Of a stretch of 64,000 nt of DNA, positions 1 through 64,000 are shown piece by piece (position 1 is the first letter of the stretch; each line of letters opens with the position of its first letter). Source of the stretch: a virus (lineage: Duplodnaviria > Caudoviricetes); IMG/VR virus record IMGVR_UViG_3300033076_001357, positions 1 through 64,000 of that record; one strand, 5' to 3'. The translations under genes were made by a program, and so were the position numbers. The notes under the pieces were generated by a model. That model was not told the DNA's origin. It saw only the letters and a list, made by a program, of their open reading frames with translations, and searched no databases.

Positions 1-181
1 CGCGCCCGGCGGACCGCCGCCGGGACCTGGGGCCCGGCCGACCGCGCCACCCGCGCCGCCCGTCACGCCGCGTGACACCCCGCCCCCGCCCGGTCACCCG
101 ACGTGACCGGGCGGGGGCCGCCGCCTCCGTTCACCCGACGTGACCGGGCGGTCACGGGCTGTCACAAATTTTCCGGGGGAG

Positions 182-280
182 CTTTTAGCACTTCACGTTG
201 GCCGCTGTCAAGTATCTTGACAAAATTCGCGTGAACCGTCAACCAGCTGCGTTTAGCACATCAAGCCGCCGCTGTCAAGG
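182..280. repeat. Two imperfect direct repeats (TTTAGCAC...CCGCTGTCAAG) plus palindrome TGTCAAG-TAT-CTTGACA
   Basis: Copies at ~184-212 and ~252-279; palindrome at 206-222; AT-richer than its surroundings. Confidence 0.7.
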
Positions 281-485
281 TCGCCGACGCGACCGAGGGC
301 GTCCCGCCGCTGAGGCACCGAAGCTGGCCGCAGGCGCCGGTCTTTGTTGCCGGAGGCCGCGACCGGTCCGGTAGCACGGTCCGGTCGCGCCGGGTGACCG
401 GGGGTGGCTGGGCGCAGCGAGGCGCTGTGTTCGGCACGGCGGCTGGCCCCTTCCTCGGGGGCCCGCCCCCCGTTGTTGTGATTAC

Positions 486-515
486 ATCTTATCACACGGG
501 TTGCCCCTCTCGCAA
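486..515 (-). promoter_or_regulatory. Repeated sigma70-type promoter P1 (TTGCGA-18-TAAGAT)
   Basis: Matches the consensus shared by ~21 intergenic copies. Confidence 0.7.
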
Positions 516-671
516 CCCGGTTGGGAGCAGCGAGGGGGGCAACGGATACCAGGCGGGTCCTCCCGCCCCCGGTGGCGTCCGGGCGGGTCCTCCCGGTGGC
601 GTCCGGGCGGGTCCTCCCGGCCTTCGGTGGGGCCTCCCGTCGCCTCTCGGGGCGGGTCCGGTACCCAGGAC

Positions 672-705
672 GCCCCGCTACGCCCGGATAGGGCGTAGCG
701 GGGCG
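672..705. terminator. GC hairpin CCCCGCTACGCCC-GGATA-GGGCGTAGCGGGG (identical copy at ~1002-1031)
   Basis: Perfect inverted repeat just downstream of a minus-strand stop codon. Confidence 0.65.
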
Positions 706-713
706 CTGGCCGG

Positions 714-914
714 TCAGCTCTCGTTCGCCTCGCGGCCCTCGCGCAGCGCCCGCAGAACCCGCCGAGCGCCCGGGAACAGCAGGTCGGAAACCGCGTCCAC
801 GCCTTCGTTGGCGGCCAGCTGACGCGACCGGCACCGGCTGCATTTCGCGACGTTGTAGTCGTACGCGGGCTCGCCGCAGGTCTTGCACGGGTCACCGTAC
901 TGGTGGTGGGTCAT
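714..914 (-). CDS. Small zinc-finger protein (CxxC...CxxC)
   Basis: MTHHQYGDPCKTCGEP...CSRCRS; GGAAGA RBS, downstream of promoter P2. Confidence 0.7.
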   Translation of the reverse strand: MTHHQYGDPCKTCGEPAYDYNVAKCSRCRSRQLAANEGVDAVSDLLFPGARRVLRALREGREANES

Positions 915-968
915 CTCGTCTTCCTGGGCGTTGCGGCGGGGGCCGGGTGCCCCCGCCGTTCTGATACC

Positions 969-998
969 ATCATACCACAGGTGTTTCCTTGCACGCAA
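969..998 (-). promoter_or_regulatory. Promoter P2 (TTGCGT-18-TATGAT)
   Basis: Consensus match; ~55 bp identical to the P5 region. Confidence 0.8.
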
Positions 999-1043
999 CC
1001 CCCCGCTACGCCCGGATAGGGCGTAGCGGGGGGGGGGGCCAGC

Positions 1044-1517
1044 TCAGCCGACCAGGGCCAGGTCCCAGGCGACGCACGCCAGGTCCCACAGGCGTTGCGC
1101 CTCGGCGACGTCGCCGCGCGCCTCCGCGTGGTCCGCCTTACCGGCCAGCCAGTCACCGTGCTCCGCGTATTCACCGCTGGTCGCGGGAACCGTCGCGGGC
1201 TCCTCCAGCAACGCCAGCAGCTTGGCCGTCTCCTTCTCGGCGAGGTAGGCCAGGTGCGGCTTGGTGAAGCGCGGACGGCCCTTGCGCATCACCGTGAAGA
1301 AAACGATCCGGTCCAGACGGAACGACAGCTCCTCCTGCCGGGTCCGGCACCAGCCGGTCACCAGGTAGTGGCCGTCGCCGCTGACCCACAGGTCGGTGGG
1401 CTCCACGGTGCGCAGCTTCACGACGTCGGAGCCGCTCTTGCGGTACCCGATCCGGATCGGCTTGCGCTCCCCGATCGCCCGCGCCAGCGCCGTCAGCAGC
1501 TCGGTGGTCTCCGGCAT
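1044..1517 (-). CDS. Stand-alone WYL-domain protein
   Basis: IRIGYRK...RTVEPTDL...HYLVTGWCRTRQEELSFRLDRI matches the WYL pattern; AAGGAG RBS; no HTH. Confidence 0.85.
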   Translation of the reverse strand: MPETTELLTALARAIGERKPIRIGYRKSGSDVVKLRTVEPTDLWVSGDGHYLVTGWCRTRQEELSFRLDRIVFFTVMRKGRPRFTKPHLAYLAEKETAKLLALLEEPATVPATSGEYAEHGDWLAGKADHAEARGDVAEAQRLWDLACVAWDLALVG

Positions 1518-1570
1518 CTTGGTCTCCTTTGGTGCGGGCGGGGGCCGGGTGCCCCCGCCGTTCTGTATCT

Positions 1571-1600
1571 ATTACACCACGGGTGTTTCCTTGCGCGCAA
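1571..1600 (-). promoter_or_regulatory. Promoter P3 (TTGCGC-18-TGTAAT)
   Basis: Same spacer GCAAGGAAACACCCGTGG and downstream AACGGCGGGG motif. Confidence 0.7.
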
Positions 1601-1640
1601 CCCCCCCGCCCGGCTAGGGCGGGGGGGTTGCGCCGGGCGG

Positions 1641-2216
1641 TCAGCCGACGCAGCTGCGAGCCCAGAAGACCTGGTTGCCGACCCGGAAAGACAGCTCCCC
1701 GTCCAGCGCCACCAGCAGCCGGGTGGTGGCGCTCGTGTCGCTCGCGTCGGCGACGTCGGGCGTGCCGTCCTCGTCGAAGAACCTCAGCAGCTGCTCCAGC
1801 TGGTCCGCGAACGCCCGGGCGCGGCTGGCGCGGTCCCGGTGGCCGTAGCCGCGCCCGGCGAGCCGACGAGCCTCCTCGGTCAGCTCGGTCCCCAGCTGTA
1901 CCACCACGTCCAGCGCGGTGGCGACCCGCTTCTCCCGGCCGGGCTCGGGCTCCTGGCCGACCAGGTTGTGGCCGACGTGCCAGTGACGTCGCATCACCTG
2001 GGTCCGGGCGGGCGGGGCGGGGGTGTGGTCGGCCGGGACCGGCCAGGTGCCCCACAGGGCGTGCCACGTGTCGGCGTGCTGCTCGCACACCAGCACCTCG
2101 CGCTGCACCCCGTCCGGGTTACAGGCCGACGGGTTGGCGACCTGCAGCAGGCCGATGCGGGTGGCCACCTGCTGGCAGCCACCCCGCCACGGGTTCTCGC
2201 ACGCGGCGATGGTCAT
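1641..2216 (-). CDS. Hypothetical protein, Cys/His-containing N-terminus
   Basis: GAGGAG RBS before MTIAAC; own promoter P4. Confidence 0.7.
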   Translation of the reverse strand: MTIAACENPWRGGCQQVATRIGLLQVANPSACNPDGVQREVLVCEQHADTWHALWGTWPVPADHTPAPPARTQVMRRHWHVGHNLVGQEPEPGREKRVATALDVVVQLGTELTEEARRLAGRGYGHRDRASRARAFADQLEQLLRFFDEDGTPDVADASDTSATTRLLVALDGELSFRVGNQVFWARSCVG

Positions 2217-2272
2217 CCTGGGCTCCTCGGGTGAGAGCGGGGGCGGCGGACCCGCCCCCGCGTTGTGATTCC

Positions 2273-2302
2273 ATCGTATCACGGGGGTTTCCCCCCGCGC
2301 AA
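2273..2302 (-). promoter_or_regulatory. Promoter P4 (TTGCGC-18-TACGAT)
   Basis: Consensus match. Confidence 0.8.
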
Positions 2303-2348
2303 CCCCCCCGGCACGCCCCGGGGGCCAGCCCCCGGGGCGCGGTTAGGG

Positions 2349-2567
2349 TCAGATCAGCCTCTCGCCCGTGCCCAGGTCGGTGGCGACCAGGTTGGCCACC
2401 TCGGTCACCCCGGTGCCCTTCTCGTCGGCCTCGAACATCTGCTTGATGTGCCCGAGGGCCGTGGCGGGGGTCAGCGGGTGCTGTCCGTCGTAGAGGTGCT
2501 CCCACGCCTCGGCGTAGACCTCGACGACCATCTGAACGGCGATCCGGATCTTGGGCTGCTCGGCCAC
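2349..2567 (-). CDS. Hypothetical protein
   Basis: AAGGAG RBS; own promoter P5. Confidence 0.7.
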   Translation of the reverse strand: MAEQPKIRIAVQMVVEVYAEAWEHLYDGQHPLTPATALGHIKQMFEADEKGTGVTEVANLVATDLGTGERLI

Positions 2568-2617
2568 GACGCGCTCCTTGGGTTCGCGGCGGGGCTTGTC
2601 CCCGCCGTTCTGATACC

Positions 2618-2647
2618 ATCATACCACAGGTGTTTCCTTGCACGCAA
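2618..2647 (-). promoter_or_regulatory. Promoter P5 (TTGCGT-18-TATGAT)
   Basis: Identical to P2. Confidence 0.8.
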
Positions 2648-2692
2648 CCCCCCGGGGGCTCACCGGCCAGGGTGAGCCCCCGGGGGGGGCGG

Positions 2693-3448
2693 TCAGCTCG
2701 CGGGCTGCTCGGTCATCTTGCGGGTGCGACGCGGCGCGCGCTTCTTGGGCGCGGGCTTGGCCGCCTCGGCCGGGTCGGCGGCGGCGAACGCCGCGTCGCT
2801 CTCGGCCTGCTGGGCGCGCCGCTCGTTGGCCGTCTCGGCCTGCGCCTCGGCCAGCATCGTCGCGAACAGGTCCTCTTCGGCCGCGACGATCGCGGCCAGA
2901 TCGGCGTCGGGCAGCTCCGTCCGGGCCTCCGCCAGGTCGTCGCCCGGGTCGGCCGCCGGGGCCTCGGCGACGACCGGGGCGACCGGAACCGCCTTGGTCG
3001 CGACCTTCTTCTTGCCGGTGACGCGGTCGGCCGCCTTGCGGATGCCGTCGGCGACCAGGTCGCCGAAACCGAACAGCTCGGCGACCTCCAGCGCGGGCAG
3101 CGTCCGGCCGGTCTCGGCGTCGGTCACCAGCTCACCGGCCACCCCAGCGCGGATCAGCAGCCCCTTCAGCTTCGCATCGTGCCCAGGGGCGAAGACGCGC
3201 TTGGTGTCGGAGACGCAACCCGTCTCCTCGCCGCTGCCCGCCAGGAACGCCGCGCAGCGGCAGGCGTGCACCTGGCGCCGGGCGGTGGCCGCCTGCCGCT
3301 CGGCCCGTCGGGCCGCGAGGGTGTTGGCCTGGATCGCGGCCAGCGCGTCGGCGGCCAGCTGGGCCAGGTCGGCGGCGGGGGCGGTGTTCAGCGCCAGGTC
3401 GGCGGCGGCGGGGGCGGTCTTGGCGGTCTTGGCGGTCTTGGCGTTCAT
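2693..3448 (-). CDS. Ala-rich protein with CxC...FAPGHDAKL domain and basic C-tail
   Basis: AAGGAG RBS before MNAKTAK; motif shared with 29442..29876. Confidence 0.75.
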   Translation of the reverse strand: MNAKTAKTAKTAPAAADLALNTAPAADLAQLAADALAAIQANTLAARRAERQAATARRQVHACRCAAFLAGSGEETGCVSDTKRVFAPGHDAKLKGLLIRAGVAGELVTDAETGRTLPALEVAELFGFGDLVADGIRKAADRVTGKKKVATKAVPVAPVVAEAPAADPGDDLAEARTELPDADLAAIVAAEEDLFATMLAEAQAETANERRAQQAESDAAFAAADPAEAAKPAPKKRAPRRTRKMTEQPAS

Positions 3449-3520
3449 CACGGTCTCCTTGGTGTCGGCCGCCCGGCGGGCGGCGGGTCCGGGGCGGCGA
3501 TCCCGCCCCGTTGTGATTCC

Positions 3521-3550
3521 ATCGTACCACACGGCTTGCTGTCTGCGCAA
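3521..3550 (-). promoter_or_regulatory. Promoter P6 (TTGCGC-18-TACGAT)
   Basis: Consensus match. Confidence 0.75.
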
Positions 3551-3587
3551 CCCCCTCGCCGACGCGGTCCGGGGGCTGCGCGGACGG

Positions 3588-3710
3588 TCACAGCTCGTAG
3601 CTGTCCCGCCGCAGCTGCTCGGTCGCGTCGGCCGCGTCGTCGGGCTGCTCCCAACCGGCCTGCTCGCGCCAGGCCTCGCGGCTGTCCTCGTCGTTCGCCA
3701 GCGTCGCCAC
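3588..3710 (-). CDS. 40-aa acidic peptide MATLANDEDSREAWREQAGW... (not in ORF track)
   Basis: CAGGAGG RBS, GTG start, directly under promoter P7. Confidence 0.6.
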   Translation of the reverse strand: MATLANDEDSREAWREQAGWEQPDDAADATEQLRRDSYEL

Positions 3711-3767
3711 CGTGTCCTCCTGGGGGTCCGGGGCGGCGGGGTGGGCCCCCGCCGCCGTTCTGTTACC

Positions 3768-3797
3768 AGGATACCACGGTCGTTTCCCTCAGCGCAA
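3768..3797 (-). promoter_or_regulatory. Promoter P7 (TTGCGC-18-TATCCT)
   Basis: Consensus match. Confidence 0.75.
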
Positions 3798-3974
3798 CCC
3801 GGAGCGGGCGGCCCGCTCCTCGCACCGCTGCGCCCGGGCCACGGACCGGCTGGCTGCCGCCCAACGGCGGTCAGCGGCCTCGTTGTCGTCCTTCTCGGCG
3901 AGCGAGAGCGCCGCCGCGACGTGGCGCGACGCCTGGCGCCAGGCCGCGTCGGCGAGCAGACGGGGGTTGGTCAC
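3789..3974 (-). CDS. Small Ala/Arg-rich hypothetical protein
   Basis: GGAGG RBS; under promoter P8. Confidence 0.65.
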   Translation of the reverse strand: MTNPRLLADAAWRQASRHVAAALSLAEKDDNEAADRRWAAASRSVARAQRCEERAARSGLR

Positions 3975-4027
3975 GGTTGCCTCCGGTTGCCGTACGGCGA
4001 GGGCCAGCCCCCCGCCGTTCTGTTACC

Positions 4028-4057
4028 AGCGTAACACGTGTGTTTCCCTCCGCGCAA
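4028..4057 (-). promoter_or_regulatory. Promoter P8 (TTGCGC-18-TACGCT)
   Basis: Consensus match. Confidence 0.75.
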
Positions 4058-4087
4058 CCCGGCGACGTGATGTGACGCACGTCACAT

Positions 4088-4128
4088 ACAGCTACGCCCC
4101 GTGACCTGTGATCACGGGGCGTAGCTGT
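4088..4128. terminator. 17-bp-stem hairpin ACAGCTACGCCCCGTGA...TCACGGGGCGTAGCTGT
   Basis: Perfect inverted repeat, intergenic. Confidence 0.7.
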
Positions 4129-4178
4129 CATGTTCGCGTCAGGGTCAGTAGGTGGTGAGGTCGACGCCCCTCAGGACG

Positions 4179-4544
4179 TCAGCCGGTCGAGAAATCCGGT
4201 AGGCCGCCTCCGATTCGGGCGCCTTGATGTACGCAGCCCGGGTGATGAAACCTTCCGGGCTTACAGGGGTCGCGGCCTTCCACCTCGAACAGGTTGCCGG
4301 TGCGACCGTCGACGGCCAGGCCGCCGACCTTGATTCCCCCTACCAGCCGGGCGCTGATGTCGGTGTTGTCGGTCGCGACTTCAAGGTCGATACCGGCGGC
4401 AGCCAGGTCCTCAAGGGCCCCCAGTCCCGCGTTCAGACACAGACGCATCACCTGGTCGATCTCAAGGCCGAAGTTCTCGGACGCCCTCAGCAGCCGGGCG
4501 GCCAGCTCGCCGGTAACCTCGGCCAGCACCTTGGGGTCACTCAT
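4179..4544 (-). CDS. Hypothetical protein, possible ribbon-helix-helix N-terminus
   Basis: AAGGAG RBS; LAEVTGELAARL...IDQVMRLCL pattern. Confidence 0.6.
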   Translation of the reverse strand: MSDPKVLAEVTGELAARLLRASENFGLEIDQVMRLCLNAGLGALEDLAAAGIDLEVATDNTDISARLVGGIKVGGLAVDGRTGNLFEVEGRDPCKPGRFHHPGCVHQGARIGGGLPDFSTG

Positions 4545-4592
4545 GGGGCGTAGCTCCTTCTAGATTGACGGATAGCGCGCGGGTCCTCCTGG

Positions 4593-4811
4593 TCAGGACG
4601 AGCGGTAGACCTCGACCACCTGGGGCGCGGCCCAGATGTCGGGGTCGGCGTCGGCGGTGAAGATCATGCGGGCCGGTCCGACCCCGTGGTCGCCGTAGTC
4701 GGCGGCGACCTCGTGGTTGGAGACCACCTGACCCAGCTCGGGCGCCGCGACGAACACGTCACCCGGCCTGACCTTGCTGATGTCCGTGAGGAAGATCCGG
4801 CGCGTCACCAT
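4593..4811 (-). CDS. Small hypothetical protein
   Basis: Overlaps the upstream stop codon; phage-like codon usage. Confidence 0.6.
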   Translation of the reverse strand: MVTRRIFLTDISKVRPGDVFVAAPELGQVVSNHEVAADYGDHGVGPARMIFTADADPDIWAAPQVVEVYRSS

Positions 4812-4978
4812 TCGACGTCATTACCTTCGAACCCGTCGGGGAGCAGCGGCAGCTCCTTCTTGGTCCACTCGCGCAGTTCACTGTCGCGTCGCGCGAGGTT
4901 CTCGCGGATGCGGCTCTTGCCGCCATCGTCGTCACGGGGCGGAGGCGTGTTGTTCACGGCGTCAGCCGCTCCTTTCAT
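4805..4978 (-). CDS. 57-aa hypothetical protein MKGAADAVNN... (not in ORF track)
   Basis: ATG at 4978, TGA at 4805, overlapping the next gene start. Confidence 0.4.
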   Translation of the reverse strand: MKGAADAVNNTPPPRDDDGGKSRIRENLARRDSELREWTKKELPLLPDGFEGNDVEW

Positions 4979-5024
4979 AGGTAGCGGCGGCGGCCCCGGT
5001 CCGGGGCCGCCGCCGGGGCGCGGG

Positions 5025-5249
5025 TCAGGCGTTGTCGGCCGCTTCGCGGTGCGCGAACTCGACGAAGGCCTTGCGGACGACCTCCGCAGCCTCCGTGCTC
5101 ACGTCCCGGTCGGAGTACTCGCGGTTCGCCGGGACCTGGGCGATCTGGGAGCCGTGGGCGTCCTCGGCGATCAGGTTGCCGTAGCCGTCGGTGACGACGG
5201 TGACGACGTGGAACCCGTTGTTGCCCTCGTTGACGATCTTGCGGCCCAT
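5025..5249 (-). CDS. Small hypothetical protein
   Basis: GGAGG RBS; under promoter P9. Confidence 0.7.
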   Translation of the reverse strand: MGRKIVNEGNNGFHVVTVVTDGYGNLIAEDAHGSQIAQVPANREYSDRDVSTEAAEVVRKAFVEFAHREAADNA

Positions 5250-5305
5250 CAGAACCTCCGGGTAGGGTCGGGGCGGGAGCGCTGCGCCCCCGCCGTTATA
5301 CTACC

Positions 5306-5335
5306 AGTATACCACGGGTGTTTCCCGGGGGACAA
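5306..5335 (-). promoter_or_regulatory. Promoter P9 (TTGTCC-18-TATACT)
   Basis: Consensus match. Confidence 0.8.
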
Positions 5336-5342
5336 GTCCCGC

Positions 5343-5576
5343 TCAACGCGACAACGCCGCGTCCAGCTCGGCGTCGGTGGCCGACAGGACCGCGAAATAC
5401 GCGTCGAACAAGGGCTGGCCCGGGTCGCCGTCCAGAGCCACCGCGCCCGCCACCGGCGGGCTGTCGGGGAACACCAGCACGCTGCGGGCGTAGGCCACCG
5501 CCTCGGCGGTGGTGGTGTCCGGCCACGACTCGCGCTGGTCGGCGGCGACCAGGGCCACGGCCTCGGTGAGTTCCAT
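5343..5576 (-). CDS. Hypothetical protein
   Basis: MELTEAV start just after the upstream stop. Confidence 0.6.
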   Translation of the reverse strand: MELTEAVALVAADQRESWPDTTTAEAVAYARSVLVFPDSPPVAGAVALDGDPGQPLFDAYFAVLSATDAELDAALSR

Positions 5577-5581
5577 CGGCG

Positions 5582-6076
5582 CTACGCGGGGTGGACGTTG
5601 TACTGGTCGCGCAGCTCGGCCACCAGTTCGTCCAGCAGCTCGTCGTTGTCCTGGTCGCGGTTTTCCCACCGGACCGCGTCCCCGTCCGACAGCCGGACGA
5701 GCGACCCAGCGTCGAAGGTCAGGACGTCCTCGTCGTCGTAGGCGGTGCCCCACGGGGCCTCCGACCACCAGGTGGTCACGTCGAGTACCGGCAGACCGAT
5801 CTCGCTGTGACGGACGTTGACCACCTTGCCGATCTCGGCGTCGCCGTCGTTGATGAACACCAGGTCACCGACGTTGATCGAAGGGTCGTGGACCACCGCC
5901 TTGATGTCCCGGGCGCTGTGCCCGGGCTTGCTGGCGCGGTGACCGAAGAGGACTTCGATGGTGTGTCGCACGAACTCGGTGGGGTCCATTCCCATCTCGT
6001 CGGCGAGGGTGAGGAGCGTCTCGGCGGTCCCGCCGGAGACGGCGATGCGCATCTGACGCTTCGGGCTGTCGGTCAC
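5582..6076 (-). CDS. RHH/CopG-like N-terminus plus SH3-like C-terminal domain
   Basis: MRIAVSGGTAETLLTLADEMGMDPTEFVR; VGDLVFI..IGKVV; GGAGG RBS. Confidence 0.6.
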   Translation of the reverse strand: MTDSPKRQMRIAVSGGTAETLLTLADEMGMDPTEFVRHTIEVLFGHRASKPGHSARDIKAVVHDPSINVGDLVFINDGDAEIGKVVNVRHSEIGLPVLDVTTWWSEAPWGTAYDDEDVLTFDAGSLVRLSDGDAVRWENRDQDNDELLDELVAELRDQYNVHPA

Positions 6077-6130
6077 TGTTACCTCCGGGCTGGAGGGGCG
6101 CCGCCGGTAGCGGCGCCCCGTTGTGATTCC

Positions 6131-6160
6131 ACCCTACCACGGGGGTTTCCCCCCGCGCAA
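6131..6160 (-). promoter_or_regulatory. Promoter P10 (TTGCGC-18-TAGGGT)
   Basis: Consensus match. Confidence 0.7.
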
Positions 6161-6445
6161 TCAGGGGGCCGACTCGACCTGAACGTTCGAGGGCACCCAG
6201 AACGACCAGCTGAGGCTGGCCCACCCGACGTGGTGGTGGTCCGGGTTGCTGACCTGAGAGGCGCTCTCGACGTCGCCGAGCAGCTCCGTAGGCACCAGGT
6301 ACCTGGCGAAAGCCGACCTCGACTTGTCCGTCGCTTCGACGAGAACCGTCGTCAGCCAGCTGTCCGACTGCGACACGAAACCGATCAGTGACCGTCCGTG
6401 GTAGGAGAAGCTGACGGTCTCGCCCTTCTTGAACTCAGTCTTCAC
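6161..6445 (-). CDS. Small SH3-like beta-barrel protein
   Basis: FKKGETVSF...LIGFVS; AAGGAG RBS. Confidence 0.6.
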   Translation of the reverse strand: MKTEFKKGETVSFSYHGRSLIGFVSQSDSWLTTVLVEATDKSRSAFARYLVPTELLGDVESASQVSNPDHHHVGWASLSWSFWVPSNVQVESAP

Positions 6446-6480
6446 GCGGCGTAGTCTCCTTACTTCGAGTGGTGATGGAG

Positions 6481-6657
6481 TCAGTCGACCTTGGTGACGC
6501 TGGACGGGTGCCAGATGTCACGTCGGGCGAACGGCGCGTTACGCTTCGCTGACTCGTCGTCGAGGATGATCTCGACGCCAAGGTCAGTGTCGGACTCGAC
6601 CACGCCCGACAACCGGCCCTCATCGATGTGAGCTTTGTCACCCTTGGTGAACTTCAC
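6481..6657 (-). CDS. Small SH3/KOW-like protein VKFTKGDKAHID...
   Basis: CAGGAGG RBS, GTG start, under promoter P11. Confidence 0.6.
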   Translation of the reverse strand: MKFTKGDKAHIDEGRLSGVVESDTDLGVEIILDDESAKRNAPFARRDIWHPSSVTKVD

Positions 6658-6686
6658 GGGGGTCCTCCTGTGTCTCTGGTACCGCC

Positions 6687-6716
6687 ATTCTAGCACAACG
6701 GTTTCCCGCCGGGAAA
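6687..6716 (-). promoter_or_regulatory. Promoter P11 (TTTCCC-18-TAGAAT)
   Basis: Consensus spacer (GAAAC, TG) and -10. Confidence 0.65.
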
Positions 6717-6893
6717 ATGGCTTCAAGGCGGGTCCTCCGCGCCCGGGCCACGGGCTCGGGAAAGCGCCGCAGGCCCGGTTGACGGCAGACACGGACCCGA
6801 GGGCCGGGACGGGGTCTTCCGCCGCCTGAGAGAGCCGCCCCGGTACTGAGCGCCGGAGACCCCCTGTACGGTTGAGGAAGACCCCGTCCTGTG

Positions 6894-8288
6894 TCACGAC
6901 GGGGTATCCCAGGACAGCGGCGTCCTGGTCCGGTACTCCAGAGACTCTATCTGCAGCCACAGGTGGCCGGTTCGCGGCTTCAGCTGAAGCGTCATCCGGG
7001 CCCAGTTGGGCCGTTCCAGCGACCCGACCCCGCTGAACTCGGCGCTCCGGGCGGTTCGTGGCAGCGTCCACTTCAGACCCTCGCCCGTTTCCTCGGCTGC
7101 GGCCACCGCTCGCCTCACCAGCCGCCACGCGGTCTCGGTCTCGACCCCCTGGTCCTGCAGCCAGGTCAGCGCCGCCGCAGCTTCGGCTCGGTTCCTGGCC
7201 GTCTCCAGGTTCCGCTCCATCGCCTCCTTGTCTATTCCCATCTGCCGTATCAGGTTGGTACACTTGATGGCGGCCCACTGTGCCAGGGTTGTTGCGGTCG
7301 GCACCACCACTCGCTCCACCGAGCTGTGGCTTATGTCCCGTTCACCCCACAACACCACCCCACTTTGCACAGTTGACCCCATTCCCTTTACTATGTTATA
7401 CAGCCCTATCATTTGCTCTGCGGTTACAGGGTTTGACTTATGGGGCATCGAGCTTGAGCCCCATTGACTGCACTGGTCGAAGTTTTCCCTTATTTCGTCG
7501 ATGCCGCTCTGGGCTCCCAGCCTCACCTCGTTGGCCACCGCTGCCGCTGCCGCCGCCACGCCCTCGCAGCCCCACACCATCTCGGCCACCAGGTCCCGGC
7601 TCACCACCTGCAGGCTGCTGTCCGCCGCCCTCATCCCCAGCAGCTTGGCGAATTCCAGCTCTTCCCCCCGGCTTATTCTCTTGTAGTCTCCCACCGGTCC
7701 GCTGAGCTTCACCCTCCCCACTTCCCTTGTCGCCCGTGCAAGGCGCTGGGTCGCCCTCTCGGCCATCAGCGCCTTGTCCGCCAGCCAGTGGCCCAGCGTC
7801 GACTCCTCCGCCCACTGGCCGTGGGTCCGGGCCACCCGCCGGGTCTCGCGGTTCTTCATCGCCGCCCTGGCCAGCTCCCCCGTCAGCTCCCACGCCGCCC
7901 GGGTCACCAGCTTCCCCGCCAGCCGCCACCTTATCGCGTTGGCGCTGTCCACCAGGTCGCTTGAGGTCATCCCCCGGTGCACCGCCGCCAGCGCCAGCGC
8001 CCCCGCGCGGCCTCCCCCCGCGCGGCCTCCCCCCGCGCGGCCTTCGGCCGCGAGGGCGATGTTCCTGCGCCAGCAGTTCAGGAACGCCACCACGTCGTGA
8101 CGGGTCCGGGCCTCCTCGTCGGCCACCTCCCGCTCGGTCGGCACCGCCGCCGTTCTCATCACTTCCAGCGCCTTCTCGTCCAGCCCCTGGGCCTGGGCCG
8201 CCGCCGTCTCCACCCTCGCCCACAGCCGGTACTGGGCTCGGGTCGACCACAGCTCTTCCATCTCGGACGTCTGGTACCTGGATATCAC
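6894..8288 (-). CDS. purB: Adenylosuccinate lyase (fumarase/ASL superfamily), phage-encoded
   Basis: MISRY..EM..LWS; TRHDVVAF; HRGMTSSD; RTHGQ; KLSGPVG; QVVSRD; GSSSMPHKSNP; ERDISHSSVER. Confidence 0.93.
   Translation of the reverse strand: MISRYQTSEMEELWSTRAQYRLWARVETAAAQAQGLDEKALEVMRTAAVPTEREVADEEARTRHDVVAFLNCWRRNIALAAEGRAGGGRAGGGRAGALALAAVHRGMTSSDLVDSANAIRWRLAGKLVTRAAWELTGELARAAMKNRETRRVARTHGQWAEESTLGHWLADKALMAERATQRLARATREVGRVKLSGPVGDYKRISRGEELEFAKLLGMRAADSSLQVVSRDLVAEMVWGCEGVAAAAAAVANEVRLGAQSGIDEIRENFDQCSQWGSSSMPHKSNPVTAEQMIGLYNIVKGMGSTVQSGVVLWGERDISHSSVERVVVPTATTLAQWAAIKCTNLIRQMGIDKEAMERNLETARNRAEAAAALTWLQDQGVETETAWRLVRRAVAAAEETGEGLKWTLPRTARSAEFSGVGSLERPNWARMTLQLKPRTGHLWLQIESLEYRTRTPLSWDTPS
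8001..8043. repeat. 15-bp tandem repeat (~3 units) inside purB encoding GRAGG repeats
   Basis: ccccgcgcggcctcc units; in frame. Confidence 0.8.
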
Positions 8289-8361
8289 AGTTTCCCTCTT
8301 CTCTTCTCTCTCCTGGCTACGCCGACGGCCCCGGGGTTCTCCCCCGGGGCCGTCGTCCTTC

Positions 8362-9291
8362 TCAGTTCCGGCCGCTGGATCCGAAGCCGTTGCTACCGCG
8401 CGGCTTGGGCCGCACCCGGCCCCACGCCGCCTTCCCCGCCCCCACGGCGGGCAGCAGCACCAGCTGCACCAGCCGGTCGCCCTCCTTCACCATGACGCCC
8501 GTCTTGGTGGGGTTGTGGACGCTGGCGAACAGCTCGCCGCTGTATCCTTCGTCGATCACTCCCGGCGTCACGTCCAGCCCGAGCTTGAACTTGGTGGAGC
8601 TGCGGCCGGTCACCAGCCCCCAGTACCCGTCGGGGATGTCCACCGCCACCCCGCAGTTGACGTAGGTGGTCTTGCCGGGGGGCAGCCACGTGTCCTTCGA
8701 CGTGAACAGGTCGAAGCCCGCGTCGGTCTCGTAGGCCCTCTCGGGCAGCCGGGCGTTCTCCGCCTTCTTCTCGAACACGATAGCGCCCCCGCGCGCGGGC
8801 TCGACCGCTTCCTTCAGCGCCCTGGCGAACGCGGTTCCCCGGTCGGCCGCCGTCGAGCCCCTGCGGGGCGCGGGCTCGGCCAGCTCCCGCACCGTGTCGC
8901 GCAGCCACTGCGCTCCCGACCGCACCCCGGGGCCGTCCAGCGGCACCTCGCGGAAGTTGTCGTTCATCTTCCAGTTGTCGATCAGCATGCTGACTTCCAG
9001 GTCGGTGGCCAGCGCCACCGGCTTACCGTTGTCCACGGCCCACTGGATCTCGATCGGCACGCCGATGCTGGGCACGCCATGCTTCAGCACCGCCATCACT
9101 CCGTCGGCCTCCCGCAGCGCCAGCCGGTTGATGGCCTGGCCGATACCGGCCGGGTCGCCGCCGCTGTCGAACGCCAGGGCGGGCCGGAACACCGTGGCTC
9201 CCGCCTCGACCAGCGTGGCGCTGGCCAGCTCGGCCATCCGCTTGGACCTCTCGTCGGCCTGGTCTATCGGCTGCGCCAGGTAGATCAACAT
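8362..9291 (-). CDS. dut: Fusion: NDT/DNPH1(Rcl)-like N-glycosidase plus trimeric dUTPase
   Basis: N-term IYLAQP...ADGV...SIGVPIEIQWA...SMLI; C-term AGFDL, GRSS, GVIDEGYSGE, GDRLVQL, RGSNGFGSSG; start at MLIYL with AAGGA RBS. Confidence 0.85.
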   Translation of the reverse strand: MLIYLAQPIDQADERSKRMAELASATLVEAGATVFRPALAFDSGGDPAGIGQAINRLALREADGVMAVLKHGVPSIGVPIEIQWAVDNGKPVALATDLEVSMLIDNWKMNDNFREVPLDGPGVRSGAQWLRDTVRELAEPAPRRGSTAADRGTAFARALKEAVEPARGGAIVFEKKAENARLPERAYETDAGFDLFTSKDTWLPPGKTTYVNCGVAVDIPDGYWGLVTGRSSTKFKLGLDVTPGVIDEGYSGELFASVHNPTKTGVMVKEGDRLVQLVLLPAVGAGKAAWGRVRPKPRGSNGFGSSGRN

Positions 9292-9368
9292 CGGTAACCG
9301 TCCTTTCGGCTCCCGCCTTCGGCGGGGGTGAGGGGGGCTCCCGCCTTCGGCGGCGGGAGCCGGGGGGG

Positions 9369-9809
9369 TCAGCGGGTCCGGGCGCCGACCGCGCCGACCA
9401 CGGCGGCCACCGCTTCGAAGGTGTGGTGCCACGCCTGGTCCAGGCAGTACGCGCCGTTCATCCCGTGGTCGGCGAGCCGGACGAACACGCCCTTGCCGGT
9501 CAGGTCGGCCAGCCTCTTCAGCGGCGTCCGCCGGTCGGCCACGTAGTGGGTCACCGCCGACAGCGCCAGCGCGGCGGTCAGCGCCCTACCGTTCAGCCGG
9601 ATCCCGCTGGCCCGGCTGGCGGCCATCAGCGCCACCGCCTGGGTGGCGGTGTAGCTGGCGACGTGGGCTGCGCACGCCTTCCGGCCGTCGCCGCCGTTGG
9701 TGCCCTTCACCCGGGCCTGCCGGTCGGTCTGGATCCAGTGGTCGGCCAGGTCGGCGGCCGTCCTGAGCGCCGCGTAGTTCAGCGCCGTCACTCCGGGTTC
9801 CACGGTCAT
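9369..9809 (-). CDS. DUF3307-like His-rich membrane protein
   Basis: ADHWIQTD.QA..KG; HVASYT; SAVTHYVADRR; DQAWHH. Confidence 0.7.
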   Translation of the reverse strand: MTVEPGVTALNYAALRTAADLADHWIQTDRQARVKGTNGGDGRKACAAHVASYTATQAVALMAASRASGIRLNGRALTAALALSAVTHYVADRRTPLKRLADLTGKGVFVRLADHGMNGAYCLDQAWHHTFEAVAAVVGAVGARTR

Positions 9810-9869
9810 CGTATCTCGTCCTTCGGGGGTCGGGGGCTGCCGCCGGGGCTTTCCCCCGCGACAACCCCC

Positions 9870-9899
9870 ATTGTACCACGGAAGTTCCCTACTGGGAAA
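9870..9899 (-). promoter_or_regulatory. Promoter P12 (TTTCCC-18-TACAAT) upstream of DUF3307-dut fusion-purB
   Basis: Consensus match. Confidence 0.65.
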
Positions 9900-10280
9900 C
9901 TAGCCCTCGTCGTCCGGCCAGCCGCCCGCCGCCCGGATCCGACGGCTCATCATCCCGTACGCGACCAGATCGGTCAGCGTGTCCTCCTTCGGCCGCTCCC
10001 CGCGCATCACCGCGTCGGTCCACCTCTCCATCTTCTGGACCGCGTTGATCCAGCAGCCCAGTTCCTGGGCCTCCTCGCTGCTGATCTCTTCCCGGCCGCT
10101 GAGCCGGGCGATCTTGCGGCCCAGCTGCTCCAGCGAGTTCGACCCGTAGGTGACCGCCTTCACGGCCACCATCCCGATGTCGTCGGTGGCCGTGCTCAGC
10201 CACCACTCGCGCAGCCCCTCGGCCCTCGCCGCGCGCGCGGCGAGGGCCTCACCGCTCAGCACCCATCTTTCGTGAGACAT
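9900..10280 (-). CDS. All-alpha NTP pyrophosphatase-like protein (MazG/MazZ/DUF1599-like)
   Basis: KAVTYG...QKMERW...EDTLTDLVAYGMM pattern; adjacent to purZ. Confidence 0.65.
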   Translation of the reverse strand: MSHERWVLSGEALAARAARAEGLREWWLSTATDDIGMVAVKAVTYGSNSLEQLGRKIARLSGREEISSEEAQELGCWINAVQKMERWTDAVMRGERPKEDTLTDLVAYGMMSRRIRAAGGWPDDEG

Positions 10281-10304
10281 CGTGTGACGCGTCCTCTCTC
10301 TGAT

Positions 10305-11432
10305 CTAGATGAACACTCCGGTCACCGGGCTGGTGCCGACGAACCGCACCCGGGCCCCGGTCTCGGTCTCCCGCTCGTCCAGCCACTCGGTGGCCCCTTC
10401 GCTCAGCTCCCGCAGCCCCCTGGCCCCCATGACCTCGGGGAACTGCTGGTCCAGCATGGTCACCGCCAGGTTGACCCTGCTGCCCCCGTTCGCCTGCACC
10501 GCCCGCCTCACCAGCTCGGAGTCCCAGGCGCCGACCCGCCGGACCTTCTGGGTAACTGTGGTGCGTTCCTCCTTCAGCCCCAGCTCCCCCCAGCTGGTCT
10601 CCCCCTTCATCGGCCCGCTGTTGCCCGCCACCCGGATCGGTCGGGTCCGGCACGCCAGCCACACCTCGAACTCTCCCACCGAGGGGTGCCAGGGGCTCAG
10701 TCCTGCCTGGGCCAGGAAGTCGATGGCACGGCAGTCGCCCGACGTGCTGTACGGGTACTCCCCAGCGTGCAGCCCCAGACCGAACCCCTGGGTGCCCTCG
10801 ATCAGCACCGTGGCTCCGTCCTCCAGCGCCCCGTACATCAGTCCGGCCGTGTCCGCCTCCCCCCGGACCACCTGGCCCCACAGCTTGGCCGTCCTCATCA
10901 CCCGGTCGGCCCGGGCCGCTCCGATCCCCTTGGCGGTGGACCCGAGACGGGCGGTCATCCCCAGCTCCCGCTCCTGGAGGACGTGCTTGTGGTCCAGCCA
11001 GGTGGCCTGACTGTCGACCGTCAGCCGCTCGGCGACCCGGTACCCGGCGCTGGACAGCGCCGCCAGCTCCTCGTTCAGCGTGTTGATGCTGACCTCGCTC
11101 CCGGCGGCGATCACCAGCCGGGCCGTCTCGTTGGCCACCGCCGCCACCGGCACCTGGCGAAGCTTCCACGGGTGGCCGATGAATTCGCCGTTGAAGTAGT
11201 GGTCGTCGACCGGCTCGCTTCCCCACAGTCCCTCGGCGGGGACGTGGCCGATCGCGGCCCCACACCACTTCGGGCACCGGCCGTGGACGATGTGGCCAGC
11301 GTTCGGGCCACCGACCCTCACTCCCACCGTCGCGCCGCTGACGCGGTCGGGGTTCAGCAGCTGGGCGCTGACGTGGCCCTTACCGCAGCTTCCGTACATC
11401 GCGTCGCTGACGACGATCAGCCTACCGGACAT
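10305..11432 (-). CDS. purZ: PurZ0-type N6-succino-2-amino-2'-deoxyadenylate synthase (PurA paralog)
   Basis: DAMYGSCGKG (Ser at the PurA catalytic Asp position), GPNAGH, GSTAKGIG, EGTQG, YPYSTS, RVAGNSGP, ERTTVTQKVRRVG, TMLD. Confidence 0.9.
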   Translation of the reverse strand: MSGRLIVVSDAMYGSCGKGHVSAQLLNPDRVSGATVGVRVGGPNAGHIVHGRCPKWCGAAIGHVPAEGLWGSEPVDDHYFNGEFIGHPWKLRQVPVAAVANETARLVIAAGSEVSINTLNEELAALSSAGYRVAERLTVDSQATWLDHKHVLQERELGMTARLGSTAKGIGAARADRVMRTAKLWGQVVRGEADTAGLMYGALEDGATVLIEGTQGFGLGLHAGEYPYSTSGDCRAIDFLAQAGLSPWHPSVGEFEVWLACRTRPIRVAGNSGPMKGETSWGELGLKEERTTVTQKVRRVGAWDSELVRRAVQANGGSRVNLAVTMLDQQFPEVMGARGLRELSEGATEWLDERETETGARVRFVGTSPVTGVFI

Positions 11433-11494
11433 TTTTCCTCTTTCCCGTTCTGTGGACGGCCCCCGGGTCCCGCCCGGGACCCGGGGGCGGGGGT

Positions 11495-11683
11495 TCAGCG
11501 GCCCTCGATCAGGGCCAGCGCCTCGGCGTCGTCGGCCGGGACCTGCAGGCCCCGGGGGGTCGGCTTGGTCGTCGGCCGGGGCCGGGGGGTCCCGGTGCGG
11601 GGCCGGGTCAGTGGCGGGTCGGTCTCGGTCCTCATCTCGGGTCCGGGGTCGGGTCCCGGCTTCCTTCCACCGAACAGCGTCAT
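11495..11683 (-). CDS. Small Pro/Thr-rich hypothetical protein
   Basis: GAGG RBS; first gene after promoter P13. Confidence 0.5.
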   Translation of the reverse strand: MTLFGGRKPGPDPGPEMRTETDPPLTRPRTGTPRPRPTTKPTPRGLQVPADDAEALALIEGR

Positions 11684-11713
11684 CGCGGCGGATCCTCTCT
11701 CCGTTGTTACTCC

Positions 11714-11743
11714 ATTATACCACCGGGCTTTCCCCCGGCGCAA
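11714..11743 (-). promoter_or_regulatory. Promoter P13 (TTGCGC-18-TATAAT) upstream of purZ
   Basis: Perfect -10 with TG extension. Confidence 0.8.
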
Positions 11744-12026
11744 GTGGCGCCCAGACCAGCTCGGTCGACCCCCCGTGGCCGTGGATGGCCACCACGTGGT
11801 CCACGGTCTCGAACATCACGGTGGTAGGAGTGTCGCTGAGCCACCTCATCACCACTGTACCGTCCGTGAACTCCACGCCCTCCGCCACCCGCCCGGTCCC
11901 GCTGACCCGGCTGACGTCGACCTTGCGGTCCAGGTAGAACAGCCGGGGCCTGGACCCCTCCGACCGCCCCACCGCCTGGTTCATCCGGTTCGCGTCGTCT
12001 TCCGACAGGATCTCGCTCATCCTCAC
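11715..12026 (-). CDS. Conserved actinophage hypothetical protein
   Basis: DVSRVSGTGRVAEGVEFTDG...W...IHGHGGST pattern. Confidence 0.75.
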   Translation of the reverse strand: MRMSEILSEDDANRMNQAVGRSEGSRPRLFYLDRKVDVSRVSGTGRVAEGVEFTDGTVVMRWLSDTPTTVMFETVDHVVAIHGHGGSTELVWAPLAPGESPVV

Positions 12027-12093
12027 CGCTTTCTGTTCCTCTCACACGCCCGGGCCCCCTCCGCCGTGACTGGCGGAGGGGGCCCGGTAGGGG

Positions 12094-12339
12094 TCAGTGG
12101 ATGCGTCCGGTGCGCTTCCACCGGTCCAGCGCTTCCACCGCGCGGTCCAGGTCCTCGATCATCAGATCGCAGTCCGGGTCGCTCCGGCAGCCGGGGTAGG
12201 TCTGCAGGGCCCGCTTGGCGGTGACCGCCCGGCCGATCACCGTCCGGACCTCGGCCAGCGCCCGGCTGGTCTGCCTTCCCCGGGGGTGGTCGGAGTCGAC
12301 CGGCTCCGGCTCCTCGTTATCGGCGTTGATCGTTACCAC
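12094..12339 (-). CDS. Hypothetical protein
   Basis: AAGGAAGGAG RBS, GTG start. Confidence 0.55.
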   Translation of the reverse strand: MVTINADNEEPEPVDSDHPRGRQTSRALAEVRTVIGRAVTAKRALQTYPGCRSDPDCDLMIEDLDRAVEALDRWKRTGRIH

Positions 12340-12353
12340 TCCTTCCTTCTCGT

Positions 12354-12830
12354 TCAGTACCCCCGGCCCTTCAGGGCCAGTCGCCTGAGATGGTACAGAC
12401 CCAGACACTCCGAGTCCTTGCAGTGCGAGCCGTGGCCGTACGACTTCCACGACCTCAGCGGCTTGACGGGAGGCTTGAACTCGGCCAGCCGGTACAGCGC
12501 TTTGTGGTGGCTGGCCTGGTAGCCGATGAACGGCACCCCGGCCCGTCGGCACAGGTGACGCATCACCCCGATCAGCTCGCACACCTCGAAGGTCGACCCC
12601 ATCTGGTTCCGGTTCACCTCGGCGCCCGGGTACAGCATGAACACCTCGTAGACTACGAAGTCTATCTGTCGCAGGGTCATGGCCTCAACCAGGTAGTCGA
12701 CAAACTGGGCCGGGGCCATCTCCTGGCTGCGGGTAGGTTCCGCTCCGCGCCACCAGGTCAGCCCCACGTGGACCGCTCCCGGGTCCACGCTCAGCCAGTC
12801 CCCCGCTGGAGGGTAGCTGTCATCCGTCAT
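12354..12830 (-). CDS. RuvC-like Holliday junction resolvase
   Basis: LSVDPG..HVG; VVYE; ELIGVM; HCKDS (RNase H fold acidic residues). Confidence 0.75.
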   Translation of the reverse strand: MTDDSYPPAGDWLSVDPGAVHVGLTWWRGAEPTRSQEMAPAQFVDYLVEAMTLRQIDFVVYEVFMLYPGAEVNRNQMGSTFEVCELIGVMRHLCRRAGVPFIGYQASHHKALYRLAEFKPPVKPLRSWKSYGHGSHCKDSECLGLYHLRRLALKGRGY

Positions 12831-12865
12831 GGGTCCAGTCTACCGGACCCTTGACAGACAGTCAA

Positions 12866-13336
12866 CTACTCGTGTATGCCGCGTTCGGCCAGCTTGGCCC
12901 TCAGCCGCTCGACCTCCATCAGCAGCTCGTGGACCGCCCCCCGGGCGCTGGCCAGCATCAGCTGGTTGACGCGGCTGAGGGCCGAGATGTCGTACTCGAC
13001 GCGACCGGTAGGCCCGCCGGTAACCTGCAGACAGCCCTCCCGCAGGAGCCAGGGGCCGGGGTCCGCCTCCCGGTCGATCCTGTGGTACAGGGCCAGCAGG
13101 GCGTCGGAGAGCCTCGGGTACTGGTCCGGGGTGAGCCGCACCCCGCAGGCCTCGAAGGCGTCCAGCACCGCCCGGTTGCTGCGGAAGTACCGCGCCAGCT
13201 CGTACTCGGTGTCGGCGTCCCAGCCCGCCCGGAAGGCCCGGACCATCTCGGTGGCGGCCTCGGTGACCGCCCCACTGTCCACTCCGGCGTCCAGCAACAC
13301 GCCGACTACGCGCTTGAAAACGTCCTTCGTCTCCAT
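12866..13336 (-). CDS. Hypothetical protein
   Basis: GAGGGG RBS; contiguous with neighbours. Confidence 0.7.
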   Translation of the reverse strand: METKDVFKRVVGVLLDAGVDSGAVTEAATEMVRAFRAGWDADTEYELARYFRSNRAVLDAFEACGVRLTPDQYPRLSDALLALYHRIDREADPGPWLLREGCLQVTGGPTGRVEYDISALSRVNQLMLASARGAVHELLMEVERLRAKLAERGIHE

Positions 13337-13341
13337 CCCCT

Positions 13342-13596
13342 CTACTCCTTCTCCTCGAACCAGATGTGGTCCATCAGCCGGAACGGGCGGGTCTGCCTCA
13401 CCCGGTTGGTGGCCAGCAGCAGGTCCAGCACCCCAGCCACGTGGCGGTCGGCCTGGACCAACACGATGGCGTCGAACAGGGCCCGGGTGCGGTAGTGCTC
13501 GGCCCGTTCCTGAACGGTGAACTCCGGGTCCAGCCCGACCGCCCCGTCCATCACCCGGCAGAAGTCCGCCGGGTACACCCTCCTACGGTTTTCCAT
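13342..13596 (-). CDS. Hypothetical protein (start MENRRR)
   Basis: GGAG RBS downstream of promoter P14. Confidence 0.65.
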   Translation of the reverse strand: MENRRRVYPADFCRVMDGAVGLDPEFTVQERAEHYRTRALFDAIVLVQADRHVAGVLDLLLATNRVRQTRPFRLMDHIWFEEKE

Positions 13597-13630
13597 CTGA
13601 CGTCTCCGTTCTAGGTAGCCACTACCCCCC

Positions 13631-13660
13631 AGGGTACCCCAGGGGTTTCCCCCTAGACAA
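13631..13660 (-). promoter_or_regulatory. Promoter P14 (TTGTCT-18-TACCCT)
   Basis: Spacer AGGGGGAAACCCCTGGGG. Confidence 0.65.
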
Positions 13661-13733
13661 GTGGCACCGGCGGTTCCTCCTCCTCCGCCGCCGTTGACCA
13701 CGTAATGATCCGGCCAGCCCGCTATCTCGTCGT

Positions 13734-16034
13734 TCACTTGTCGGCGGACCAGCGCTCGGGCTCGATGCCGAAGTGCATGGTCCTTCCGCGCACTCCGAAG
13801 TACCGCTCGAACACCTCGTTGCCGATCGCGGACACCCGCTGGGCCTGGGCCCAGCCTTCCGGCGTGTCAGGGTGACGGGTCACCAGCGAGTCGTGGATCT
13901 GCAGCAGCAGGCATCCCGGCAGCTCCCGCTCGACCCGAGTCATCCAGGGGATCATCGCCCTGGCGAGGTTGCCCTGGATGACCTGGTTGACGGCACTGTT
14001 CGTCTTCTCGTTGACCGCGTACCACCGCCGCCAGCCGTCCAGCATCGTCAGGTAGCCGGGACCCCCCTGCCACCTGGTCACCTTCCACTCCGCCTGCTCC
14101 GCCATCACCTTGAATTCGGGGTAGGTGTCGAAGAAGTTGGCGATGGCCTCCCTGATCTCGTTCATCGACATCTTCTGGCCAGAGGCCGCCTCCACCTGCT
14201 CCTTGATGGCCATCACGCCGCCGCCGTACAGGATGCCGAAGGTGGCCCGCTTGGCCGCGTTCCTGAAGTCCTTGAAGAGCGGATGGCTCTCGTCGATCTT
14301 GAAGAACGCCTTCGTGTTCATCCCGTGCAGGTCGAGCCCGGCGTCCAGCGCGTCCCACAGCGACGTGACCCCCGCGATCACCGTCACCACCCGCAGCTCA
14401 CCGGTGGCCAGGTCGTGCTCCGCGTGGAAGTACCCCGGCTCGTTACCGATGAACGCTCGGACCGGCGTGGCCCCATCCGGGATCAGCCGACCGTGAGGTA
14501 TCGCCTGGCACTGCCAGCGACCCACCGCCAGCCGCCCCGACTTCGTGCCACCGGCGGCGTCCGAGGGACGGTCGAAGTCACCCTTGCACTGTTTGTACCG
14601 GGTCCTGATGCGACCGTCCCTACCGGTCCTCATCGCCCAGCCGGTGTACCACTTCGAGTCCGAGTTGCGGTTCTTGGTCCACCGCATCAGCTCGCTGGCC
14701 CACGGCACGCCGTCTTCCACCAGCCGCCTCAGTTCAACGATGTCGAGCCTGGGTTCCCTGGTCTTCTCGGTGCGGTCCAGCGGCTCCAGCCCCAGCCCGT
14801 TTTTACCCCCGCACTCCTCGCAGTCCCTGTCGCAGAAGAACACGCTCCAGTCACCGGCCGCCAGACTCCGGGCCCGGCTGCAGCCGGGCCCGAAGAAGAA
14901 CCTCTTGGCCTGGGCCAGCTTGGACGGATCGAACGGCATCTTCGCCGCCAGCTCGCGGTTGCGCTCCCGCAGCTTCCGCCCCTCGGCCAGCGAGGGCTCG
15001 ACGTCGTACCGCACCCCCCGGCGTTCCATCCGGTACAGGGTGGTACGCAGTTCCATCTCGTCGTCGTACAGCCTCCAGAAGTTCGGCAGCACCGCCCCCT
15101 CCTCCGCCAGCGCGTCCTGGTACTCGGCCAGCCGGAGGGTCAGGTTGGTGTCCTTGGCCGCGTACCGCTTCATCGCCGCCACGGGGTGCCACATCAGCAG
15201 GTCGTACCGCTTGGTCATCCGCACGCCGACCTTGGCCAGCTCCTTGGCCAGCTCCTGGGCCTCCGACCCCTCGTCCTCGCCCCACAGGCGCTTGGCCGTC
15301 TTCTTCAGCGCGGCCGGTTCCAGCGGGTCGATCAGCTGCTTCTGGACCACCAGGGTGCACCGGATCCGCCTCCGTACGTTACCGGGGACGGCCAGCGGCT
15401 CGCCGCTGGGCTCCATCATGTGGAGCCGCTGCGGCTCGCCCAGCCGCCAGGTGCCCGGCTCGCTGTCCGGGTCCCACGCCGCGAATCCCTCGGGCACGCC
15501 CGGGTCGCCACCGGCGCCCGCCCGGAGACCCGCCGCGAACATGGGCATGTCGTGGATGCTGTTGTGCATCACCAGGTTGTCCCGCCGGTCCAGCCAGCCG
15601 ATCAGCGCGGCGTAGTCGCTGGAGGGCAGGTTGACGACGTCCGCCGGGGTGAACGTGGTCCCCAGCAGCTTGGACATCGCCGCCAGGATGCGGGCCTGCT
15701 CCGTCTCGTCGATGACCGCGAAGGTGGCATGTCCGGTCTCGGGGTCGATGTCGGGCCGACCCGGCTTGCCGATCACCGGCCCCTGGTCGAACTGCCAGGC
15801 GTGGTCGGTAATCTCGCCCTCCACCCACCCCCCCTCATCGTCCGGAACCGGCTCGCGGTAGCTGACCGACACCACCGAGATCCTGGCCTCGGGCTGGGGA
15901 GGGTTGTTACCGCTCTTGAACGGCTCCCCGTCCCGGTACAGTCCGGACCCCTCGGTGTCCACGCTGACGAACCACCCGGGGGGCAGCTCCGGCAGCTCCA
16001 CGTCACCCACAACGGTAACGGGCAGCGTGCTCAT
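13734..16034 (-). CDS. polA: Family A DNA polymerase with 3'-5' exonuclease
   Basis: Exo VDTEG, HNSIHD, YAAKD; pol motif A HDLATGELR, motif B RNAAKRATFGILYGGG, motif C QIHDS. Confidence 0.92.
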   Translation of the reverse strand: MSTLPVTVVGDVELPELPPGWFVSVDTEGSGLYRDGEPFKSGNNPPQPEARISVVSVSYREPVPDDEGGWVEGEITDHAWQFDQGPVIGKPGRPDIDPETGHATFAVIDETEQARILAAMSKLLGTTFTPADVVNLPSSDYAALIGWLDRRDNLVMHNSIHDMPMFAAGLRAGAGGDPGVPEGFAAWDPDSEPGTWRLGEPQRLHMMEPSGEPLAVPGNVRRRIRCTLVVQKQLIDPLEPAALKKTAKRLWGEDEGSEAQELAKELAKVGVRMTKRYDLLMWHPVAAMKRYAAKDTNLTLRLAEYQDALAEEGAVLPNFWRLYDDEMELRTTLYRMERRGVRYDVEPSLAEGRKLRERNRELAAKMPFDPSKLAQAKRFFFGPGCSRARSLAAGDWSVFFCDRDCEECGGKNGLGLEPLDRTEKTREPRLDIVELRRLVEDGVPWASELMRWTKNRNSDSKWYTGWAMRTGRDGRIRTRYKQCKGDFDRPSDAAGGTKSGRLAVGRWQCQAIPHGRLIPDGATPVRAFIGNEPGYFHAEHDLATGELRVVTVIAGVTSLWDALDAGLDLHGMNTKAFFKIDESHPLFKDFRNAAKRATFGILYGGGVMAIKEQVEAASGQKMSMNEIREAIANFFDTYPEFKVMAEQAEWKVTRWQGGPGYLTMLDGWRRWYAVNEKTNSAVNQVIQGNLARAMIPWMTRVERELPGCLLLQIHDSLVTRHPDTPEGWAQAQRVSAIGNEVFERYFGVRGRTMHFGIEPERWSADK

Positions 16035-16106
16035 CTGTCGTTTCCTTTCTCTCGCACGGCGGGGCGCCCCCGGCCTCGGGCCGGGGGCGCCCCCGTTCTC
16101 TTCCCG

Positions 16107-16634
16107 CTACGACGGGTCGTTCAGCCGACCGGCGAGGACGAACTCCCAGGCCAGCGGGGCGGAGCCGAACACCAGCCCCATCAGCTTGGTCGCCTTGTCC
16201 TGGTGCTCCGCCCGGAGCGACTGCGACGGGGCCCTACCCGAGCTGGTGAGCAGCACCGTGTACTTCCGGTCGCTGACGCTGATCAGGTCCTGGACGGTCG
16301 CGCGGTGCCTCAGCTCGTCGTGCGGGTCCACCAACGACACCGGGAACTCGCGCACCCAGGACCGGACCTTCACCTCCAGCTGTTCGCCGGTGGCGTCGAC
16401 CGTCACCTTGGTGGTGAACCTGACCCAGTCCAGTACGTCCGGTCCGCTGTACGGACGGACCTCCTCGATCTCGATCTCGACCTGGTTGGCCTGGTGGTAC
16501 TGGTTGCGCCAGGTTTCGGCGTCCTCACCTGCCGTGGGGCCGGTGAACACGGCCAGCAGCAGCGGATCCTCTCCGTCGTACCGGTTCGTGTTCCACACCA
16601 GGAACACCGACTCCGGCTTCTCCACCGACGTCAC
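16107..16634 (-). CDS. Hypothetical protein
   Basis: GTG start overlapping upstream TGA; GGAGG RBS. Confidence 0.65.
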   Translation of the reverse strand: MTSVEKPESVFLVWNTNRYDGEDPLLLAVFTGPTAGEDAETWRNQYHQANQVEIEIEEVRPYSGPDVLDWVRFTTKVTVDATGEQLEVKVRSWVREFPVSLVDPHDELRHRATVQDLISVSDRKYTVLLTSSGRAPSQSLRAEHQDKATKLMGLVFGSAPLAWEFVLAGRLNDPS

Positions 16635-17242
16635 TTCGTCCCTCCGTTCTCGCTCGCCACGCGAGCCTCGACCTCCGCGAGACGGTCGAGGCTGACCGCG
16701 CTGAAAACCGGCTGGCCCAGGTCGGCCAGCCGCCGGAAGACCCGCTGGACCCGGCCCACCAGCGCCTCGTGCTCCTGGGCCACCCGCTGGGACGCCCTGG
16801 CGGTGTTGGGCCGGGAGGCGTGGGTGCGGATCTTGATCACCCGGTACCACTCGGAGGGGTACAGCTCCTCACCGATCGGGTTTCCCCTGATCATGGTGAG
16901 GCTGTGGCCGACCGGGAAGCTGTCGGCGGTCAGGCTGAGGCTGGTCCACAGGCTGGCCCCCTGCTTCCTGCCTTCCTTCAGCACCTTGCCGGTGTGGAGG
17001 CTGACCGAGGTGATCCAGGTTTCCTCCACGTTCGGGCTGCGGGGGCCGTCGTGGACCGGCACCAGGTTCTCGACCCGGAACCTGGCCTCGCTGTCGTCCA
17101 GGTCCGTCAGCTGGCGTATCTGGCTGGCGTAGCCCTGCGCGTTCTCCTGCGCGTCGGCGCCCGTGAACACCGCCACGGTCTCGGTCAGTCCCCGGGGGCT
17201 GACGCGCAGCACCACCGAGACCCGCGTCTCTTCCGTCGACAT
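16631..17242 (-). CDS. Hypothetical protein
   Basis: AAGGA RBS; under promoter P15. Confidence 0.7.
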   Translation of the reverse strand: MSTEETRVSVVLRVSPRGLTETVAVFTGADAQENAQGYASQIRQLTDLDDSEARFRVENLVPVHDGPRSPNVEETWITSVSLHTGKVLKEGRKQGASLWTSLSLTADSFPVGHSLTMIRGNPIGEELYPSEWYRVIKIRTHASRPNTARASQRVAQEHEALVGRVQRVFRRLADLGQPVFSAVSLDRLAEVEARVASENGGTK

Positions 17243-17284
17243 CCGCTGGTCCTTTTCTGGCTGGGGGTTGTTGTCCTACAGACA

Positions 17285-17314
17285 AGTGTAGCACGGGGTG
17301 TTACGGGGTGGCAA
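17285..17314 (-). promoter_or_regulatory. Promoter P15 (TTGCCA-18-TACACT)
   Basis: Consensus match. Confidence 0.65.
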
Positions 17315-17945
17315 CTATCCCCCGACGCTGCTGGCGGACCCGGGCCACCGCCCGCCTCAGCCGCCGCAGACCGACCCCCCGCTCACCACCGCGCAACAGC
17401 ACCTTGAACATCTCGGGCTCCAGCAGGTCGATAAGCCGCAGCCCCGCCTCCACCCGCTCGACTCCACCCGACTCCACCCGCCACTGAGCGGCCACCGGTT
17501 CCCCGTCCGCCCCCTCGTTCGGCAGCAGCTGGACCGTCATCGACAGGTACGGGAAGGCCCCGGCGATACGCTTCAGGTCCTCCTCCACCTCGTCGCACTC
17601 GGGCCACTTACCGACGTTGAAGCTGCTGCACCCGACCGTTCCGTCCCAGTCGCACCAGCCGTGGGGGCCGCCGATCCAGCAGGACGAGATCCGGTGGTTG
17701 TCCAGGTACCTCAGACCGAGATAGCCCAGCTCCCCGTTGACCCTCTCGGCGTCGTCGAGGTCGTCCTCCCTGACCCCGAGGACCCCGTGGACCCTGCGGT
17801 TCCACTCCTGGTCGTTGGACCACAGCCCGTGAAGGTCGGTGGTGCGAATGATGATCTCGTCCGCCTGCTCCGGGGTGACCCGGTCGCCCGCGACCACCAG
17901 CCGGGGCCACTTGCCCAGGTAGACGTCGTCGAAGCTTACTGACAT
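17301..17945 (-). CDS. Conserved phage hypothetical protein
   Basis: AGGAGAGG RBS; Trp-rich WIGGPHGWCDWDG motif. Confidence 0.7.
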   Translation of the reverse strand: MSVSFDDVYLGKWPRLVVAGDRVTPEQADEIIIRTTDLHGLWSNDQEWNRRVHGVLGVREDDLDDAERVNGELGYLGLRYLDNHRISSCWIGGPHGWCDWDGTVGCSSFNVGKWPECDEVEEDLKRIAGAFPYLSMTVQLLPNEGADGEPVAAQWRVESGGVERVEAGLRLIDLLEPEMFKVLLRGGERGVGLRRLRRAVARVRQQRRGIVATP

Positions 17946-17962
17946 GACCGTTCGTTCCTCTC

Positions 17963-18352
17963 CTACCGGCTCGTGCTGGTCAGCGCCCGGAGGGCCTGGG
18001 GCCAGCTGGTGAACGTGACCGCCCGGTCGTCCAGGTAGGCCCGGGCGGGAAGCTTGCGGTTGGTGACCAGCAGCACCCCCATCTCGTTCCAGAACTTCAC
18101 CGGCTCACCGCCCCCACCCTCGCCGTCCACCCTCACCACGAACTCTTCGCCGCCTTCGCCCCGGGCGAAGGCGGCGAGAGCGGCGGCCACCTGGGCGGGG
18201 TCCCGGCTGGTGAGGATGAACACCGGCTCCCAGGCCATCAGCTCCCGCAGACCCTCCAGGGCACCAGGGAGCGGCCCGTCGTAGACGCTGCCGTCGAGCC
18301 ACCCGCTCCGATAGGCGTGGATAACCCCGTCGAAATCGACACCGATAGCCAC
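17963..18352 (-). CDS. HAD-superfamily phosphatase (PNK-phosphatase/nucleotidase-like)
   Basis: VDFDGVI motif I, LTSR motif II, YLDDR motif IV. Confidence 0.85.
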   Translation of the reverse strand: MAIGVDFDGVIHAYRSGWLDGSVYDGPLPGALEGLRELMAWEPVFILTSRDPAQVAAALAAFARGEGGEEFVVRVDGEGGGGEPVKFWNEMGVLLVTNRKLPARAYLDDRAVTFTSWPQALRALTSTSR

Positions 18353-18421
18353 CGCTTCCTCCTCATTCCTTGTGTGTCTACAGCCGCCGCCCCCGGCTGC
18401 GCAGCCGGGGGCGGCGGTGGC

Positions 18422-18592
18422 TCAGTGAAACCTGATCAGCAGGTACAGGGTGACCACCAGGGCACCCAGACCCGCCAGGACGCTGACGGCGGCGACGAGC
18501 AGGGCCGTGGCCACGGCTCGGGCCACCCGCCTCCCCCTTCCTCCCTCTTCCTCACCGACGGCGCCACAGACGCCGCAGGAGTAGCTGGTCAA
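18422..18592 (-). CDS. Small single-pass membrane protein
   Basis: C-terminal hydrophobic helix; TTG overlapping upstream stop. Confidence 0.5.
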   Translation of the reverse strand: MTSYSCGVCGAVGEEEGGRGRRVARAVATALLVAAVSVLAGLGALVVTLYLLIRFH

Positions 18593-19134
18593 CTCGTTAC
18601 TCTCCCCTCTCGTATCCCGGCCGAAGGAGCCGGGTTCTGGGCGATCACGGCCGCGATACCCGACAGCGACGGCACCGAACGGCAACGGCGCCTGCTGGCG
18701 GGGGTGAGGCACCAGGAACCGGCTGGTTCCAGACGCAGACCCAGGCTCTTGTTCTTCGGCTTGATCCGGCCGGACCACATCAGGTGGTACAGCCACCTGT
18801 CGCCCGAGGAGACGAACCGGTCGGCGTCGGACAGGCAGCGCTCGGCCAGCTCGGGCGGGGTGAGCCTGCGCCCCGTCTCCACTATCACCACGTCCAGACC
18901 CGACCCGTTCTCCCCCGCCCGGCTGAACCCCACCCGAACCGGCCAGCCGTTGCGGACCGCGTGATCCGCCAGGTCCCGGGCCGCCCGGGGCAGTCTACGG
19001 CCCCCGGATACCCCGTCCCGGGCTTCCGTGGTATCTTCCGCCGCCTGAGAGGCCGTCTCCGGGCCCGAGGACCGGCCCGCCTCTTCCAGGCGGCGGGAGG
19101 GGCCTTTCCGCCCCTCCCGCTTCTTCGCACTCAT
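18589..19134 (-). CDS. Hypothetical protein
   Basis: Start MSAKKR immediately after the helicase stop. Confidence 0.6.
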   Translation of the reverse strand: MSAKKREGRKGPSRRLEEAGRSSGPETASQAAEDTTEARDGVSGGRRLPRAARDLADHAVRNGWPVRVGFSRAGENGSGLDVVIVETGRRLTPPELAERCLSDADRFVSSGDRWLYHLMWSGRIKPKNKSLGLRLEPAGSWCLTPASRRRCRSVPSLSGIAAVIAQNPAPSAGIREGRVTS

Positions 19135-19139
19135 CGTAG

Positions 19140-20972
19140 TTACCGCCAAAACTTCGAGAAGTCGGCCAGGTGCCCGCTCATCGGGTTGGCGCTCCAGGCG
19201 ATGGACCGCGCCCTGTCGTCCGAGATGATCACCCGTCCGTCGTCCTCCACGGTACGGACCAGCCGACCCACCCCCTGGACCAGCTGCTGTATCATGTCGT
19301 CCAGGTACACCTGGTACCCGAACCGGTTCTGGACCGCCCTGGTCTCCAGCGTGGGAACCCCGTAGGGGAGCTTCCACAGCACCACCTGGCGGAGCGCCGG
19401 ACCGGGGACGTCCACACCGGTCCACAGGCCCCGGGTACCGACCAGCACCGCGTGACCGTGAGCCGCGAACTCGGCCAGCATCTCCGCCGTGTCCGCCGCG
19501 TCCGTCCGGTGCTGCGTGAGCACCGGGATGCCGGAGGGCAGGTTGGCCGCCAGGAACCCCGCGACCAGGTCCAGGTCACGCCACGAGGTGGTCAGCACCA
19601 GCGTCCCCCCGCCGCCCTGGTCGTGAGAACGGGACGCCATGTCCACGACCGCCCCCTTCAGCTCCGTGAGCCGGGGAAGCTCGTGGTCCCGGATCTTCGG
19701 GCTGAAGGAGGACACCGCCAGGACGCTCCTGGAGTAATCGAACGGCGTACCCACGTCCTGGAACGCGGTCTGCGAGGACCGGGAACCGGTCAGCCGCCGG
19801 GCCAGGCTGGGCGGCACCGTACCCGAGATCAGCACGCTGGGCTGGCCCGACAGGATCGGCCACACCGTACCCGACGCGTCGATGCACAGCCGGTTCAGGT
19901 ACGGCTTGAGACCGCCCGGGTACATGTCGTCCGGCTCCACCACGATGGAGCTGACGAAGTCGCCCCCGCCCCCGTCGCCGTCGCCGACAGGCGACGGCGA
20001 CGAGAAGTCCACGAACCGGTCCAGAGCCTTGATCCGCTTCTTCAGCGTCTTCTTCAGCGCCGGGTCGCCCAGGGCGACCACCTGGTCCAGCTCCCGGCCG
20101 AGCTGCTGAGACAGGGCCACGGCCTCCTGGCGCATCTGCCGCAGCTCCGGATCGTCCGGGTCGACCGCAGCCTCCCGCTGGTCCGACGACAGGCACGCCT
20201 CGGTGACCTGCCGCATCACCCACTTCCGCAGGTCCGGGACCTCCTCGTACACCTTCGCGTTGGGCCCCATACGGTCCGACAGGCACCCCCGGGCCACCGC
20301 GTCCAGCTCGTGGCACTCGTCGACGAACAGCGCCCCGTAGTGGGGCAGCAGCCGCGACGACCCGGCGGTGAAACCCTGAACCAGCTGGTCCCACACCAGA
20401 AGGTGGCCGTTGGTGACCACCACGTCCGCCGTGGACGCCCGCTTGCGGGCCAGCTGGACCCCGCAGGTATGCTCCTCGTTCTCACAGTCGCCCGAGCACC
20501 CGAACGATTCGTCCAGGCCAGGGTGCTGCGCCCACTCCAGCGCACCGTCGGCGGTCAGCTCCCGGAACCGCTTCGCCGCCTCACGCCCGAACCTGGTCTC
20601 GAACCCGAAGGAGTCCGAGCACAGATACCGCCCCCTTCCCTTCAGGTACTGGATGTCCGCGCCCGAGGCGGCGGCGATACGCGGGGCGTCCTTCACCACG
20701 TACTGGTCGATCAGCCGGTTGGTGGGACACACCACCACCGAGGGCCGGTCGGTGACACGCCGGGCCTCGATGGCCGTGGACAGCGCGGCGAACGACTTTC
20801 CCACGCCGGTACCGGCCTGGACGAACTGGACACGGTCGCGGGCCACCGCGTCGCGGGCGAGATCGACCAGCTGCTGCTGCTGGACGCGAGGGGCCAGACC
20901 GAGCTGGGCCATCGCCTGCTCGAACACCCGCTGGTGCTCGGCTGACGAGGCGTCGGCATCGAACCTGAGCAT
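19140..20972 (-). CDS. DinG/YoaA-like SF2 helicase
   Basis: AGTGVGKS Walker A; VDECH; Cys cluster (CSD..CSGDC..C); ISGT; LWTGVDVPG; QGVGRLVR. Confidence 0.88.
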   Translation of the reverse strand: MLRFDADASSAEHQRVFEQAMAQLGLAPRVQQQQLVDLARDAVARDRVQFVQAGTGVGKSFAALSTAIEARRVTDRPSVVVCPTNRLIDQYVVKDAPRIAAASGADIQYLKGRGRYLCSDSFGFETRFGREAAKRFRELTADGALEWAQHPGLDESFGCSGDCENEEHTCGVQLARKRASTADVVVTNGHLLVWDQLVQGFTAGSSRLLPHYGALFVDECHELDAVARGCLSDRMGPNAKVYEEVPDLRKWVMRQVTEACLSSDQREAAVDPDDPELRQMRQEAVALSQQLGRELDQVVALGDPALKKTLKKRIKALDRFVDFSSPSPVGDGDGGGGDFVSSIVVEPDDMYPGGLKPYLNRLCIDASGTVWPILSGQPSVLISGTVPPSLARRLTGSRSSQTAFQDVGTPFDYSRSVLAVSSFSPKIRDHELPRLTELKGAVVDMASRSHDQGGGGTLVLTTSWRDLDLVAGFLAANLPSGIPVLTQHRTDAADTAEMLAEFAAHGHAVLVGTRGLWTGVDVPGPALRQVVLWKLPYGVPTLETRAVQNRFGYQVYLDDMIQQLVQGVGRLVRTVEDDGRVIISDDRARSIAWSANPMSGHLADFSKFWR

Positions 20973-21014
20973 CGTACGTTCCTTCCTCTTGTCGGGCTGT
21001 TGACTGCCGCGCCG

Positions 21015-21425
21015 TTACGGCGCGATGATGGGGCTGACCTCGTCGACCGAGACGAGGTGGACCGACGGCTCCTGGTCGACGGCCGGACCGGCCGACGGGT
21101 CGGGGGCCTTGGCGTAGATGTTGAAGCCGTCACCGTCCGGGGCGGCGCGGACCGACCACTCGAACTTGTCCCACCAGTCGTGGGCGCGGACCCGGTCGCG
21201 CACCTGACGCGCGGAGCCACGGGTGGCGTGGCCCTGCGAGATCAGGGCCCACTGGCCCGGGTACTCCGCGCGCAGCTTGGCTGCCAGCGCCTGGCGGTAC
21301 TTGAACAGCTGGGACGAGGAGGCCTTACGGGAGACGACCTCCGACGTGTTCACGATCTGGACTTCCACCGGTACCTCCGGAACGGGGCCACCGCTTGTCG
21401 GTGGCGCATGGTACCAGTCTACCAT
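21015..21425 (-). CDS. Hypothetical, possible DNA-binding protein
   Basis: ORF between the helicase and the origin-like region. Confidence 0.6.
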   Translation of the reverse strand: MVDWYHAPPTSGGPVPEVPVEVQIVNTSEVVSRKASSSQLFKYRQALAAKLRAEYPGQWALISQGHATRGSARQVRDRVRAHDWWDKFEWSVRAAPDGDGFNIYAKAPDPSAGPAVDQEPSVHLVSVDEVSPIIAP

Positions 21426-21429
21426 AAGA

Positions 21430-21830
21430 GGTCCCCCAGCACAACTATGAGAATTACTTCAACTGATAGTAACCATATGATAACCAGCCAAGATGCGTGT
21501 ACCCTACACGGAACACTGGAACACCCCTCCGGCGAGAAAGCCTCGTACGCGTACGCGCGAGCACGTACGCCCACACACGTACGTAAAAAGCCTATATATC
21601 CTGTGGGTGTTCCAGTGTTCCATAGCCTCTGACCGGCCACGCTTATGGAACACCCCCTATGTTCCAGGGGGTGTTCCAGAGGGGGTGTTCCGGTGTTCCA
21701 GTAACAGACAGTAGCAGCTCGTCACAGCGAGCAAATGATAATTAGATAACTCCTTGTTACTGGAACACACCAGGGAGTTACTGGAACACCGCTGGAACAC
21801 CGGGGGTGTTCCAGGAGTGTGCCAGGAGAG
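21430..21830. other. Probable replication origin with GGAACAC/GTGTTCC iterons and AT-rich segments
   Basis: At least 12 copies in both orientations; 17-bp perfect inverted repeat 21510-21526 / 21605-21621; non-coding; next to primase-helicase. Confidence 0.65.
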
Positions 21831-21942
21831 CCGTACTAATCTGTCGTAGCACGGGTGCGGCATAATGGAGCAGTTAGTGCGGTTACTCTTCGTAGGAAAC
21901 TAGGGGGGGCTCGCTGGCCCCCTCGGACCCCGGACACACAGC

Positions 21943-22045
21943 GAGGCCGCCGGAGGGGTCTCCGGCGGCCTCGTAGGGGTCTCCCGGCGCCCAGGCCGTA
22001 CCCGGGGCCGTACGCTTGCGGGAGATACCGTCCCGGGCCGGGACG
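21943..22045. repeat. Duplicated element, copy 1 (35-bp hairpin plus 41-bp block)
   Basis: Identical to 25118-25152 and 25180-25220. Confidence 0.85.
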
Positions 22046-22073
22046 GGGTATCCGGGCGGCAGCCGCCCGCTGG

Positions 22074-24803
22074 CTACTCCGTGGCGCGGTCCCGGATCAT
22101 CTGTGAGTACTTGATGGGGATCTCCCGGTACCGCAGCCTGCCGCCGTCCGACAACCTGACCGGCTTACCGCTTCCCGAACAGCCGATGTTGGTGAGTTCG
22201 GACTGGATGGCGTCCTCGCTGGTCAGCGACTCGGTGCGGGAGTCGCGTTCCTTGCGGTCCTTCCAGCAGTCGGCCATCCTGGACACGTTCACCCAGAACG
22301 TCTCGGTCACCGCGTCCCAGAACACCGGCACGTTGACACCCGGGCTGGTCTTACGGTTGGTGACGTCGTTCATCCGGGTCTCGGGGAACAGGTGGGACCG
22401 CCACAGGGTCGGGATCATCTGCAGCACCACCACGCTGGCGTTGCCGAGGTCCTCCTGGTCCCCGATCCAGTTGCGCACCCGGTCGACGTGGAACCCGTCA
22501 CCGGTGAGCTTGTCCAGCACCATGGCCCCCATCAGTATCAGGCTGTCGGTCTGGGACCTGCGGGACGAGGTCTTGTTCAGCCCCTTGAGCTGGCTCAGCA
22601 TCGGGGCCAGTTCGATGATACCCGCCACCAGCGAACCCGCGATCTGGGTGTAGTCGCGGTTGAACCTGCCGAACCACAGTTCCTGGACGTCGTCCCACTG
22701 GGGTCGGGTGGGGTCCTTGAAAGACATCCGTCCCTTGGGGTCGGGGAAGTGCACCGCCACCATGCGGTCGCGGTTGGCCTTCTGGCTGTTGAAGAAGGTT
22801 CCCAGGCCTTCGGACGAGATGGCGGCGCTGGCCCGGAACCTGGTCACCTGCAGCTTGGACAGGTCGGACACGTCCCGGTTGGTGGCGTCGCCCCCCGTCG
22901 CCGCCTGCCGCAACAGCTCCTGGATGTCACCGGCCAGCCCGTCGCAGTCGTCGAACCACACGATGCCGGACGCGTTGGCGCCCAGCGCGGTCCTGGCCGT
23001 GGCCTTGGTCCAGCCGCCGCCCGTGCCGGTGTGCCCGACCAGCGAGAACACCTGCTCCAGAAACTTGGACTTACCGGACTCGGCGGTCCCGTCCACCTTC
23101 AGGATGGGAAACACCGGCAGGTTCAGGTGACCGCGCAGCACGGACATCACAGCCCAGGACCCGACCACGGAGGCCGCTGTCTCGTCGTGGAAGGTCAGCA
23201 CCTCCCGGAACACGTCGACAGCGCCCCTGACGCCGACGACGGACCCGTACCGGCTGCGGGAGTGCTCAATGGCGAACTTGGTGGGGCGAACCTTGGTGAA
23301 GGGCTCGATGGCGGACAGCCCCGGGGTGATTACCCCCTGGTCCGCCACGAACACCCCAGCCTTCTCGTTCCACCCAAGGTGGCTGACGATCTCGCACCGG
23401 GGCGGGTTCTGCGACATCAGCAGAGCCTGCATCCGGGTACCAGCGTCTCCCTTGTCGGTATTGTTGGGGTTGTTGTACCGCAGCAGGCCGCCGTGGCCCA
23501 TGACCCACCGTTTCAGAGCGGCGTTGTTGGCGAGAACGTCGGAGGTGATCTCCCGGTCCCGCTTGACTGTGCCGTCCTTGGTGATGAAATCCACGATCCA
23601 GGTGATGACCCCGTCGTCCTCGTAGACGCTGGTGGCCCGCAGCTTGAAATCGCTGAATACTGCGGTGAGGGCCTTGTGCTGCCTACCCTCTTCGTCGACG
23701 TACGATTCTCTGATCAACGCCTCGTATCCAAACTCCTCGATGCGGTCACGAAGGTGACCGTTGTCTTCAGAGAAGTCCAGAACAACGCTGCTGTCAACCT
23801 TGACGGGGCCGGACGGCACCTCCACCACCGTACCCAGCCGGGTAGACGCGGCCAGGTTGAGGTGGGCCACGGCCTTCCGGTCGGGGTGGTTCTTCCGCTC
23901 CAGCTTGAAGATGGACCCCCACGTCGCCTCAAGGCGGGAGGACTCGTGGGGCTGGTCGGACATCATGTCTACCGCCCGGACGAACCCGATGGCCTCGTCC
24001 TCCTGGAGAAGCCCGGCGGCCACGGAGGGGGCCAGCATCCCGCAGATCCGGGCCAGCCAGTCGTTCCCCCGGTCCGGGTCGTCCGACATCAGCTCCAGCA
24101 GAGCCTTCTTGGACCGGCTGGAACCGTCGGCGGACGACCGGCCGGTCTTGGCGGCGACCAGAGACCACGCCTCGGGGTTGTCCACCCACAGGTCGGGGAG
24201 GAAAGTAAGGTCGTCGGCTCGCGGGGGCGCGCTGGCCTCCTCCCCCTCCGGGGTGAACCACTGGTACCGCAGGCCGTCCTCGTCGATCACGGAGGGCCAC
24301 ACCACCGAGTACCGGTGGCTGAACTGGATGACGTCGATGTCGGTAGCGGCCTTGGTGGGCCACTGCCTGCCGGGGGGAACCCGGTAGAACCTGATGCGGG
24401 AGTCGCCCCACCCCCGGCGGGTCGACGACCAGGTGGGCGGCAGGGGGCACACCCTGGCCTCCAGCTCGGCCAGCTGGTCCGCGCCCCGTTTGGCGCCGTA
24501 GTGATCGACGTCGATTCCGACGACCCCGTCGGGGAGGCGCAGTCCGATGTTGCCGGACCAGGTGGCCACGTCTCCGGCGGCAGGCCAGCGCCCGTCGTAT
24601 CCGGTGTACCCGTTGGGGGGCGGGGACTTCTTGCCCGAGGGAAGTACGATGGTTCCGGACCAGCCCGCCTGTCGGTACAGGTCGGCCGCTCGCTGGAACG
24701 GGGTTTGCTCTTCAGGCACCTCTGTGTTAGACTCGGAGCGGGTGATCGGATGGTCAGGGCCCAGCGGAGGACGGATCCGCTGGGCCTCATTCATTTCTGT
24801 CAT
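22074..24803 (-). CDS. Bifunctional primase-polymerase (prim-pol) fused to P-loop helicase-like domain
   Basis: KKSPP, GNIGLRL..GVVGIDVD, TWSSTRRG, RFYRVP; C-terminal GTAESGKS, VWFDD. Confidence 0.85.
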   Translation of the reverse strand: MTEMNEAQRIRPPLGPDHPITRSESNTEVPEEQTPFQRAADLYRQAGWSGTIVLPSGKKSPPPNGYTGYDGRWPAAGDVATWSGNIGLRLPDGVVGIDVDHYGAKRGADQLAELEARVCPLPPTWSSTRRGWGDSRIRFYRVPPGRQWPTKAATDIDVIQFSHRYSVVWPSVIDEDGLRYQWFTPEGEEASAPPRADDLTFLPDLWVDNPEAWSLVAAKTGRSSADGSSRSKKALLELMSDDPDRGNDWLARICGMLAPSVAAGLLQEDEAIGFVRAVDMMSDQPHESSRLEATWGSIFKLERKNHPDRKAVAHLNLAASTRLGTVVEVPSGPVKVDSSVVLDFSEDNGHLRDRIEEFGYEALIRESYVDEEGRQHKALTAVFSDFKLRATSVYEDDGVITWIVDFITKDGTVKRDREITSDVLANNAALKRWVMGHGGLLRYNNPNNTDKGDAGTRMQALLMSQNPPRCEIVSHLGWNEKAGVFVADQGVITPGLSAIEPFTKVRPTKFAIEHSRSRYGSVVGVRGAVDVFREVLTFHDETAASVVGSWAVMSVLRGHLNLPVFPILKVDGTAESGKSKFLEQVFSLVGHTGTGGGWTKATARTALGANASGIVWFDDCDGLAGDIQELLRQAATGGDATNRDVSDLSKLQVTRFRASAAISSEGLGTFFNSQKANRDRMVAVHFPDPKGRMSFKDPTRPQWDDVQELWFGRFNRDYTQIAGSLVAGIIELAPMLSQLKGLNKTSSRRSQTDSLILMGAMVLDKLTGDGFHVDRVRNWIGDQEDLGNASVVVLQMIPTLWRSHLFPETRMNDVTNRKTSPGVNVPVFWDAVTETFWVNVSRMADCWKDRKERDSRTESLTSEDAIQSELTNIGCSGSGKPVRLSDGGRLRYREIPIKYSQMIRDRATE

Positions 24804-24834
24804 TGCGCCATCCCGTCGGATAGTTGCGATAACG

Positions 24835-25035
24835 TTATGGGCGGTCTTCTGTCAGATCGTCCAGGGAGCAGCCCAGGGCTTCGGCCAACCGGACAGCGTT
24901 TCTCAGGGTCGGTGTGTGTCTTCCGTTGACCCAAGCGGACACGTCGGGTCGATGGGACCCAATTTTACGGGCCAGACCTGACACGGTAACGCCCTTGCGG
25001 GCCATGGCCCTTCTTACTGCCGTCCTGTTCAGCAT
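24835..25035 (-). CDS. XRE/Cro-family HTH regulator
   Basis: TVSGLARKIG...VSAWVNGRHTP...LAEALGCSLDDL; AAGGAGG RBS. Confidence 0.9.
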   Translation of the reverse strand: MLNRTAVRRAMARKGVTVSGLARKIGSHRPDVSAWVNGRHTPTLRNAVRLAEALGCSLDDLTEDRP

Positions 25036-25075
25036 CAGTCATCACCTCCTTGTGACGGACGGGGCGTGAGAGAAT

Positions 25076-25102
25076 CCTACACCTGCGTAGGGGCGGTCCT
25101 AC
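25076..25102. promoter_or_regulatory. Candidate operator CCTAC-N6-GTAGG-N6-CCTAC overlapping a -10 (TAGGAT) on the minus strand
   Basis: Alternating inverted pentamers between two XRE genes. Confidence 0.5.
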
Positions 25103-25117
25103 ATTTTTTCTACGGGG

Positions 25118-25220
25118 GAGGCCGCCGGAGGGGTCTCCGGCGGCCTCGTAGGAGCAGGACGGCCCCGGGAGGCCCGGGCGGGCCGTACGCTTGCGGGAGA
25201 TACCGTCCCGGGCCGGGACG
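25118..25220. repeat. Duplicated element, copy 2
   Basis: Identical blocks to 21943-21977 and 22005-22045. Confidence 0.85.
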
Positions 25221-25223
25221 AGC

Positions 25224-25472
25224 CTACTCCGTGGGAGCGGGAGCCGCCGGGGGGTTCCGCCGGATCACCAGGTCGTCCAGGGAGCAGCCCAGCGCGTCGG
25301 CCAGGTTGGTCATGGACGCCACGGTAGGGGTGCGTCGGCCGTTCTCCCAGCCTGACACCAGCGTACGGTCGGTGCCCACCATGCGGGCCAGCTTCGACAC
25401 CGACAGCGGGTTGCCGTCCGCGTCCTTCAGGTCCTTGCGGAGCCGGGTCATGGCCTCCGGGTTGAACGTCAT
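25224..25472 (-). CDS. XRE/Cro-family HTH regulator
   Basis: SVSKLARMVG...VSGWENGRRTP...LADALGCSLDDL; AGGAGG RBS. Confidence 0.9.
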   Translation of the reverse strand: MTFNPEAMTRLRKDLKDADGNPLSVSKLARMVGTDRTLVSGWENGRRTPTVASMTNLADALGCSLDDLVIRRNPPAAPAPTE

Positions 25473-25553
25473 CAGATTACCTCCTAAATGGGAAGGGCCG
25501 CCCCTCCCCTGGAGGGGGGAGGGGCGGCCCGGGGGTAGTGACGGCGGGAACCG

Positions 25554-26030
25554 TCAGAAGAGGGGCTTGTTCTCGGCGGCCGGGGTGGCCGCCGGAGCGG
25601 CGGAGAGCGAACTGCCGTTGGAGGCCAGGCCGACTCCGACGGGACCGTCGAGCGGCAGGAACTCCTGGATCTTGCTGCTGATCTTGCCCGCGTGGGCGCC
25701 CTTCTGGGTCACCTCGTGTCCGACCTGGGCCCGGATCTTGCGGCCCACCAGTTCACCGGTGTCGGTGTTGACCGGAACGCCGAAGGCGGCGAACACGTTC
25801 TTGAGCTTGAAGTACGCAGCCTCGGAGAGGCTGGTGTTCTCCCACAGCTTGCGCCCGGAGAACGGGCCGTCGACGACCTGGAACGACCACTTCCAGTACG
25901 GGCCCTTCTCGCCCTCCTTGACGGCCACGTCCTCGACCAGCTGGATGACGTAGATGCCGGGGTCGATCGGCTTGAAGCCGTCCTCGGCCGCCTCGACCTT
26001 GTTCGCGACGTCGTCGTTGAGACGGGGCAT
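25554..26030 (-). CDS. DUF669-like single-stranded DNA-binding protein
   Basis: GFKPIDPGIY...FQVVDGPFSGRKLWE...KLK; PF C-terminus; start MPRLND. Confidence 0.8.
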   Translation of the reverse strand: MPRLNDDVANKVEAAEDGFKPIDPGIYVIQLVEDVAVKEGEKGPYWKWSFQVVDGPFSGRKLWENTSLSEAAYFKLKNVFAAFGVPVNTDTGELVGRKIRAQVGHEVTQKGAHAGKISSKIQEFLPLDGPVGVGLASNGSSLSAAPAATPAAENKPLF

Positions 26031-26152
26031 TTGGTGCCTCTCTTTCTGGCGGTACTGCTTCTGTGTATGCCCTCGGTTCCCCGGGCAGGGGTTGCTCTTC
26101 ACGAGCGTGGACTGGAGCGCCGTCTGGCTGGCGGCGCCCCCGTTCTGTAGCC

Positions 26153-26182
26153 AGTATAGCACGTGGTCTTGTGCTAGCGCAA
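26153..26182 (-). promoter_or_regulatory. Promoter P16 (TTGCGC-18-TATACT)
   Basis: Consensus match plus downstream AACGGGGG. Confidence 0.8.
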
Positions 26183-26208
26183 TCCGTGTGCCGACCGGCA
26201 GTGGCCCA

Positions 26209-27075
26209 CTAGGCGGGGGTGATCTCCCCGGTGGACTCATCGACCATGGACCCGTCGAACGGGTTCTGGTGGGTGCGCTCGTAGTAGGTCGTGATCAGCG
26301 GGTCAGCGACAGCCATGGCCCGGCTGTCGTCCGCCTGGACGTACTCGATGATGCGGTCCATGGTGGGGTTGGGGAAGACGGCCGGGAGGGCACCGAACCG
26401 GTCCTTGCCCCGGGCCTTGCCGACGGGGCGGGTGACGGCCACGAACCGGGACCGGTCGTCCTGCGGCCCTTCCTTCTGCTCGGTGTAGCACACGACGTCC
26501 ACGTACCCGACCATGTCCACCGCGAACTTGGGAGTGAGGGCCGGTCGGTAGAACGCCCCGTCGGTGTCGATCTCCCGCTTGGCGAGACAGACGAACACCA
26601 CGTGGCAGTCCAGGTCACGGAACCGACGCGAGATCAGCCGGACCTGCTCGGTCATCTTGCCCCACTCGTCCTGCTCGGCGCTGAACTCGTCGTCCACCAT
26701 GCCGACGGCGGTGCGCTTGACGTGCCGCTTGTGACGGATGTCCTCCATCAGCTTCTTCTGCAGCTCGGTCATGGAGTCGAAAACGACTCCGGCGACCGAC
26801 CCGGGGTCGGAATCGATCATGTCCTTGACGGACCAGTAGAGACGGTCCAGGTCCTCGTAGGAGGTGACCCGGTAGGGCATGATGTTCTCGACCGGGACGC
26901 CCAGCTCGCGAAGGGGCTTGGCCTTCACACCCGATTCGGCGTCGACGTAGATGATCTTGCCGAGCTTGGCCAGGTGGGCGGCGGCGGTGGACTTGCCCGA
27001 CCCGCCTTCACCGTAGTACAGGACGTTGACGAACTCTTCACCCTCGATCTCGGCGAGGGACTTCAACGGGGGCAT
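26209..27075 (-). CDS. AAA_24/Sak4-like ATPase
   Basis: LYYGEGGSGKST; VVFDSMTELQ; DVVCY; KARGKDR. Confidence 0.85.
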   Translation of the reverse strand: MPPLKSLAEIEGEEFVNVLYYGEGGSGKSTAAAHLAKLGKIIYVDAESGVKAKPLRELGVPVENIMPYRVTSYEDLDRLYWSVKDMIDSDPGSVAGVVFDSMTELQKKLMEDIRHKRHVKRTAVGMVDDEFSAEQDEWGKMTEQVRLISRRFRDLDCHVVFVCLAKREIDTDGAFYRPALTPKFAVDMVGYVDVVCYTEQKEGPQDDRSRFVAVTRPVGKARGKDRFGALPAVFPNPTMDRIIEYVQADDSRAMAVADPLITTYYERTHQNPFDGSMVDESTGEITPA

Positions 27076-27143
27076 GCGGTTCCTTCGGGTTGTGTGCGTG
27101 GTGACCTGATGCTGACCGGCGGGCCGAACGGCTCCCGGTAGCG

Positions 27144-27215
27144 TGCCACCAACAGGACTCGAACCTGTGCCTCGGCTGTTTCAGAGCCGCGCTCTACCAA
27201 CTGAGCTATGGTGGC
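27144..27215 (-). tRNA. tRNA-Phe(GAA), no encoded CCA
   Basis: GCCACCA/TGGTGGC acceptor, GCTC/GAGC D arm, CGGCT-CTGAAAC-AGCCG anticodon arm, CAGG-TTCGAGT-CCTG T arm. Confidence 0.92.
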
Positions 27216-27224
27216 GGATGGAAA

Positions 27225-27267
27225 GCGGCAGTTATCGCCGCGCCACTCCGCAAACGATAACTGCCGC
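27225..27267. other. 13-bp perfect hairpin between tRNA-like genes
   Basis: gcggcagttatcg / cgataactgccgc. Confidence 0.7.
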
Positions 27268-27269
27268 AG

Positions 27270-27357
27270 TGTGCCGGACGGGAATCGAACCCGCATCTGT
27301 GAGTGTCTCAGCCAGGTCCTACCTCTGGCTTCACCGTCTTACTTAGACCACCGGCAC
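27270..27357 (-). ncRNA. Atypical tRNA-like RNA (anticodon ambiguous; could be degenerate Leu-TAG)
   Basis: GTGCCGG/CCGGCAC acceptor, GTCT/AGAC D arm, GCGGG-TTCGATT-CCCGT T arm; middle AGCCAG-AGGTAGGAC-CTGGCT lacks a canonical 7-nt U33 loop. Confidence 0.7.
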
Positions 27358-27406
27358 CGCCCGGCTCCTAGGCGCCGGGCCAGGTCGGGTGTGCCTTCCC
27401 GACCAG

Positions 27407-27537
27407 TGAGCGGGGCAGGAATCGAACCTACCTAGGCGGGCTGCCGCCCTATTTGCCTCCAAGGTGAAGGGGAATCGAACCCCACACCCCACCCAGGGGA
27501 ACCCGGAATCGAACCGGATACCTTATCCACTCCGCTC
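27407..27537 (-). ncRNA. tRNA-like RNA with three T-loop hairpins
   Basis: GAGCGG(A)/(C)CCGCTC-A closing stem; GGTTCGATTCC at 27505-27515, 27471-27481, 27418-27428. Confidence 0.6.
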
Positions 27538-27560
27538 TCGCTGTTGAGTTGTTGTGCTAG

Positions 27561-27636
27561 TGGACCCGGCGGGATTCGAACCCGCTACGCGCGCTATCAC
27601 CAGCCGCCGGGTGCACATCCGGCAGACGACGGGCCC
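27561..27636 (-). ncRNA. tRNA-like RNA with acceptor and T arms but a single internal arm
   Basis: GGGCCCG/CGGGTCC-A; GCGGG-TTCGAAT-CCCGC; interior CTGCCGG-ATGTGCAC-CCGGCGG. Confidence 0.65.
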
Positions 27637-27643
27637 AGGAACG

Positions 27644-27808
27644 TTAGTTGGTCTTGACGGGCTTCTTGCACTTACCCCGACCACAGGGGGCCGGGTCGTG
27701 GCGCTGGCCGCACGGCCGGACCTTCCACGCCTTGCCGCTACGGCGCTCGGTGTTGGTGGCGACGGCGACGGCCTTCTTCCCGCCCCCGCCGGAGTTCTTC
27801 TTTGCCAC
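27644..27808 (-). CDS. 54-aa Lys/Arg-rich peptide with C-x3-H-x4-C-x4-C (not in ORF track)
   Basis: AAAGGAG RBS, GTG start; MAKKNSGGGGKKAVAVATNTERRSGKAWKVRPCGQRHDPAPCGRGKCKKPVKTN. Confidence 0.6.
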   Translation of the reverse strand: MAKKNSGGGGKKAVAVATNTERRSGKAWKVRPCGQRHDPAPCGRGKCKKPVKTN

Positions 27809-27846
27809 GTGACGCTCCTTTCTGACGACTGACTGACACCACGGGG

Positions 27847-27970
27847 GGGACGGAGCGGGATTCGAACCCGCATCTGTTGCCAGGGACCGGGACAGCCCAC
27901 CCGAGGAGATCCGCTCCCTTTGTGGGGCCCCTGACGTGCGCTTCCGCTCTACCGTTTGAGCTATCCGTCC
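27847..27970 (-). ncRNA. tRNA-like RNA with canonical acceptor, D and T arms and a ~70-nt structured insert replacing the anticodon arm
   Basis: GGACGGA/TCCGTCC; GCTC-AAACGGTA-GAGC; GCGGG-TTCGAAT-CCCGC; insert closed by GTCAGGG/CCCTGGC. Confidence 0.75.
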
Positions 27971-28029
27971 AACCGGGACGCGACTTCCGCCGCGTCCCTA
28001 GCACCGGGGGGGGCTCGGTGCATACACCT

Positions 28030-28059
28030 ATTGTAGCATAGGACTTGTCTACGGCACAA
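28030..28059 (-). promoter_or_regulatory. Promoter P17 (TTGTGC-18-TACAAT) for the tRNA-like array
   Basis: Consensus match directly upstream of the array. Confidence 0.75.
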
Positions 28060-28366
28060 CCCCCTCTTTGACACGCTGATAACAGCGGTCGCACACCCCC
28101 CCTAGGGGGCACCTGTCGCAGGCGGACAGCCAGCCGTACGTCTGGAGTACGTCCAACGGTGTCCGGGTGTCCTCGGACGCGGTGTCCGGGTGTCCGACGG
28201 TGTCCTCGGACGCGGTGTCCGGGTGTCCGACGGTGTCCGAGACACGTCCGAGGTCGTACAGGGGAGCCACCACCCGGTCCCACAGATCGTCGATGACACG
28301 GTCGGGAACCAGCGATCTGAGAGTTGACCGCAGGTAGGCCCGGGCGTCCTTCCGGGACATCGTCAC
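28049..28366 (-). CDS. Hypothetical protein with DTVGHPDTASE tandem repeat and C-terminal CxxC...CxxC
   Basis: AGGAGG RBS; ~33-bp duplication near 28176-28240. Confidence 0.6.
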   Translation of the reverse strand: MTMSRKDARAYLRSTLRSLVPDRVIDDLWDRVVAPLYDLGRVSDTVGHPDTASEDTVGHPDTASEDTRTPLDVLQTYGWLSACDRCPLGGVCDRCYQRVKEGVVP

Positions 28367-28429
28367 AGCTTCCTCCTTGGTAGATACGGGCGAGCCCTGG
28401 CCGGGCGGGCCAGGGCTCGCGGGTTGGTC

Positions 28430-29416
28430 TCAGTGCCGGGAGAAGTCCTGTTGGAAGCCGGTGTCCAACAGGAACCGGCGCTCTCGTTCCTCGCCGACTT
28501 TTCGTCCGGTAAGGCAGGCTTCGGTGAACGCGCACATCCACCGGCACCGATCGGTGTCCGGATGACGCTGATGATGGTTCGACCTGGAGTACATGGCGCG
28601 CGCGGTGGCCAGAGCCTCCTGAGCGACCGTGTCCAGTTCGCGGTCGGTGCGGTTCAGGTAGGTGCGGGCGAACCTGGCTTCAAGTTCCTGGGGCTTGGGC
28701 TGGACGCCGGGTTTGCCGCCTGCCGACTTGACCTGGTGCCACTCGGCCACCACCTCGGGATAGTCTCCCTTGTTGCGGGTGGTCCTAACCGCGTTGTGGA
28801 TAGCGGCGAATACCGGGCCGCCCAGCTGCCGCATAGCCCACAGGTACAGAGCGAACTGATCGTCCAGGTCCAGCTCACGGTCCTTGGGTAGGTTGGCGCA
28901 GGTCTTGTGGTCGATGAGCATCAGGCGATGGTTGGACCGGTTGCGGACGATCAGGTCAATGCCGCCCTTCAGAACGAACCCGGACAGGCGGCCGGTGGCC
29001 GTGCGCAGCGGTACCTGGAACCTTCGTTCGACATCCACCACTTCCCAGGCAGGGTCGCCCTGCCAGTGGTCGTGGTACCCGGTCAGCATCCACTCGATCA
29101 GGCCGAGTATGTCCGGGTCGATTCCCAGCTGCCGGTAGTCCCGGATCTCGCGCCTGGCGTCCTCAAGGGCCACAGCGCCGCTGGCACCCTGCATGATAGA
29201 CCGGTAGTAGACTTCGATGGTCTTGTGAAACAGGGTGCCCTTGCCCAGGGCCGAGTTGTGAGGGGTGGGCTTGACCCACCGCTCCTTATAGGTCAGCAGG
29301 TGAGCGTGTGGGCACTGGCGGAACTTACTGATCTCCGACCAGCTGATGACGATGGGGGGCACTAGCTTCCCAACGTAGGAGGGTGAGAGGTCAGCCAGGG
29401 GCCGCCTCTCTTTCAC
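28430..29416 (-). CDS. PD-(D/E)XK nuclease (RecB/Cas4-like exonuclease)
   Basis: SWSEI..FRQCP; ERRF; GGIDL; IDHKT; QFALY; C-terminal CRWMCAFTEAC. Confidence 0.88.
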   Translation of the reverse strand: MKERRPLADLSPSYVGKLVPPIVISWSEISKFRQCPHAHLLTYKERWVKPTPHNSALGKGTLFHKTIEVYYRSIMQGASGAVALEDARREIRDYRQLGIDPDILGLIEWMLTGYHDHWQGDPAWEVVDVERRFQVPLRTATGRLSGFVLKGGIDLIVRNRSNHRLMLIDHKTCANLPKDRELDLDDQFALYLWAMRQLGGPVFAAIHNAVRTTRNKGDYPEVVAEWHQVKSAGGKPGVQPKPQELEARFARTYLNRTDRELDTVAQEALATARAMYSRSNHHQRHPDTDRCRWMCAFTEACLTGRKVGEERERRFLLDTGFQQDFSRH

Positions 29417-29421
29417 CTCCT

Positions 29422-29450
29422 ATTTTACCACACTTTTGCGCCTAGGACAA
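29422..29450 (-). promoter_or_regulatory. Promoter P18 (TTGTCC-17-TAAAAT)
   Basis: Consensus match. Confidence 0.65.
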
Positions 29451-29876
29451 GATACCTGCGGCGCGCATCCGGGACTCCATCTTGTTTTTGAGGCTGGGCA
29501 TGGCGGACAGTCGATCCAGCGCCTCAGCGATCGTGAGGGTCTTGTCCCTAACCCCGGCCGCGATCTGGCTGAGCAGCTTGGCGTCGTGCCCGGGAAGGAA
29601 GTTACTGCGGACCGTGGCCCCACACCCACACCCACACGTGCGCGGGCCGCTGCTGGCGCTGGCCGGGGCCGGGGCCGGGGCCGGGGAGACGGAGGGGGCG
29701 TTGACCGCGTCGGCGTGGGCCTGGACGTCCTTGTAGGCCGATGACGGATTGGACGCCGCGCGCCCCCGGTGGCCGCACCGGCACACGGACTGGAACTGGT
29801 TGCCGAGCGTCTGCTCGGGCGGACCCGGGACGTGCTCCAGGTGGGACAGGCTTCCGACTCCGATGAGGTAGCTCAC
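29442..29876 (-). CDS. Protein with CGCGCG...FLPGHDAKL domain
   Basis: AAAGGA RBS; motif shared with 2693..3448. Confidence 0.75.
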   Translation of the reverse strand: MSYLIGVGSLSHLEHVPGPPEQTLGNQFQSVCRCGHRGRAASNPSSAYKDVQAHADAVNAPSVSPAPAPAPASASSGPRTCGCGCGATVRSNFLPGHDAKLLSQIAAGVRDKTLTIAEALDRLSAMPSLKNKMESRMRAAGILS

Positions 29877-29929
29877 GTAACAGTCCTTTCGTGTCCGGGG
29901 CGGCGGGTCCGCCCCGGCGGCGTACTACT

Positions 29930-29959
29930 ATTGTACCAGTACAGTTGCTACTGGGACAA
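29930..29959 (-). promoter_or_regulatory. Promoter P19 (TTGTCC-18-TACAAT)
   Basis: Consensus match. Confidence 0.75.
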
Positions 29960-30523
29960 GCGCCGCCGACGTCCCGGCTGGTACTTCTTTCCCGTCAGGT
30001 TGGACCACCGCTTACCGGTCCAGATGTTGGCCACAGCGCTCTGGCTGACGCCGAACATGTCGGCGAGCTGATAAGAGTCTATGCGGTGCCGGTGGTCGTA
30101 TATGAACAGCACCTCTGTAGGGGTCAGCTTCGTGCGTACGGTCGACCATATCTGGGTGCGATGAATAGGGCTGACGCACAGCCCCTGGCCACAGCTGGGA
30201 ACTGTGACGGCACGCTTGCCGCTGGGAACAAACTCCGGGAACCATTCCTCCATCATCCACCAGTAAGCGGACCGGGTAGCCACCCGGTGGCTTCCTATGG
30301 TCAGGTGATATATGGGGTACGGAAGAGGCCGACCTTCTTTCTCCTTGAATGGACCGGTCCACAGCCAGCACCCGCCCGGGTACCTGTCGACCCAGCCTGC
30401 CCACTTGGCACGGCGGAGACACCGACGCTTGAATGTGTCCTGGTGCTGGTACATACGGCGGGCCGGTGGCTGAGCGATCGTCGCCCAGGCCACCGGCTCC
30501 TCCAGGTCGAACTTCTTAAGCAC
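29948..30523 (-). CDS. HNH homing-endonuclease-like protein with C-terminal HTH, degenerate active site
   Basis: GCWLWTG...HRVA...SCGQGLCVSPIH...KLT...QLADMFGVSQSAV..I..GKRW. Confidence 0.75.
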   Translation of the reverse strand: MLKKFDLEEPVAWATIAQPPARRMYQHQDTFKRRCLRRAKWAGWVDRYPGGCWLWTGPFKEKEGRPLPYPIYHLTIGSHRVATRSAYWWMMEEWFPEFVPSGKRAVTVPSCGQGLCVSPIHRTQIWSTVRTKLTPTEVLFIYDHRHRIDSYQLADMFGVSQSAVANIWTGKRWSNLTGKKYQPGRRRRLSQ

Positions 30524-31435
30524 TTAGGCCCCAAACATCTTACCGAAACATACGTCCCCCGCCGACCGGTCCTTGCTGTCTTCCTTGGTGAGAGTGATAC
30601 CGCAGCGCACGCAGGCCCCGTACAGCTTGCCGAACTGTTTCGCCTGCTCCTTGGTGATCATCATCTCGGGGGTGAGGGTACGGATCGCTCCGTCCTCCTT
30701 GAGGAAGGTGTGGATCCGAACGCTGCCGTTTCGCAGCACGCGGGGTTCATCCAGGATGGTCAGCTTCTTGGCGTACTGTCGGCCGGACCCGTGCACCGCG
30801 TGGATCACCATGTAGATGTTGCCGTCGGGCCGCATGTAGATGCCGTCCTTCAGCGTAGAGCCACCGACGCCGGTGCCGTTGCGGGCGCCCTTGAGCTTGT
30901 CGATCAGCTTGCTGGCCGCCGCGTAGGACAACGTGTCGAGCTTGCTGGGGGTGAGGTTCATCTCGGCGGCCAGCGCGCTGATCAGCTCCAACTGGCGGGG
31001 GCTGGCGGGCTGCTGGTCATCGGGAAGCCGGGGCAGCGCCATCATTCGGGTGATCAGCGCGCTGGCGTTCCCGAACCCGATAAGACCCCCGCCGACGACC
31101 TGGCTCAGGTGACCGGCCAGCTGGGAGCTGAGGCTGGTGACGTCCCGCTCCCTGGCCAGCCGCCGGATCAGGCCGATCTGGGGCTCAGTGGCCGAGCTGT
31201 CGGTGCGAACCGCCGACGACCTCGGCTCCCTGACGGTGAAAGAGGGGGACGGCTCTTCGGCGGCGACAGAAGGAACGACCCTGCCGATGAGGGTCACCAG
31301 CTGCTTGGTGAGACCGATACGGAGCCCGCAGGGGCGGTCTTTGGTGCAGCATTCCCGGTCGTGCACCTTGAGAGCGTCCGTGATGACGTCGCGCTTGTAG
31401 CTGTTGTGCTGGTACTCCGGCGGTATGGTGGCCAT
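30524..31435 (-). CDS. DUF6011-like protein (ATExQ-type repeats, C-terminal zinc ribbon)
   Basis: ATEPQ/ASPRQ repeats; GKLYGACVRCGITLTKEDS...GDVC. Confidence 0.7.
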   Translation of the reverse strand: MATIPPEYQHNSYKRDVITDALKVHDRECCTKDRPCGLRIGLTKQLVTLIGRVVPSVAAEEPSPSFTVREPRSSAVRTDSSATEPQIGLIRRLARERDVTSLSSQLAGHLSQVVGGGLIGFGNASALITRMMALPRLPDDQQPASPRQLELISALAAEMNLTPSKLDTLSYAAASKLIDKLKGARNGTGVGGSTLKDGIYMRPDGNIYMVIHAVHGSGRQYAKKLTILDEPRVLRNGSVRIHTFLKEDGAIRTLTPEMMITKEQAKQFGKLYGACVRCGITLTKEDSKDRSAGDVCFGKMFGA

Positions 31436-31475
31436 CGCCTGGCGTCCCCTCTCTATCCTGTGTTGTATACAACCC

Positions 31476-31505
31476 AGTATACCAGAGCGGTTGCTACCCA
31501 GGCAA
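31476..31505 (-). promoter_or_regulatory. Promoter P20 (TTGCCT-18-TATACT)
   Basis: Consensus match. Confidence 0.75.
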
Positions 31506-31736
31506 GTGGCCGTCGGAGGCGCCGGTGGCGTCCTCTATTACGCGCCTGAGGAGAGTGATGGCCTGATCTATCGGCCCCTGGGACCAGGTCTTGAGGCGGC
31601 TGTCGACGGTGCTCTTGTTCTCAAGCCCCAGCGATATGACGTTGAGGTCCGAAGAAGCCCTCAGCAGCAGCTCCAGCACTACTTCCAGGTCGGTGCGGAT
31701 AGGAAGAGACGCCACTAACTTTCTCCAGTCAGTCAT
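31494..31736 (-). CDS. Hypothetical protein
   Basis: Plausible helical ORF. Confidence 0.55.
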   Translation of the reverse strand: MTDWRKLVASLPIRTDLEVVLELLLRASSDLNVISLGLENKSTVDSRLKTWSQGPIDQAITLLRRVIEDATGASDGHLPG

Positions 31737-31772
31737 GCGAACGGCCCCTCTCGAACAGGGAGAGGGGCCGTC

Positions 31773-31809
31773 GGGGGGGGGGGGGGGGGGCGGGGGGGGG
31801 GGGGGGGGG
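31773..31809. repeat. Poly-G tract (G18-C-G18)
   Basis: Directly visible, next to hairpin 31740-31772. Confidence 0.9.
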
Positions 31810-31810
31810 C

Positions 31811-32137
31811 TCAGGCGGTGATGTAGTCGGACGGGCGGTGGTACCGGTCGGTCAGAACCTGGAACCGGCCGGAGGCGTCCTTGAACTCCTCCGAGTCGTC
31901 CCTGCCGGTGAACTTCCAGGTCCGGTACGGCTTGCTAGGGTTGGACGGGTGGTACAGTCTGACGGTGCCCTCGCCGTGTACATACCCGGTCTCCAGCTCC
32001 ACGCCGGACTGATGGCGCCAGCGACCCGCGTGGACCGAGGCGAACTCGGGAAGCCGTAGAGCTGACCGGAACGCAGCCATGATGGCCTGGACGTTCCGGA
32101 TTCGCCACTCGGCCTCAGGCAGCTTCCTGGTTGTCAC
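31811..32137 (-). CDS. Hypothetical protein
   Basis: GGAG RBS, GTG start VTTRKL. Confidence 0.6.
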   Translation of the reverse strand: MTTRKLPEAEWRIRNVQAIMAAFRSALRLPEFASVHAGRWRHQSGVELETGYVHGEGTVRLYHPSNPSKPYRTWKFTGRDDSEEFKDASGRFQVLTDRYHRPSDYITA

Positions 32138-32393
32138 TGGCGGTCTCCTTGTCGGGGCTGAACACTTCCCGTCGGAGGTACTCACCGAACAGCTGGTGGG
32201 CGTCGGTCGGGGAAGTGTAGATGGTCAGGGCCTCGGCGGCGTCCAACCGGTAGGCCTCGATGATGCGACCGAGCAGCGCCCGGCCGGGCAGTCGCTCTCC
32301 CGACTTCAGCCGGGACGCGGTGGTGAAGTGGCAGCCGACCCTCGCCGCAAATGCGTCGAGAGTAACCGCCGCGCTTGCGGTTTGGTTCGTCAT
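32115..32393 (-). CDS. XRE-like HTH protein, probably leaderless mRNA
   Basis: TLDAFAARVGCHFTTASRLKSGERLP; ATG ~7 nt below -10 of P21. Confidence 0.75.
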   Translation of the reverse strand: MTNQTASAAVTLDAFAARVGCHFTTASRLKSGERLPGRALLGRIIEAYRLDAAEALTIYTSPTDAHQLFGEYLRREVFSPDKETASDNQEAA

Positions 32394-32400
32394 GGTCACA

Positions 32401-32430
32401 AGTATACCACGGAGCTTGTCTCTGGCGCTA
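32401..32430 (-). promoter_or_regulatory. Promoter P21 (TAGCGC-18-TATACT)
   Basis: Consensus spacer and -10. Confidence 0.65.
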
Positions 32431-32441
32431 GTATAGCGGTG

Positions 32442-32480
32442 TGACGCCTGGGGCGTGTGAGACCAGGCCCCAGGCGTCAC
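32442..32480. terminator. Hairpin GTGACGCCTGGGGC...GCCCCAGGCGTCAC ending the late/lysis operon
   Basis: 14-bp inverted repeat after the last lysis-module stop. Confidence 0.7.
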
Positions 32481-32483
32481 GGA

Positions 32484-32990
32484 TCAGTTGTGACGAACCA
32501 GCCAGTTGTGCAGATCGGCGGGGGTGACGTACCGATCCGGCTCGGACGACAAAGAGACGCCCGCCGCGTTGTACGTCTCCGCCACCAGCTGAGAGCAAAT
32601 AACCGCCTGCCGGTGACGGTTCTCCAGTCCGAGCAGACGTCGAAGGAACGGAATGTGGTACGCGGCGATGTCCGGGTAGTCCCAGTAGTCGTAGGGGCGG
32701 CCCTTCATGGCCCAGGCGGCGGCCACGATCGTGACCCGCTGGCCCCGAGACAGACGGACGGACCCGGTGGACCACATCAGGTTTCTACCGTGGTACTCGC
32801 TCAGCGGTTTGACGCGCACGCCCCCGGGCTCAGCTTCCACCAGCTGGCCGTCGCCCAGGTATACGAACGCGTGCTCGTAGTCAGCCAGCGTGTGGCTGAC
32901 CAGCCCCTGGCCCAGCCGGATCAGCAGACCCGTGGGGCCACTGACCCTCACCAGAGCAAAGTCCCCCGGAAGGGGCTCGACGACGGCCAC
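32484..32990 (-). CDS. Permuted papain-like (YiiX/YaeF, NlpC/P60 superfamily) enzyme
   Basis: PGDF; EHAFVYLG; VEAEP; GRPYDY; ICSQLV. Confidence 0.8.
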   Translation of the reverse strand: MAVVEPLPGDFALVRVSGPTGLLIRLGQGLVSHTLADYEHAFVYLGDGQLVEAEPGGVRVKPLSEYHGRNLMWSTGSVRLSRGQRVTIVAAAWAMKGRPYDYWDYPDIAAYHIPFLRRLLGLENRHRQAVICSQLVAETYNAAGVSLSSEPDRYVTPADLHNWLVRHN

Positions 32991-32996
32991 GCCGGG

Positions 32997-33914
32997 TCAG
33001 GCCTTCGGGGGTGCGGAGACGACGTCCACCGACACCTTCACCACCGAGTCCTTGACGGCGGCCTCGACGGCAGCCACCAGCTGGCTCTTGACGCCGGGGC
33101 TCAGGGTGTTCAACGACGCCGACAGCTTCGGCATCAGCTGGTCCCAGGCGCTGGGACTCTTGGGGTCGGCCTTGTAGTCGCCAGCCAGGGCGTGCTGTAG
33201 CCACTGGCACAGGGCCAGGGCGGTGGAGTCGCGGACGTGAGCGGAGGTGACCGCGTTGACTACCTCCTCGTTGACGAACTTCCTGATCTGAGCTTCGGTG
33301 AACGGCAACGAATCCTCCTCGGTTGGGGGGCTGAACGACAGGGCCCATGACTGTAGCGTGCTGCGACTTGTCAAGCCGCAGTAGTCGAGATCCAGGCCAC
33401 GACTCTCGCCGTACTGGTGAAACATCCAGTGCGCCGTGATGCGGGGGTGCCCGATGGGCGCCCCGGGGTCGGCGATCCATAGGAAATCGCCGAAGTAGCT
33501 GGTGGTGTCGACGTTCTTCCAGTACTCGACGTTGCAGTACATGCCGACCGGGTTGTGCGGCATGCGGGACTTGATGTGCTTGAGCCAGGCGTCCTTGTAC
33601 GCCGCCTGAGTCGACTTGGACACGGACTGGTTGGCCGCGTCGTAGCCTTCCCAGTCGAGACAGATGAGGTCTCCCGGTTTCCAGTCCACCTTGCTCAGGA
33701 ACCGGTCACCCTCGGCCGTCGGGCTGTTGCTCATGACGGGGTAGTGGTAACCGCCCCACACGAGTCCGGCCTTCTTGGCGTCGTCTCGCTGGCTCACCCA
33801 CTTGGGGTTGGTGTAGCCGAGGCCTTCGGTGATCTTGGTGAAGGCAAAGCTAAGTCCAGCAGTGGACGGCGAGCTGTCCTGGTAGCTGGACCAGTCTTGT
33901 CCGTAGATTCCCAC
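32997..33914 (-). CDS. Endolysin, GH25 muramidase
   Basis: GQDWSSYQ; KITEG; GYHY; LDWEG; WIADP; QYG..LD.D. Confidence 0.88.
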   Translation of the reverse strand: MGIYGQDWSSYQDSSPSTAGLSFAFTKITEGLGYTNPKWVSQRDDAKKAGLVWGGYHYPVMSNSPTAEGDRFLSKVDWKPGDLICLDWEGYDAANQSVSKSTQAAYKDAWLKHIKSRMPHNPVGMYCNVEYWKNVDTTSYFGDFLWIADPGAPIGHPRITAHWMFHQYGESRGLDLDYCGLTSRSTLQSWALSFSPPTEEDSLPFTEAQIRKFVNEEVVNAVTSAHVRDSTALALCQWLQHALAGDYKADPKSPSAWDQLMPKLSASLNTLSPGVKSQLVAAVEAAVKDSVVKVSVDVVSAPPKA

Positions 33915-33917
33915 AGG

Positions 33918-34391
33918 CTACTTCTCCTCAGGGTCGGTCCTCAGGGCGGCGAACTGGGCGGCGGAAAGGAACTCGGCGGGGGTAGCCAGCCCCTCCCGGT
34001 GGAACCGCACGTTCTGCCACAGAGGCTCCGGTAGAACGTGGATGCCGTACCGGGTCCGGTGGTGGTTGGAGCACAGCACCTCAAGGTTTCCTGGTTGCTC
34101 CACCCACTGCTGGAAGTCCTCGTCGCTGTCGAAGTGCAAGCCGTAGGCCTTTTCCACCTTGTGGGGGTCGACCTGGCCGATGGCGGAGAACTCGATGTGG
34201 CTGTGGTGCAGCTCGGGCTGGCCGCCACACAGCTCGTCGTTGATGATGCACTTCCACAGGCCCTGGGACTTCAGCCTGCGCTTGGCCTCCTCGAACAGGT
34301 GGTAGTGAGGGTCGGTTTCACGAGGCTCGTGAGCTTCGACGTGCTGCACCAGATGCAGGGTCATCATCTGGTCGTGTGCGTTGACGGTCAT
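33918..34391 (-). CDS. HNH-like protein in the lysis cassette
   Basis: C..C...ELHH...NLEVLC..HHR..GIH. Confidence 0.6.
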   Translation of the reverse strand: MTVNAHDQMMTLHLVQHVEAHEPRETDPHYHLFEEAKRRLKSQGLWKCIINDELCGGQPELHHSHIEFSAIGQVDPHKVEKAYGLHFDSDEDFQQWVEQPGNLEVLCSNHHRTRYGIHVLPEPLWQNVRFHREGLATPAEFLSAAQFAALRTDPEEK

Positions 34392-34417
34392 CGCGGCTCC
34401 CAGCTAACGGGCGCGGT

Positions 34418-34672
34418 TCATTTATTGTCTAGGTTACCACAGGTGAAAACCGAAGAATAGGAGGCGGTGCGGCTGTACCCGGTAAGCCGCAGACGGTTCA
34501 GTTCCTCGGTAAGACTGCGGATAGTTTGCTGATCAGTCGTCCTACTGCGCTCCAGGTGCGCGTTGCTGGTAGACAGCAGATTTACTGACCAGCCCACAAA
34601 CATCAGCGCTGACAGCATGGCCGTGGCGGCCAGGGTGGTGATCAGACACACCACCCGGTCTCTGGTAACCAT
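34418..34672 (-). CDS. Membrane protein (holin/lysis accessory candidate)
   Basis: N-terminal transmembrane helix followed by coiled coil. Confidence 0.5.
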   Translation of the reverse strand: MVTRDRVVCLITTLAATAMLSALMFVGWSVNLLSTSNAHLERSRTTDQQTIRSLTEELNRLRLTGYSRTASYSSVFTCGNLDNK

Positions 34673-34674
34673 TA

Positions 34675-34983
34675 TTATTTGGCCCCCTGAGCGGCGCTGT
34701 ACGCCTGAATCACCAGACCGATTATGCCGATGGTTACGGTCACCACGGCCAGTATCTGGCTTTTGGTGACTCCAGGCTTGGCTTCCAAGACGCCGACGCG
34801 CGAACGGACGTTTTCCAGGTCCTCGTCTCGGTTGTGCTCTATCTGGTCGTGCACGTCCACATGGACCGAAGAAGCGGCCACTTGGTCTATTCTGGCGTGC
34901 AGCAGCTTGTGTTCGTTGTCAGACCTCTTTTCGTGGTCTCGTAGTCTTCGGTCCAGCTCCCCCACGGTAACGTCATTCGACAC
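34675..34983 (-). CDS. Membrane protein (holin-like candidate)
   Basis: Coiled coil plus C-terminal transmembrane helix; upstream of the endolysin. Confidence 0.55.
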   Translation of the reverse strand: MSNDVTVGELDRRLRDHEKRSDNEHKLLHARIDQVAASSVHVDVHDQIEHNRDEDLENVRSRVGVLEAKPGVTKSQILAVVTVTIGIIGLVIQAYSAAQGAK

Positions 34984-35017
34984 AGGCCCTCCTGTTCATC
35001 GCAGGTCCGCAGCTGAA

Positions 35018-37450
35018 TCACAGCAGCTGAGGTATCAGTGACGGTAGGTGACGATTGACGTAACTGACAGTGCTGACAGCTGCGGTGCAACGGGTCAACT
35101 CTGGGGACAGGTTGAGCCGTATGTCAGACAAGTAAAGCAGGTTAGCTGCGCTAGGTGTTCCCCCCAAGGTGGGCACCACCGTGGCCCGGGACGCTCCCGA
35201 CGGTACGGCGAACCAGTTGCCGACAAAGGTCCACGTAGTGGCTGGTAGGGATACGATAGTGTTAGAGGTAGAAAGGTAAACGCTGGCGCTGTCGTACCAG
35301 TTGGTGGACAGCGAGAAGCTGGAGGTTCCCAGAGCCGAGTACAGCCACCCGCTGACGTAAACGTAGTTAGGGGCCCCGCTGCTGGCCAGGTTTATCGGGA
35401 TGTTTTCCTTTTCGGACTCTACGTATACTGTGGCCGAGGTGCCGTTAGGGGTAATAAGCCCGGAAAACAGGTACCCACCATGGACGTGGGCGCTGGATTG
35501 AGTAAAGGTGCAGTTGACCGGCGTCCAGTTACTCACCCCGCTAGCAAACGTGGGATTGACGTTCAGAGCCGAGGTAGAATGTACGGTGGTGTCGGACATC
35601 AGCAGCGGCAGGTTGGCATAACTGTACCCGATGTAGCTCCACCTGGAGGCCAGGTTGGCAAACGCTCCGCTGCCCGAGTTTCCGGCGTCAGGGTCCGCCC
35701 AGATGTGATACACGTTAGAGTCATTGATGAAGTTACCGGCCGTGTCGGTTGTAACAACGTTGGCCTGGTTGTCGTACACCACTACTGGCACCGAGTATCC
35801 GGCCCTCAGGGTGGACCACGAAGTTCCGTGTCGGGAAGCCACCAAGGCGTCCGAGCTGTACGATCCGTTGGCTATGGGGATGCTGACGTAGTCGTTCTCG
35901 GTTACCTGGTTGACCTGAGTGAACACTATGTGGTACACCGCGCCGTTGGTCAGGCCGGTGGCCACCAGCGGGATGGAGATCGCCGGTACCGGAGTGAAGG
36001 TAACCTGTTGGTACTGGATGTCGGTGCTGTCGCCGTTGACGGGCATGATGGCCACCACGTCCCATGACCCGTCACCGTTGTCGAACGCGCCCGAAGGTCC
36101 CACCAGGTCGTTGGGGCCACTGACCGAGCTGGTGATGGTCCACTTGTTGGTGACCCAGTGATGATTGAACCCGTAGCTGTTTCCCGACTGTATTAGCGTC
36201 TCGTTGACCGGGGAGACGGTGCCTACTACCGTGTTGTACCCGCCGATGATGCAGGTGGCTGTACCGCCCAAGCTGACTGCGTTGGCAGTGATGTCGTACG
36301 CGTCGACGCCCGTGGGTAGCGGAGACCCTACCTGCCAGGACCCGGTAAGGGTGCCGTCGGCGTTGATGGGAGTATAGTAAACGGCGGTGCTGCTGGTGCC
36401 CGTGCCAGCCAGAGCCGGGATGCCGCCCGACACCACCAGCCAGCTGTCCACCACCGTGACGAAAGCTCCGGTCAGCTTTTGCTGTAGCGCGGGACCGGTT
36501 ACCCAGCTGCCGATGTGGCCGTTGGATATGGTGGCGTAGTACACTGTATTGGCGGGGGTAGGTCCGGTGACGTCCCCGCCGACTACGTATACCGTGTTGT
36601 TGTAGCTGGCGCCACCGGCGTGAGCCACGGCGGTAGGTAGCGAGGACGCGGCTGACCACTGCCCGATTATGCCCTGGTTGGAATCCCAGCTGGCCACAAA
36701 CACGTTGTTGACGTGTGTGTAAACTCCCCCGGACAGCGTCTGTCCGCCAGCGAATACTATGGTGTCGCTGGTGGTTATCACGGTGGCGTTGCTGGCGCCG
36801 ACAGGTAGGGACGGCTGGAAGGTGGCCTGACTCAGCGCCCCTCCGCCAAGGTACTCGTAGGTGAACACCTTGTTGGTGCTGGACACACCATTGTCACCGC
36901 CAGCGCCGATGATGTAGTCACCGCTGTAAGTGAAGCACCCGGAGGACAGGGCGGTCATAATGATGCTGTCGCCGACGGGGGGCGCGATGGTGCTGGTTAC
37001 GGTACCGCCGCTGAGATAGTAGGTGTTGTTCTGGGGAAGCGCACCTGGCCCCGCGTCGGTCAGCCCGGTCGGGGCGGCCAGTGTATTGATTATGCCCGCT
37101 GGCACCAAGGTCTGAGCCAAGGCGCCAGCGGCTATGTTGGGCGATCCTGCCGAGTTACTGTACAAGCTGACCAGAACGTCGCCACCGTTTCCTACCGGCA
37201 ACAATGGGACCAGTACCCGGCCCATCACAGTGCCAGACATGGTTATTGGCTGGCTGACGTCCTGAAGGGTGCTGGGGTTGTACCACACCAGGTTGTCCCC
37301 GCTGAGAGGAGACAGCTTGCGGGCGCCGTTGTATCCTATCCGTAGGTTGTGTGTCCCCACGAATTGTGATATGTGCGCCGCGTGGTTCACCGCAGACAGG
37401 TCTACAGGCAAACCGTTGCTGACTGCGGAGTAATTCGGTGTGGTGGCCAC
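35018..37450 (-). CDS. Minor tail/receptor-binding protein with kelch propeller and C-terminal carbohydrate-binding-like module
   Basis: Repeated GG-Y...W kelch units; VNPTFASGVSNW CBM-like start. Confidence 0.7.
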   Translation of the reverse strand: MATTPNYSAVSNGLPVDLSAVNHAAHISQFVGTHNLRIGYNGARKLSPLSGDNLVWYNPSTLQDVSQPITMSGTVMGRVLVPLLPVGNGGDVLVSLYSNSAGSPNIAAGALAQTLVPAGIINTLAAPTGLTDAGPGALPQNNTYYLSGGTVTSTIAPPVGDSIIMTALSSGCFTYSGDYIIGAGGDNGVSSTNKVFTYEYLGGGALSQATFQPSLPVGASNATVITTSDTIVFAGGQTLSGGVYTHVNNVFVASWDSNQGIIGQWSAASSLPTAVAHAGGASYNNTVYVVGGDVTGPTPANTVYYATISNGHIGSWVTGPALQQKLTGAFVTVVDSWLVVSGGIPALAGTGTSSTAVYYTPINADGTLTGSWQVGSPLPTGVDAYDITANAVSLGGTATCIIGGYNTVVGTVSPVNETLIQSGNSYGFNHHWVTNKWTITSSVSGPNDLVGPSGAFDNGDGSWDVVAIMPVNGDSTDIQYQQVTFTPVPAISIPLVATGLTNGAVYHIVFTQVNQVTENDYVSIPIANGSYSSDALVASRHGTSWSTLRAGYSVPVVVYDNQANVVTTDTAGNFINDSNVYHIWADPDAGNSGSGAFANLASRWSYIGYSYANLPLLMSDTTVHSTSALNVNPTFASGVSNWTPVNCTFTQSSAHVHGGYLFSGLITPNGTSATVYVESEKENIPINLASSGAPNYVYVSGWLYSALGTSSFSLSTNWYDSASVYLSTSNTIVSLPATTWTFVGNWFAVPSGASRATVVPTLGGTPSAANLLYLSDIRLNLSPELTRCTAAVSTVSYVNRHLPSLIPQLL

Positions 37451-37461
37451 AGTTAACTACC

Positions 37462-37704
37462 TTACAGGAACACGGTGGGGTTCAGGTTGGGGGACCCGCT
37501 GGAGCTGGTGTTGACGTCGGTGACCTTGCTGATGGTGATGTTCAGGAAGATGCCGGTAGGCCAGGCGACGTTCTGCAGCCGGGTGACCACGTCCAGGGCC
37601 ATGGCGTCGGTCACGCCGTCGCTGGCGTTCAGGGTTATGTTACCCCCGGAGTTACCGATGCCGATGCCGATCAGGTACTGCGTGACGGTGTTGGTGCTGC
37701 TCAT
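37462..37704 (-). CDS. Small virion-associated protein
   Basis: GGAG RBS, in the tail operon. Confidence 0.6.
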   Translation of the reverse strand: MSSTNTVTQYLIGIGIGNSGGNITLNASDGVTDAMALDVVTRLQNVAWPTGIFLNITISKVTDVNTSSSGSPNLNPTVFL

Positions 37705-37725
37705 TGAGGAACTCCGTTCTCGACG

Positions 37726-38232
37726 TTACGGGTGATCCCACCTGATCCACAGCATGGTTACGATGTCCGCGCCGATGTAGGTAGTGAGGGTGGACCCAGA
37801 GTTCTGAAGCCCCTGTAGCTCCAGGTAGTCTCCTACCACTAGACCGGTAAGGTTTCGGGTGGGGAGGGTGATTCCGGTGCTGATGGCGGTGGACGTGGGG
37901 GTGGCCATCATCGAGGCTAGCCCCGGTATAGCGCTTCCGTTTTTTGCCAAGCGTGCTCCCCGCAGGCCCGTGGTGTTGGCCTGGAAGGTAACGCTGCCGC
38001 CGATGGTGTACGTGCCTGCCACCTGGATCGTATAGCGGGTGTTGTTCACGGAGGTAGAGTGACCACTGTAGTTGTCCACCAGGATGCCCGCGCTGTCGGC
38101 AAAGTTCAGAGACAACCAGGAGGTGCCGGAGGTCATCGAGGTGCTGGTGGCGGTCTGGATGGCCAGGAACTCCGGGGGGTTGTTCCTGAACTGAATGGAG
38201 GCAAGGTTCAGAACTTCGAGAGTGGACGCCAT
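37726..38232 (-). CDS. Minor tail protein (C1q/TNF-like beta domain)
   Basis: RYTIQVAGTY.I.GSV...GDYLELQG.QNSG. Confidence 0.65.
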   Translation of the reverse strand: MASTLEVLNLASIQFRNNPPEFLAIQTATSTSMTSGTSWLSLNFADSAGILVDNYSGHSTSVNNTRYTIQVAGTYTIGGSVTFQANTTGLRGARLAKNGSAIPGLASMMATPTSTAISTGITLPTRNLTGLVVGDYLELQGLQNSGSTLTTYIGADIVTMLWIRWDHP

Positions 38233-38235
38233 TGG

Positions 38236-38991
38236 TCAGCTCACCACCGATAGTGATCCGTTCGAGTATGAAAACGTACGGTACGACTGGATGTACCCCG
38301 CTTGTCCCACGGTGTACTCGGAGTAGGACGCCATGGTGCGCGTGTTGGCGTTGTACACATAGAAAGTCCATCGTTTGCCGCCGTCCTCCCACACCGAGAA
38401 CAGCTGGCCGCTGGGAGTCTGGTCGAACACGGTGTATCTGAAACCGTACGCCTGCGGGGTCCAGGTTATCCCGTCAGGGGAGGTGGAAGCTCCGGACACG
38501 GACGCTGACTGATACCAGGTGTAGTTGTTGACCGGGTCTCCGGCCGCCGCCAGCACCAGCCAGTACGTGGCCCCGTTGGTCAGACCGGTAGCTGGCAGCG
38601 GGTAATACGTACGGGTGTTGACAGCGCCGTTGGCAGTGGTGAGATACGCGTACTCAGCGGTCACAGCGGTACTGACTATCGGTGACCCCGAGGGGGCGCC
38701 AGCCGAGTTGGCGTACAGACTCAGCGTGGTGGGGGTGAGGCCGGATCCGCCGGTCGACACCGTGGTTTCTATGGGGGCCCGCACCAGCCCTACGGTGGTC
38801 CCCACCATGGTGAAAGACTGGGCCAGGTAAGTCAGGTAGGTGCTGGTGGACGCGGTGCCGTTGGTGGTGACCGAGGCTATGGACACGCCGTTGTACAGGT
38901 CCTGCGAGACGTGGGACCCCAAAAACTGGTTGACGTGGTCGGCTTTTGGGGGACTGCCGGTAGAAGCCGTCTGCCAGTTGGGAGTTACCAT
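38236..38991 (-). CDS. Minor tail protein (paralog of 38991..39740)
   Basis: Shared NQFLG, QSFT, SPDG.TWT, EDxG.RW motifs. Confidence 0.7.
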   Translation of the reverse strand: MVTPNWQTASTGSPPKADHVNQFLGSHVSQDLYNGVSIASVTTNGTASTSTYLTYLAQSFTMVGTTVGLVRAPIETTVSTGGSGLTPTTLSLYANSAGAPSGSPIVSTAVTAEYAYLTTANGAVNTRTYYPLPATGLTNGATYWLVLAAAGDPVNNYTWYQSASVSGASTSPDGITWTPQAYGFRYTVFDQTPSGQLFSVWEDGGKRWTFYVYNANTRTMASYSEYTVGQAGYIQSYRTFSYSNGSLSVVS

Positions 38992-39740
38992 CAGCTGACC
39001 CCCGTCTGAAGTCCGTTGGTGTACGTAACAAACCTGGATGAGTACATGTACCCGACGGAGGTCTGACCCACGGTGAACTCGATTATGTTATTGAGGTTGC
39101 CCGTGGAACCGTAGGAGAGACTGGTCCATCGGGTGCCGTCGTCTTCGACGATGAGGGTGGGCTGGCCGTAAGTTACCGTCGTATCCAGAACCTGATAGGT
39201 CAGGCCGTACGACTGGGCGGTCCAGGTAACTCCGTCGGGAGACAGCGCAGCCCCGGACACCTGGTTCGACTGCAACCACTGGTAGTGGTTGGTGACCGTG
39301 CCTACTGGGGCTGTAACCAAGTGATAAACGGTGCTGGCGGTTACAGAAGCCACCAGCGGGAACGTCACCCAGGTACCGGACGTGGCTATGTACTCGCTGG
39401 GGACCAGAACCGAGGCCAGCGCGCTGCCGGTGGGGAACCCGGTGGCGGGGTCATCCGCGTACAGCGACAAGTTGAGTACGGGAGGTGCTGACGGACCTAC
39501 TCCGCTCACCCGCAGCAGCACCTGGCCGATGGCCGTCTGCCCTACGGCGGTGGTGAACGACTGCGAGATGTACTGACCGACTGTAGATACGTTTACGGCT
39601 CCGGCGGTAGTCTGAGAGGCTTTGACTGTTCCGTTTCCATACACCATCTGGGCGGTGTGAAGCCCTAGGAACTGGTTTATCTGACCCGCTGTGGCGTCCT
39701 GGCCAGCGGTCGCCGCCAGCCAGGTGGGAGTGGCTACCAC
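38991..39740 (-). CDS. Minor tail protein
   Basis: Position after TMP; paralog of the downstream gene. Confidence 0.7.
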   Translation of the reverse strand: MVATPTWLAATAGQDATAGQINQFLGLHTAQMVYGNGTVKASQTTAGAVNVSTVGQYISQSFTTAVGQTAIGQVLLRVSGVGPSAPPVLNLSLYADDPATGFPTGSALASVLVPSEYIATSGTWVTFPLVASVTASTVYHLVTAPVGTVTNHYQWLQSNQVSGAALSPDGVTWTAQSYGLTYQVLDTTVTYGQPTLIVEDDGTRWTSLSYGSTGNLNNIIEFTVGQTSVGYMYSSRFVTYTNGLQTGVS

Positions 39741-39755
39741 GCGTCGCCCGCCTTC

Positions 39756-40283
39756 CTACGAGATGCTGAACGTAGCCTGCAACAGCAAGGTGTCAGTAGT
39801 GGGCACCGACAGCGGGGGGCTGAACGCCCAGTGGTCTATCAGAGTACCAGCCTGGGCCACCGTGGCGTTGCTGCTGGTGCCGTTGGCGAACACCCCGGCT
39901 TCGGTTACCGTCCAAGCGGTGGCGGGTGCCGGGAAGTAAAACAACCAGGTGACCTGAGCGGAGATGGAAGCGGTGGCGGGGGAAAACGCCCCGGCACCCA
40001 CCGTCTGTCGTCCGAGTTCGTTGAACAGCAGGGCGTCGGTGTTGGCCACGGTGCCTGCGCCCGACCCCACCGCCCCCCATAGCGGAGTTAGGTAAGTCGA
40101 AGTGGTGATGCCCAGGTTGCTGGCTTGGTCCTGTATGCCCGACCACACCAGCGCCGAAGCCAGCACGGTCTTACCGGCCAGGCACATTATGTTGTCGCCT
40201 TCGCGGCGGTCTCGGACAGAGCCATCCGGGCGAAACACGGTAAGCGACAGCTTGCCGGACACGGTGATAGTGGATTCGCCCAT
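39756..40283 (-). CDS. Minor tail/baseplate protein
   Basis: AVGSG..TV..TD..L.NELGR...TEAGVF pattern. Confidence 0.7.
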   Translation of the reverse strand: MGESTITVSGKLSLTVFRPDGSVRDRREGDNIMCLAGKTVLASALVWSGIQDQASNLGITTSTYLTPLWGAVGSGAGTVANTDALLFNELGRQTVGAGAFSPATASISAQVTWLFYFPAPATAWTVTEAGVFANGTSSNATVAQAGTLIDHWAFSPPLSVPTTDTLLLQATFSIS

Positions 40284-40309
40284 AACTGAAGCGTATCACC
40301 TTAGTGATC

Positions 40310-40528
40310 CTAGGTCCAAGTGAACGTGCCCCAGGTAGCGTTGTCCCAGAACACCTGTGACAGCACTACAACAGATCCGGTGACAGATTCGCCTACGGAG
40401 AACGTCTCGTTGGTCTCTCCGAAGTCGCCCACGCCGTCAGTCACGTCGTTGGCCGTCTGCTGGGTGGACTGGTCGTTCATCGTGCCCAGGATATCGACCA
40501 ACGTGTAGGGACGAAAAACCCCCGGCAT
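40310..40528 (-). CDS. Small tail-associated protein
   Basis: GGGG RBS; in operon. Confidence 0.55.
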   Translation of the reverse strand: MPGVFRPYTLVDILGTMNDQSTQQTANDVTDGVGDFGETNETFSVGESVTGSVVVLSQVFWDNATWGTFTWT

Positions 40529-40534
40529 ATTAGA

Positions 40535-41941
40535 TCACACCCTGATGGCGGTTATGTTGCTGATACGGTGTCCGGTGGTGGTGAACGACACGCGGTTACC
40601 GGTAACAAGAAACGTGTCGTTGATACCCAGCGCGTAACTGTTCTGGGCGTCCGGCACAAACGCATTGACCACAGTGCACACCTGGCCCGACCGAACCCAT
40701 CCGATCCAGTCTTCGGTGGTGTTGAAGATGATGCGCTCTACCGCGAACGCGTACTCGGTCCGCTCCCGCATGGCCCGGTTCAGAGCCATGGGCACCGTGG
40801 TAAGCGACCGGTCCAGGATGTACGTGGCGAAGATGCCGTGGTTGGGACCCGGGTAGGTGGCCTGTGACTGGAAGTCGTTGGCGATAGCCACTACCGGTAC
40901 CTTGTAGTTGTACCAGATGGATATCTCTACGCCCTTGGCCGGTGGAGACGAAGTTGTCAGGGACCAGCCACCGACGCTGTTCTCCACCACCTGCCACGTG
41001 GAGCTGGACGCCGGAGACCCGGCTGGCACTACCGCCGGAGTTACCTTGGTCTTGTTCAACTTGATAATCGGTACGTCGATGACCGTGTACCGTAGCGGCC
41101 ACGCGGTCTGCACCCCATTACTTACCCATTTATCGGTGGGGTGGGGGGACGCGGTGCTGGTGGACCCATGGTATACAACGTTGGTGGCGCCCTGAACTAT
41201 GATGCGGTTACGGATGCCGGTACCGTCCCACTCGTAGTTCATGCTGTCTCGGCTGAAGTGACCCTCAGTAAGGGACCCGTCGGTGGTAGGGCTGGTGGTG
41301 AAAGTCACACCGGACACCTGAGCGGTGGTGGCGTCGAAGAAATGCAGCGCCCGGTTTTCGTCGACGTACCAGCCGAATGGAGTCTGCTTACCGGCCAGAA
41401 CAGATAGTTTGCGCCATGCGTTGGACAGTGTGTTGTAAGCCAGGATGAAACTGGCCAGCTGCGGGCCCTTCTGGACGAAGCCGCCGTTCTCGATGGTGTC
41501 GGCAGTGATACCGCAGTCAGCCTGTCGGGTCAAGCTGATTATTATCTGGTCCACGGTAAATCCGAAGAAGGTCCCGTGTACCTCCGAGGTGTCCGCATAG
41601 AAGGCGTAGTCAACGCACTGAAGCGTCCACTCGTTGACCGTAGGACTGACCACCGTAAGCTTGGGGTTGGTACACAGACCGGCGAACAGCGTCTGGCCAG
41701 CGGTGTTGTCCACCAGCTTGACCTGACTCAGCACCTGTATATGTATCGCGCTACCGCTGGTGGCGTACTCGTCAGTCAGTATGAAAGTGGCCGTGTCCCC
41801 CTGCCTACCAAAGTTCTGTGATATGGACGCCCCGCCGCTGCCGCCCGAATAAGTAAACTTGGCGGTGTAGTTTATCGGCGACCCCCCAGGGGGCGTCACC
41901 GTGAACGTGTAGTTGGGCAGAGGGGTAGGCAAGGTCGTCAC
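40535..41941 (-). CDS. Tail tip/baseplate hub protein
   Basis: Directly after TMP (GTGA overlap); WYVDENRALHF, NRIIVQG. Confidence 0.75.
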   Translation of the reverse strand: MTTLPTPLPNYTFTVTPPGGSPINYTAKFTYSGGSGGASISQNFGRQGDTATFILTDEYATSGSAIHIQVLSQVKLVDNTAGQTLFAGLCTNPKLTVVSPTVNEWTLQCVDYAFYADTSEVHGTFFGFTVDQIIISLTRQADCGITADTIENGGFVQKGPQLASFILAYNTLSNAWRKLSVLAGKQTPFGWYVDENRALHFFDATTAQVSGVTFTTSPTTDGSLTEGHFSRDSMNYEWDGTGIRNRIIVQGATNVVYHGSTSTASPHPTDKWVSNGVQTAWPLRYTVIDVPIIKLNKTKVTPAVVPAGSPASSSTWQVVENSVGGWSLTTSSPPAKGVEISIWYNYKVPVVAIANDFQSQATYPGPNHGIFATYILDRSLTTVPMALNRAMRERTEYAFAVERIIFNTTEDWIGWVRSGQVCTVVNAFVPDAQNSYALGINDTFLVTGNRVSFTTTGHRISNITAIRV

Positions 41942-44900
41942 ATCCTGATACGGGTTCCACCAGCGGGCAGGACCCACGTGGCCAGCCGCGCCTCGATCTT
42001 GGCTATGATGGCGTCCGCGTCCCGGTCGGAGCTGATGGTGCTGCCCCGCAGGTCTATGATCAGTGCTCCGCCACCGCCCCGGCCCCGCATGGCTCCGGCC
42101 CACTCGGCCGGTATAACGGCCTCATGGGGGTGGAGCAAAGCCATGTGGGCGAAGGACCCGGTGTCCCAGGTACCGACTTCGTAACCTACATAAGGACCAC
42201 CGTGTGCCATGGACACCAAGCCCGGCACGTTGTTGATACTGCCGTACCTGGACGCGATGTAATTGATAGCCGCCGCTATGTTAGCCACTGGGTCAAAGAT
42301 GTTCCAGCTGGTGCCGGATTGGTGGTAGGCGCTGAACGTAGCGCCGATGGTCTGCATCAGACCCCGGGACGGGTCGCCGTGCTGAGCGTTGATGTCATAG
42401 TTGTTGATGGCGTTGGGGTTACCACCAGACTCGTGCATGGCGATGGTCTCCAGGCCAGCAAACCACGACATCGGTTTACCGGTAGCGGCCAGCGCCTGCC
42501 TGGTCCACGCGTCCAGCTGGCCGCCCACCCCCTTTGGTGCCGTCTGGTCCTTGTCTCCCAGGAACTTCAGAACACCCTTTTCCAGAGAGCCGATAGCGCC
42601 GATCATCTCCCGGCCCAGGCCGGTGGTGGCCCCCGGTATGGTACCCAACAGGTTGTTGATGACATCAAACGCCGACCTGGCGGTGTCTCGTAGGCCGCCC
42701 AGTGCCAGATTGGCCACGGCTCCGATGGCGCTCTTGATGCCACCAACCAGGCTGCTGACGATGCCACCGCCCGCGTATCCACCGCCTCGGCCGCCGGAAC
42801 CGGCCCCGAACATGGCCAGGATGGCGCCGATACCTCCAGCCGAATTGATCATGTCGTGAGACAGGACGAACTCTCCCGGGGTCAGCCACGCCGGTACCGT
42901 GTCTCCGAACCCCGCACCCGGAACCATACCACCAGCGGCGAATTTCAGCGGAGAAATGGGGCTGAGCTTGGGCCCCCCGAACACCCCGGACACGTCGTTC
43001 CACAAGGTCATGATGCCGTGGTTGTACACGGTGTCGATGACAAAGTTGACCGGATCGGCGGCCAGCTTCTTCAGGTCGTTCCACACGGTACGCAGAGTGT
43101 CGATACCGTCGGAGAACGCGTTGACGATGCCGTCCCAGATGCTCTTGAGGAACCCCGAGATGCCGGTCCAAATGGCATGCCATGCGCCTATCACACCGTC
43201 GGCGATGTCGTTCCAGATGTTTACCAGCCACCGCCACAGGTCGCCGAAGATGGACTTAACGGTGTTCCAGACGGTGGTGGCCACCTCGTAGGCGGTCTCG
43301 TTGATGTCCTTCCACATCTGGCTCCAGTTGCCGGTGAACAGGTCGATGAACACCTTCAGAACACCTTCGATAATGTCGAGAGCAACGTTGATGACGCCCT
43401 TGATGGTGTCCCACGCTGCTTCGAATACCATGATGATGGTGTCCCACGCCGCCCTGATGAAACCCCAGATGACGTCAAAAACCGCCTTGATGACGCCCCA
43501 GATAAGTTCCATGGCGCCCTTGACCGCACCCCAGATAAGGTCCCACGCCATCTTGGTGGCGCCCCACACCGTGTCCCATACGGTCTTGATAGTGTCCAGT
43601 ATCAGGCCGAAGGAACGAGTGACGGCCGACCACAGGTACGCCAGGTACTGGGACACCGCACCCCAGATTACGCCCCAGATGGTGGAGGTGGCGTGGGATA
43701 TCTGGGTCCAGTGCCCCGACACGTAGGACACCAGCTTACCGCCGGTTACGTTCCAAAGCTGGATTATCTCATTCCAGATCTCGCCGAGTTCTTCCACAAT
43801 GTGGTTCCACTCGGCGGACACCGACGCTGATACCACGTGCCAGGCGTGGTTGATCATGGACACCAGCTTGCCGCCGGTGGCGTTCCACAGGTCTACTAGA
43901 CCGCTCCACACGGACTCGAAAGCCGACGCTATGTCCTTGCGGTATTTGATGATAACCGCTACGATCAGCGACATGCCGCCGGTCAGCGGCGCCAGGATCA
44001 GTGGCCACCAGCGCCTGACCGTACCCCCGATCTCGGACCAGATGCTGTCCCACATGTCTACCACGCCGTGCCACACGCCGACGAAGAAGTCAGCGGTGGT
44101 CTTGGCGGCGTCCACCAGCCACTTCCACACCACACTGAGTACGGCCTTGGTCTGACTCCAGTGAGTGGCCACGACCAGGGCGATGACCCCGATAGCGGCT
44201 ATGGCCAGGCCCACCGGGCCCATGCTCAACATCAGGCCGCCCATGATCTCCCTGAAGGCTATCACGGCGATCTTTATCTTTTCGAACACCAACGCGCCGG
44301 TCAGCACCACCGCGATAAGGGTGCTGATAGCTCCGACGGAGCCCAGGATGATGGCGGCCAGATGCTGGTGGTGGCTGGCCCACTCCGCCAGCGGGGACAC
44401 CAGCCTGGAGATGTGGGACACCAACGCGGTAACCGCAGGCAGCAGTCCGGTGCCGATAGAGATGGCCAGCGCGTGGACGGTGTCCTTCAGCTGCGCGGAC
44501 CGGAAGTTAAAGGTGTGCTGGATGTCGGACCAGCCCTCCACGTGGGCACCGGCCTTACTGGCCGCCTCGGCCACGGCGCTGACCGTGTTACGGAAGGTGC
44601 CAAGCCCCCCGTTGGTGAGCGCCAGCACGGTCTGTAGCGAGGTGGAGTCGCCTACGACCTTCTTCAGCGCTGCGGTGTACTCCAGGGCGGCGGGCTGGCC
44701 GCTCTTCAGAAGCTGGTTGAAGCCCATGGACTGGTTCAGTAGGTTGACAAACTGGACGCCCAGCGCGTGCTGCGGGCCGCTGAGGGCCTTGATCTCTTTG
44801 TTGTACTCGCCGAACGACATGCTGCCGTTCTTCAGCTCTTCGGCCAACGACTTGACGTCGGGGGGCATGGAGGCCAGCATGATCTTGAGGTCCTGGGCCG

Positions 44901-46125
44901 CCGACTGAGACTGGTTGAACGCGCTCACCAGGACCTTGCCGTCCTTGATGTGAGCCCCGATGGCGTTGGTCAGGATTTCCAGGGTTCCGGTCAGGCCTCT
45001 CTTACCAAGATTGGCGGACAGATCCTGGGCATTGACCCCCAACTGAGCCATGTACTTGACGGAGTCGATGGTGGGCGACTCCAGCTTCTGGATGGCGTGG
45101 TTGAGGTCCGTAGTAGCCTGCTGAGCGGTGATGCCCTGAGCGGTCATCGTAGCGATGGCGCCAGCGATCTGCTCGAATGATATGCCTGCTGAGTGAGCGG
45201 TAGGCAGCACCGTGGACAGCGAAGAAGCGAACGCCTGGGTGGTCATCTTGCCAGAACCGACCGCCGCCACCATCATGTCCGTGACCTTCACGGCGTCGGT
45301 CACCTTGTAACCGTAGTCTCGCATGATGGTGGTAAGAGCGTTGCTGACCTCGCCCAGGTCGGCGCCTTCAGCCCTGGCGCCTTCGGACGCCGCCCTCAGG
45401 ATGGTAAGAGCGTTGCTGGTGCGGTAACCGGCAGACTCGACCAGGTACAGGCCCTTGGTAAGTTCGTCGGTGCTGGTGGCGGTGTCCATGGAGATCTGAA
45501 GAACACCGGCGCTAAGCGAGGCCAGGTTCTGCCGGGCCTCTCCTGCCGACGTCACCATCTTCAGCATGCTGGACTGGAAATCAGCGCCCGCCTTGACGCT
45601 TTTGTCCCCGATGACCACCGTGGCCAGGGCCAGGGCTCCGGCGGCGACGGCCCCCGCTTTCATCGCCGCCGTACCCAGACCCAGCGAGGTAGAGGTGGCT
45701 TCGGCCGCTGCGGCGGCCTCCCGGGACCTGACGGTTACTTCCTGGTCGGCCCGGCTGAGAGCGTCCAGGGAGGCCACCTGTTTGGCTGACGCCAGCTCCA
45801 CCGCGTCGGCTTGAGCCTTGGTGGCTCCGGCGGCGGTGGCCGCCGCCTGGGTGTACGCTTCCTGCGCCCGAGTTAGAGCTTCGGTGTCCACCCGGAGGGC
45901 GTTCTGAGCGTCGGCCTGTACCTTGAGTGAGCGTTCGTAGGCGGTGGCGGACGCGGCGGCCCGGTCCTGAGCTACCTGCAACTCGGCGGCGGACATCGTG
46001 GCCCGGCTGGACGCGGCGGCCAGCTTGGCGCTCATCGAGTCCATCACGTCGCCGATTTTGCCGAGAATAAACGTAGCCTTGTCTACGGCTTCCACCGTAA
46101 GCAGGACCGACAGCTCGTCTGCCAC
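41938..46125 (-). CDS. Tape measure protein with C-terminal lytic transglycosylase domain
   Basis: 1395 aa Ala-rich helical, Trp-periodic repeats; HESGGNPNAIN...SRGLMQT...DPVANIAAAINY. Confidence 0.93.
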   Translation of the reverse strand: MADELSVLLTVEAVDKATFILGKIGDVMDSMSAKLAAASSRATMSAAELQVAQDRAAASATAYERSLKVQADAQNALRVDTEALTRAQEAYTQAAATAAGATKAQADAVELASAKQVASLDALSRADQEVTVRSREAAAAAEATSTSLGLGTAAMKAGAVAAGALALATVVIGDKSVKAGADFQSSMLKMVTSAGEARQNLASLSAGVLQISMDTATSTDELTKGLYLVESAGYRTSNALTILRAASEGARAEGADLGEVSNALTTIMRDYGYKVTDAVKVTDMMVAAVGSGKMTTQAFASSLSTVLPTAHSAGISFEQIAGAIATMTAQGITAQQATTDLNHAIQKLESPTIDSVKYMAQLGVNAQDLSANLGKRGLTGTLEILTNAIGAHIKDGKVLVSAFNQSQSAAQDLKIMLASMPPDVKSLAEELKNGSMSFGEYNKEIKALSGPQHALGVQFVNLLNQSMGFNQLLKSGQPAALEYTAALKKVVGDSTSLQTVLALTNGGLGTFRNTVSAVAEAASKAGAHVEGWSDIQHTFNFRSAQLKDTVHALAISIGTGLLPAVTALVSHISRLVSPLAEWASHHQHLAAIILGSVGAISTLIAVVLTGALVFEKIKIAVIAFREIMGGLMLSMGPVGLAIAAIGVIALVVATHWSQTKAVLSVVWKWLVDAAKTTADFFVGVWHGVVDMWDSIWSEIGGTVRRWWPLILAPLTGGMSLIVAVIIKYRKDIASAFESVWSGLVDLWNATGGKLVSMINHAWHVVSASVSAEWNHIVEELGEIWNEIIQLWNVTGGKLVSYVSGHWTQISHATSTIWGVIWGAVSQYLAYLWSAVTRSFGLILDTIKTVWDTVWGATKMAWDLIWGAVKGAMELIWGVIKAVFDVIWGFIRAAWDTIIMVFEAAWDTIKGVINVALDIIEGVLKVFIDLFTGNWSQMWKDINETAYEVATTVWNTVKSIFGDLWRWLVNIWNDIADGVIGAWHAIWTGISGFLKSIWDGIVNAFSDGIDTLRTVWNDLKKLAADPVNFVIDTVYNHGIMTLWNDVSGVFGGPKLSPISPLKFAAGGMVPGAGFGDTVPAWLTPGEFVLSHDMINSAGGIGAILAMFGAGSGGRGGGYAGGGIVSSLVGGIKSAIGAVANLALGGLRDTARSAFDVINNLLGTIPGATTGLGREMIGAIGSLEKGVLKFLGDKDQTAPKGVGGQLDAWTRQALAATGKPMSWFAGLETIAMHESGGNPNAINNYDINAQHGDPSRGLMQTIGATFSAYHQSGTSWNIFDPVANIAAAINYIASRYGSINNVPGLVSMAHGGPYVGYEVGTWDTGSFAHMALLHPHEAVIPAEWAGAMRGRGGGGALIIDLRGSTISSDRDADAIIAKIEARLATWVLPAGGTRIRM

Positions 46126-46133
46126 ACGCCTCC

Positions 46134-46499
46134 CTATTCGAACAGCTTAGCTCGTTGGGCCCTGACTTCGGCGTTGGGGTGAGGCCCAACGGGTCCGCTG
46201 CTCACCAGCTTGTCGGTGTGCTGCTGTTTCATGGCCTTGAAGGCCAGTTCGGTCATCTCTTCGGACGAGGTTCCCGGCTGTCTGGACCCCACCCCGGCCG
46301 CCCGCTGCTGCTGGCGCTGGTTCTCTGTCTCTACCTGGTGCTCCAGCTTCATGACGGTAAGGTAGTCCTTGATACGCTGAGGCGGCCACTGGCGCAGCCT
46401 GTCCTCGTCCACCCCGAACCGGGTCCAGAAGGCTTCCAGGGTTCTCATCTCACCCAGTATGTCCGGGCCACCCTTGCCGGACCTAAGCGCCGATAGCAC
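46134..46499 (-). CDS. Tail assembly chaperone, second ORF (probable frameshift extension)
   Basis: Between TAC and TMP, overlapping TAC in the +1 frame. Confidence 0.6.
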   Translation of the reverse strand: MLSALRSGKGGPDILGEMRTLEAFWTRFGVDEDRLRQWPPQRIKDYLTVMKLEHQVETENQRQQQRAAGVGSRQPGTSSEEMTELAFKAMKQQHTDKLVSSGPVGPHPNAEVRAQRAKLFE

Positions 46500-46911
46500 C
46501 TGGCTCGTGAAAGGTTCGCTGGTCCTCCTCGGACCGGACGGAGTCCTCGGTGTTGGCCTCGATGTGGTCGCGCAGCCTGGCCCGGGCGCTGGCTGGCAGC
46601 ATCCGGATCGACTCCAGCTTCTTGGCCAGGGGCTCCAGCGGCAGCAGCTGGTCGTTGTGGTCGGTGAGGTTCCAGGTGACGATGGCCTCGGACAGCAGTA
46701 CCTCGGTGTACGCGGCGGTGTCGGTGATGGTCTCGACCCTCACGGTACGGTTAGCCGACGGGCCACCCTGCTGAGCCTCGGTGACCGCCTTGACCCGGGC
46801 GGCCTGGGCCCGGTCCAGGGCGTCTCCGGACAGGTAGCGCTTGAGCGTCACCTGGTACCCGTCGCCCATGTCCACCACGTCAGTGCCCGAATACTTGGTG
46901 AGAAAACCCAC
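46483..46911 (-). CDS. Tail assembly chaperone
   Basis: Between tail tube and TMP; AIVTWNLTD. Confidence 0.75.
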   Translation of the reverse strand: MGFLTKYSGTDVVDMGDGYQVTLKRYLSGDALDRAQAARVKAVTEAQQGGPSANRTVRVETITDTAAYTEVLLSEAIVTWNLTDHNDQLLPLEPLAKKLESIRMLPASARARLRDHIEANTEDSVRSEEDQRTFHEPGAIGA

Positions 46912-46992
46912 AACTTACTCCCGTACAGACGACTGGCCCCAAGGGCCGGTATTGACCCTGGGGCCAGTGTATCAGCCGCTGACTCGTTCGGC

Positions 46993-48426
46993 CTAGTACG
47001 GCAGGTACACTCCGTTGGAGATGAACGCCGTGACGGTCGTCAGGGTGGATAGGTTGAGACCTAGGTCGATCGTCAGGGTGGACATGACGACGTCGTCCAT
47101 CTTGATCGCGTCGGTGTAGGTCTTCAGCCGACCCTTCGGCATGTAGAACATGATGTACCCGCCGGTGGACGGATGGGTGAACGCCAGCTGCACCGGGAAG
47201 TTGGTGGACGGAGTGGACGTCATCTGGGTCCAGTAGCCCCAGGTGGGGTCGTCCAGCGACGTGAACACCACGTCGCACTTGAACGTCACCAGACGGGTGA
47301 CCGGGGTCAGGAACTGCAGGTCATGGGTGCCGTTGTAGGTGTAGGTGTCCTTGAGTCCGTTCTCGATGGACACGTCGGCCGAGGTGGCCTGGATCACAGC
47401 CTGGTTGGACAGGGACAGCGTGGTCTCCGCGAACACGAACGGAGATTCGTCCGTGACCGAGATGGCGGACGGCGTGGCCAGCACCGCCGAGTGCTTGGAC
47501 CGCCAGTCGACCGCGATGGTGGCTTCGGCGTTACCGGTGGTGGAGGTAATGCCCAGCTTGTTGATGCGGGACCCCGCGAACTGCAGCGACTCGAAGCCGC
47601 CGATGTTCTTCTCCACCGTGAACGATGGCAGGGTGTTGGCCTGGGTCACCGTGTGCAGATACATCGCCTGAACGATGGACACGTTGACCGAGCTGGCGTG
47701 CGCGTAGGTCAGCGCCGAGTCCAGGGTCAGCGTGGTGGTGACCACGTTGGTGACCTTGCGCACCTCGGAGGTGGTGGTGCCGGACGGACTGTTGACGTCG
47801 ATCTGGATGATCGTGCCGTTGACGATGCCGGTGGCCGAGGTGACCGTGACCGAGGTGGCTCCGGCCAGAGTGGGCGCCGACAGCGTGGTGGTGGCGGACG
47901 TCACCGCAGCGGAGCTTATCGCGTGGTCGAACGTCAGAGCGTCCGCCACCGTGACCACGGATCCCGCCACGTTGGAGATCTTGCGGACCTCTAGGGAGGG
48001 GGCCGACCCGATGCGGATCTCCTGGCCGACGGCGAAGCCGGTGGGAGAGGTCAGAGTGACTGACGTAGCCCCAGCCGACGAGCCAACGGACAGCGTGGTG
48101 GAGGTCGGGGTGACCGGCGTTCCCGACACGCCGTACCCCACGGCGGCGTCGGCCCCGATGGAGCCGGGGATCAGCGTAACCGCGTTGCTGGGGAACAGCG
48201 GACCGTTCAACGACCCAGCGTTCTTGTACTGACCGTAGACCGGGAAGATGTTCAGGTCACGCTGGCCCATCATCACCTTGGGCCAGAACAGTCCGGGGTC
48301 CAGTTCCAGAGTGTTACCCGACATGGGCTCGTAGGTTGTCGGGGTGACCGGCGTGCCAAACGCCGTCTCCTTGGCCAGGCCTGTGGCAGAGAGCGATCCG
48401 TATCGCTCGACAACAGTAGTAGGCAC
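46993..48426 (-). CDS. Major tail tube protein with inserted beta domains
   Basis: GLAKETAFGT N-terminus; SFTVEK; SIENGL. Confidence 0.85.
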   Translation of the reverse strand: MPTTVVERYGSLSATGLAKETAFGTPVTPTTYEPMSGNTLELDPGLFWPKVMMGQRDLNIFPVYGQYKNAGSLNGPLFPSNAVTLIPGSIGADAAVGYGVSGTPVTPTSTTLSVGSSAGATSVTLTSPTGFAVGQEIRIGSAPSLEVRKISNVAGSVVTVADALTFDHAISSAAVTSATTTLSAPTLAGATSVTVTSATGIVNGTIIQIDVNSPSGTTTSEVRKVTNVVTTTLTLDSALTYAHASSVNVSIVQAMYLHTVTQANTLPSFTVEKNIGGFESLQFAGSRINKLGITSTTGNAEATIAVDWRSKHSAVLATPSAISVTDESPFVFAETTLSLSNQAVIQATSADVSIENGLKDTYTYNGTHDLQFLTPVTRLVTFKCDVVFTSLDDPTWGYWTQMTSTPSTNFPVQLAFTHPSTGGYIMFYMPKGRLKTYTDAIKMDDVVMSTLTIDLGLNLSTLTTVTAFISNGVYLPY

Positions 48427-48459
48427 ACGCCTCCCAGATCTAAGTTTTCTTATTCAATG

Positions 48460-48744
48460 TTACACGGTCGGGGATTCGGTGTCTACCGCCCAGTCCCCCC
48501 GGGCCCGCAGCCGGGCGGCCAGCTCGTCACCGACCCGAACCACCTGATCGGTTGCCACTTCGCCACCCAGCTCCATGAACACCGTGTCCTGAGGGCCGGT
48601 GAACCGTAGGGCCGTGAGGCTCTCCGTGGCGTCTCCCGGGGCCTCCACGGCCTCGGAGGTGCTCGGGGCCGTGGAGGCTCGCGAGGACGTCTTCTTGGTG
48701 GTCTTCGTGGTCTCCGTGACGCTGTCGTGAGCCGTCTCGTCCAT
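48460..48744 (-). CDS. Small virion morphogenesis protein
   Basis: AAGGAGG RBS. Confidence 0.55.
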   Translation of the reverse strand: MDETAHDSVTETTKTTKKTSSRASTAPSTSEAVEAPGDATESLTALRFTGPQDTVFMELGGEVATDQVVRVGDELAARLRARGDWAVDTESPTV

Positions 48745-48755
48745 GGCCGTCCTCC

Positions 48756-49199
48756 TTATAGGCCTCGGTAGGCCCTTCCCATTATCCTGGCTATCTCGCT
48801 CAGTTTGCCGCGTACCGCTCGATCGGGGTAGTTGTTGGGCCGGGTGCCAGGGTGAGCCACCCAAGCCGCGAACGCGTCTGTGCCCCAGTGAAGCGCTCTT
48901 GCCGTGTCCGGGGTGATGATGTGCGCCCCCGTCCCGTGAATCACGTACGGGGCGTACGGAACGTCCCCGGCGGAAAACACCAGCTTTATGCTGTTGCCGG
49001 TGCGGACCTGGGTAACCTGGGTGGAGTCCCTAAGGGCACCAGTCATAACCGGCGCCTCGGATTTTATTGCCTCCACCAGCATCGGTCCGACCTTGTCGGC
49101 CCACCTGCGGCTGGCCGAGTCCCACCTCAGGTTGCCTATGAAAGCCCGTACCTTACCGACGTTGTGGCCTTCGATTAGGACTATGTCTCCGCTGGGCAT
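48756..49199 (-). CDS. HK97 gp10-like tail completion protein
   Basis: APVMTGALRDS; YAPYVIHGT; HPGTRPN. Confidence 0.8.
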   Translation of the reverse strand: MPSGDIVLIEGHNVGKVRAFIGNLRWDSASRRWADKVGPMLVEAIKSEAPVMTGALRDSTQVTQVRTGNSIKLVFSAGDVPYAPYVIHGTGAHIITPDTARALHWGTDAFAAWVAHPGTRPNNYPDRAVRGKLSEIARIMGRAYRGL

Positions 49200-49200
49200 A

Positions 49201-49683
49201 TCAGGCTTGCACCTGTTCCCTGACGTCGCAGATGATGCGGGCCGTGTACACCAGCCACCGCTGGTCTTCCACCGAGTGCACCGGCGAGTAGTCCCACCTC
49301 AGACGTTCACCGATCATCTCTATGTTGGAGTTCTGACCGGTGAGGGGGTCTTTGGCGTTCAGCACCGGCATGGGCGTCACCCGCAGCCTCTGGCACACCG
49401 CGTCCACGATGGCGGGGAACGCCACGTCCGACGCCTGGTCGTCCGCCGGTCCGAACCAGATCAGCCACAGGTCGATCTCGTGCTTGATCACCCGGAACCC
49501 GAGACCTCGCGGCATGGACCTGCGGATGTCCTCAGCTGTCGACCCCCACACGTACACCGCCGGGTCCATTCCGTTACCCGGGTTGGGCGGCGAGATGTAC
49601 GCGGTCAGTACCCCGGCTGACCCGGGCAGCTGCAGCTGGTCCAACACTCCCTTCAGCAGCTGTTGTACGGTGTTGAGAGGCAC
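49201..49683 (-). CDS. Tail terminator/head-tail protein
   Basis: Synteny; GTG start after upstream stop. Confidence 0.6.
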   Translation of the reverse strand: MPLNTVQQLLKGVLDQLQLPGSAGVLTAYISPPNPGNGMDPAVYVWGSTAEDIRRSMPRGLGFRVIKHEIDLWLIWFGPADDQASDVAFPAIVDAVCQRLRVTPMPVLNAKDPLTGQNSNIEMIGERLRWDYSPVHSVEDQRWLVYTARIICDVREQVQA

Positions 49684-49693
49684 TAGGTCCGCC

Positions 49694-50659
49694 TTAGATG
49701 ATGCGCTTGTACGGGTTGAGCATTGCCTTGGCCTCACTCAGCAGGTCGTCAGGGCCGCGCGATCCGCTGGACGTTTTCGATCCGGGAAGCGCCTGCACCG
49801 TCACCGCCGTGGCTCCTCGTACCAGCGCCTGAGACACGCACAGCAGTATTACGGCTTGCTGTATGGTCTCGGTCATCGTGGTGACGATGGTTCCGCTGAC
49901 GTGCTCGTACACCAGCGGGGTGGTCAAATGGAGTACACCAGGTCCGGTTACCGCCCCCGTGGTGGCAGGAGTGACCGAACTAACCAGGATGGTCTCCTGC
50001 CCGCTTGAGCTGTGAAGCGTACCCGACGCTCCCACCCACCCGGTTATGTCGTCCACCGACAGGGACGTGGCTCCCACCAGCGCGTCGGCCGTCAGTGACC
50101 CGTGTGGCCAGCCGTTGATATAAGTTATCTGGACGTCGTAGGCCATGCGGCCGAACGCCCAGGTAACGATGCCGGGCGCCAGCAGTATCGACTGGCCACC
50201 GTCTCCCGATCCGTTGGGGGCGGTGGACCCGTAGGTACCCACCACCGGCCGGTCCACCCTCATCTGGTTGGCCGATATGGCGGTGTACTCCGGAGGAAAC
50301 GCCGAAGCGGGGGACCACTGACCCGACACGATGGACAGCACCGGCAGCCTGGACGCGATGACCCGGGCCCGGCCGTTTCGCTGAAGCTGGAACCTGAAGT
50401 CGCCGGGGCCGGTGAACGTCTCGGTGTCCACCGTTGCCCGAAGGGTGGTGTTGCAGATGCTGTCGGCCATAGCCGACGCCCTGGCGCAGATATTGGACAC
50501 CTCGGCGTAGTACGCCGAGGGGGTGGGCTTGCCGCTGTTGGATCCTACGGTAGACCAAGAGATGCCGGTGGGGGCGGCCAGCAGCATCTCCGGGCTTACG
50601 TACGGCGTGCTAGGACCGGTTACCAGAACCCCGGTAGTGTCTTCCAGTCCCATCGTCAC
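49694..50659 (-). CDS. Head-tail adaptor/connector
   Basis: PYVSPEM; ASAMADSIC; ITYINGW; synteny. Confidence 0.7.
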   Translation of the reverse strand: MTMGLEDTTGVLVTGPSTPYVSPEMLLAAPTGISWSTVGSNSGKPTPSAYYAEVSNICARASAMADSICNTTLRATVDTETFTGPGDFRFQLQRNGRARVIASRLPVLSIVSGQWSPASAFPPEYTAISANQMRVDRPVVGTYGSTAPNGSGDGGQSILLAPGIVTWAFGRMAYDVQITYINGWPHGSLTADALVGATSLSVDDITGWVGASGTLHSSSGQETILVSSVTPATTGAVTGPGVLHLTTPLVYEHVSGTIVTTMTETIQQAVILLCVSQALVRGATAVTVQALPGSKTSSGSRGPDDLLSEAKAMLNPYKRII

Positions 50660-50837
50660 CCACCTCCCTGGCGCACTTGGTGCACACCCACTGGTCTATC
50701 GACGGGTCCCAGGTGACGTGGCGGGTGCACACCCCCCTGTCGCACCTGGCGCACACCTGTACGATGTCACCCGTCCGGACAGATCGGCCGCGCACGGGCC
50801 CCGAGCACCTGGCGCACCGGTTGCCCGGACGGGACAT
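50610..50837 (-). CDS. Small Cys-rich zinc-finger protein
   Basis: CARC...CARC..C..H...CTKC. Confidence 0.5.
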   Translation of the reverse strand: MSRPGNRCARCSGPVRGRSVRTGDIVQVCARCDRGVCTRHVTWDPSIDQWVCTKCAREVGDDGTGRHYRGSGNRS

Positions 50838-51349
50838 TACTGGGCTGCCTTGCGAGGAGCTGCCACCTTCTTGGCGGGGGCCCCTGCCAGAGTGACCGTC
50901 GGACCTCCGGCGGGGGCGGTGTTGTCCAGGCCCGCGATGGTGAGAAGCTGGGCCAGGTCCTCGGGGGCCAGGCTCTTCAGCGCCGACATCAGCTCGGAGG
51001 TGGACGGCGGGGCCGGGGCCGGGGCCGCGTGGCCCAGGTATCCCTGACGAACGGCGGCGGCCAGCGTGTCGCCGAGCTGCCGCACCATCAGAGCGGTGGC
51101 GGCGGAACCTTCCTTCTCCTGGGTCTCCAGCAGCCTGCGCTCGTCCGGGGTCAGCGCCACCTTGTCGATGCTGTGGGCCCAGCCGTGGGAACTCAGCGGG
51201 GGCCGGGTCAGCGCCTGGCCGCAGCTCTCGCAGTCCAGCGCCCACCGCTCCCCCTCGGCCAGCTCGGCGGAGACGTGCGGTTCACCGCACCCTCCGAACT
51301 GAATCGGGACGGTGATGGCCCGGACGTCCGACGGGGCGTAAACGGTCAT
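50837..51349 (-). CDS. Hypothetical head-module protein
   Basis: GGAG RBS; GC..H, CESC. Confidence 0.6.
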   Translation of the reverse strand: MTVYAPSDVRAITVPIQFGGCGEPHVSAELAEGERWALDCESCGQALTRPPLSSHGWAHSIDKVALTPDERRLLETQEKEGSAATALMVRQLGDTLAAAVRQGYLGHAAPAPAPPSTSELMSALKSLAPEDLAQLLTIAGLDNTAPAGGPTVTLAGAPAKKVAAPRKAAQ

Positions 51350-51630
51350 TCGGCAGTCTCCTCGATGGTGGCGTCCCCGCACCGGGGACAAGTCTCGTTC
51401 CACGCGTTCCATCTGCGCCCTCGGCACGGGACGCACACCCGGGTCCGCTTGGTGCCGAACGACATCTGCTCGCCGCTGGACATGATGCCGGACTGCCCGT
51501 AGAACGACGTCTTGAGGTACCGCGCGTGGCTCTCGCTTACTTCGACCTTGTCCCCGGGCTTGGCTGAATACTTGGTGCCGTCGGCCATGTCCAGCCCGCG
51601 ACAGCCGTCCGGCAGCTGTATCTTTGGCAC
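51346..51630 (-). CDS. Small protein with C-terminal zinc ribbon
   Basis: CVPC...CPRCG. Confidence 0.65.
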   Translation of the reverse strand: MPKIQLPDGCRGLDMADGTKYSAKPGDKVEVSESHARYLKTSFYGQSGIMSSGEQMSFGTKRTRVCVPCRGRRWNAWNETCPRCGDATIEETAE

Positions 51631-51737
51631 CTGGCACCTCTCGACGTAGCTAGCAAGTTACCCCGATGGTACCAGATCAACGGCCACCACGCCACCACCC
51701 GGCTCGACCGCTGCCGGATGGTGGCGCCTTGGGGTGA

Positions 51738-52274
51738 TCAGCCGACCCGGCGGGCGACCAGGGTGGCACCGTAGACCGAGCTGGCGGTGGCGTTGCCGAG
51801 GGCCTTGACGTTGACGGTGTCCACGGCCGACAGGTTGAGCACCACTGGCGGAATGTCCCATTCCACTGTGGATCCGGTGGTCGACGGGACGATCACCAGA
51901 ATCGGGTTCAGCCGGGCGGTCGAGGTCTGGTACAGCGCCATGTTGTTGGTGTCGGCGGCGGCTACCGTGGTGCCCGAGATGGTGACCTTGCCCGACACCT
52001 CCCACAGACCAGCGGTACCGGGGGTGATGGTGACGACCACGGCGGCGGCGGCCGGAGCCGACGCGGTTCCGGTGGCCTGGACGGTGATCGCCGAGTCTCG
52101 GTACGAGGCTGTCTGCAGGCTGGCCACGCCGCCCGACGCCAGGCTGGTGGCCAGGGCGTTGCCGTTGACGTCGCCGATGGTGACGATCTGTTCGGTGATG
52201 CCGGGGGCAGGCTGAGCGTACCCGCCGGTCACCGGCTCGTTGGGACTCTGCGCGTTGAAGCTGGAGTTGGCCAT
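51738..52274 (-). CDS. Probable capsid decoration/virion protein
   Basis: Ala/Thr/Val-rich beta protein after MCP. Confidence 0.55.
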   Translation of the reverse strand: MANSSFNAQSPNEPVTGGYAQPAPGITEQIVTIGDVNGNALATSLASGGVASLQTASYRDSAITVQATGTASAPAAAAVVVTITPGTAGLWEVSGKVTISGTTVAAADTNNMALYQTSTARLNPILVIVPSTTGSTVEWDIPPVVLNLSAVDTVNVKALGNATASSVYGATLVARRVG

Positions 52275-52293
52275 CTTCTGCTGTCCTCCCTGG

Positions 52294-52599
52294 TCAGCTG
52301 ACGCTGACGGTGGTGTACGCCTGGATGCCGGTGACCGCAGCGTTCAGCGTCGACGCCATGCTCTTGACCTGGGTGGCGACGAAGTCTCGCACCAGCTGGT
52401 CGGCGATGCGCTCGGTGGTCTGCGGCCACGTGATGGTGACCGTGGCGGTCGACGCGCTGGCCGTGGCGGCGGTGTTGGACACCGTCGGGAACACGATGCC
52501 GTTGAACGCGGCGGCGATGGCCGTGGCGTCCGCGTTGGTGCCGCCCGGGGCGCTGAGCGTGACGGTGGTCTGGTAGGCGACCGTTCCGGTGATTGCCAT
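52294..52599 (-). CDS. Small virion protein
   Basis: GAGGAG RBS; directly after MCP terminator. Confidence 0.6.
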   Translation of the reverse strand: MAITGTVAYQTTVTLSAPGGTNADATAIAAAFNGIVFPTVSNTAATASASTATVTITWPQTTERIADQLVRDFVATQVKSMASTLNAAVTGIQAYTTVSVS

Positions 52600-52665
52600 G
52601 AGGGGGGTTCTCCTCCCGTTTCAGACGCGGGCCGACCCGCCAGCTGGCGGGTCGGCCCGAGACGG

Positions 52666-54498
52666 TTAGGACCAGGTGCCGGTGGATCCGGAACGGTCGG
52701 TCTGCTGGATGCCCTGGAGGATGCCGCAGTACTGCGGGGCGTTGGCCACCAGCGCGCCGTACATGAACATCGAGTAGCGGAAGCTGGCGTCGATGACCGG
52801 CCAGCTGATGCTCAGGTAGTCCTGGACGGTGGTGAACTCCCACACGTTGTTGACGTTCGACCAGGCGAACGGGAGCGTGTAGCTCTGTAGCAGCGCGGTG
52901 CCCTGCGTCAGCCACGGGTGGACCACGACCCGGACCGGCGAACGGGTGATCGGGTTCTGGAACTCGGACACCGCAGCGCCGAGCCGGACGCCGGGGACCT
53001 CCGACTGCTCGACGAACAGCCGGTAGGCGGTGTTCTGGGAACCCGCGTTGACGATGCTGTTGGACATCCGCATGACGTCGCCACCCTCGGCGACGATCTC
53101 GCTCGGGTCGGCGCGGTACGATCCCGGGCCGTCCCACAGCTGCTGGAACGCGGTGTTGAGGACCGAGACGTTGAGGGTGTCTCCGACCGACTGGTTGACG
53201 TATCCGCCCTGCCACCCGGTCGGGTAGATCGCGCTCGGACCTGCCGAGTGGCCGGTCAGCACCGAGATCATGCCCTCCTGCCGGTTCGGCGAGGAGGTCC
53301 CGGTGTCGGCGGTGGGCGGGGTCGACCCGGAAACCGGAAGCGCACCCTGCAGGGTGAAGTTCAGGCCGCCGACGCCCGACTTCATCAGGTAGTACGTGCC
53401 AGCGCTGGCGCCGGTGGTGACGTACAGGTTGTACCACTGCGCTCCGGCGACCGGAGAGATGGTGACGTCGACCACCTGGCCGGAGGACCAGCCCACGCTG
53501 GCGCCGGTCGAGGCGGCGGTCTCACCGTACCAGTTGGCAGCAGTGACCTTGACGAACACGTTGGTGGTGACGCCGGTCAGCGCGGTTTCGCCGGTGTTGG
53601 CGGTACGAGCCGCCAGGGCGGGGGTTCCCGGAGTGCTGAGAGCGACGGAGGTGGCAGCCAGGTGGGCGGCCTCCTCGTTCAGCATGAACTCCTGGAGCAG
53701 GATCAGGTTGGCGAGAGCAGAGACGTCCTCGAACCCCTGGCCACCGAACTGCGCGAGCCACGACAGCGACTCGGTCAGACCCCAGAACCGGTACGGAACG
53801 TTGAGGTCGACGGAGTCCTGGCTGCCCGAGCCCGGGAGGTTGAGCGGCCAGTTGGACATCGAGCCCGCGCCGGTGACCAACTCGGGGATGCCCAGGTCGA
53901 CGAACTTGCCGCCGCTGGCGCCGGTCTGGGAGCCAGAGACGCCGGTGATGACCTTGGTCCTGCGGCTGGTGCCCTGGCCGGGGACGCGCGGCAGCTTGTT
54001 GCGGATCGGCGAGTACACCGGGTAGATCAGCCGGGACGGCGCGACCAGGTCGAACGGGACCAGGCCACTGGCCAGCGGGCTGGTCAGGGTGATGTTCTTG
54101 CCGATGGCGTCCGAGATCTGGGTCTGCAGCCCGCTGACGAACTGGTTCAGCATCTGGGTCTGCGGGTTGGCAGACAGGAACGACCCGAACTGGTTGGCGA
54201 AGTCCGGGCTCATCGACTTGAGTGCCGCGCCCGGGTCCCGGACCGCGTCCTTGATGGCCTTGGTGAAGACCACCTCGGCCCGCATCGAGCGCTTGAAGAT
54301 CTCGCCGTCGTCGCTCAGCGGCCGGTTGCCGCCGGGCTTGGCATAGCCAGCGCCCTTGACGAGGGTGGTCATGGCGCCCGAGACCATGTGGTTGGGCTTC
54401 TCGAACTGATGGAACGCCGATTCCGCCAGGAATTCCGGCGACGCTCCCGACTCGCGGATAGCGTCCATGACGTCCATCGTTCCGGTTGCTCCGGTCAT
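52666..54498 (-). CDS. Major capsid protein with internal Ig/Fn3-like insertion
   Basis: Follows protease; AAAGGAGG RBS; hairpin terminator 52629-52658; PFDL..P, VHPWLTQG. Confidence 0.8.
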   Translation of the reverse strand: MTGATGTMDVMDAIRESGASPEFLAESAFHQFEKPNHMVSGAMTTLVKGAGYAKPGGNRPLSDDGEIFKRSMRAEVVFTKAIKDAVRDPGAALKSMSPDFANQFGSFLSANPQTQMLNQFVSGLQTQISDAIGKNITLTSPLASGLVPFDLVAPSRLIYPVYSPIRNKLPRVPGQGTSRRTKVITGVSGSQTGASGGKFVDLGIPELVTGAGSMSNWPLNLPGSGSQDSVDLNVPYRFWGLTESLSWLAQFGGQGFEDVSALANLILLQEFMLNEEAAHLAATSVALSTPGTPALAARTANTGETALTGVTTNVFVKVTAANWYGETAASTGASVGWSSGQVVDVTISPVAGAQWYNLYVTTGASAGTYYLMKSGVGGLNFTLQGALPVSGSTPPTADTGTSSPNRQEGMISVLTGHSAGPSAIYPTGWQGGYVNQSVGDTLNVSVLNTAFQQLWDGPGSYRADPSEIVAEGGDVMRMSNSIVNAGSQNTAYRLFVEQSEVPGVRLGAAVSEFQNPITRSPVRVVVHPWLTQGTALLQSYTLPFAWSNVNNVWEFTTVQDYLSISWPVIDASFRYSMFMYGALVANAPQYCGILQGIQQTDRSGSTGTWS

Positions 54499-54539
54499 GC
54501 GTTGCCCTCCTTTAGAGGCTAGAGCAGGTAGTGGTCAGG

Positions 54540-57113
54540 TCAGAACAGATCCGGCAGTCCCGCGTTGATCAGCGCCTGGTGCGCCCGCTCGCGGATGTCC
54601 GGGTCGCCGGACTCGGTGAGGTTGCGCAGGTACTGAACGTACGCGGCCTTCTCGGCCTTGACTGCCTTGTCCTGGGCTTCGGCGGCCAGGCTGCGGCGCT
54701 CCACGGGAGCGACCCCAGCTGCCTTCCTGACCGTACCCCGCATCGGGGCCTGGGCCGGGTCGGGCTGACGTCCCAGTTCGTCAAGCTCTCGCTTCAGAGC
54801 CTTGATCTTCTTCTTGTACGGGTTGGTGGCCTTGTCGATCATCGACTTGACGGCCTTGGTGCTGACCGCCGCGCCAGCGGCGGTGTCCAGAGCGGGTCGG
54901 GGGGCGGGCATGGCGTCCGACCCGTTGCGGGGCGGCAGCACGGTGTTGGACGGCGCCATCGGGCACAGCCCCACCGTGGTCTGCTCGATGTGGTCGTGAA
55001 TGGCCTTCATTCGGTTGGCAGTGTACTCTAGCGCGGCGGCTGCGTACAAGTCCCTGCCGGATCCAGTGGCAACCGACCCCAGATCGTTGTTACCCTTGCT
55101 GGCCGGGCTGGGGCGCTCGTGGCCAGAGGTCAGCGGCCCCCGGTCGAACTTGCCAGGGTCCAGGCTGCGACCACCGGGAGGCAGCATCGGCTTCTTGCCG
55201 GCGGCGGTCAGCGGGGCGTGGCCGGACAGGATGTACGGACGCTGGAAGCTTCCGGGCTTCGGCGGGTTGCCCGGGGTCAGCCGGACCGTCGGGTACATGT
55301 CGGTGAACGACTTGTGGACCAGGTCCCGTGCCTCGGCCAGCAGCCGGGGGTGCGACGACTTCAGAGCGTCGGCGTCCGTCGCCAGCCGCCCTAGCACCGT
55401 GGCCGACTCGATGTCGCCGTTCGACATCGCCTTGGCCGCTTCGGCCCACAGGTAGTCCCGGTCGATGGCGGCGTCCAGCGACTTGACGGAGTACTCGGCC
55501 ATCACGTCGCTGGCGTGGTACGCGGCGCACAGCGCGTCGTGCATCCGCTTCATCGCCAGCTGCGGGTCGTTGACCTTGGCGGACTTCTTGGTCTTGGCGT
55601 CCACCGACGACGGAACCTTGTCCGGCTTGGGGTCCTTCTTGGTCGGCATGCCAGCGTCCTGCTCCAGCTGCTCGACGGTGGTGTCTCCGTCGGGCTCTCG
55701 GTGCTCACCGGCTGGTGGCAGGAACCGCTTCTTGGCCTTCTTCGACTTCTTCTTGGCGGCCCGGGTCGGCAGCAGACTCTTGCCGGTGACGCAGGCCGCT
55801 CCGCACTGGGAGCAGAACCGGTCGTCGTCGTCGCAGTCCTTGCCGCACCCCGAGCAGTAGCACTTGGAGAGCGTCGCGGTCGAACCGTCTCCACCGTCGG
55901 ACGGCTTGCACGTGCACGGGAACGCGCTGCAGCACGAGCAGACGCCGTCGTCGACGTCCTCCCCGCACACCGGGCACTTGTCGCCGTCGTACCCCTTGAC
56001 CACCGGGATCTCCTCGGTGCGGTGAGCACCTTCACGCGCGCCGATGACGAAGGTCGGCTTCTTGCCGCCCTTCTTCGGCTTCTTGGCCTTGGAGGTAGCG
56101 TCCATCTCCTTCTTCCACGACTCGGGCAGCTCAGCCACGAAGGACGCACCCTTCCGGCGGGCGATGCGGATGATTCGGCGCTTGAGTTCGTCGCTCGAAT
56201 AGTTGTCCTCCCCGGCCCGGCCGATGGAAGACGCGGCGTCGCTGACGTCCCCGGGGGTGACGATCGGGAAGCTACGGTTGCGGCCAGCGAAGTCCTTGCC
56301 CGGGATCTTCTCCCGGTCCACCCCGCCACCTACGTCCAGGTCCATCTCGCGCTTGGTCAGCCAGTCCTCGTAGCCGCCGTCCACCAGGCCGGTGTCCTCG
56401 CCCTTGGCGTGCCACCGCTGCCACTCGGCGCGCTTGGCCAGGTACTCGGGGCCCTGGGTGGCACTGGACGGGTCAGGTTCGCCCGCCAGCCACTCGGCGC
56501 GTTCGGCCAGCCACCGCCGGGCGAGACCGGTACCGGCGGCCTTGGCGGTGGCGTGACCCTCCAGGTCTCCGTAGGTCCAAGCGGTGGAATCCGACCCGTC
56601 CTCGGACTTGGACAGCTCGGTCTCGGACTTGGACAGCGTGATGGAGCAGTTCTTGTTGGCCGGTCGGTCCACCAGGGACAGCTCGAACAGCTCGCCGCCC
56701 TTGATGATGCCGCCTCGCGCCTTGCCGGTGATGTCTCGTTCGACCACCGGCCGGGAGATGCCCACCGAGTACGCCTGGAGAACCTTGGTCCTGACCAGCT
56801 TCTTGGCCGTGGGCTCGACGATCAGAGCCTTGACGTAGTGGCCGTCGTCGGTTTCCTCGACCGTCAGGCCCTTACCGGCCGGGTACAGCGCCGGGTTGTG
56901 CTGTACCCGCACGTTGCCGCCGGTGTTCAGCCACTTCTGAAGCGCTGGGCCGGACCACTCCGGATCGACGATCTGGTCGTCACTGTCCACCGACCCGTCC
57001 GTGGCCTTGCCGTATACCACGATGTCGCCGTCGTCGGTGGACTCGAACTTGGTGATGGGGAAACTGACGAACAGCTTGTCCGACTTACCCGCGTTGTCGA
57101 GAACAGTGGCCAC
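54540..57113 (-). CDS. HK97-type prohead protease fused to DUF6582-like, zinc-ribbon and scaffold regions
   Basis: VYGKAT...VDSDDQIV; VRVQH; YSVG; ELSLVDRPAN. Confidence 0.85.
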   Translation of the reverse strand: MATVLDNAGKSDKLFVSFPITKFESTDDGDIVVYGKATDGSVDSDDQIVDPEWSGPALQKWLNTGGNVRVQHNPALYPAGKGLTVEETDDGHYVKALIVEPTAKKLVRTKVLQAYSVGISRPVVERDITGKARGGIIKGGELFELSLVDRPANKNCSITLSKSETELSKSEDGSDSTAWTYGDLEGHATAKAAGTGLARRWLAERAEWLAGEPDPSSATQGPEYLAKRAEWQRWHAKGEDTGLVDGGYEDWLTKREMDLDVGGGVDREKIPGKDFAGRNRSFPIVTPGDVSDAASSIGRAGEDNYSSDELKRRIIRIARRKGASFVAELPESWKKEMDATSKAKKPKKGGKKPTFVIGAREGAHRTEEIPVVKGYDGDKCPVCGEDVDDGVCSCCSAFPCTCKPSDGGDGSTATLSKCYCSGCGKDCDDDDRFCSQCGAACVTGKSLLPTRAAKKKSKKAKKRFLPPAGEHREPDGDTTVEQLEQDAGMPTKKDPKPDKVPSSVDAKTKKSAKVNDPQLAMKRMHDALCAAYHASDVMAEYSVKSLDAAIDRDYLWAEAAKAMSNGDIESATVLGRLATDADALKSSHPRLLAEARDLVHKSFTDMYPTVRLTPGNPPKPGSFQRPYILSGHAPLTAAGKKPMLPPGGRSLDPGKFDRGPLTSGHERPSPASKGNNDLGSVATGSGRDLYAAAALEYTANRMKAIHDHIEQTTVGLCPMAPSNTVLPPRNGSDAMPAPRPALDTAAGAAVSTKAVKSMIDKATNPYKKKIKALKRELDELGRQPDPAQAPMRGTVRKAAGVAPVERRSLAAEAQDKAVKAEKAAYVQYLRNLTESGDPDIRERAHQALINAGLPDLF

Positions 57114-57213
57114 ACGGCTCCAGGGTTATCGGTGGTTGACGTCTACCAGGTGGGCCCGCGCACGGCGCCAACGCACCTTCACCGTAAATAATACTAGTCT
57201 TACGGCTGGTTGG

Positions 57214-57408
57214 TCAAGGCGTCACGGACACAACCGGGTTCAGTCGCATCGGCACCGCCAGCACCACCTTCTGGCTGGAATCTACTAGCGTAAGCATCTC
57301 TTCGCCGACCAGCATGTCTGCCGCCGTTACGCTGTACGACATCGGCGCGGGCACCGAGGACATCTGGCCGGGGGCCGGAGGCCAGAACGTTACGTTGAAA
57401 GTGCTCAT
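57214..57408 (-). CDS. Small hypothetical protein
   Basis: ATGA overlap with portal stop. Confidence 0.5.
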   Translation of the reverse strand: MSTFNVTFWPPAPGQMSSVPAPMSYSVTAADMLVGEEMLTLVDSSQKVVLAVPMRLNPVVSVTP

Positions 57409-59984
57409 CGCTTCTTGTAGTCCTCGCTGTGAGAGTTCATCTCCTTGCCCCAGGGCCCGGCGTCCTGATCCACCGTACCCACCCAGGCCATGATCGACTT
57501 CTGCTTGGTGAGCCGGAAAGCGTCCACTCGGTGCCAGCCGTCCGCTATCTCCAGCTTGTCTCCGTCCGGGGTCTTGACCAGCACTACCGGATGCGCCGGG
57601 GGGGTTCCGTCCTCTATCGCCCGGACCAGCTGGCGAACCTTTACCGGATCGTACGCCCCTCCCGGACGAGGACCCGACTGTATCTGATCCAGCGACACCG
57701 GCTGCGGACCGTGCCAGTGGGCGTCTTTCACCCAGTCGATCAGCGCCGCCGGGTAATGCCTGGCCAGGTACGCGTACACCTCGTGAGTGCCGTCCCCGTG
57801 GTCGGCGTGCTTGATGGACGCCCGAGCGGAGCTGATGGCCTCCTCCACCGACTTGCCTATGGCCAGATCGGCGTACAGGGACGCCCACGTCCGGGTGTCC
57901 ACGTGCTTCCAGTCCCAGTCGTCTATGGATTTGCCCTTGATCAGCCTGCGACGCACCAGGTCCAGCTCCCGCAACGCGCGGCTCTTGATACGAGGCCGGG
58001 GGGCGTCGGCTTCGGCAGCTGCGGCCTGGTGTCCCGGGGTGCCTCGGTCACCGATGGTGTCTAGGTCGTCTTCCGGCTCGGGGGTGTGCGGAGTGGCCAC
58101 CGACGGCTCCACGGTCAGCGGCTTGTCGTCGGGAGACCTGGACGGGCTCATCGGTCCCACGGCCATCGGGTCCGGCCGCTTCGGCACCCCGGGAGCGTTG
58201 TCGTGGTCGCCCACCGACGCGGGTTGGGACGTGGTCGGCCCGCCCTGGCCCTGCTGACGCTCCCTGATCCTCTGGTCCTGTAGGTTCTGGGCTGCGGTGG
58301 TCAGCACCACCGACCCGGTCTGAGGGCTTAGCTGACCTGGAACCGCCATGCCGGTGGACGGATCGATAGACCCGATCGGGGTGATTCCTCGGGTGGTCAT
58401 GTACAGCGGGTCGGAGGTCAGCGGCAGGCCCCATGGCTGTTCGCCACGCTGGATCCGGGCCTCGTCGATGGACTTCATTCCGAAGGACACTTCCTGGATC
58501 AGGATTCCGACCTCGGACGCTTCGTCGACGCCTTCCTCCAGGCCCTCCCACATCCATTCCATGTCCGACTGGCCGCAGATGTCGTGCAGCACGAAGTCGA
58601 ACAGACTGGACTTCAGCCACTTCAGCAGGGGCCGCAGTGCCTTGCGCTGCATGACCTCCTGGCTCATCTTGGCCATCTGGTTCGCCGCGCCGGGAGACTG
58701 AGTTAGAGACACCTTGGGGGCGATGCCAAGCTCCATGGGCATCACCGAGTACCCCATACAGACCTGGTTCATCACCACCTCGTCGAACTGGTCTGCCAGC
58801 GGAACCGGCCGAATCGGGTCTATCGTGGAATTGCTGGGCAGCACGATGATCTTGTGCTTCCACGCCGGGTCCCCCGCCATCGCGTTGAGAGCGTCCTGCA
58901 GCTCCCTCAGCTGGTTGGGGGTGAGGTCCGGGTTACCCGCCGAGATGAACATGCCGGGGACGGTACCCTCGGCGTAGTAGTTCAACTGGTACTGCTGACG
59001 CTGAATGCCGCTCAGAACCGGCACCAGCGACTGCTCAAGGGGAGTGAAGCCGTACGGGGTCCAGTCACGTGCGGTGTACGGAAGGTACAGCAGCTGGTCT
59101 CCCCGGTACTCGGCGGCCAGCTCCTCGCCCATGTCGGCCACGTCGTCCCCGGATAGCGCGGTCATCAGATCGACCCGGGGCACCCCGTAGTTGTAGATCT
59201 GAAACGCCGGGGCCGGTGGCCGGGGAATTCCTCCTCGGATGTCCAGAAGCGGCCGGACCGTCGACCCGTCGATCAGGCACAGAGCGGCCAGGTCCGACCC
59301 CAGCAGACCTTTGCCCCTCCGCCGGGACGGCTGCAGGTACACCGACAAAGCGTCGATAACGAAGACGTCTTCCAGCACCGCCGACAGCCACGAGTTGAAC
59401 GTATGGTACTTCTCCGGGTCGGGTCGCTTGAAGAACTTGAGAGCTTCGGCCCTGCGCTTGGCGAAGTCCATGTGCTGAGACGCCGACCCGCGCATGGCCT
59501 TCTGAGCCTCGCGGGTCGGCACGATGTCCCAGCCCAGGCCGATGATCTCGTTCTTACGAAGCTCGATACAGGCCCTGGCCACCGAATAGGTGTCGCTGAT
59601 GGTCCGTAGGGCTTCGAATGGAGCCAGCCGGATGGCCTCGGTGCCCGGTTCGCCAACCGGCATGTTCCACGCCACCGGGTACGGGAACCTGCGGGGCTCC
59701 GGTCGCCCGGAATCAGGTTCTGGCGCATCGATGCCCACCGGCGCTATCGGACTGAGCGGGCCGAACGCTCCAGAAAGGAACGTGTCCGGTATCCGGGGAA
59801 GTCCGGTACCGTATGGCCTTCCCTGGGTCCATTGCTCGTAGCTGGCCACCAGCGGGCTGATCATCGCCGACCCGGGCTGGCCAGCGGCGGCTGGTACGCC
59901 GCCGAACCCCCCTGGCCCTCCGGGACCACCGACAGAACCGGTCGGCGGAAGAGCCCTGGCCACCGACCCCGGACGAACAGCCAT
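57405..59984 (-). CDS. Portal protein with C-terminal ParB/Srx-like domain
   Basis: ARACIELRK; DALSVY; DGSTV; YGFTPLE; C-terminal PVVLV...IADGWHRV. Confidence 0.88.
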   Translation of the reverse strand: MAVRPGSVARALPPTGSVGGPGGPGGFGGVPAAAGQPGSAMISPLVASYEQWTQGRPYGTGLPRIPDTFLSGAFGPLSPIAPVGIDAPEPDSGRPEPRRFPYPVAWNMPVGEPGTEAIRLAPFEALRTISDTYSVARACIELRKNEIIGLGWDIVPTREAQKAMRGSASQHMDFAKRRAEALKFFKRPDPEKYHTFNSWLSAVLEDVFVIDALSVYLQPSRRRGKGLLGSDLAALCLIDGSTVRPLLDIRGGIPRPPAPAFQIYNYGVPRVDLMTALSGDDVADMGEELAAEYRGDQLLYLPYTARDWTPYGFTPLEQSLVPVLSGIQRQQYQLNYYAEGTVPGMFISAGNPDLTPNQLRELQDALNAMAGDPAWKHKIIVLPSNSTIDPIRPVPLADQFDEVVMNQVCMGYSVMPMELGIAPKVSLTQSPGAANQMAKMSQEVMQRKALRPLLKWLKSSLFDFVLHDICGQSDMEWMWEGLEEGVDEASEVGILIQEVSFGMKSIDEARIQRGEQPWGLPLTSDPLYMTTRGITPIGSIDPSTGMAVPGQLSPQTGSVVLTTAAQNLQDQRIRERQQGQGGPTTSQPASVGDHDNAPGVPKRPDPMAVGPMSPSRSPDDKPLTVEPSVATPHTPEPEDDLDTIGDRGTPGHQAAAAEADAPRPRIKSRALRELDLVRRRLIKGKSIDDWDWKHVDTRTWASLYADLAIGKSVEEAISSARASIKHADHGDGTHEVYAYLARHYPAALIDWVKDAHWHGPQPVSLDQIQSGPRPGGAYDPVKVRQLVRAIEDGTPPAHPVVLVKTPDGDKLEIADGWHRVDAFRLTKQKSIMAWVGTVDQDAGPWGKEMNSHSEDYKKR

Positions 59985-59992
59985 CTGGCCCC

Positions 59993-60217
59993 CTACCTGA
60001 CTTTGTACCGCGTGGTCACCTTTTTCAGGTGAGGAGTGGTCTCACAGAACGTCTGGTGCACCAGCCGGTGTTCCACGGCGTCCTGATACTGCTGAGGAGT
60101 GTTGACAACCCACAGCCTACCGCACCATTCAACCGTTGCGTGGCACAGCAGCACAACCGGGAGAACACGCGGGGCGCCTCGCACCTCAGGCATCGGCACC
60201 TTGTCCCAGTTTACCAT
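59993..60217 (-). CDS. Small Cys/His protein
   Basis: ORF between TerL-side genes and portal. Confidence 0.5.
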   Translation of the reverse strand: MVNWDKVPMPEVRGAPRVLPVVLLCHATVEWCGRLWVVNTPQQYQDAVEHRLVHQTFCETTPHLKKVTTRYKVR

Positions 60218-60645
60218 CAGACAGTTTCCTCAGTATCCGGGTAGTAAGGTATCTCCTCCGGCCAGGCCACGTTGTCCTCCGGCCACACCCCGGCTTCCCA
60301 GAACTCGATCTCGGCCAGTGAGCCGTTCGGATGAAACGTCATTCTCTTCACCCGGGGACAGGCCCGGGCGTGGATGCCGCCGCAGTGTTTGCACGCCTCG
60401 CCGTTGTTGAACCGGGTTCTGAACTCGGTGGCCAGCTGGGGCGTCCACTGATCGTCGTCCTTGGCCGTAGGGTCCTTTTCCACCGTGCCCACGGACCAGT
60501 TTTCCAGTATGTAGGCACCGTTCAGACCCCTCCATCTCATCAGTGCGTCGCGCGCCTCTGTGGCCTCACTCTCCGACTCGTACGGTCCGAAGGTCTGCAG
60601 TATCCCTGACCTGTCGGAAAACCACAGGTGGAGAACGTATGGCAT
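60217..60645 (-). CDS. Hypothetical protein with CxxCxxxH...C motif
   Basis: GAAGG RBS, overlap coupling. Confidence 0.6.
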   Translation of the reverse strand: MPYVLHLWFSDRSGILQTFGPYESESEATEARDALMRWRGLNGAYILENWSVGTVEKDPTAKDDDQWTPQLATEFRTRFNNGEACKHCGGIHARACPRVKRMTFHPNGSLAEIEFWEAGVWPEDNVAWPEEIPYYPDTEETV

Positions 60646-60920
60646 CAGGCGCCGCCCTTCTTTTGCACCGACTGGTTTATGGCCGCCGATATGGCGTTCT
60701 CGTCCACCACCAGGACCCGTTGGGGATCGGTGATCCACACGCTGGGTCGCACCTCGATGGTGCCCGCCCACCCGTGCTCCACCACCATGCCCATCAGGGT
60801 GGCCACCTCGCTGGGAGCACAGTACAGCACCCGCTTACATTCTTCCCTTACCATCTGGATGAATGCCTGATCGAAGTCGAACTGATCGGGCCCGTCGTAG
60901 TCGTCTTCTTCCTCGGTCAC
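60645..60920 (-). CDS. Hypothetical protein
   Basis: GTG overlapping upstream stop. Confidence 0.5.
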   Translation of the reverse strand: MTEEEDDYDGPDQFDFDQAFIQMVREECKRVLYCAPSEVATLMGMVVEHGWAGTIEVRPSVWITDPQRVLVVDENAISAAINQSVQKKGGA

Positions 60921-61288
60921 GGCGCGGCCACCTGGGGCGCGTAGAAGGTGCCGACCACCAGGGCGGTGGCGCTGGTCTGTCCCGGGTCCATCCACAGGAT
61001 GTACGGGCCGCCCCCGTGAGTCAGAAGCGCGGTTCCGGTGGCGGTCAGAATCACCTGAACGGTTGACGCGGTGGTGTCCACGATGATCTGTCCGTTGGCT
61101 GTGGACGCCCCACTGGTCACCGACAGAGTGGGGGACCCGGTGTCGGTGACCGCCCGCCTGATGGCGAACTCGAAGGTCTTGCCGATGATGTTCATCAGCG
61201 TGCCGTCCGAATTCTGCAGCAGGTAGGTGGTGGACCACTGAGAACCTTGGGGGTTGGTGACGTCGACCGTGTTGGGCAGAAAAGTCAT
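60917..61288 (-). CDS. BppU-N-like virion protein
   Basis: QGSQWS..Y...N.DG...FEFAIR...GQI.V...TVQVILTAT.T..L. Confidence 0.55.
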   Translation of the reverse strand: MTFLPNTVDVTNPQGSQWSTTYLLQNSDGTLMNIIGKTFEFAIRRAVTDTGSPTLSVTSGASTANGQIIVDTTASTVQVILTATGTALLTHGGGPYILWMDPGQTSATALVVGTFYAPQVAAP

Positions 61289-61295
61289 CCGCTGG

Positions 61296-62912
61296 TCACC
61301 TTTCGTGGCGGTGCCAGCACTTCGGGCACCGTTCGGGGTGTAGCTTTTTCAGGAATGTGTGGTTACAACCGTCACAGGTTACCACCCCGTATGCCTCGTG
61401 CCAGCCGCCGGACACTACCCAGAACGCCATCACCACCGCGTCCGCGTAGTCGGTGGACCGTCCGATACGTGACCGGATGTCGTCCTTGGACTCTACCTGG
61501 ATCTTACCGCCCGACATCACTCGCCAGTGCGGAGCCGTCAAGTCACCGGTCAGGCGATCGTGAACAGGAAGCATCAGTTTGCTTCCCTTGGACGGGTCCA
61601 GCAGGTCTCTCAGCCGCCACCACGAAGCGGCCCGGGCGTTTACGAAACCCAGCTCACCCGAACTGTCCTTCTTGGACGAAGACGCCGAGGCATTGAACGC
61701 CTCCACCGGCATCTTCTGCTCCCGCAGCCGGTCCACCACGCCAGCGCCGATGCCGATCACGTCCACCACCGCCGACATCCCGGGGTTACCGTCCAGGATA
61801 CCCTTCACCTGCCCGGTAGTGACCATGGTGTCCTGCCGGTTGAACTCCCGCAGGTCGGTGACGATGTCACCGAACCTTATGGCCATGATGGTCTTGTCCG
61901 TACCGGACCTGGCTACGTCGACCCCTACGGTCATCTGACCGTCGGAGAACGGCCTTCCGTTCTCGTCCCACTCCCGCCACCGCTCGTTGGCCGCTTCGAT
62001 CCACGCTAGCGGTATGACTCCGTCCTCGTCGGACGAGTAGAACTCACCCAGCACGCGGTTGTTGTACACCGCCGAATTCTCGCCCCACTGGCTTTTGCGC
62101 TGATCGGCCCACTGTTGAGATATGCGCTTGGCCGCTATAGCTTCTTCCAGCTTGACGTGACGGGGGGTCCAGTCCTCCAGTCCGGGCTTGCGCGCGTGGA
62201 TGTCATAGAACATTCCGTTGGGTTCGCCCGGCGTGGACGCAGCCAGCGCGAACGCTTCCGGCAGCCCCTCGGCAGCGGCTCCGGAGAACGCTCCTTCAGC
62301 GGCTTCAAAGGTACTGGACGGAATAGCTTTGGACTCGTCGAAGACGTACAGCACCGAGTCGGCGTGAACACCTTCAATAAGCTCGGCCTTGTTGGACGCC
62401 ACCGCGAACGCGGCCCCGTGTGTGAGCTTCAGGTTGAGGCTGAGAAGCTCGGTTCTCTCGTCGAACGGCCCCCGGTTCAGCCGGTCCCACCTGATCCGCT
62501 TAGCCCATTTGTGAATCTCCGGCCACAGATACCGTTCAAGCTGCCGCCACGCGCCCGCCGTGGTGGCGATCTTCCAGTCCACTCCGGCATCGTCCCGGGT
62601 CAGAGCGAACCACAGCACCGCAATGGCCGACAGGGCACTCTTGCCCAGACCATGGGGGCCCCGGACGGCCACGCGCTTGTTGACGGGTATACTGGACAGA
62701 ATGTCTTTCTGGTACGCGGTAAGGCCGTCTTCTTGAGAGTCGCCGAAGTCTATGCACTCCAGTGCGAACCTTACCGGGTCGCTGTAGAACCTTCTGGCCG
62801 GTAGGTCCTCGGCGGTCTTGTTGGACACCCCGTTGATCTCGTCGTGCTTCTCCCTTAGCTTGCGCAGCCGCTCCAGCCGCTCCAGTTTGGCCACCGCCAG
62901 GGGGGAAGTCAT
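61296..62912 (-). CDS. terL: Terminase large subunit
   Basis: GPHGLGKS Walker A; YVFDES Walker B; GVDVARSGTDKT; STDYADA. Confidence 0.95.
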   Translation of the reverse strand: MTSPLAVAKLERLERLRKLREKHDEINGVSNKTAEDLPARRFYSDPVRFALECIDFGDSQEDGLTAYQKDILSSIPVNKRVAVRGPHGLGKSALSAIAVLWFALTRDDAGVDWKIATTAGAWRQLERYLWPEIHKWAKRIRWDRLNRGPFDERTELLSLNLKLTHGAAFAVASNKAELIEGVHADSVLYVFDESKAIPSSTFEAAEGAFSGAAAEGLPEAFALAASTPGEPNGMFYDIHARKPGLEDWTPRHVKLEEAIAAKRISQQWADQRKSQWGENSAVYNNRVLGEFYSSDEDGVIPLAWIEAANERWREWDENGRPFSDGQMTVGVDVARSGTDKTIMAIRFGDIVTDLREFNRQDTMVTTGQVKGILDGNPGMSAVVDVIGIGAGVVDRLREQKMPVEAFNASASSSKKDSSGELGFVNARAASWWRLRDLLDPSKGSKLMLPVHDRLTGDLTAPHWRVMSGGKIQVESKDDIRSRIGRSTDYADAVVMAFWVVSGGWHEAYGVVTCDGCNHTFLKKLHPERCPKCWHRHER

Positions 62913-63275
62913 CTACAGCCCCAGGTCGGTGACGATCAGAGAAGCCGAGTTCATGGCGCTGGAGCCGTTCAGCGCGTACGCTATGAACTCGATGACGTGT
63001 GGACCGGCGGACAGCGGGGTGTTGAAGGAGAAGTGCGTACCCGCCGAGTCCTCGTACACCGCTATCCCGTCCACTGTCACGCTGACCTGAACGGCTCCGT
63101 TGTTGACGGCCTGAGACCCGCCGACGAACTGGACCAGGTGGCCCGATCCCGACACCGTGGCGCTGGCCCCCTGCAGCAGTGACGTAGAGCTGTTGGCCGG
63201 TAGCGGTACGTCGGACGCGGTGTCGACCAGCAGCGTTAGCGGGCTGGCCGGTCCGGTAGCGGTGGTGGCGGTCAC
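62913..63275 (-). CDS. Probable virion structural protein
   Basis: Ser/Thr-rich beta protein. Confidence 0.55.
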   Translation of the reverse strand: MTATTATGPASPLTLLVDTASDVPLPANSSTSLLQGASATVSGSGHLVQFVGGSQAVNNGAVQVSVTVDGIAVYEDSAGTHFSFNTPLSAGPHVIEFIAYALNGSSAMNSASLIVTDLGL

Positions 63276-63293
63276 GAGCTGAGTACCTCCGGG

Positions 63294-64000
63294 TCAGGGC
63301 AGGGCGAACTTGGGGGCCAGGATGACCGCGCTGTTGGCAGCGTCCTGAAGGCTGGCACAGACCCGAGTCATGCAGACCCAGGCTATCAGAATGCCGTCGG
63401 TAAAGTCGGGACTCTGTACGAAAGTGGTGGAGTGACCCACTGTGGCCACGGCCGCGCTGAGTGAACTGTACACCGTCTGGCCATACTGGACGCCCACCTG
63501 GGTACCGGCCGTCCTGGTGCCGAACAGATAAACCCGCTGAATGGTGGAGCTGTTGGTTCCGCCGCCCACCGAGGTCAGCACCCCGCCCACGTCGTACACG
63601 GTGGGGTTGAGCTGAGTAGCTGGAGTCTCGGAGTTCGGCAGCTGGGTGCCGTAATAGAACGACACCGGGGTTTCCGCCACTGAGGTGATGACGTTGGGGT
63701 TGTACACGTCTACACCGTAGTTGTACCCCGCACTGAACAGCTGGCCCGCGCTCAGATTGAACCTGAGGTTGGCGCCGTTGGCGGTGACCTTGGCACCAGC
63801 GGCCACGAAGGGATTCAGACTGTTCATCAGGTCTACGTCCTGATTGGCGTTCTGGGGTATGTAGCTCGGTGCCGAGTCCACCGAGATGATGGATCCTCCA
63901 ATGTACACCGTGACGCCCAGCTGAATGGAAGACCGCCGCTGAGAAGCGGTGGGCTTGGCGGCCAGCGAGGTCACGTTGCCAGCGGCGTCCGACACCCACC
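63294..64000 (-). CDS. C-terminal part of a virion/tail-fibre-like protein (starts beyond the window)
   Basis: Open frame runs to the window edge; TIQRVYLF, QYGQTVYSS. Confidence 0.55.
   Translation of the reverse strand, partial: WVSDAAGNVTSLAAKPTASQRRSSIQLGVTVYIGGSIISVDSAPSYIPQNANQDVDLMNSLNPFVAAGAKVTANGANLRFNLSAGQLFSAGYNYGVDVYNPNVITSVAETPVSFYYGTQLPNSETPATQLNPTVYDVGGVLTSVGGGTNSSTIQRVYLFGTRTAGTQVGVQYGQTVYSSLSAAVATVGHSTTFVQSPDFTDGILIAWVCMTRVCASLQDAANSAVILAPKFALP

What the first reader, a model, noticed from the sequence alone, without database searches (positions are those of the whole stretch)
27407..27537. A 131-nt RNA with three TTCGATT T-loop hairpins inside one acceptor-like stem
Seen: GGTTCGATTCC occurs three times, each closing a 4-5 bp stem; the last directly precedes CCCGCTC-A, which pairs with 5' GAGCGG. 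This fits no tRNA, tmRNA or Y RNA architecture I know. Inference: a multivalent T-loop display that could titrate T-loop/elbow-binding proteins.
Basis: partly seen in the sequence, partly recalled or inferred. Interest (0 to 1): 0.7.

Follow-up and report, generated by a model that had tools for sequence, protein, structure and literature searches.

The report
Triple T-arm tRNA-mimic phage RNA
This 131-base stretch is a gene for a tRNA-shaped RNA with three "T-arm" hairpins and no anticodon; it belongs to a conserved family carried by many phages that I could not find described, and its job is unknown, most likely imitating tRNA towards a host factor.

Summary
Three exact GGTTCGATTCC T-loops each close a 4-5 bp stem, and all lie inside a 6-bp acceptor-type stem followed by a discriminator A.

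It is not an oddity of this window. A covariance model built here scores the window 134.5 bits. It finds 49 IMG/VR phage contigs, cultured Streptomyces phages (Comrade, Moab; 103-104 bits) and a phage region in Streptomyces sp. AHA2. All six helices covary: 94% of cells pair against 65% in shuffles.

Members sit almost always among same-strand tRNA genes. Rfam 15, ARAGORN and the literature searches give no name for it. In phage Comrade part of it is mis-annotated as tRNA-Ser.

New here:
- The best-conserved non-tRNA element is an AAAUA segment followed by a 4-bp stub hairpin and CGC. This is a truncated anticodon arm.
- T-arm 2 is replaced by a plain hairpin in some lineages.
- Ro60-like (TROVE) genes occur in 10 of 50 member records against 2 of 52 controls, but this phage has none.

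Function is untested. The best guess is a tRNA mimic or decoy matured by host tRNA enzymes.

This scan met the same family before on other DNA (e1-5748655, e1-5851149, e1-4039387, e1-4040930).

The parts
27532..27537 (-). 5' strand of the acceptor-type stem (GAGCGG), RNA positions 1-6
   Evidence: Pairs with 27408-27413. All 6 pairs covary in the family; 95.8% of cells are paired.
27519..27531 (-). A7 (usually unpaired, opposite C124), then a 12-nt linker carrying UGG and AAGGUA. The linker resembles a D-loop GG followed by a variable loop. RNA positions 7-19.
   Evidence: Conservation in 28 distinct members: A7 in 19, G10 in 21, G11 in 22, G16 in 22, A19 in 22.
27502..27518 (-). T-arm 1: 5-bp stem and UUCGAUU loop, RNA positions 20-36
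   Evidence: Exact T-loop. Three of the 5 stem pairs show compensatory changes; 96.4% paired.
27487..27499 (-). Hairpin 2: CCCC / UGGGU / GGGG, D-arm-like with GG in the loop, RNA positions 39-51
   Evidence: All 4 pairs covary, but only 71% of cells are paired, making it the weakest helix. The loop G is present in 24 of 28.
27469..27483 (-). T-arm 2: 4-bp stem and UUCGAUU loop, RNA positions 55-69
   Evidence: 100% paired, and the two variable pairs covary. It is replaced by a plain hairpin in L263, L264, L269 and L120/L125/L050.
27455..27468 (-). Linker carrying the third GG (UUCACCUUGGAGGC), RNA positions 70-83. A small CCU/AGG hairpin is possible.
   Evidence: GG present in 22-24 of 28. 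The small hairpin has weak support: 63.5% paired against 52.5% in shuffles.
27450..27454 (-). AAAUA, the family's most conserved unpaired segment, RNA positions 84-88
   Evidence: A85 and A86 in 27 of 28; U87 and A88 in 23 of 28. These positions were not imposed by the search pattern.
27438..27449 (-). Stub hairpin GGGC / GGCA / GCCC in the place of the anticodon arm (4 bp plus a tetraloop, no anticodon), RNA positions 89-100
   Evidence: 97% paired. The inner pairs covary and the loop sequence is variable. A genuine tRNA-Gln matched by the same pattern places this hairpin at the anticodon stem.
27432..27437 (-). GCCUAG connector in the variable-loop position, RNA positions 101-106
   Evidence: G101 and C102 are invariant, 28 of 28. 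A helix closing onto GGC (positions 81-83) shows no covariation.
27415..27431 (-). T-arm 3: 5-bp stem and UUCGAUU loop, adjoining the acceptor stem as in tRNA, RNA positions 107-123
   Evidence: 100% paired; 4 of 5 pairs covary.
27407..27414 (-). C124 (opposite A7), the 3' acceptor strand CCGCUC, and discriminator A. No CCA is encoded.
   Evidence: Read from the sequence. The discriminator is A in 16 of 28. No CCA follows in the window, where the next bases are CUG.

Best explanation
The stretch is a gene, on the minus strand, for a non-decoding RNA derived from a tRNA. It belongs to a conserved family carried by phages.

Anatomy. A tRNA-type acceptor stem (6 bp plus an A.C mismatch) adjoins T-arm 3, as in tRNA. 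The anticodon arm is reduced to a 4-bp stub with a tetraloop, preceded by a near-invariant AAAUA and followed by an invariant GC. Two further T-arms are inserted between the 5' acceptor strand and the D region. Each of the three T-arms is preceded by a GG-bearing, D-loop-like segment, so the RNA can form up to three tRNA-type elbows and one acceptor end.

How it probably works (inferred, not shown). It is co-transcribed with the neighbouring tRNA and tRNA-like genes in the exonuclease-Sak4 operon. Host tRNA enzymes cut it out: RNase P at the 5' end, 3' trimming, and CCA addition, because the phage encodes no CCA-adding enzyme. It cannot read a codon. It then acts as a stable tRNA mimic that occupies or diverts a host factor recognising the acceptor/T-arm/elbow part of tRNA, either as a decoy or as a scaffold.

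How sure I am of each step. That it is a real, selected, structured RNA gene of this family: about 0.95. That it is matured like a tRNA: about 0.7. That it acts by tRNA mimicry towards a protein or RNA that binds tRNA: about 0.45. The target is unknown.
For: Structure: the three exact T-loops and the closing stem are present.

Family: model R1 scores the window 134.5 bits and 31 IMG/VR loci at 67 bits or more. Eighteen more were found with a pattern that does not require T-arms 1 and 2. Cultured Streptomyces phages Comrade and Moab score 103-104 bits. A phage-gene region of Streptomyces sp. AHA2 scores 122.8 bits.

Covariation: 94.1% of cells are paired against 64.8% in shuffles. There are 222 double-change cells against 65.5 expected. 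Sliding the 3' partners by 1-3 columns drops pairing to 47-57%.

Context: in 23 of 31 loci there are same-strand tRNA genes within 2.5 kb, often only 5-90 nt away. Some members have their own terminator, for example L011.

Phage-borne: only 2 of 120 triple-T-loop stretches in prokaryote genomes are members, and 3 of 151 Streptomyces species genomes have a match.

Dependence on host enzymes: the phage has no CCA-adding enzyme, RtcB or Ro60.

Precedent: a tRNA-like domain in a non-tRNA is processed by RNase P, receives CCA and is modified by TruB and DusA. This was shown for YrlA (PMC4201824).
Against: No conserved protein neighbour was found, so nothing points to a specific target.

The acceptor sequence and the discriminator are not conserved. 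This fits identity-independent recognition but gives no handle on the partner.

T-arm 2 is lost in some lineages, so valency of three cannot be essential.

The AAAUA/stub/CGC motif is conserved more strongly than simple tRNA mimicry requires. It may be the real functional site.
Confidence: 0.5

Rival explanations
1. It is a Ro60-associated RNA, a Y-RNA analogue. It binds a Ro60/Rsr ring protein, either phage-encoded or the host's, and tethers or regulates an RNA-decay or RNA-repair machine, as YrlA does.
For: TROVE (Ro60-like) genes occur in 10 of 50 member-bearing records against 2 of 52 non-member records from the same pattern scans. Fisher's test gives p = 0.014, uncorrected for relatedness. 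Among records at least 90% complete the counts are 6 of 16 against 2 of 20, p = 0.10. In 5 of the first 7 TROVE-positive records the gene lies 1-8 kb from the RNA. Known Y RNAs carry tRNA-like domains (PMC4201824).
Against: This phage (92% complete) has no TROVE gene, and 10 of 16 near-complete member genomes have none. The RNA has no GNCGAAN0-1G motif and no long 5'/3' Ro-binding stem; its ends form an acceptor stem. The Rfam YrlA model does not hit any member. Phage Comrade has a separate weak YrlA-like match (28 bits) 0.7 kb upstream of its Ro-like gene, 8.6 kb from this RNA.
Confidence: 0.12
2. It is a chargeable tRNA-like RNA. After CCA addition it is aminoacylated by a synthetase that ignores the anticodon (Ala, Ser or Leu type). 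It then feeds or blocks a non-ribosomal process that depends on aminoacyl-tRNA, or it titrates EF-Tu.
For: The acceptor stem plus T-arm minihelix and a discriminator base are intact. A hairpin precedes T-arm 3, loosely like a class II tRNA; the tRNA-Sec model gives 25 bits. ARAGORN and annotators read relatives as tRNA-Ser.
Against: The acceptor sequence, the discriminator and the 3:70 pair are not conserved; G3:U70 occurs in only 3 of 28. The tRNA-Ser call arises from reading T-loop 2 (UUCGAUU) as an anticodon loop. About 6 nt, not 1, separate the hairpin from the T-stem. Extra T-arms are not needed for charging.
Confidence: 0.07
3. It is only a processing or stability element. A tRNA-like fold recruits RNase P or RNase Z to cut the operon transcript, or protects flanking RNAs, and the excised RNA itself has no function.
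For: In the window it lies inside a protein-coding operon, between the exonuclease and the Sak4-like recombinase. There is a promoter-like site at 29450-29422 and no terminator on that strand. tRNA-like punctuation is known elsewhere (general knowledge).
Against: A single acceptor/T-arm minihelix would be enough. The family also conserves two extra T-arms, three GG segments and the AAAUA/stub/CGC motif. In most phages it sits among tRNAs that already supply processing sites, or it stands alone with its own terminator.
Confidence: 0.08
4. It binds tRNA rather than imitating it. Two of its T-loops interdigitate, as in RNase P, T-box stem I and the L1 stalk, and form a platform that stacks on the elbow of host or phage tRNAs.
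For: Several T-loops lie in one compact RNA. Interdigitated double T-loops are the known RNA device for docking tRNA elbows (PMC4810234, listed; otherwise general knowledge).
Against: Each T-loop is a full 7-nt tRNA-type loop on a G-C-closed stem and is matched one-to-one by a preceding GG segment. That is the tRNA elbow arrangement. T-arm 2 can be lost. No specifier-like or CCA-pairing element is conserved apart from the GG segments.
Confidence: 0.05
5. It is decayed DNA: three tRNA 3' remnants left by recombination or integration at tRNA genes, with no function as RNA.
For: Phage attachment sites often copy tRNA 3' ends (general knowledge). The three T-loops in this window are identical.
Against: The same order of parts, with compensatory changes in all helices, is found in about 50 phage lineages ranging from 34% to 67% GC. 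The conserved non-tRNA motif cannot be explained by decay.
Confidence: 0.02

Closest known systems
Canonical tRNA, especially class II and tRNA-Sec (Rfam RF00005, RF01852)
   Same: An acceptor stem adjoins a 5-bp T-arm with a perfect T-loop. GG-bearing, D-loop-like segments are present. There is a discriminator base and no encoded CCA, as is common in actinobacterial tRNA genes. It is encoded among tRNA genes. It very probably derives from a tRNA.
   Different: It has no anticodon arm, only a 4-bp stub with a tetraloop. It carries two additional T-arms. The seventh acceptor pair is usually A.C or A.A. It is 131 nt long. It fails RF00005 (no hit at E up to 10) and RF01852 (25.4 bits against 47).
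YrlA-type bacterial and phage Y RNAs (Rfam RF02553; Chen et al. 2014, PMC4201824)
   Same: Both are non-coding RNAs that imitate the T-arm, D-arm and acceptor part of tRNA. YrlA also occurs in phages. It gives the precedent for RNase P cleavage, CCA addition and tRNA-type modification of a mimic. There is a modest co-occurrence with Ro60-like genes.
   Different: YrlA has one tRNA-like module in permuted order (T, then AS, then D), held on a long Ro-binding stem with a GNCGAAN0-1G motif, and lies within 4 kb of a Ro60 gene. Here the RNA ends themselves form the acceptor stem, there are three T-arms, the motif is absent, and this genome has no Ro60 gene.
Phage T4 stable RNAs rnaC (species 1, 139 nt) and rnaD (species 2)
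   Same: These are small stable RNAs encoded at the end of a phage tRNA gene cluster. rnaC ends in a tRNA-type T-arm and acceptor sequence. Their function is still unknown (my own knowledge).
   Different: They are not homologous. Model R1 gives 12.8 bits on rnaC and nothing on rnaD. T4 rnaC has a single T-arm and a different interior.
tRNA-like domain of tmRNA (Rfam RF00023)
   Same: An acceptor stem and T-arm without an anticodon arm. In Streptomyces phages Comrade and Moab the RNA lies within about 260 nt upstream of the phage tmRNA gene (93 nt in Comrade).
   Different: It has no tag reading frame and no pseudoknots. The 3:70 pair is G3-C70, not G3:U70. The tmRNA models give only 18.9 bits, from the permuted model, over part of it.

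Membership tests
   134.5 bits, E = 7.6e-42, model positions 1-134. This is the top score of all loci, but the window was one of the 22 seed sequences.
   All parts are present in this order.
   The record is a virus record of 85 kb. tRNA-Phe and three tRNA-like genes lie on the same strand within 450 nt.
tRNA (RF00005) | Cloverleaf with a 5-bp anticodon stem and a 7-nt anticodon loop | tested here: not met
   Only a 4-bp stub with the tetraloop GGCA stands in that place. ARAGORN finds no tRNA here.
tRNA (RF00005) | Score at or above the Rfam gathering threshold (29 bits) | tested here: not met
   No RF00005 match overlaps the element at E up to 10.
tRNA (RF00005) | An acceptor stem directly followed by a T-arm with the T-loop consensus | tested here: met
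   A 6-bp stem plus A.C, then the 5-bp T-arm 3 with a UUCGAUU loop.
YrlA / Y RNA (RF02553) | Score at or above the Rfam gathering threshold (69 bits) | tested here: not met
   No YrlA match on the element. The only YrlA match in the region (20.9 bits) spans two neighbouring tRNA genes. There is none on 8 member loci.
YrlA / Y RNA (RF02553) | Encoded within about 4 kb of a Ro60 (TROVE) gene on the same strand (criterion of PMC4201824) | tested here: not met
   No TROVE match in the 85-kb genome, which is 92% complete.
YrlA / Y RNA (RF02553) | GNCGAAN0-1G motif near the 5' end, on a 5'/3' stem that binds Ro60 | tested here: not met
   The motif is absent from the 131 nt, and the ends form a tRNA-type acceptor stem (motif as defined).
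tmRNA (RF00023, RF04321) | Gathering score (47 bits), a tag reading frame and pseudoknots, and the G3:U70 alanine determinant | tested here: not met
   18.9 bits on part of the element. ARAGORN reports no tmRNA. The 3:70 pair is G-C.
Phage T4 rnaC / rnaD | Sequence and structure homology to the T4 RNAs | tested here: not met
   R1 scanned with filters off over the T4 tRNA region gives 12.8 bits on rnaC, below the scores of tandem tRNAs.

The most novel reading that the evidence does not exclude
The RNA is a phage counter-defence molecule of a new kind. It would be a multivalent tRNA decoy, matured by the host's own tRNA enzymes, that soaks up an abortive-infection effector. Such an effector would recognise tRNAs by their acceptor end and elbow rather than by their anticodon; examples are nucleotidyltransferase toxins that act on the acceptor end, or nucleases that cut the T-loop or acceptor stem. 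The other anticodon-less tRNA look-alikes in the same operon would be further decoys. The data do not exclude this reading, but nothing here points to a particular defence system.
Probability: 0.2. Interest if true: 0.85.

Novelty: new variant of a known kind. Interest (0 to 1): 0.65.

Why it matters
Phage tRNA gene clusters are usually read as codon-usage or anti-defence supplies of real tRNAs. This family shows that many phages also keep, under clear structural selection, an RNA that retains everything about a tRNA except the ability to decode. These phages range from 42-kb actinophages to 390-kb jumbo phages and from 34% to 67% GC. The RNA multiplies the elbow.

If its target is found, it would reveal which host process that recognises the tRNA body matters during infection. 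Candidates are processing, modification, Ro60-type RNA surveillance, and tRNA-directed defence.

It is directly testable, because cultured Streptomyces phages (Comrade, Moab and relatives) carry it.

In practice, tRNA finders and annotators miscall part of it as tRNA-Ser(CGA), which inflates phage tRNA inventories.

Tried and rejected
- Searching IMG/VR for relatives of the neighbouring Sak4-like protein gave no loci.
- BLAST of the window element against cultured phages found nothing. BLAST of members L097, L084 and L073 also found nothing. Only L057 gave hits.
- Clustering of all ORFs within 6 kb of 31 members found no protein family shared beyond close relatives.
- RtcB was found in 1 of 30 member records and not in this genome. 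The rtcB linkage noted elsewhere in the scan is therefore not general.
- No CCA-adding enzyme is encoded in this genome.
- A helix closing GGC (positions 81-83) onto GCC (101-103) around the AAAUA bulge shows no covariation. The small hairpin around the third GG has only weak support. The fold of that region is left open.
- Streptomyces phage Hiyaa is syntenic (exonuclease, then tRNA-Glu, then Sak4, then primase) but has no member in the slot.
- T4 and mycobacteriophage Bxz1 have no member.
- Literature searches for a multi-T-arm phage RNA found nothing relevant. The library lacks most subscription journals.

Full report
**What is in the sequence**

The feature is read on the minus strand, from 27537 down to 27407.

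GGTTCGATTCC occurs exactly three times inside it, at 27515-27505, 27481-27471 and 27428-27418. A fourth exact copy lies in the next tRNA-like gene. Allowing one mismatch, the window holds 9 such sites against about 1 expected by chance.

Each copy is the loop and closing pairs of a hairpin:
- T1: UCCGG/CCGGG
- T2: GGGG/CCCC
- T3: GUAGG/CCUGC

T3 is followed by C, then CCGCUC, then A. CCGCUC pairs with the 5' GAGCGG. The seventh position is an A.C mismatch.

The minimum-free-energy fold contains the closing stem and all three hairpins (-61.5 kcal/mol, z = -2.4). ARAGORN does not call the stretch. No Rfam 15 family reaches its threshold. The best overlaps are tRNA-Sec at 25.4 bits (threshold 47) and permuted tmRNA at 18.9 bits.

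**Setting**

The window is part of an 85-kb IMG/VR virus record that is 92% complete and about 66% GC.

Its primase-polymerase finds only actinophages. The best matches are Streptomyces phages of the Hiyaa group, at about 30% identity.

On the minus strand, a promoter-like site at 29450-29422 precedes the following genes in order:
- a PD-(D/E)XK exonuclease (29416-28430)
- a tRNA body with a 69-nt insert (27970-27847)
- a 54-codon basic ORF
- a 79-nt mini tRNA-like RNA (27636-27558)
- the element under study
- an 89-nt RNA that ARAGORN calls tRNA-Leu but Rfam does not
- a good tRNA-Phe
- a Sak4-like annealing protein
- a DUF669 protein
- the primase-polymerase

Phage Hiyaa has the same gene order, but only a tRNA-Glu in the slot between exonuclease and Sak4, and no relative of the element.

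**It is a family**

A scan of IMG/VR for three exact T-loops at similar spacing returned 11 loci. Three of them (L014, L011, L018; 65%, 38% and 34% GC) showed the same order of parts, with different but complementary closing stems.

I aligned 22 members with MAFFT (A2) and built covariance model R1. R1 scores the window 134.5 bits. It scores 31 of these loci at 67 bits or more, while tandem tRNAs score below about 45 bits.

On the 28 distinct sequences:
- 94.1% of cells form standard pairs, against 64.8% after shuffling.
- There are 222 cells with changes on both sides, against 65.5 expected.
- Sliding the partner by 1-3 columns drops pairing to 47-57%.
- All six helices show compensatory changes. 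Hairpin 2 is the weakest, at 71% paired.

Covariation was also evident in the alignment that had not been fitted to the structure.

**Control for ascertainment**

The T-loops were imposed by my search pattern. I therefore searched again with a pattern built only from the non-tRNA motif and T-arm 3 (AAUAGG, gap, CCGC, gap, T-loop). This complete scan returned 55 loci.

Besides members already known, 18 new ones score 72-118 bits. That gives 49 IMG/VR contigs in all.

In these independently found members:
- T-arm 1 is nearly always present, though degenerate in L259 and L265.
- T-arm 2 is usually present. It is replaced by a plain hairpin in L263, L264 and L269, and in the L120/L125/L050 group.

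The invariant core is therefore the acceptor stem, T-arm 1, the AAAUA/stub/GC motif and T-arm 3. Three T-arms are typical but not obligatory.

**Anatomy**

Outside the helices, the conserved positions are:
- A7
- a (U)GG shortly after the acceptor strand
- an AGGUA-like run before T-arm 1
- GG in the loop of hairpin 2
- GG in the linker after T-arm 2
- A85, A86, U87, A88, G89 and G90, each present in 23-27 of 28
- C99, C100, G101 and C102, each present in 26-28 of 28

The same pattern also caught a genuine tRNA-Gln(CUG) (L260/L266). In that tRNA, AAAUAGG is the 3' side of the D region running into the anticodon stem. This places the family's stub hairpin at the anticodon arm, cut down to 4 bp with a variable tetraloop. 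It places GCCUAG at the variable loop.

The RNA thus reads as a tRNA that has lost its anticodon and gained two extra T-arms. Each T-arm is preceded by its own D-loop-like GG. There are three potential elbows and one acceptor end.

The fold of the linker around the third GG is not settled.

**Where it occurs**

*Gene context.* In 23 of 31 loci there are same-strand tRNA genes within 2.5 kb, often only 5-90 nt away. Others stand alone with a terminator. Several low-GC members have a 9-11 bp leader/trailer stem beyond the acceptor stem. CCA is generally not encoded.

*Cultured phages.* Eight cultured Streptomyces phages of the Gilsonvirus group match by BLAST. R1 gives 103-104 bits in Comrade and Moab. 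In Comrade the first two thirds are annotated "tRNA-Ser(tcg)", and in Moab nothing is annotated. The RNA lies upstream of the phage tmRNA gene, 93 nt away in Comrade and about 260 nt in Moab. ARAGORN makes the same tRNA-Ser(cga) miscall in L190, because UUCGAUU of T-loop 2 can be read as an anticodon loop.

Only two are members. One of them, in Streptomyces sp. AHA2, is surrounded by phage primase, polymerase and sigma-factor genes. Of 151 Streptomyces species genomes sampled, 3 have a match.

The family is thus essentially phage-borne.

In AHA2 and in L014 the RNA is preceded by a 51-nt mini tRNA-like RNA, homologous to the 79-nt one in the window.

**Search for a partner**

No protein family is shared by the neighbourhoods beyond close relatives. 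This phage has no Ro60, RtcB or CCA-adding enzyme. RtcB occurs in 1 of 30 member records.

Ro60-like (TROVE) genes are more interesting:

| Records | Members with TROVE | Non-members with TROVE | Fisher p |
|---|---|---|---|
| All | 10 of 50 | 2 of 52 | 0.014 |
| At least 90% complete | 6 of 16 | 2 of 20 | 0.10 |

The non-members come from the same scans. The tests are not corrected for relatedness, and many contigs are fragments. In 5 of the first 7 TROVE-positive records the gene lies within 1-8 kb of the RNA.

Against a general Ro60 role:
- Most complete member genomes, including this one, lack the gene.
- The RNA lacks the YrlA hallmarks.
- Comrade has a separate weak YrlA-like match next to its Ro-like gene.

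I keep this as a lead, not a conclusion.

**Interpretation**

*Shown:*
- It is a real, selected, structured RNA gene of a widespread phage family.
- It cannot decode.
- It is not a tRNA, tmRNA, YrlA or T4 rnaC/rnaD by the tests made.

*Inferred from context and from the YrlA precedent (PMC4201824):* it is co-transcribed with tRNAs and matured by RNase P, 3' trimming and CCA addition.

*Inferred from anatomy only:* it works by presenting tRNA elbows and an acceptor end to something that binds the tRNA body.

Two findings suggest that simple multivalent display is not the whole story: the strongly conserved AAAUA/stub/GC motif, and the dispensability of T-arm 2.

**Novelty**

I found no description in Rfam 15 or in the searchable literature. 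tRNA-like non-coding RNAs of phages are a known kind (YrlA, T4 species 1 RNA). This architecture is a new variant.

The scan has reported the same family from other genomes (notes e1-5748655, e1-5851149, e1-4039387, e1-4040930). I re-derived the family independently here. I added:
- the ascertainment control
- the reading of the stub as a truncated anticodon arm
- the optional T-arm 2
- the TROVE statistics
- the conserved pairing with a mini tRNA-like RNA

Noticed in passing
window 27558-27636 (-): A 79-nt mini tRNA-like RNA lies 20 nt upstream of the element. It has a 7-bp acceptor stem with a G3:U70 pair, discriminator A, a good T-arm and no anticodon arm. The Rfam tmRNA model aligns its two ends (30.3 bits, below the threshold of 47). 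A 51-nt homologue precedes the triple T-arm RNA in L014 and in Streptomyces sp. AHA2 (L221), without the G3:U70 pair.
   Followed up: partly
window 27847-27970 (-): A tRNA body (Rfam tRNA 44.5 bits) carries a 69-nt insert where the anticodon arm should be.
   Followed up: no
window 27269-27357 (-); genome 64942-65025: ARAGORN calls an 89-nt tRNA-Leu(tag) here, but Rfam tRNA does not match it (tRNA-Sec 18.9 bits only). The genome has another tRNA-Leu(tag), with tRNA-Pro and tRNA-Ile, just outside the window. The copy in the window may therefore be a further mimic.
   Followed up: partly
window 27644-27808 (-): A 54-codon Lys/Arg-rich ORF with Cys/His spacing and an AAAGGAG ribosome-binding site lies inside the tRNA-like array. 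It has no Pfam or PHROG match and is not conserved next to the RNA in L014 or L221.
   Followed up: partly
L009, L012, L010/L017, L013, L037, L054 and others (IMG/VR): A second recurring multi-T-loop design occurs in phages. Directly after a normal tRNA come a T-arm, a CUC...GAG hairpin, a GAnCUGGUGnGA-like D segment and another T-arm. No Rfam family, YrlA included, reaches E 0.001 on it except a sub-threshold tmRNA match (44.1 bits against 47) over part of it in L012.
   Followed up: partly
L129 2485-2566 (Streptomyces phage Comrade, NC_048728 77362-77443): The annotated tRNA-Ser(tcg) is the first two thirds of the triple T-arm RNA (R1 match at 2491-2621). The same annotation is found in SparkleGoddess, Belfort and Karp.
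   Followed up: yes
L271 2660-2720 (phage Comrade 68659-68719): A weak YrlA-like match (28.2 bits, tRNA-like part of the model) lies in an unannotated gap 0.7 kb upstream of the Ro-like protein gene gp103.
   Followed up: no
L131-L250 (genome contigs): About 118 stretches with three T-loops within about 120 nt occur in bacterial and archaeal genomes and are not members of this family. Genera include Oerskovia, Curtobacterium, Terriglobus, Streptomyces and haloarchaea, and some genomes hold two or more copies. I did not establish what they are.
   Followed up: no
L084, L079, L078, L105, L065 (IMG/VR, low GC): In these members the leader and trailer form a further 9-11 bp stem beyond the acceptor stem. 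This suggests a different route of excision or an extra binding stem. It is absent in the window.
   Followed up: no
window 27358-27406 (-): Two GC-rich hairpins without U-tracts (GGUCGGG...CCCGACC and GCCCGGC...GCCGGGC) fill the spacer between the element and the next tRNA-like gene.
   Followed up: no
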